From positions 1 through 14,844 of the forward strand of contig JAHQXC010000029.1 of NCBI GenBank assembly GCA_029856525.1: a stretch of 14,844 nucleotides of DNA, in the 5' to 3' direction. Every line of letters begins with the position of its first letter. Position 1 is the stretch's first letter. Made by a program: the position numbers and the translations under genes. The DNA is from Candidatus Odinarchaeia archaeon. GTDB lineage: Archaea; Asgardarchaeota; Odinarchaeia; Odinarchaeales; Odinarchaeaceae. Below, piece by piece: positions 1 to 14,844 of this stretch. The notes under the pieces were generated by a model. It saw only the letters and a program-made list of their open reading frames with translations. It ran no database searches and was not told the DNA's origin.

Positions 1-2516
1 GTCTGCGGTGTTACGAGAACTGTTTTAGCGGCTCCTGTAACGTTGAGCCTGCCGCTTCCGCTGCGATGAATATTGCATTCAACTATTAGGATAACTCCTT
101 TTCTACCAGTTATATCTGTTCCAAGCCCGTAGGCTACACCCTGCTGGGGTTCACATGGTATAACGCTTTCCTGAGCGTCTACGATTTCAGCGTCAACCTC
201 TTGCTCTAATATGTTTGCAGCCTGTTCGAAGTGGAATAATCTTACTTTATAATTATCCGGTGTGATATCTTCGATCCTTAAATTATTCCCTGTTTTCTCA
301 CGAATTATTTCGATAACCTTTTTCAAACGTTTCAAGTCTTCTTCGAATATTTCAGGGGAGTAATATGTTCCAGGAACCTTGTTGGTTACCTCCCAGGCGG
401 CGAATATTTCCTGTGATCTTAAACGGTTAGCCTCTTTTATAACCTCGCCCATAACTCTCGGGGAGACTATTCTATGTCTTTTGAAGATTTTTAAAACAGA
501 CTCCACTGTAACCTCTTCATCTAAATGCTGGAGGTAATTATTTAAGTGTATTCTAATTATGCTTATACGCTCTTCGTCGTTTCTAGGAAGAGGTATTTCA
601 ATAATATTCGGTTCGAAACGGTTTAAAACAGCTTCATCTATCGCTTCAAGTTTATTAGTAGCGGCTATTACTATCACATTCTCTAATGGTTGAAGACCGT
701 CTAGTTCAGTTAATATTTGAGCGGTTATTTTATCTCCTACAGGGTCTCCTTTCCTTCTACCAGCTATTATATCGAATTCGTCGAAGAATATGATGCTCGG
801 GGATTCTTTTCTAGCATAGTCGAAGAGGTCTCTAACGTTTTTTTCCGGTTCACCAACCCATTTAGCGTTTATTAATAGTTGAGCGGCTGGAGCGTAGAAG
901 AATGTTGCACTGTTCTCTTTCGCTATAGCTTTAGAGATATGGGTTTTACCGCATCCAGGCTCCCCCCATAATATGAATCCTTTAGGCGGAACCCAGCCTA
1001 GTTTTGTGCCGATCTCAGGGTGGAGGCTTAAAGATATACTCTTAAATATACGCTCTTTAATACCGATTAAACCGCCTACATCCTCATAGGTGACTGTGGG
1101 TTTTATTTTAAGAACGGAGCTTAAAACCTCAGTGCTCTTCTCTTTCTCCAGGTATCCTCTTAAACCACGAGCTGCGAGTTTAAAATCCTCTAAGGTTACC
1201 TCATATGTTAAAGGCTTCATAGATTTCGGATAAGATGTGAAAAGTTTCTCTCTAAGCGGCTCAACTTTCATGTTTCGAACTTTTTGAACAGCGTCGATAA
1301 TGTCGAATGGGGTTAGCTGAGTCTGCCGGTATACGCTGACAGCCTTTTCCAGGGTATCCATTATCTGTTTTTCATCTAGATAATCCCAGCCGTTTTTCAC
1401 AAGCTCAGCGTGTAAAACAGCTTCAAGCATTTCACGTGTAATATTCTGATCTAAGTCGACGAAGTAAGCTCTCCTCCGGATATCTTCTCTAACAGACTCA
1501 AAGGAGTTTGTCGCGGCGATAACTACAACTCGAGCCTCTGTGTCTAAGACTTTTTTTAAGCCTTCTATGAATGTGCTTTGAACACGTAAATCTTCTATTT
1601 GCGCCATCTGCGTGTCATGCCGGCTAACATGTTTAGCGAAGCTGTCAAATTCGTCGAAGAATAGTACTGAGGGAACGTTTACAGCTGACTTAAATATTTG
1701 ATTTAGGTTTCTAGCCGATTCACCGTAGTAAGGGTTGAAGACATCTGAGCTTTTAACCCCTCTTACTTGAACATTAACCCCTGCTTTCAACCCTTCTATA
1801 ACAGCTTCACGCATACAGACTTCAGCTAGCAGTGTTTTACCTGTACCGGTCATGCCTTTTATGAGAAAGAATTTCGGAGGCGGGTCTCCTTTAAATATTC
1901 TTCTGAATTGAGGATCTCTTAACACATGGTATAATATGCTACTCATTATGAAGCGGAATTCTTTCTCTCTTCCTACAAGCTGCTCTTTAGACTTAGGTAA
2001 ATCTAATTCAAGGCTTGAAAGTATTTTCCTCTTTTTTCTAGGTGTAAGCTGAGCTGCAAGCCACCTCCGGTATTCTGGTGTACTTAGATAGAGAAGCGGT
2101 GACAGTATTCCAGCCGACCGCTTATGGATAACCCACCAAGGAGTGAAATCGTAGACCTGTTCATCTATCATCTCATATATATGCTTTAACTTGTAGGCGG
2201 CGTAGATTATACCTGTGAAGAAGAGTAGTAGAATGGATAGAACCGGTATTGTTAAAGGAATATAGGCGGCCGGATTTACAGGGAGAAGCGCATCCACTAA
2301 AGCCACTGAGATCATTATTAAACTATACGAGAGAAATGATAGAAGAGAGGAGAAGAATAAGTATCTTACTAGAACAGCGAGTGTTTCACTTCTAGTCCAT
2401 ACGAATGTAGGTTTTCTTCGGTTGAATTCAACAGTTCTAGCTGCTATATACATGTAAGGTGTTAGCACTGCTATAAAAATAGCTGTCTCTAGGATGGTGA
2501 AGTCTAAAACTCCCAT
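1..2516 (-). CDS. Membrane-anchored tandem AAA+ ATPase (Cdc48/VAT-like D1+D2) fused to a C-terminal Lon/S16-type protease domain; 3' end truncated by the window
   Basis: Hand translation from ATG 2516 gives an open frame to position 1 (838 codons, no stop). Residues ~8-108 form three hydrophobic segments. D1: Walker A GMTGTGKT (1856-1833), pore loop NPYYGES, Walker B VLFFDE (1667-1650), VVVIAATN. D2: TYEDVGGL, PPKGFILWGEPGCGKT (Walker A 965-942), pore loop AKWVGEPE, IIFFDE (794-777), ILTELDGL, VIVIAATN..IDEAVLNRF. The last ~50 aa, PQQGVAYGLG..GVILIVE..GSGRLNVTG, resemble the start of Lon_C (VGQVTGLAW..GDLLTIE..GKGKLTYTG). Confidence 0.9.
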   Translation of the reverse strand, partial: MGVLDFTILETAIFIAVLTPYMYIAARTVEFNRRKPTFVWTRSETLAVLVRYLFFSSLLSFLSYSLIMISVALVDALLPVNPAAYIPLTIPVLSILLLFFTGIIYAAYKLKHIYEMIDEQVYDFTPWWVIHKRSAGILSPLLYLSTPEYRRWLAAQLTPRKKRKILSSLELDLPKSKEQLVGREKEFRFIMSSILYHVLRDPQFRRIFKGDPPPKFFLIKGMTGTGKTLLAEVCMREAVIEGLKAGVNVQVRGVKSSDVFNPYYGESARNLNQIFKSAVNVPSVLFFDEFDSFAKHVSRHDTQMAQIEDLRVQSTFIEGLKKVLDTEARVVVIAATNSFESVREDIRRRAYFVDLDQNITREMLEAVLHAELVKNGWDYLDEKQIMDTLEKAVSVYRQTQLTPFDIIDAVQKVRNMKVEPLREKLFTSYPKSMKPLTYEVTLEDFKLAARGLRGYLEKEKSTEVLSSVLKIKPTVTYEDVGGLIGIKERIFKSISLSLHPEIGTKLGWVPPKGFILWGEPGCGKTHISKAIAKENSATFFYAPAAQLLINAKWVGEPEKNVRDLFDYARKESPSIIFFDEFDIIAGRRKGDPVGDKITAQILTELDGLQPLENVIVIAATNKLEAIDEAVLNRFEPNIIEIPLPRNDEERISIIRIHLNNYLQHLDEEVTVESVLKIFKRHRIVSPRVMGEVIKEANRLRSQEIFAAWEVTNKVPGTYYSPEIFEEDLKRLKKVIEIIREKTGNNLRIEDITPDNYKVRLFHFEQAANILEQEVDAEIVDAQESVIPCEPQQGVAYGLGTDITGRKGVILIVECNIHRSGSGRLNVTGAAKTVLVTPQ

Positions 2517-2612
2517 TTTCTCTCAAATATCTTATAATACGGTTAGACTCAAAAATTTAACTATTACGCAAATAATTTTTTAATTCTATAATAAATTTTA
2601 TAAAATATGGAG

Positions 2613-3158
2613 TTATTTTTTAACTCCTTCAAGATGGTATGCTCCCTTATATCGTTTAGATGCTTTAGCTTTAAATAAGACTAGTTGACCTATAGGAGTG
2701 CCCTGTTCTAAGCTGAATGGCATCGTGGTTTTCAGTAAACCTTTACCGTAGCCTTCATACCCGCTATCCCATACAGACGTAGTTATAACAGCTCCATACA
2801 ACCGCCAGAGAGTACTTCTCTGAAAGAATAACCCCATCGCATCCAATGGGATTTTAACCTTCTCCATGTATTCTATGATGTAAGTAGAGTTAGCTTTCAA
2901 CTGCCAGAATAAACCTTTAAGCTCCTCGTCGTATATAGGCTGATACTCTTTAAGCTCACAGCCTTTTCTATTATTCTTGCTGAAAAATAGTTTACCGTTT
3001 GTTAAATCAACCAGCTCATATACTTTATTAATTCTAAGATCCACGCCGTTAGGCTGTATTTGATCCTCCGCGGGCTTCGGTTCAATGAGATGACACCACT
3101 CTAACGGGGATATTACTGAAAAATATCTCCCATTCCACTTTAACTTCAACCCATCCAC
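2613..3158 (-). CDS. dut: Trimeric dUTPase / dCTP deaminase family protein, most likely archaeal dUTPase
   Basis: Motifs QIQPNGVDLR, RSTLWR, VWDSGYEG, IGQLV and C-terminal YKGAY. The deaminase catalytic Glu (the LE after DPGxxG) is not evident, which favours dUTPase. The start codon is uncertain (GTG 3158 or a downstream TTG). Confidence 0.75.
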   Translation of the reverse strand: MDGLKLKWNGRYFSVISPLEWCHLIEPKPAEDQIQPNGVDLRINKVYELVDLTNGKLFFSKNNRKGCELKEYQPIYDEELKGLFWQLKANSTYIIEYMEKVKIPLDAMGLFFQRSTLWRLYGAVITTSVWDSGYEGYGKGLLKTTMPFSLEQGTPIGQLVLFKAKASKRYKGAYHLEGVKK

Positions 3159-3225
3159 CCTTCAATAAATGTTAAAATATTTTGAAGATATTGAAAATAA
3201 TTCAGCTTATAAAGTCTCAGCTAGA

Positions 3226-4377
3226 TTAACTGTTTACTCTTTTAATACTGTTGAAGACTTCGCTTAATGTTTCTGAAAGATTTAAAGAGTTTTCAACTCT
3301 CTCGATTATTTCAAGATCAGCTTTAATCGAAGGATGTTTAGGTGTGAAAACACAGCATGCTTTACTTTCAAGTGATATATTGAATGACCCTATTTTTTTA
3401 GCAAGCTGTTCGATTTCAAGTTTATCGAAGACTGCTAAAGGTCTTATAACAGGTATTGTTTTAACAGCGTTTGAGATCACTCGCATATTTCTCATGGTTT
3501 GACTCGCTTTCTGGCCTATGGATTCACCTGTAACTATCGCATCAGCTTTCAATTTTAAAGCTAGCTGTTCAGCTATTCTCAACATGCAACGCTTGCAAAG
3601 AAGGCAAATATATTTGCTCCCCGGTATATTTTTCGTGATATATTCGAGCAGTCGACTGTAAGGGACTGTGTAAACAGGGATCCTCCTATAAGAGGAGTAT
3701 TCTTCAAGCTTATCTCTTATTTTAATAATGTTTTCAATCATATTATCAGAAGCATAAGGGGTGTTATCAAAGTATAGTATTACAGGTAAGCCGCCTCTTT
3801 TCATCACAAGATAGGCTGCAACCGGGGAGTCTATACCCCCGGAGATAAGAGAGATAAACCGGCTTTGAGTTCCAACAGGCAGACCGCCTGGACCGGGGAT
3901 AACCTGATCGTAGATAAACGCTTGGCTCTCTCTAACTTCAACAAAGATAGTTTTATCAGGGTTCTCTAAATCCACTTTTAATTTATTACCAAAGTAATCT
4001 AGTATTCTACTACCAGCTTCTCTTTCAATCTCTCTACTAGTGTAATCATGTAACCCGGTTCGCCTGCATCTTACAGCAAACGTATCCGCGTCTGATAGGA
4101 TTCTAGCAGCGTAGTTAACTATCTCGTCAACTAGCTGATCTCTATGTGATAGTGTTATTTTCACGGGTGAAAAAGAGGCTACACCGAATACTCGGCTTAA
4201 CGCGGTTTCCGCTTCTTTACTATCGGTTTCCACGTATATGCGGCCTCTCTCCCTGTATACTCTTATATTAGAGTCTTTTAAAACACGCTTAATGTTTTTG
4301 ACGAGCAGTTTTTCAAAGAATGCTCTAGATTTATCTGATTTGACACCGATTTCAGCGTATCTTACAAGGTATATCAT
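3226..4377 (-). CDS. thiI: tRNA 4-thiouridine synthase ThiI (NFLD-THUMP-PP-loop, no rhodanese domain)
   Basis: N-terminal VRYAEIGVKS, THUMP TFAVRCRR, PP-loop SGGIDS, TGESIGQKASQT, RPLAVFDK and CC..PKHP. SD-like GTGGTG upstream. Confidence 0.95.
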   Translation of the reverse strand: MIYLVRYAEIGVKSDKSRAFFEKLLVKNIKRVLKDSNIRVYRERGRIYVETDSKEAETALSRVFGVASFSPVKITLSHRDQLVDEIVNYAARILSDADTFAVRCRRTGLHDYTSREIEREAGSRILDYFGNKLKVDLENPDKTIFVEVRESQAFIYDQVIPGPGGLPVGTQSRFISLISGGIDSPVAAYLVMKRGGLPVILYFDNTPYASDNMIENIIKIRDKLEEYSSYRRIPVYTVPYSRLLEYITKNIPGSKYICLLCKRCMLRIAEQLALKLKADAIVTGESIGQKASQTMRNMRVISNAVKTIPVIRPLAVFDKLEIEQLAKKIGSFNISLESKACCVFTPKHPSIKADLEIIERVENSLNLSETLSEVFNSIKRVNS

Positions 4378-4498
4378 ATTCTACACCACTCTAATTATAG
4401 GATCGCCAATTTTCAACCATCATATTGAAGAGGATCTCTTCGATGAAGGTAAATTAGAGGATTCGCTGGAAAAATTTAAACATTGAATAGCTAATAGC

Positions 4499-4507
4499 TT
4501 TATATAA
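4499..4507 (+). promoter_or_regulatory. Putative TATA box for the HTH regulator gene
   Basis: TTTATATAA ~35 nt upstream of ATG 4541, followed by SD-like GCGGTG (4528-4533). Confidence 0.45.
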
Positions 4508-4540
4508 TGTTAAATTATTTAATTATAGCGGTGTTATAAT

Positions 4541-4867
4541 ATGAGTGCACCGTGCGAGTTCGCTGTAAAATATCTTTATCCAATAGTTAGATCAGAGATA
4601 GCTAAATTCTTAATAAATAATTTGAAGCTCACGCAGGTTCAAGCGGCGGAGAAACTAGGGATAACCCAAGCGGCGGTAAGCCAGTATACGAGTTTGAAAA
4701 GAGGGGGAAGGATTGAAAAAATCCCTGAGAGAGTTCAAAAAATCATTAAAGAGTGCTTAAAAGAGTTATGCACACCGGATTGCGCTGACAGGATCTCTGA
4801 GAAATCCGTTGAGCAAACTGTTTGCAATATTTGTAAACGTATTAAAAATTTGGGTAGCGTTAACTAG
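4541..4867 (+). CDS. XRE-type HTH transcriptional regulator (COG2522-like), cysteine-rich
   Basis: N-terminal PCE..P..R..IA, HTH TQVQAAEKLGITQAAVSQY..KRG, C-terminal CNIC. Six Cys in 108 aa. Its stop codon overlaps the hypB stop in the palindrome CTAG (4864-4867). Confidence 0.8.
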   Translation: MSAPCEFAVKYLYPIVRSEIAKFLINNLKLTQVQAAEKLGITQAAVSQYTSLKRGGRIEKIPERVQKIIKECLKELCTPDCADRISEKSVEQTVCNICKRIKNLGSVN

Positions 4868-5553
4868 AGGCCTAAAGCTGTTATAAACTCGTTTAATCCT
4901 TCACCCGTCTTCGCGCTTGTTAAAATTATCTTAGCCTTCGAGTTAACGCTTTCAGCATCGCGGATTAATTTTTCAACGTTCACACCCATGATCTGCGCGA
5001 GATCGATTTTATTAATAACTATTACATGAGCGTCTTTAAATATCATCGGATGTTTTAAAACCATGCTATCCCCTTCGGTGACGCTTATAACGGTAACGTT
5101 TAATTCAGCGCCTAGAGGGAAATCAGCTGGGCATATCAGGTTACCTACGTTTTCAATAATCAACAGGTTTGTTTTAGCCAAGTCTATTTTTCTCAGAGCT
5201 CGTTTAATAAGCATCGCATCCAAATGACATTCCTTCCCGGTGTTAACTTGAATAGTGTTAACACCATACCTTTGAATCCTATCCGCGTCGATAGTTGTGG
5301 TTACATCCCCTGCGATAACAGTTATATTATACTTATCTTTGAGTTTTTCTACAAGCCGCTCTATAAGAAGAGTTTTACCTGCTCCAACAGAACCTCGAAT
5401 GTCAATTGACTTAACCCCGTGTTGCCTAAGAAGTTTACGATTAGATTCAGCTAAACTCCTGTTAGCAGCTAAAAGATCCTCTTCGATTTCAACATCTAAA
5501 ACTTCTCCTTCATCAGCGACTATCAATTTATCGTTTTTCTTCAAAGAAACCAC
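4864..5553 (-). CDS. hypB: Hydrogenase nickel incorporation GTPase HypB
   Basis: GSVGAGKT P-loop, ECHLDA, ENVGNLICPA.F.LG, SVTEG, NKID. The likely true start is TTG 5544, downstream of the SD AGGTGG. Confidence 0.95.
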   Translation of the reverse strand: MVSLKKNDKLIVADEGEVLDVEIEEDLLAANRSLAESNRKLLRQHGVKSIDIRGSVGAGKTLLIERLVEKLKDKYNITVIAGDVTTTIDADRIQRYGVNTIQVNTGKECHLDAMLIKRALRKIDLAKTNLLIIENVGNLICPADFPLGAELNVTVISVTEGDSMVLKHPMIFKDAHVIVINKIDLAQIMGVNVEKLIRDAESVNSKAKIILTSAKTGEGLNEFITALGL

Positions 5554-5829
5554 CTAAAAATTATAGGAAACTTTTATTTTTAATTCTTTCTAACCGGTGT
5601 GCTTCCCAAATTATGCAACTGGAAGCCTAAGATCTCCCAGCGCTTAAATTATTTTTAAACACAACCTCAACGGCTAGTTTAACTTTCAGCAGCTTACGCT
5701 CCTTTCAATATAAAGGAGATGTGAGCTGAGAAGATTAGATGATTCTCCTATCTTATAATATTTTTGAGTAGACTATATTAGAGCTAATTTAAGCTAATAG
5801 AGATAAAACCAATATGCGTAAGAGTAGGT

Positions 5830-5849
5830 CCTTTTATTAAGATAAAAGG
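5830..5849. repeat. Perfect 8-bp inverted repeat CCTTTTAT-taag-ATAAAAGG in the long intergenic region
   Basis: Read directly from the sequence; function unknown (operator or hairpin). Confidence 0.35.
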
Positions 5850-6060
5850 TTTATAAGTTTGCATTCACTTAACTCGTAAAGTATACCTGTCTATAAGTTA
5901 TTTTAACTGGATTTAAGCCGTTATAGTATTTAATTTCTCATTCTGAGAATACTTTTAATATTACATTTAAAGTTTGATAGTATACGCGCTATTGTGAAGT
6001 GTTTTCGAAGTATCCGGTTTCCCCGCAGTCTAACAGTCGGTTCATTCTATAAGTTATAAA

Positions 6061-7437
6061 TCACTGTTTACTTAAACTGTCCCAAGATGGATCCGCGGAT
6101 AGAAGCGTCCATGGGTAGGCGATTATATCCTTCATATACTCTTGCTGCCAAGCGTACTCGGTGTGCTGTGTGAAATATTCCTTTGCTATGAAAGATGCCC
6201 CGCATGGTTTCCCCCAGTGAGCCCACTGCTGGCCTTTAGCTATAAGCGTGGAGTTAACGACTTTACCGTCTGTTGTACCGAAAGGATAGTATGGCCCAGC
6301 TCCCCATTCAGGCCATCCACGCGGGTCAACTTCAATGTGACCGCATATAGTGTTACTTGAAGGAGCTTCTTTATTTAAAGATACGTCGAAGTGATCGGCT
6401 AATATGATTTTACCGAGTTCGATGTTAAGTCTGCCGTAATTGGATTGAATTAGAGGCTCGAGGCGACAGTAACGGGCGATGTGTGATCTAGTCTGATTAT
6501 TATAGTCTACGATTGTCTCCTCTCTCACAGCAGGGTCAAGGGCTAGATTAGATCCTATGAAGACCCCGTTTTTAGTTCGCTTTAAAGCGTAATGCTTAGT
6601 AGCTAACTCAAGCCAGAGTATCTCTCCTGTTTTAATATCTCCTACAAGCCAGTCGCATGCGAAACCGCCGTTATTATCTGTTAACATGATTTCAAGCCAT
6701 TTATCAAGTGAGTCGGCGTATTGTATTGCTTTCCGACCTCTTACAAAATATGGTGTACCCTTCGGGTTAAATGTGACTGCGCCTGTAATAGTGGTCTCTG
6801 AAACCATTAAACCAGCACTGTTCATATCCCAGTCTATAGTGTTACCTCCTATTGAACCTGGACCTGTTTCAATAAACATTTTATATCCTTTCACAGGGTT
6901 AATAGTCATCATAATATTGAAAAGCCCGCCGAGGATATAATTCCACCACATGTTATGAGCTAAAACAATCTCACCGTTATCGGTAGCGTCACCTGTAGCG
7001 ATAAAAGCGCTGCAGTGTCCCGGTGTGGGAATATTAGAAGAATTACTAGCCTCGTATTGCTTCCAAGCATAATATGTTAAAGTATCCCCGTAGCCGTTAA
7101 TCGCGATGATATCTATAACATCTATGTTTTTTACACCAGCATAGATAGCGCCGTCCACTATACCATTCATTTCTTGAAGCTGTTCTTCAGGTATTTTCGG
7201 CAAATATAGTTCTGCCGCTATTCTCCTGAAATTAGGCCAGGGAATCTTATACTCGACTTCGAAGAATCTTCCTAAAACTGTTAAAGCGTGTTTTATCTCG
7301 TTTGCAAGCAAGTAACCGTGTTGGAACCCTATTTGGTACGGTTCACCGTGGAGATGAACTCTCAGCCAACCGTTCACAGGGCATCTATAAGAGCCGCATA
7401 AAAGTTCTTTAGCCTTAGATTCAGAGATATTTACCAT
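6061..7437 (-). CDS. Phospholipase B-like / peptidase C45-family Ntn hydrolase (autocleaved, Cys nucleophile)
   Basis: N-terminal HGEPYQIGFQHG..L, flexible linker then GH|CSAFI (Cys142, nt 7014-7012), AHNMW, NSAGLMVSETT, NNGGFACDWLVGD and GSN, all typical of PLBD1/PLBD2-like Ntn hydrolases. No signal peptide is evident. Confidence 0.8.
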   Translation of the reverse strand: MVNISESKAKELLCGSYRCPVNGWLRVHLHGEPYQIGFQHGYLLANEIKHALTVLGRFFEVEYKIPWPNFRRIAAELYLPKIPEEQLQEMNGIVDGAIYAGVKNIDVIDIIAINGYGDTLTYYAWKQYEASNSSNIPTPGHCSAFIATGDATDNGEIVLAHNMWWNYILGGLFNIMMTINPVKGYKMFIETGPGSIGGNTIDWDMNSAGLMVSETTITGAVTFNPKGTPYFVRGRKAIQYADSLDKWLEIMLTDNNGGFACDWLVGDIKTGEILWLELATKHYALKRTKNGVFIGSNLALDPAVREETIVDYNNQTRSHIARYCRLEPLIQSNYGRLNIELGKIILADHFDVSLNKEAPSSNTICGHIEVDPRGWPEWGAGPYYPFGTTDGKVVNSTLIAKGQQWAHWGKPCGASFIAKEYFTQHTEYAWQQEYMKDIIAYPWTLLSADPSWDSLSKQ

Positions 7438-7532
7438 TACACTACCGCCTTAATAATTTATACTAAAAATTAATTAATATAATTCTTTAATTATACTAAT
7501 AAAAGTATTTATTCCTTTATTTATGTAAGATG

Positions 7533-8825
7533 TTATAGTTTATCAGCGCGCTCTGTGATTTGAAGGCTCTGAGTCACTTTCACTACGGATCTATCAGGCA
7601 CATTCTGGTAAAGAATAACCCCCGGGTGGGTTATCGAATAGCAGCCTATCCGCCTACCTGGGAGAATAGACACATTTGTTCCTATAATCGCGTGGTCTCC
7701 TATAACAGTCCCGAATTTTTGAAGAGGCACCTCTACGGTTTCATCTTGTACACTAAATTTTATAGGAGTTTTGTCAAAAGAAATGTTTACTGTTTGAGTT
7801 CCAGCGCCGATTTCAACGCTTTCACCGACGATACTATCCCCTATAAATGAGAGACGGCCTATCTGAGTTTTATCATAGATAATACTGTTTTTAACTTCGA
7901 CTCCGAATCCTATCGTGACGTTTTTACCGATAGTGGAGTAAGGTCGGATAAGCGAGTTAGTGCCTATAAAACTGTTTTTATCAATTAAAACAGGACCTGT
8001 TATAACAGCGCCTGGTTTAACAGTCACACCCTCCTCTATCCAGACGGGGTGAATAATAGTACAATTATTTGAGATACATGCTTTTTCAGATATATATGAG
8101 CCTTTACCTGCGAGCAGTTGTTTTAAATATAATTCGTTAGCTTTCAGAAGATCCCATGGATATCTAACCTTAACCCATTCTCTCTCCCATACAGAAGCGT
8201 AAACATGTCTTTTACTGTTTATAAGCTTCTGTATGGTGACATCTAAAGAATGGTTTTCAGCTAAACCTTGTAGAATACTGTTCTTAAAAATATAGATCCC
8301 TGAGACCGCGTAGCTGCTAGGCTCTTTACCGCGTTCAGGTTTCTCTATTATCCGTTTTATGCGGGCTTCTTCATCTAATGAGACTACACCGTAAAGATGA
8401 GGCTCCTTCACAAGTGTGACAGAGATAACTCCTTCTGGTTTAAGCCTCTTATAATTATTTATAGTTCTGTGAATCATTTCTTTGTCGACAAGGAAGTCGG
8501 CGTGTGATATTAAAAACTCTTTTTCATCTTTTAATAATGGTTCAGCGGCTAGTATCGCATCTTCAGAGCGGCCTGAATCCTCTTTCTGAAAAACATATTT
8601 AATGTTAACCCCGAAGTCGTAACCGTTCTCAAAATAATTCATTATATACTCGTTTTTATATGAGACCACTATTATGATATCTTTTAAACCGCAGTCTCGT
8701 AGATTCTCGATTACAAGTTGAAGTAAAGGTTTATTACCGACGTAGAGCATTGGTTTAGGTCTTGTAGATGTTAACGGTTGAAGACGTTCACCTTTACCCG
8801 CTGCTAGAATAACAGTTTTCATCAA
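7533..8825 (-). CDS. glmU: Bifunctional sugar-1-phosphate nucleotidylyltransferase/acetyltransferase (archaeal GlmU-like)
   Basis: ILAAGKGERLQPLT..RPKPML nucleotidyltransferase signature, YGVV..IIEKP, and a C-terminal hexapeptide-repeat left-handed beta-helix (IGRLSFIGDSIVG, IGAGT, IGDHAIIG). SD GGTGG upstream. Confidence 0.85.
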   Translation of the reverse strand: MMKTVILAAGKGERLQPLTSTRPKPMLYVGNKPLLQLVIENLRDCGLKDIIIVVSYKNEYIMNYFENGYDFGVNIKYVFQKEDSGRSEDAILAAEPLLKDEKEFLISHADFLVDKEMIHRTINNYKRLKPEGVISVTLVKEPHLYGVVSLDEEARIKRIIEKPERGKEPSSYAVSGIYIFKNSILQGLAENHSLDVTIQKLINSKRHVYASVWEREWVKVRYPWDLLKANELYLKQLLAGKGSYISEKACISNNCTIIHPVWIEEGVTVKPGAVITGPVLIDKNSFIGTNSLIRPYSTIGKNVTIGFGVEVKNSIIYDKTQIGRLSFIGDSIVGESVEIGAGTQTVNISFDKTPIKFSVQDETVEVPLQKFGTVIGDHAIIGTNVSILPGRRIGCYSITHPGVILYQNVPDRSVVKVTQSLQITERADKL

Positions 8826-8970
8826 TAAGCCACCGTTTTTTATAGATAATATTAGTATATTGATATTTATTAATTCAATTATTATTTGTCGAATATAAGA
8901 GGCGTGTTGAAAGATTAAGCTGCCAGAGTATTATATAAGTTCAAGAGAAAATGAATTTGAAAGGATGAGT

Positions 8971-10182
8971 TCACTCTACATGTGACCTGAATAAATCGAC
9001 GTCCGACCATAATTCCTTCTGTTCGAAGATGTGTATGAATTCTCTGACCGCTCTCTCCGGGTCTTTAGCTTGAGTGATGTAACGGCCGACTATAAGAATA
9101 TCAGCTTCGGTTTGTAAAGCTTCTAAAGCTGTTGAAGGCTGAATTCCACCAGCTACAGCGATAAGTATCTTCTGTTTTTTAGCTTGATAATATTCTCTTA
9201 TAGGTTTCAAAGCCTCCCATTTAGGAGGAGCTTTACCGTATTGCTCAGCATCCACGCTTCTATGCAATATTATAACGTCAGGTTTCTCCTTTAATTGTTT
9301 AACTCTTTCAAGAGGGTCAGCTACATTCATCATATCGATGAAAGCGTATATGCCCATTCTCTGAGCCTCGTATATGAATTTATCCAGGGTTTCGTTTGAA
9401 GCTAAACCTGAAGCCACTACAGCGTCAGCTGTTGCTTCGAAAGCCATATCGACTTCAACGTTACCTACATCTAAAGTCTTTAAATCTGCTATTATAAAAA
9501 CATCTTTAGCAACCTCTCTAAGCTCGCGGATAACATCGACACCGTAGCGTTTAATTAGCGGTGTGCCGGCTTCTAATATTATACGATCGCTTTTAGGAAT
9601 GGTTTTAATAAGATTTTTACAGGCTTCTATGGAGGGAATATCTAAAGCGATTTGAAGGTATGGTGGACGCCATAGTCTAGGAACATTAAATCCCATTATC
9701 GGATGCCTCGCTCTATCTTTATCGAATAATATTTTTTCAAGAGGCGGATACCTGGATAAAGCTCGTTTCAAAGCGAGTTTAGTAGCACTATAATTGAAAT
9801 GATAGATTTTACGATCATCCTTAGCCTCCGGGTGTATGAAAACAGATGCGATTATAACCCATTCTTCTAATTTATCTTGAGGGATAAGCCCTTCTTCAAC
9901 AGCGTCAGCGACTGCTTTAGCTACAGCGGCTTGAGCTGGACCGAAAATCTTATTCGCCTGCTCTAAGTTTTGAACAGTTACTTTAGGTACGATTAAAGTC
10001 ATAGGCTTCGGAGGGAGATTCGGCCTTATAACTGCTAATAATGGAGTATGGCCTTGAGAGAGCTGAGTTAAACCGTTCGCGAATGCAACACCCACAGGAC
10101 CGTTTTTATCCCCTACAAGAAGATCTATGTGAGCTACTTCAGCGTCTGTTCCAAGCAGAGCTTCACCTATAAAATAATCCAT
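8971..10182 (-). CDS. fae-hps: Bifunctional formaldehyde-activating enzyme / 3-hexulose-6-phosphate synthase (Fae-Hps)
   Basis: N-terminal Fae domain (IGEAL.G...EVAHIDL.VG.K.GPVG.AFA..L....GHTPLLAVIRPNL; FGPAQAAVAKAVAD). C-terminal Hps TIM barrel (LQIALD, EAGTPLIK, ADLKTLDVG, VAGGI, IVGRYIT). SD GAGGAG. Confidence 0.95.
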   Translation of the reverse strand: MDYFIGEALLGTDAEVAHIDLLVGDKNGPVGVAFANGLTQLSQGHTPLLAVIRPNLPPKPMTLIVPKVTVQNLEQANKIFGPAQAAVAKAVADAVEEGLIPQDKLEEWVIIASVFIHPEAKDDRKIYHFNYSATKLALKRALSRYPPLEKILFDKDRARHPIMGFNVPRLWRPPYLQIALDIPSIEACKNLIKTIPKSDRIILEAGTPLIKRYGVDVIRELREVAKDVFIIADLKTLDVGNVEVDMAFEATADAVVASGLASNETLDKFIYEAQRMGIYAFIDMMNVADPLERVKQLKEKPDVIILHRSVDAEQYGKAPPKWEALKPIREYYQAKKQKILIAVAGGIQPSTALEALQTEADILIVGRYITQAKDPERAVREFIHIFEQKELWSDVDLFRSHVE

Positions 10183-10222
10183 ATAAAACTCCTCGGTGAA
10201 AGATTATATTATAATATTGATT

Positions 10223-10256
10223 GATATAAAAATAATCTAAACACTTTTTATAAAAA
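10223..10256. promoter_or_regulatory. Back-to-back TATA-like elements of the divergent fae-hps / mch promoter region
   Basis: Minus-strand TTTTTATATC (10232-10223) upstream of fae-hps. Palindromic TTTTTATAAAAA (10245-10256) ~30-40 nt upstream of the mch TTG. Confidence 0.45.
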
Positions 10257-10286
10257 CTTTTGTGTTTTTTAAAGGATGGTGGTTTC

Positions 10287-11258
10287 TTGGATAGCATTAA
10301 TAGGAGAGCTGTTGAGCTTGTGGAGAGAGTACTATTAGAGAGGGAAAGCTTAAATGTAAGTATTCTGGATATAGCCGGTTCAACGGTAATCGACTGTGGG
10401 GTTAAAAGTAAAGGCTCCTTGAAAGCAGGGTTACTGGTCAGCAAAATATGTATGGGCGGGTTAGCTGAAATCGAAGCGTTCAATAATAATTTATTCGAAA
10501 AACAGCTCTTCGTAAAGGTGTCGAGTAGGAATCCGGTTTTAGCATGTCTAGGGTCACAGTACGCTGGGTGGAGAATAAAATTGAATGATTTCTATGCGTT
10601 AGCTTCAGGTCCTGCGAGAGCGCTCAGCATGGTTGAAAAAGATCTTTATAATATAATCGATTACGAGGATAACTATGATAAAGCGGTGATTTTCCTAGAA
10701 ACCGGTAAACTTCCACCGCCTAATGTAGTAGAATATATAAGAGATGCTTGTAGAGTTGATGAAAAAAACTTGTATATTATAGTAGCTAGAACTGCCAGTT
10801 TAGTTGGCTCAGTTCAGATAGCCTCTAGGGTTTTAGAAACCGCCCTGCATAGATTACTACGCTTAGACTTCCCCTTGAGTAAAATCATAGAAGGGGAGGG
10901 GGTATGCCCTATTCCACCGGTCGCTGATTCAGATCGGATTGCTATGGGGATTACCAACGATGCGATTATATTTATGGGAGAAGTCCGCCTTATAGTTGGA
11001 GGGGTGGGGGATAAATTTATTGAGGGCATAGTTGAAAAAACAGTTTCATCCAGTTCACGAGTATATGGTAAGCCTTTTATAGAAATACTAGAGGAGGCTG
11101 GCTATGACTTTTATAAGATTAATCCTGATCTTTTCTCACCGGCTAAAATACGCATAGTTAACCGTGATACTGGAAGAGTATTCGAAGCTGGGAGTGTGAA
11201 CTGGGCTGCATATGAAAAATCTTTATCTAAATACGTTTTTTCAAACTTCACCGGTTGA
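10287..11258 (+). CDS. mch: Methenyltetrahydromethanopterin cyclohydrolase
   Basis: SIN..A, IDCGV...GSLKAG....ICMGGL, ACLGSQYAGW, SGPARAL, TASLVGSVQIASRV.ETALH, TNDAI, GKPF..I, DFYKINPDLFSPA. Start moved from the track's 10260 to the in-frame TTG 10287, which follows the SD GGTGG. Confidence 0.95.
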   Translation: MDSINRRAVELVERVLLERESLNVSILDIAGSTVIDCGVKSKGSLKAGLLVSKICMGGLAEIEAFNNNLFEKQLFVKVSSRNPVLACLGSQYAGWRIKLNDFYALASGPARALSMVEKDLYNIIDYEDNYDKAVIFLETGKLPPPNVVEYIRDACRVDEKNLYIIVARTASLVGSVQIASRVLETALHRLLRLDFPLSKIIEGEGVCPIPPVADSDRIAMGITNDAIIFMGEVRLIVGGVGDKFIEGIVEKTVSSSSRVYGKPFIEILEEAGYDFYKINPDLFSPAKIRIVNRDTGRVFEAGSVNWAAYEKSLSKYVFSNFTG

Positions 11259-11501
11259 ACTCTATAAGATCCCGTTTTTAACACTAAAACTTTTTCCGTT
11301 ATTCTCAAGTTTTAAATTCGAGACGCCTTATACGCGAATACATCGCTATATGCATATAAACGTGGAATATAGGAAGATTTATCAAAAGCGGAAACGTATT
11401 TTTATATTAAAATATTTAATCTATTAGAAAAGTTTAAACTAATATATCACGGTCACTGGGTTAACATAAATATTCAACTAAACTGTTAAGGAAGCTGATC
11501 T

Positions 11502-12092
11502 ATGCCTGTTGAAGAGGATTTAAACGCTTATAAAGAAGCGCTTAGAGTATTCAACCAGTTTCTAAACGCGGTTAGAAGAGTTGTCTTCGATAAATATCCG
11601 GATCTGCTTTCAGGAAGAGATTTGAAAGATAAAATCAGAGACATAGATAACGTTCAGAAGAAAATAGATGAGCTTATGATACAGTTTAAAAAATTATTCA
11701 CTGAAAAACTTCTACTTTTAACCGCTGCGCGCTCTCTTCTCTGGCATGTTAACACTACTATAACTGACTCTGAGAGTGTGAAGGAGTTGAAAGAGAGGCT
11801 TAGAATTTTCATAATGCCTGAGCTTGAACGATTCCTCAACTCTTTTAAACGGGAGAGCGATCTTTTACAGCAGCGTATAAAACCGCTGTTTAAAGTCTAT
11901 GAGGATATTAGAAAGGTTCTTGAAAACGTGGATGTGAGAAACAAGGAGTTTGAGAATATAATTCAACCAGACGAGAAGGGGATGACTCTACTAGACGATA
12001 TGCTACAACTTATTTTAGAGGATAAATTAGATGAATTCGATCGAAAATACGGTGAGATGATAAGAGACTTAGAGGAGAGCACGCGCTCCTAG
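11502..12092 (+). CDS. Hypothetical all-alpha/coiled-coil protein (196 aa)
   Basis: Charged (E/K/D/R/L-rich) sequence with long amphipathic helices and no recognisable motif. It has its own AT-rich upstream region (GAAAAGTTTAAA, 11427-11438). Confidence 0.7.
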   Translation: MPVEEDLNAYKEALRVFNQFLNAVRRVVFDKYPDLLSGRDLKDKIRDIDNVQKKIDELMIQFKKLFTEKLLLLTAARSLLWHVNTTITDSESVKELKERLRIFIMPELERFLNSFKRESDLLQQRIKPLFKVYEDIRKVLENVDVRNKEFENIIQPDEKGMTLLDDMLQLILEDKLDEFDRKYGEMIRDLEESTRS

Positions 12093-12107
12093 AATATATT
12101 TTACAGG

Positions 12108-13454
12108 TTATCTCTTCATTAATAATTTGAATCTGTGAGTTAATTTCAACGGGATTTTTATAATCTCCCAGCTTGGGGTTAAACTATTATTAAAATAGAT
12201 TGCGGTTAAAATCTGCTCATCTCTCAGTTTTTTCATGTCAGCGAAGCTTTGAAGTATTTGAGCCATTTCACTTAACGGATGATCGGCTATTAAAATAGGG
12301 AGGAAATCAGAGGAGAGATCGAAGTACACGCTGCTTCGTGTAGAAAAATATTTCAGTATAAGCTGCATATTCTTAGCGTTAACAGGATTCTTAGTAGATA
12401 AGCTGACTGTTAAAATAAATTTTTTATCTTCACGGATAAGCTTCTCTTGAAAGAATTTTATGAAGAAATCTGTTTTAGCAAAATAAGATATGTTGTCGAA
12501 AAACATATAGTCTAATGTAATTTTATTAGATTCAATCACATCTATTATATTATAGAGTAGCACCGGATAGAATAAATCATATATTGTGTTAACTGTTGAA
12601 TTCACTAATATTATAATGGTTTTCTCTTGGAGAAGAGTTTTAAGATATTGAGAGGCCCCTGCTTCAAAAAAGTTGACCAGTTTACTAGTAGAATACCCTT
12701 CAGCTACTTCTTTAGCCCATTCATCTAAGAATTTCCTAGTACGCTCATCATGCCTCTGCTTGAATAAACTATATAAACCGCTGATATACTTTAATCCTTT
12801 TAAAAGCAGTAGAGTAGGGCTGCTAGAGATTATAAAACTTCCTACTCCTGCAGCTATACCTGTAGCCTCGTCAGCTTTCACATGCGGTTTCTCTTTCTCA
12901 ATTTTTAAAGCTAAATCCTCTATAAATGAAGGTGGGCTTAGATTTTTCACTAGAATATTGCTTAACTCATCTAAACAAGCTAAACTCTTATTATAACATA
13001 ATTTTTTTAAATCAAAATCTGTTTTTTTAACAGATATCTCGCTGATAATCCCAGTTAAATAACCCGGGTTTAAGCTAAGCCAGTCTAAATCTATTTTGAT
13101 ATTTTTGTAACCCTGGTTTTCAACCAAGCTCCCGGAGATTTCACCGAAGAAGATAATAGAGTAGTCTACGCGTTCTTCTGTGAATATTTTTTTAAGATGA
13201 TTTAGCAACTCCCAGAGTACTCCGCCCCCGCTGCTTAAATTTAAAAATACCAGGGTTTTCCGGCCTTTAACCGCCTCCGCCGCTGCGATATAAGAGATTA
13301 TTTGACTACAAGTTACTTGAATACTCTCAGACTCATATACTATGCTATTATCATATGTTATCAGAGCTGTATCACTGCTTAGACTTCTATCTAAAAGTGT
13401 TTTCGCAACGTCTCTCGCAACAGTTAGAGACTTATAAGATTTCTCCACGTTCAA
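12108..13454 (-). CDS. Hypothetical 448-aa protein; possibly a degenerate HerA/VirD4(TraG)-like P-loop fold
   Basis: Long ORF with a TTG start after SD GGTG. The alpha/beta pattern has degenerate equivalents of Walker A (TLVFLNLSSGGGVL) and Walker B (YMFFDNISYF), followed by REDKKFILTVSLS. The fold call is inference; the ORF itself is well supported. Confidence 0.6.
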   Translation of the reverse strand: MNVEKSYKSLTVARDVAKTLLDRSLSSDTALITYDNSIVYESESIQVTCSQIISYIAAAEAVKGRKTLVFLNLSSGGGVLWELLNHLKKIFTEERVDYSIIFFGEISGSLVENQGYKNIKIDLDWLSLNPGYLTGIISEISVKKTDFDLKKLCYNKSLACLDELSNILVKNLSPPSFIEDLALKIEKEKPHVKADEATGIAAGVGSFIISSSPTLLLLKGLKYISGLYSLFKQRHDERTRKFLDEWAKEVAEGYSTSKLVNFFEAGASQYLKTLLQEKTIIILVNSTVNTIYDLFYPVLLYNIIDVIESNKITLDYMFFDNISYFAKTDFFIKFFQEKLIREDKKFILTVSLSTKNPVNAKNMQLILKYFSTRSSVYFDLSSDFLPILIADHPLSEMAQILQSFADMKKLRDEQILTAIYFNNSLTPSWEIIKIPLKLTHRFKLLMKR

Positions 13455-13485
13455 ATTAACACCTTTAAAATTTAAATAACGTTTT

Positions 13486-14418
13486 TTAAAGCTTGCATTT
13501 ATCAGATAGGCTTCTAATATACTCGTAAGCGGAGTTATATGCTACCGTCCCCTTTCCAACAGCCACTGAAATCTGTTCTACTCCTCCTGTAACATCTCCG
13601 GCTGCGAAAACTCCTGGAATATTAGTCTTCATATCTTTATCAACTATAATATAGCCTGCTTCATCAACGTTCACACCTGCACATGAGAACAGAGAGCTAT
13701 TAGGAACTATACCGATCTCTATGAATAATCCGTCTGCTGGTAGCTCTGTTAAAGTATGATTCACCGTGTTTTCGACAACTACTGTTTTCAAAGTTTTATC
13801 CCCTTTAACCTCGCGGACAATACTATTCCAAACTATTTTAACACCGCAATCTAAAAGTCTGTTTTTAAGAATAGACTCGCATCTAAGATCGTCTCTTCGA
13901 TGAATAAGTGTAACGCTACGCGCAATATTCTTCAAATATAAGGCGGCGGATACCGCTGAGTTACCTCCACCCACCACTATCACGTTTTTATCCTTGTATA
14001 AGGCTCCGTCACATACAGCGCAGTAAGAAACACCTTTACCGTAAAATTCTGCTTCTCCTTTAGCCCCCAATCTTTTTCTCTCACCGCCTGTAGCGATAAT
14101 CACACTATCACAGGTATACTCATCTAAATCTGTTTTAACAGTTTTAACTTTATCTTGAAGATTAACTTCAACAACTTTCTCCATTTCACGGACTTCAACA
14201 CCTGATTTAACAACCTGTTTCTTCATTATTTGAGCCAGTTCAAGACCGGTTATACTCTCCCAGCCAGGGTAATTCTCTATTACAGGAGCGGTAGCCATAG
14301 CTCCCCCTAAAGCCATCGCCTCTATTATGATTGTTGAAAGCCCGCTTCTCCCAGCGTAGATTGCAGCAGTCATACCGGCTGGTCCTCCTCCTATTATGCA
14401 AAGATTATAATGTGTCAT
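13486..14418 (-). CDS. trxB: Thioredoxin reductase (low-molecular-weight, NADPH-type)
   Basis: FAD-binding IIGGGPAGMTAAIY, IENYPG, IIATG, GVSYCAVCDG (CxxC), VVGGGNSA, HRRDDLR (NADPH specificity), TNIPGVFAAGD. Confidence 0.95.
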   Translation of the reverse strand: MTHYNLCIIGGGPAGMTAAIYAGRSGLSTIIIEAMALGGAMATAPVIENYPGWESITGLELAQIMKKQVVKSGVEVREMEKVVEVNLQDKVKTVKTDLDEYTCDSVIIATGGERKRLGAKGEAEFYGKGVSYCAVCDGALYKDKNVIVVGGGNSAVSAALYLKNIARSVTLIHRRDDLRCESILKNRLLDCGVKIVWNSIVREVKGDKTLKTVVVENTVNHTLTELPADGLFIEIGIVPNSSLFSCAGVNVDEAGYIIVDKDMKTNIPGVFAAGDVTGGVEQISVAVGKGTVAYNSAYEYIRSLSDKCKL

Positions 14419-14436
14419 TCACCCACCTCCAGTATT

Positions 14437-14787
14437 TCAGTTTAAATCGAATACTTTCCGCATAAGGTCCTCTAAAAATAACTTAGCTTCTTTTAAAGCA
14501 GTTAAGCCTTTCTCTGTTATATAATAGTATTTTCTATCAGCGCGGTTTAAGTGGTCTTTCTCCACACGCTCTTCTACAAGATTATCTCTCTTCAACTTGT
14601 AGAGGATAACATACCCTGACACCATAGCTGGGGAGAAATTAAATTTCTTCTTAATCTCCTCTCGAATTTCATAACCGTATCTCGGTTTCTCCTCTAAAAG
14701 TCTGAGAATATATAACCAGAGGTTTTCTTTAGTTAATTTATTTTTAAGTCTTTGAACAGCTTTAATAGTTGTTTCATCACCCGACAA
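14437..14787 (-). CDS. PadR-family winged-helix transcriptional regulator
   Basis: LWLYILRLLEEKPRYGYEI, YVILYKL...LV, RKYYYITEKG. TTG start after SD GGGGTG. Confidence 0.9.
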   Translation of the reverse strand: MSGDETTIKAVQRLKNKLTKENLWLYILRLLEEKPRYGYEIREEIKKKFNFSPAMVSGYVILYKLKRDNLVEERVEKDHLNRADRKYYYITEKGLTALKEAKLFLEDLMRKVFDLN

Positions 14788-14809
14788 ATTAACACCCCGA
14801 TTATTGAGA

Positions 14810-14844
14810 GTGAACTACCCCTCCTTATCGGATGGGGTTTCCTG
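14810..14844 (-). mobile_element. Putative right end of an IS200/IS605-family (TnpB-type) element, continuing beyond the window
   Basis: The minus strand reads CAGGAAACCCCATCCGATAAGGAGGGGTAGTTCAC|. A GC-rich subterminal hairpin (14817-14838) followed by TAGTTCAC matches the pattern of archaeal tnpB right ends / reRNA 3' scaffold (CAGGAAGCCCC...GGGGTAGTTCAC). No transposase or tnpB is visible in the window. Confidence 0.65.

Follow-up and report, generated by a model that had tools for sequence, protein, structure and literature searches.

Locus and complete gene

The window analysed here (the whole stretch of DNA, 14,844 nucleotides) is the start of a MAG contig from a member of the Odinarchaeia. 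Its reverse strand carries, at 3..2516, a single unbroken frame of 838 aa with an ATG start (ORF call with open ends allowed) and without any stop up to the first base of the window. This uninterrupted frame had been claimed in an earlier note on this DNA, and the strings quoted there (GVAYGLG, GVILIVE and GSGRLNVTG) are found as claimed, at residues 793-830 (nt ~140-27).

The gene is cut by the end of the MAG contig only. A Logan contig from the same sample (L099) is identical to window positions 1-2702 (100% identity over 2,702 nt). It continues the frame for 174 further residues past the window edge, through a Lon domain, to a TAG stop after residue 1012. Residues 839-1012, which are off the MAG contig, are encoded at L099:2701-3225 (+ strand). 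The full-length protein (P0124) has 1012 aa and its residues 1-838 are identical to the window ORF. The earlier note had proposed retrieving the sequence left of the window and had considered that a stop shortly beyond position 1 would refute its reading; the sequence was recovered and contains no such stop. A search of the window's own genome assembly for Lon_C gave no match, which is uninformative about the gene since its 3′ end falls in an assembly gap of ~2.26 kb (contigs C122/C31).

Domain organisation of the protein

All window coordinates below refer to the reverse strand. The membrane-anchor module (residues 1-119; 2160..2516) was delimited by hydropathy, an AF2 model of an ortholog and homology to TACK anchors. 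It includes three TM helices (residues 8-33, 42-77 and 89-110, according to hydropathy and the AF2 model), in agreement with the three hydrophobic helices initially reported, and terminates in an acidic motif, YEMIDEQ. It matches no Pfam family but is homologous to stand-alone membrane proteins encoded upstream of the related genes of TACK archaea. Since loop 1 has 5 K/R and loop 2 none, an N-out/C-in topology is inferred (positive-inside rule). The module is followed by a hinge and a helical N-region (residues 120-210; 1887..2159; alignment, AF2 model). Residues 116-123 of the hinge are modelled with low confidence. The N-region carries the motifs PWW, YRRW, LTPRK and LVGR.KEF and matches the N-terminus of the unfused TACK proteins.

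Two AAA modules are found by PF00004 (residues 217-348 and 515-638; 188.9 bits, cut-off 21.1), with Walker A and B motifs intact in both, as the earlier note had stated. D1 (residues 211-440; 1197..1886; Pfam, alignment, domain tree, motifs) has Walker A GMTGTGKT at 221, pore loop PYYG at 262, Walker B VLFFDE at 284 and an Arg cluster, R347-349. D1 belongs to the classical type but has diverged strongly (branch length 2.7 in the domain tree), and it might bind ATP without hydrolysing it. D2, with its extended helical lid (residues 475-785; 162..1094; Pfam, NCBIfam, alignment, AF2 model, motifs), has Walker A GEPGCGKT at 518, pore loop KWVG at 552, Walker B IIFFDE at 575, ELDGL at 604 and R633. 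K227, Y264-G265, D288-E289, R347-349, K524, D579-E580 and R633 are invariant in 51 aligned members. The best curated matches of the AAA modules are CDC48, PAN and FtsH, not Lon ATPase models.

Only the start of the Lon S16 domain, ~50 residues (789-838; 3..152), lies in the window; it was assigned from NCBIfam, the alignment and the full-length protein. The window fragment alone has no Pfam Lon_C match, and TIGR00763 matches it just weakly, up to residue 833. In the full-length protein, Lon_C (PF05362) matches residues 789-985 with 45.9 bits (cut-off 21.1), so that the HMM match sought in the earlier note is obtained in the strain's own protein; a relative, P0002, reaches 46.8 bits against the same cut-off. 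Ser894 (in GVSGPSLG) and Lys941 (in GTGKFLAA), both beyond the window edge, align to the catalytic Ser and Lys of the solved LonB and LonBA P domains. They are invariant, together with the GPS.G and GG...GK motifs, in 51 sequences whose overall identity is no more than 35-60%. The catalytic Ser is preceded by Pro in 87 of 89 members. Lys lies at an offset of 47 from Ser in all 79 members with a located Lys motif; this spacing is due to a conserved GWRG-type insert just ahead of the catalytic Lys. In true Lons, LonA and LonB alike, Ser and Lys are reported to have exactly 42 residues between them, an offset of 43 (PMC9569914); the geometry of the active site therefore differs from that of LonA and LonB. 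The dyad sought in the earlier note is present and invariant, at an offset of 47 and not the ~43 given there. Proteolytic activity of this site is assumed from its invariance.

The AF2 model of the ortholog has a mean pLDDT of 80.5 and the expected domain order. Packing between domains is not confidently predicted, given the pTM of 0.47 for the full model.

Distribution and arrangement of the anchor

A colinear ortholog, 92% identical, is found in the closed 1.418-Mb chromosome of Ca. Odinarchaeum yellowstonii, with the same ThiI-DCD-gene synteny. About 97 relatives that combine Lon_C with two AAA modules are spread over Asgard and TACK archaea; the family is a real, conserved archaeal design. 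In two genomes of the same genus (G001, 97% complete; G002, one contig, 98%), the only PF05362 match is a frame of ~1014 aa. The window's own genome encodes three ordinary Cdc48 paralogs in addition to the double-AAA Lon protein. A motif search of genome contigs derived from the family alignment returned Cdc48, FtsH and other AAA loci of unrelated organisms; the motifs used were generic AAA motifs, and this search does not inform about distribution.

According to hydropathy, TM segments are confined to the Asgard members of the family; the fused anchor is found in Odinarchaeia and a few other Asgard archaea. At four main-clade TACK loci (Bathyarchaeia, Nezhaarchaeales, Methanomethylicaceae and Sulfolobales MAGs), the anchor is encoded by a separate upstream gene, co-directional with the AAA-AAA-Lon gene and overlapping its start by 20-26 nt. 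The three-TM module of TACK archaea aligns to Odin residues 17-120 (BLASTP E 2e-9), and their AAA-AAA-Lon proteins begin, in the alignment, at a position equivalent to Odin residue ~120. The 'single-chain' description given previously thus holds for the Asgard members but not for these four loci, where the anchor gene is separate and translationally overlapping.

A complex was predicted between the Bathyarchaeial anchor and residues 1-330 of its partner, with a score of 0.54 (best control, 0.00), at least 93% of contacts agreeing between runs and a partner pLDDT of at least 80. Of 80 solved complexes, 58 reach the mark used in this test, against 2 of 110 mismatches; scores of 0.60 or less at the mark are found for only 7 of those 80 solved complexes and for both mismatches. 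The model gives weak support to a pairing of the Bathyarchaeial anchor with its AAA-AAA-Lon partner.

Proposed function and alternative explanations

The gene product is likely to be a subunit of a self-compartmentalised protease that depends on ATP and is anchored in the membrane; no biochemical, expression or genetic evidence exists for this. By analogy with Lon, FtsH and p97/VAT, a ring of six subunits would be built in three tiers, D1, D2 and the Lon chamber, and 18 TM helices would keep it under the cytoplasmic membrane. The PYYG and KWVG pore loops would grip the substrates, presumably membrane proteins that are misfolded or have failed to assemble and cytosolic proteins close to the membrane; ATP hydrolysis would power their passage across the D1 and D2 rings, and the Ser894/Lys941 dyad would cut them inside the Lon chamber. 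That the protein forms hexamers, which substrates it takes and how it is oriented to the membrane are all inferred by such analogy. In TACK archaea, the same machine would be encoded by two overlapping genes, anchor and AAA-AAA-Lon (the four main-clade loci). Archaea are not known to have FtsH, and no other Lon_C frame is found in the two near-complete Odinarchaeum genomes; the Odin protein therefore probably stands in for LonB, which elsewhere supplies the membrane-bound ATP-dependent protease function. This rests on two genomes of one genus. The ERAD-like extraction proposed in the earlier note is plausible, as a function that is inferred without experimental data. A broader proposal is about as likely as not: an undescribed class of energy-dependent proteases, with a two-ring classical-AAA motor, a Lon chamber and a three-TM tether (separate subunit in TACK, fused in Odinarchaeia). 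It would be the principal machine for extraction and degradation of membrane proteins where neither FtsH nor canonical LonB is found, and would do in one particle what Cdc48 and the proteasome do in eukaryotic ERAD.

The protein could instead be an unfoldase or segregase that remodels or extracts its substrates without processive degradation, its Lon domain being a scaffold or an autoprocessing or site-specific regulatory peptidase. This is unlikely, although it retains some support: the Ser-Lys spacing of 47 instead of 43, with the conserved GWRG insert immediately upstream of the catalytic Lys; the low pLDDT of the AF2 model at residues 884-889, immediately ahead of the catalytic Ser; and the existence of inactive or ATP-independent Lon relatives, such as LonC. 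However, a dead site would be expected to drift, whereas the dyad and both surrounding motifs do not vary among the 51 sequences, and, as in all true Lons, an intact translocating motor stands immediately before the P domain.

Far less probable is an anti-phage or conflict system in which an AAA ATPase and a protease act as in IetA/IetS modules, outside housekeeping proteostasis. PADLOC IetA models match D2 (145.5 bits), as does the NCBIfam IteA model (129 bits), and within the window's phylum the family is scattered, in 8 of 151 sampled genomes. These matches are nevertheless restricted to the generic D2 AAA core and, for NF042959, remain well below the cut-off (129 versus 510 bits). The neighbours are housekeeping genes (ThiI, dCTP deaminase, SOD, peroxiredoxin), syntenic between strains; no defence gene is adjacent at the loci examined; and members from different classes share 55-92% identity, which is typical of a core function. 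Identification as an IetA/IteA anti-phage ATPase was rejected on the sub-cut-off, generic similarity of D2 and the housekeeping neighbourhood.

An artefact of assembly or gene calling (a chimeric contig, as the earlier note had feared, or a frameshifted pair read as one) can practically be dismissed. A contig end does cut the window copy, and several Odin MAGs are interrupted within the gene, but the same 1012-aa frame is found, colinear, in independent Logan assemblies as well as on a 1.05-Mb contig and the closed chromosome, and the exact Logan overlap runs on through the Lon domain to the stop.

Significance of the architecture

The usual architectures of ATP-dependent proteases are Clp, HslUV, Lon, FtsH and the proteasome with PAN, Mpa or Cdc48; archaea are credited in reviews with a proteasome system and LonB. 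A conserved membrane-anchored protease in which a Lon chamber lies behind a tandem classical-AAA motor would extend this list and would show that a motor other than that of Lon can drive Lon P domains. For Asgard biology, it identifies the likely membrane proteostasis protease of Odinarchaeia. The anchor, being separate in TACK and fused in Asgard archaea, provides a natural experiment in subunit fusion, and the soluble TACK orthologs (~900 aa, thermophilic) look apt for cryo-EM and biochemistry.

No description of the double-AAA-Lon architecture was found in the full-text literature; subscription-only papers were outside this search, and absence of a description is not proven. The architecture is missing from a 2022 classification of Lon proteases and from a 2008 survey of Lon_C architectures, a paper on the evolution of the Cdc48 family never mentions Lon, and a PDB fold search gave no solved structure of this kind. 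A 2022 review of archaeal membrane proteases lists LonB only. Within these limits, the architecture is undescribed, as had been supposed.

Comparison with known systems

LonA is recognised by an N-terminal LON substrate-binding domain, which was not matched in Pfam scans of the family proteins. Its centre, PKDGPSA, has only Pro-Ser in common with GVSGPSLG, and the LonA model TIGR00763 scores 17.5-42 bits (cut-off 608). LonBA (Bacillus subtilis 'LonB', 8DVH), known from Firmicutes only, resembles the Odin protein in its A-type (Pro-Ser) protease centre and in having a membrane insertion element at the N-terminus. Among the curated Lon models, TIGR02902 (LonBA) scores best for the P domain (72 bits; cut-off 723), far below its cut-off, but LonBA has a single Lon-type AAA+ module.

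FtsH combines in one chain, like the Odin protein, an N-terminal membrane anchor, classical-clade AAA and a C-terminal protease. However, FtsH has one AAA and an M41 zinc metalloprotease, whereas the Odin protein has two AAA and a Ser-Lys Lon domain. Model TIGR01241 matches D2 only (143 bits; cut-off 600) and Peptidase_M41 has no match in the Pfam scan.

Cdc48/VAT/p97 has the same tandem of D1 and D2 classical-clade AAA, with Walker A/B motifs and aromatic pore loops of the same style. TIGR01243 (CDC48) aligns colinearly over D1-D2 (213 bits; cut-off 802.65), and the top matches of the PDB fold search are p97/CDC48 (~620 columns, 25-28% identity). The Odin protein differs by the lack of a C-terminal HbYX-type ending and by its covalently attached protease. 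The Cdc48 N domain (PF02359/PF02933), present in true Cdc48 matches, is absent in Pfam scans of six family members. In the domain tree, which was quick, with long branches and limited outgroup AAA families, family D1 (support 100) and D2 (support 80) form separate clades outside Cdc48 D1 and D2. Descent of the motor from Cdc48, suggested by the colinear alignment and the fold match, is not supported by this tree; it is not excluded either, because of the long D1 branch and the tree's other limits. 'Cdc48-like', as the protein had been called, is appropriate to the tandem architecture but not to the missing N domain, the sub-cut-off score or the position of D1 and D2, which are not nested in those of Cdc48.

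The earlier view that the protein fits none of FtsH, LonB and Cdc48/VAT/p97 is borne out by its two AAA modules with a Lon domain, the placement of its TM helices and the missing M41 and N domains. Archaeal LonB (MEROPS S16.005; 1Z0B, Archaeoglobus fulgidus; 3K1J, Thermococcus onnurineus) has one HCLR-clade AAA+ module, as in true Lons, with a TM hairpin inside, Asp before Ser and an offset of 43. The Odin protein has two PF00004 classical-type modules, an N-terminal three-TM anchor (8-110) preceding both, no TM helix inside AAA+, Pro before Ser and an offset of 47; the LonB model TIGR00764 gives 60 bits (cut-off 516). Both are single-chain, membrane-bound proteins that join an ATPase to an S16 Ser-Lys protease, LonB provides the best sequence match to the Odin P domain among solved structures (E 1e-9), and their cellular role is likely the same.

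The AAA-Lon gene and its missing 3′ end

The 5′ part of the AAA-Lon protease gene lies at window 3..2516 (minus strand). It is a single frame of 838 codons with an ATG start and no stop, open ends being allowed. The contig (C31) starts at window base 1; the frame therefore runs off the contig end, not the gene end. The source genome is a 1.32-Mb assembly (127 contigs, 93% complete). The window frame has two matches to PF00004 (residues 217-348 and 515-638; 188.9 bits, Pfam cut-off 21.1), Walker A motifs (221, 518), Walker B motifs (284, 575), aromatic pore loops (PYYG at 262, KWVG at 552) and, according to hydropathy, N-terminal transmembrane (TM) segments. Lon_C was not matched by Pfam in this 838-aa fragment alone, nor by a profile search of the whole genome. 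A weak alignment to TIGR00763 (LonA) extends to residue 833.

The gene was completed from a 6,656-nt Logan contig of one public run (L099). It matches 2,702 nt of the window (100% identity) and extends 3,954 nt past the window's left edge. The encoded protein (P0124, 1012 aa) was found within the 90% cluster of the nearest ortholog, and its residues 1-838 are those of the window frame, without differences. Segment 839-1012 carries Ser894 (in GVSGPSLG) and Lys941 (in GTGKFLAA), TAG closes the frame, and Lon_C is matched with 45.9 bits (cut-off 21.1). The earlier note had inferred a Lon domain from the window alone; the sequence to the left supplies this domain, both catalytic residues and the stop.

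The far end of L099 matches the end of another contig of the same genome (C122). The protease 3′ end is thus missing from the genome owing to an assembly gap of ~2.26 kb between C122 and C31. This gap (G000 C122:5387-7083 end / C31 start), bridged by L099:1-6656 from the same sample, contains the Lon C-terminus, an Fe/Mn superoxide dismutase (SOD) gene and part of a peroxiredoxin gene. In Ca. Odinarchaeum yellowstonii LCB_4, the protease and SOD genes are separated by two opposite-strand genes without Pfam match (677 aa and 213 aa; L004:9036-11783); in the window strain, the spacing is only 338 nt (L099:3226-3563). This ~2.7-kb strain-level indel sits exactly where the assembly breaks. Contigs break inside or just 3′ of the protease gene in several independent Odinarchaeial genomes (G003:C85:3983-4330; G004:C142:3-569; partial proteins P0003, P0006 and P0011), which suggests downstream strain heterogeneity rather than chance.

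Family members and distribution

The AAA-Lon family is real. Among the 5.8 billion proteins searched was a colinear one of 1012 aa, 92% identical (P0002), from the closed 1.418-Mb chromosome of LCB_4, and the gene order ThiI-dCTP deaminase-protease is common to this locus and the window. Two AAA modules and Lon_C are found in ~97 relatives, all named only "AAA family ATPase" or similar in databases. The ~1010-aa members bear the labels Odinarchaeia, Hodarchaeota and Promethearchaeota; those of ~900-930 aa are labelled as MAGs of Bathyarchaeia, Nezhaarchaeales, Hecatellales, Methanomethylicaceae/Verstraetearchaeota, Sulfolobales and Desulfurococcaceae. A second tier (~38% identical) includes Brockarchaeota. 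Assembly artefact is excluded as the source of the architecture. One member (P0033, 884 aa, 60% identical) bears the NCBI label "Methylomirabilota bacterium"; its sequence groups with Bathyarchaeia-like members, and the label is, on this grouping, probably a binning error.

Lon_C was surveyed in 26 genomes (the window's genome and 25 relatives; E <= 0.001). Two near-complete genomes of the same genus, one of them closed, have exactly one match each, the ~1014-aa frame. LonB-type frames (640-720 aa, 106-134 bits) are found in some other Asgard genomes. No match was obtained in 13 of the 26, including the window's genome, where the Lon end falls in the assembly gap; six of the negatives, which include G009-G013, G015, G020-G023 and G025, are 95-99% complete. 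With the D2 lid and Lon domain as query, the family was detected in 8/151 genomes sampled from the phylum: both Odin families (3/3), and one other. A different Lon_C protein is encoded by other Asgard genomes as frames of ~800-830 aa whose match is confined to profile positions 108-200, the second half (36-43 bits): G005:C134:26976-27287, G006:C6:49232-49546, G007:C90:5916-6227, G016:C31, G017:C1:2065272-2065583 and G018:C89.

Membrane anchor

TM segments are found within the AAA-Lon protein in Asgard members only. Loci from Bathyarchaeia, Sulfolobales, Methanomethylicaceae and Nezhaarchaeales have a co-directional gene, without Pfam family, which shares 20-26 nt with the start of the AAA-Lon gene; at a clade-B locus, such a gene abuts this start. 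The 3-TM module is the C-terminal part of the upstream TACK proteins. The 124-aa Bathyarchaeial protein matches Odin residues 17-120 (BLASTP, E 2e-9). Fused and unfused modules have W40, A47, Y105, D118, E119 and a terminal ...Y(E/D)xIDEE motif in common. The N-terminus of unfused AAA-Lon proteins corresponds to Odin residue ~120 (motifs PWW, YRRW, LTPRK, LVGR.KEF). Two TACK genes are therefore joined end to end in the Asgard protein.

Some stand-alone anchors (L007:3211-4020; L009:2223-3026; L010:2205-3026; L012:2135-2998) have, ahead of the 3-TM module, an N-terminal signal/TM segment and an extracytoplasmic region of ~140 aa without Pfam family, which might serve in sensing or in contact with the envelope. 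Both are missing from the Bathyarchaeial and Odin anchors. At the Brockarchaeota locus, AAA-Lon is not overlapped by an anchor gene of the same direction; a divergent gene for a 257-aa membrane protein is located upstream instead (L011:2179-2952 (-), 1416-2189 (+)).

Complex prediction with the Bathyarchaeial anchor and partner residues 1-330 gave 0.54 (best control, 0.00); runs agree in at least 93% of contacts, with partner pLDDT of at least 80. The mark was reached by 58/80 solved complexes and 2/110 mismatched pairs; just 7 of these 80, and both mismatches, reached it with a score of 0.60 or less. The predicted complex thus has weak support. Anchor loops 1 and 2 contain five and zero K/R, respectively. 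An N-out, C-in topology fits these charges and would leave the ATPase in the cytoplasm.

Predicted structure and putative role

The AlphaFold2 model (family alignment; mean pLDDT 80.5, pTM 0.47) includes TM helices (8-33, 42-77, 89-110), a low-confidence hinge (116-123), a helical N-region (127-207), two alpha/beta AAA modules with a long helical D2 lid, and a Lon-like alpha/beta domain (794-1010). In an alignment of 51 sequences, S894, K941, both Walker A lysines, both Walker B Asp-Glu pairs, Y264-G265, R347-349 and R633 do not vary.

The data establish how the domains are ordered, that nucleotide-binding and pore-loop motifs are intact in each AAA module, that the Ser-Lys dyad does not vary, and that there is a dedicated membrane anchor. 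A non-degradative unfoldase, whose Lon domain would be regulatory or a scaffold, was considered. A defence-system ATPase was also considered. The most economical reading, which is inferred, is that these lineages owe their membrane-bound ATP-dependent protease function to AAA-Lon. By analogy with Lon, FtsH and p97, the protein would form hexamers, substrates would be threaded through two stacked rings into the Lon chamber, and membrane proteins may be preferred.

Other genes of the window

Two tetrahydromethanopterin-linked C1 genes are present in this Odinarchaeon: a Fae/Hps-type fusion (formaldehyde-activating enzyme and OMP-decarboxylase/HUMPS family domain; 8971-10182, minus strand) and methenyl-H4MPT cyclohydrolase (MCH, 376.6 bits; 10260-11258, plus strand). 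No Pfam family was matched at E <= 1e-5 by ORFs of 108 aa (4541-4867, plus), 196 aa (11502-12092, plus) and 448 aa (12108-13454, minus).

Comparison with Cdc48 and Lon proteases

The best curated models for the ATPase part are CDC48 (213 bits, cut-off 802), PAN and FtsH. The top PDB fold matches (Foldseek) are p97/CDC48 chains (~620 aligned columns, 25-28% identity). No PDB chain covers the AAA-AAA-Lon whole; no such structure had thus been released by April 2026. Pfam scans detected no Cdc48 N domain. When AAA domains are placed individually in a quick tree, D1 forms its own long-branch clade (support 100), and D2 its own clade (support 80) outside the single-AAA proteins of the genome, Cdc48 D1 and Cdc48 D2. 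This tree gives no support to a Cdc48 ancestry of the motor, without excluding it. No member has an HbYX-like C-terminal motif, whereas the PAN-like protein of the same genome ends in LYG. "Cdc48-like", as the earlier note put it, therefore holds for tandem architecture and fold, not for membership. Since the genome also encodes three ordinary Cdc48 paralogs and the PAN-like protein, AAA-Lon adds to the proteasome-linked unfoldases and does not replace them.

None of the curated Lon models stands out for the P domain: scores are similarly low, at 72 bits (spore LonB/LonBA), 60 (archaeal LonB) and 42 (LonA), all well under cut-offs. Pro precedes the catalytic Ser in 87/89 members. Wherever Lys was located (79 members), the Ser-to-Lys offset is 47, because a conserved GWRG-type insert precedes Lys. 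A 2008 survey of Lon_C architectures included no AAA-AAA-Lon_C form and reported no Lon in five cultured Crenarchaeota. The component families are known; their combination is not described in the literature and structures searched. In it, a Lon P domain whose A-type centre is modified goes with two classical AAA modules, and a dedicated anchor is either separate or fused. LonA, LonB, LonC and LonBA, as classified in 2022, have a single AAA+ module each, whereas the AAA-Lon family has two.
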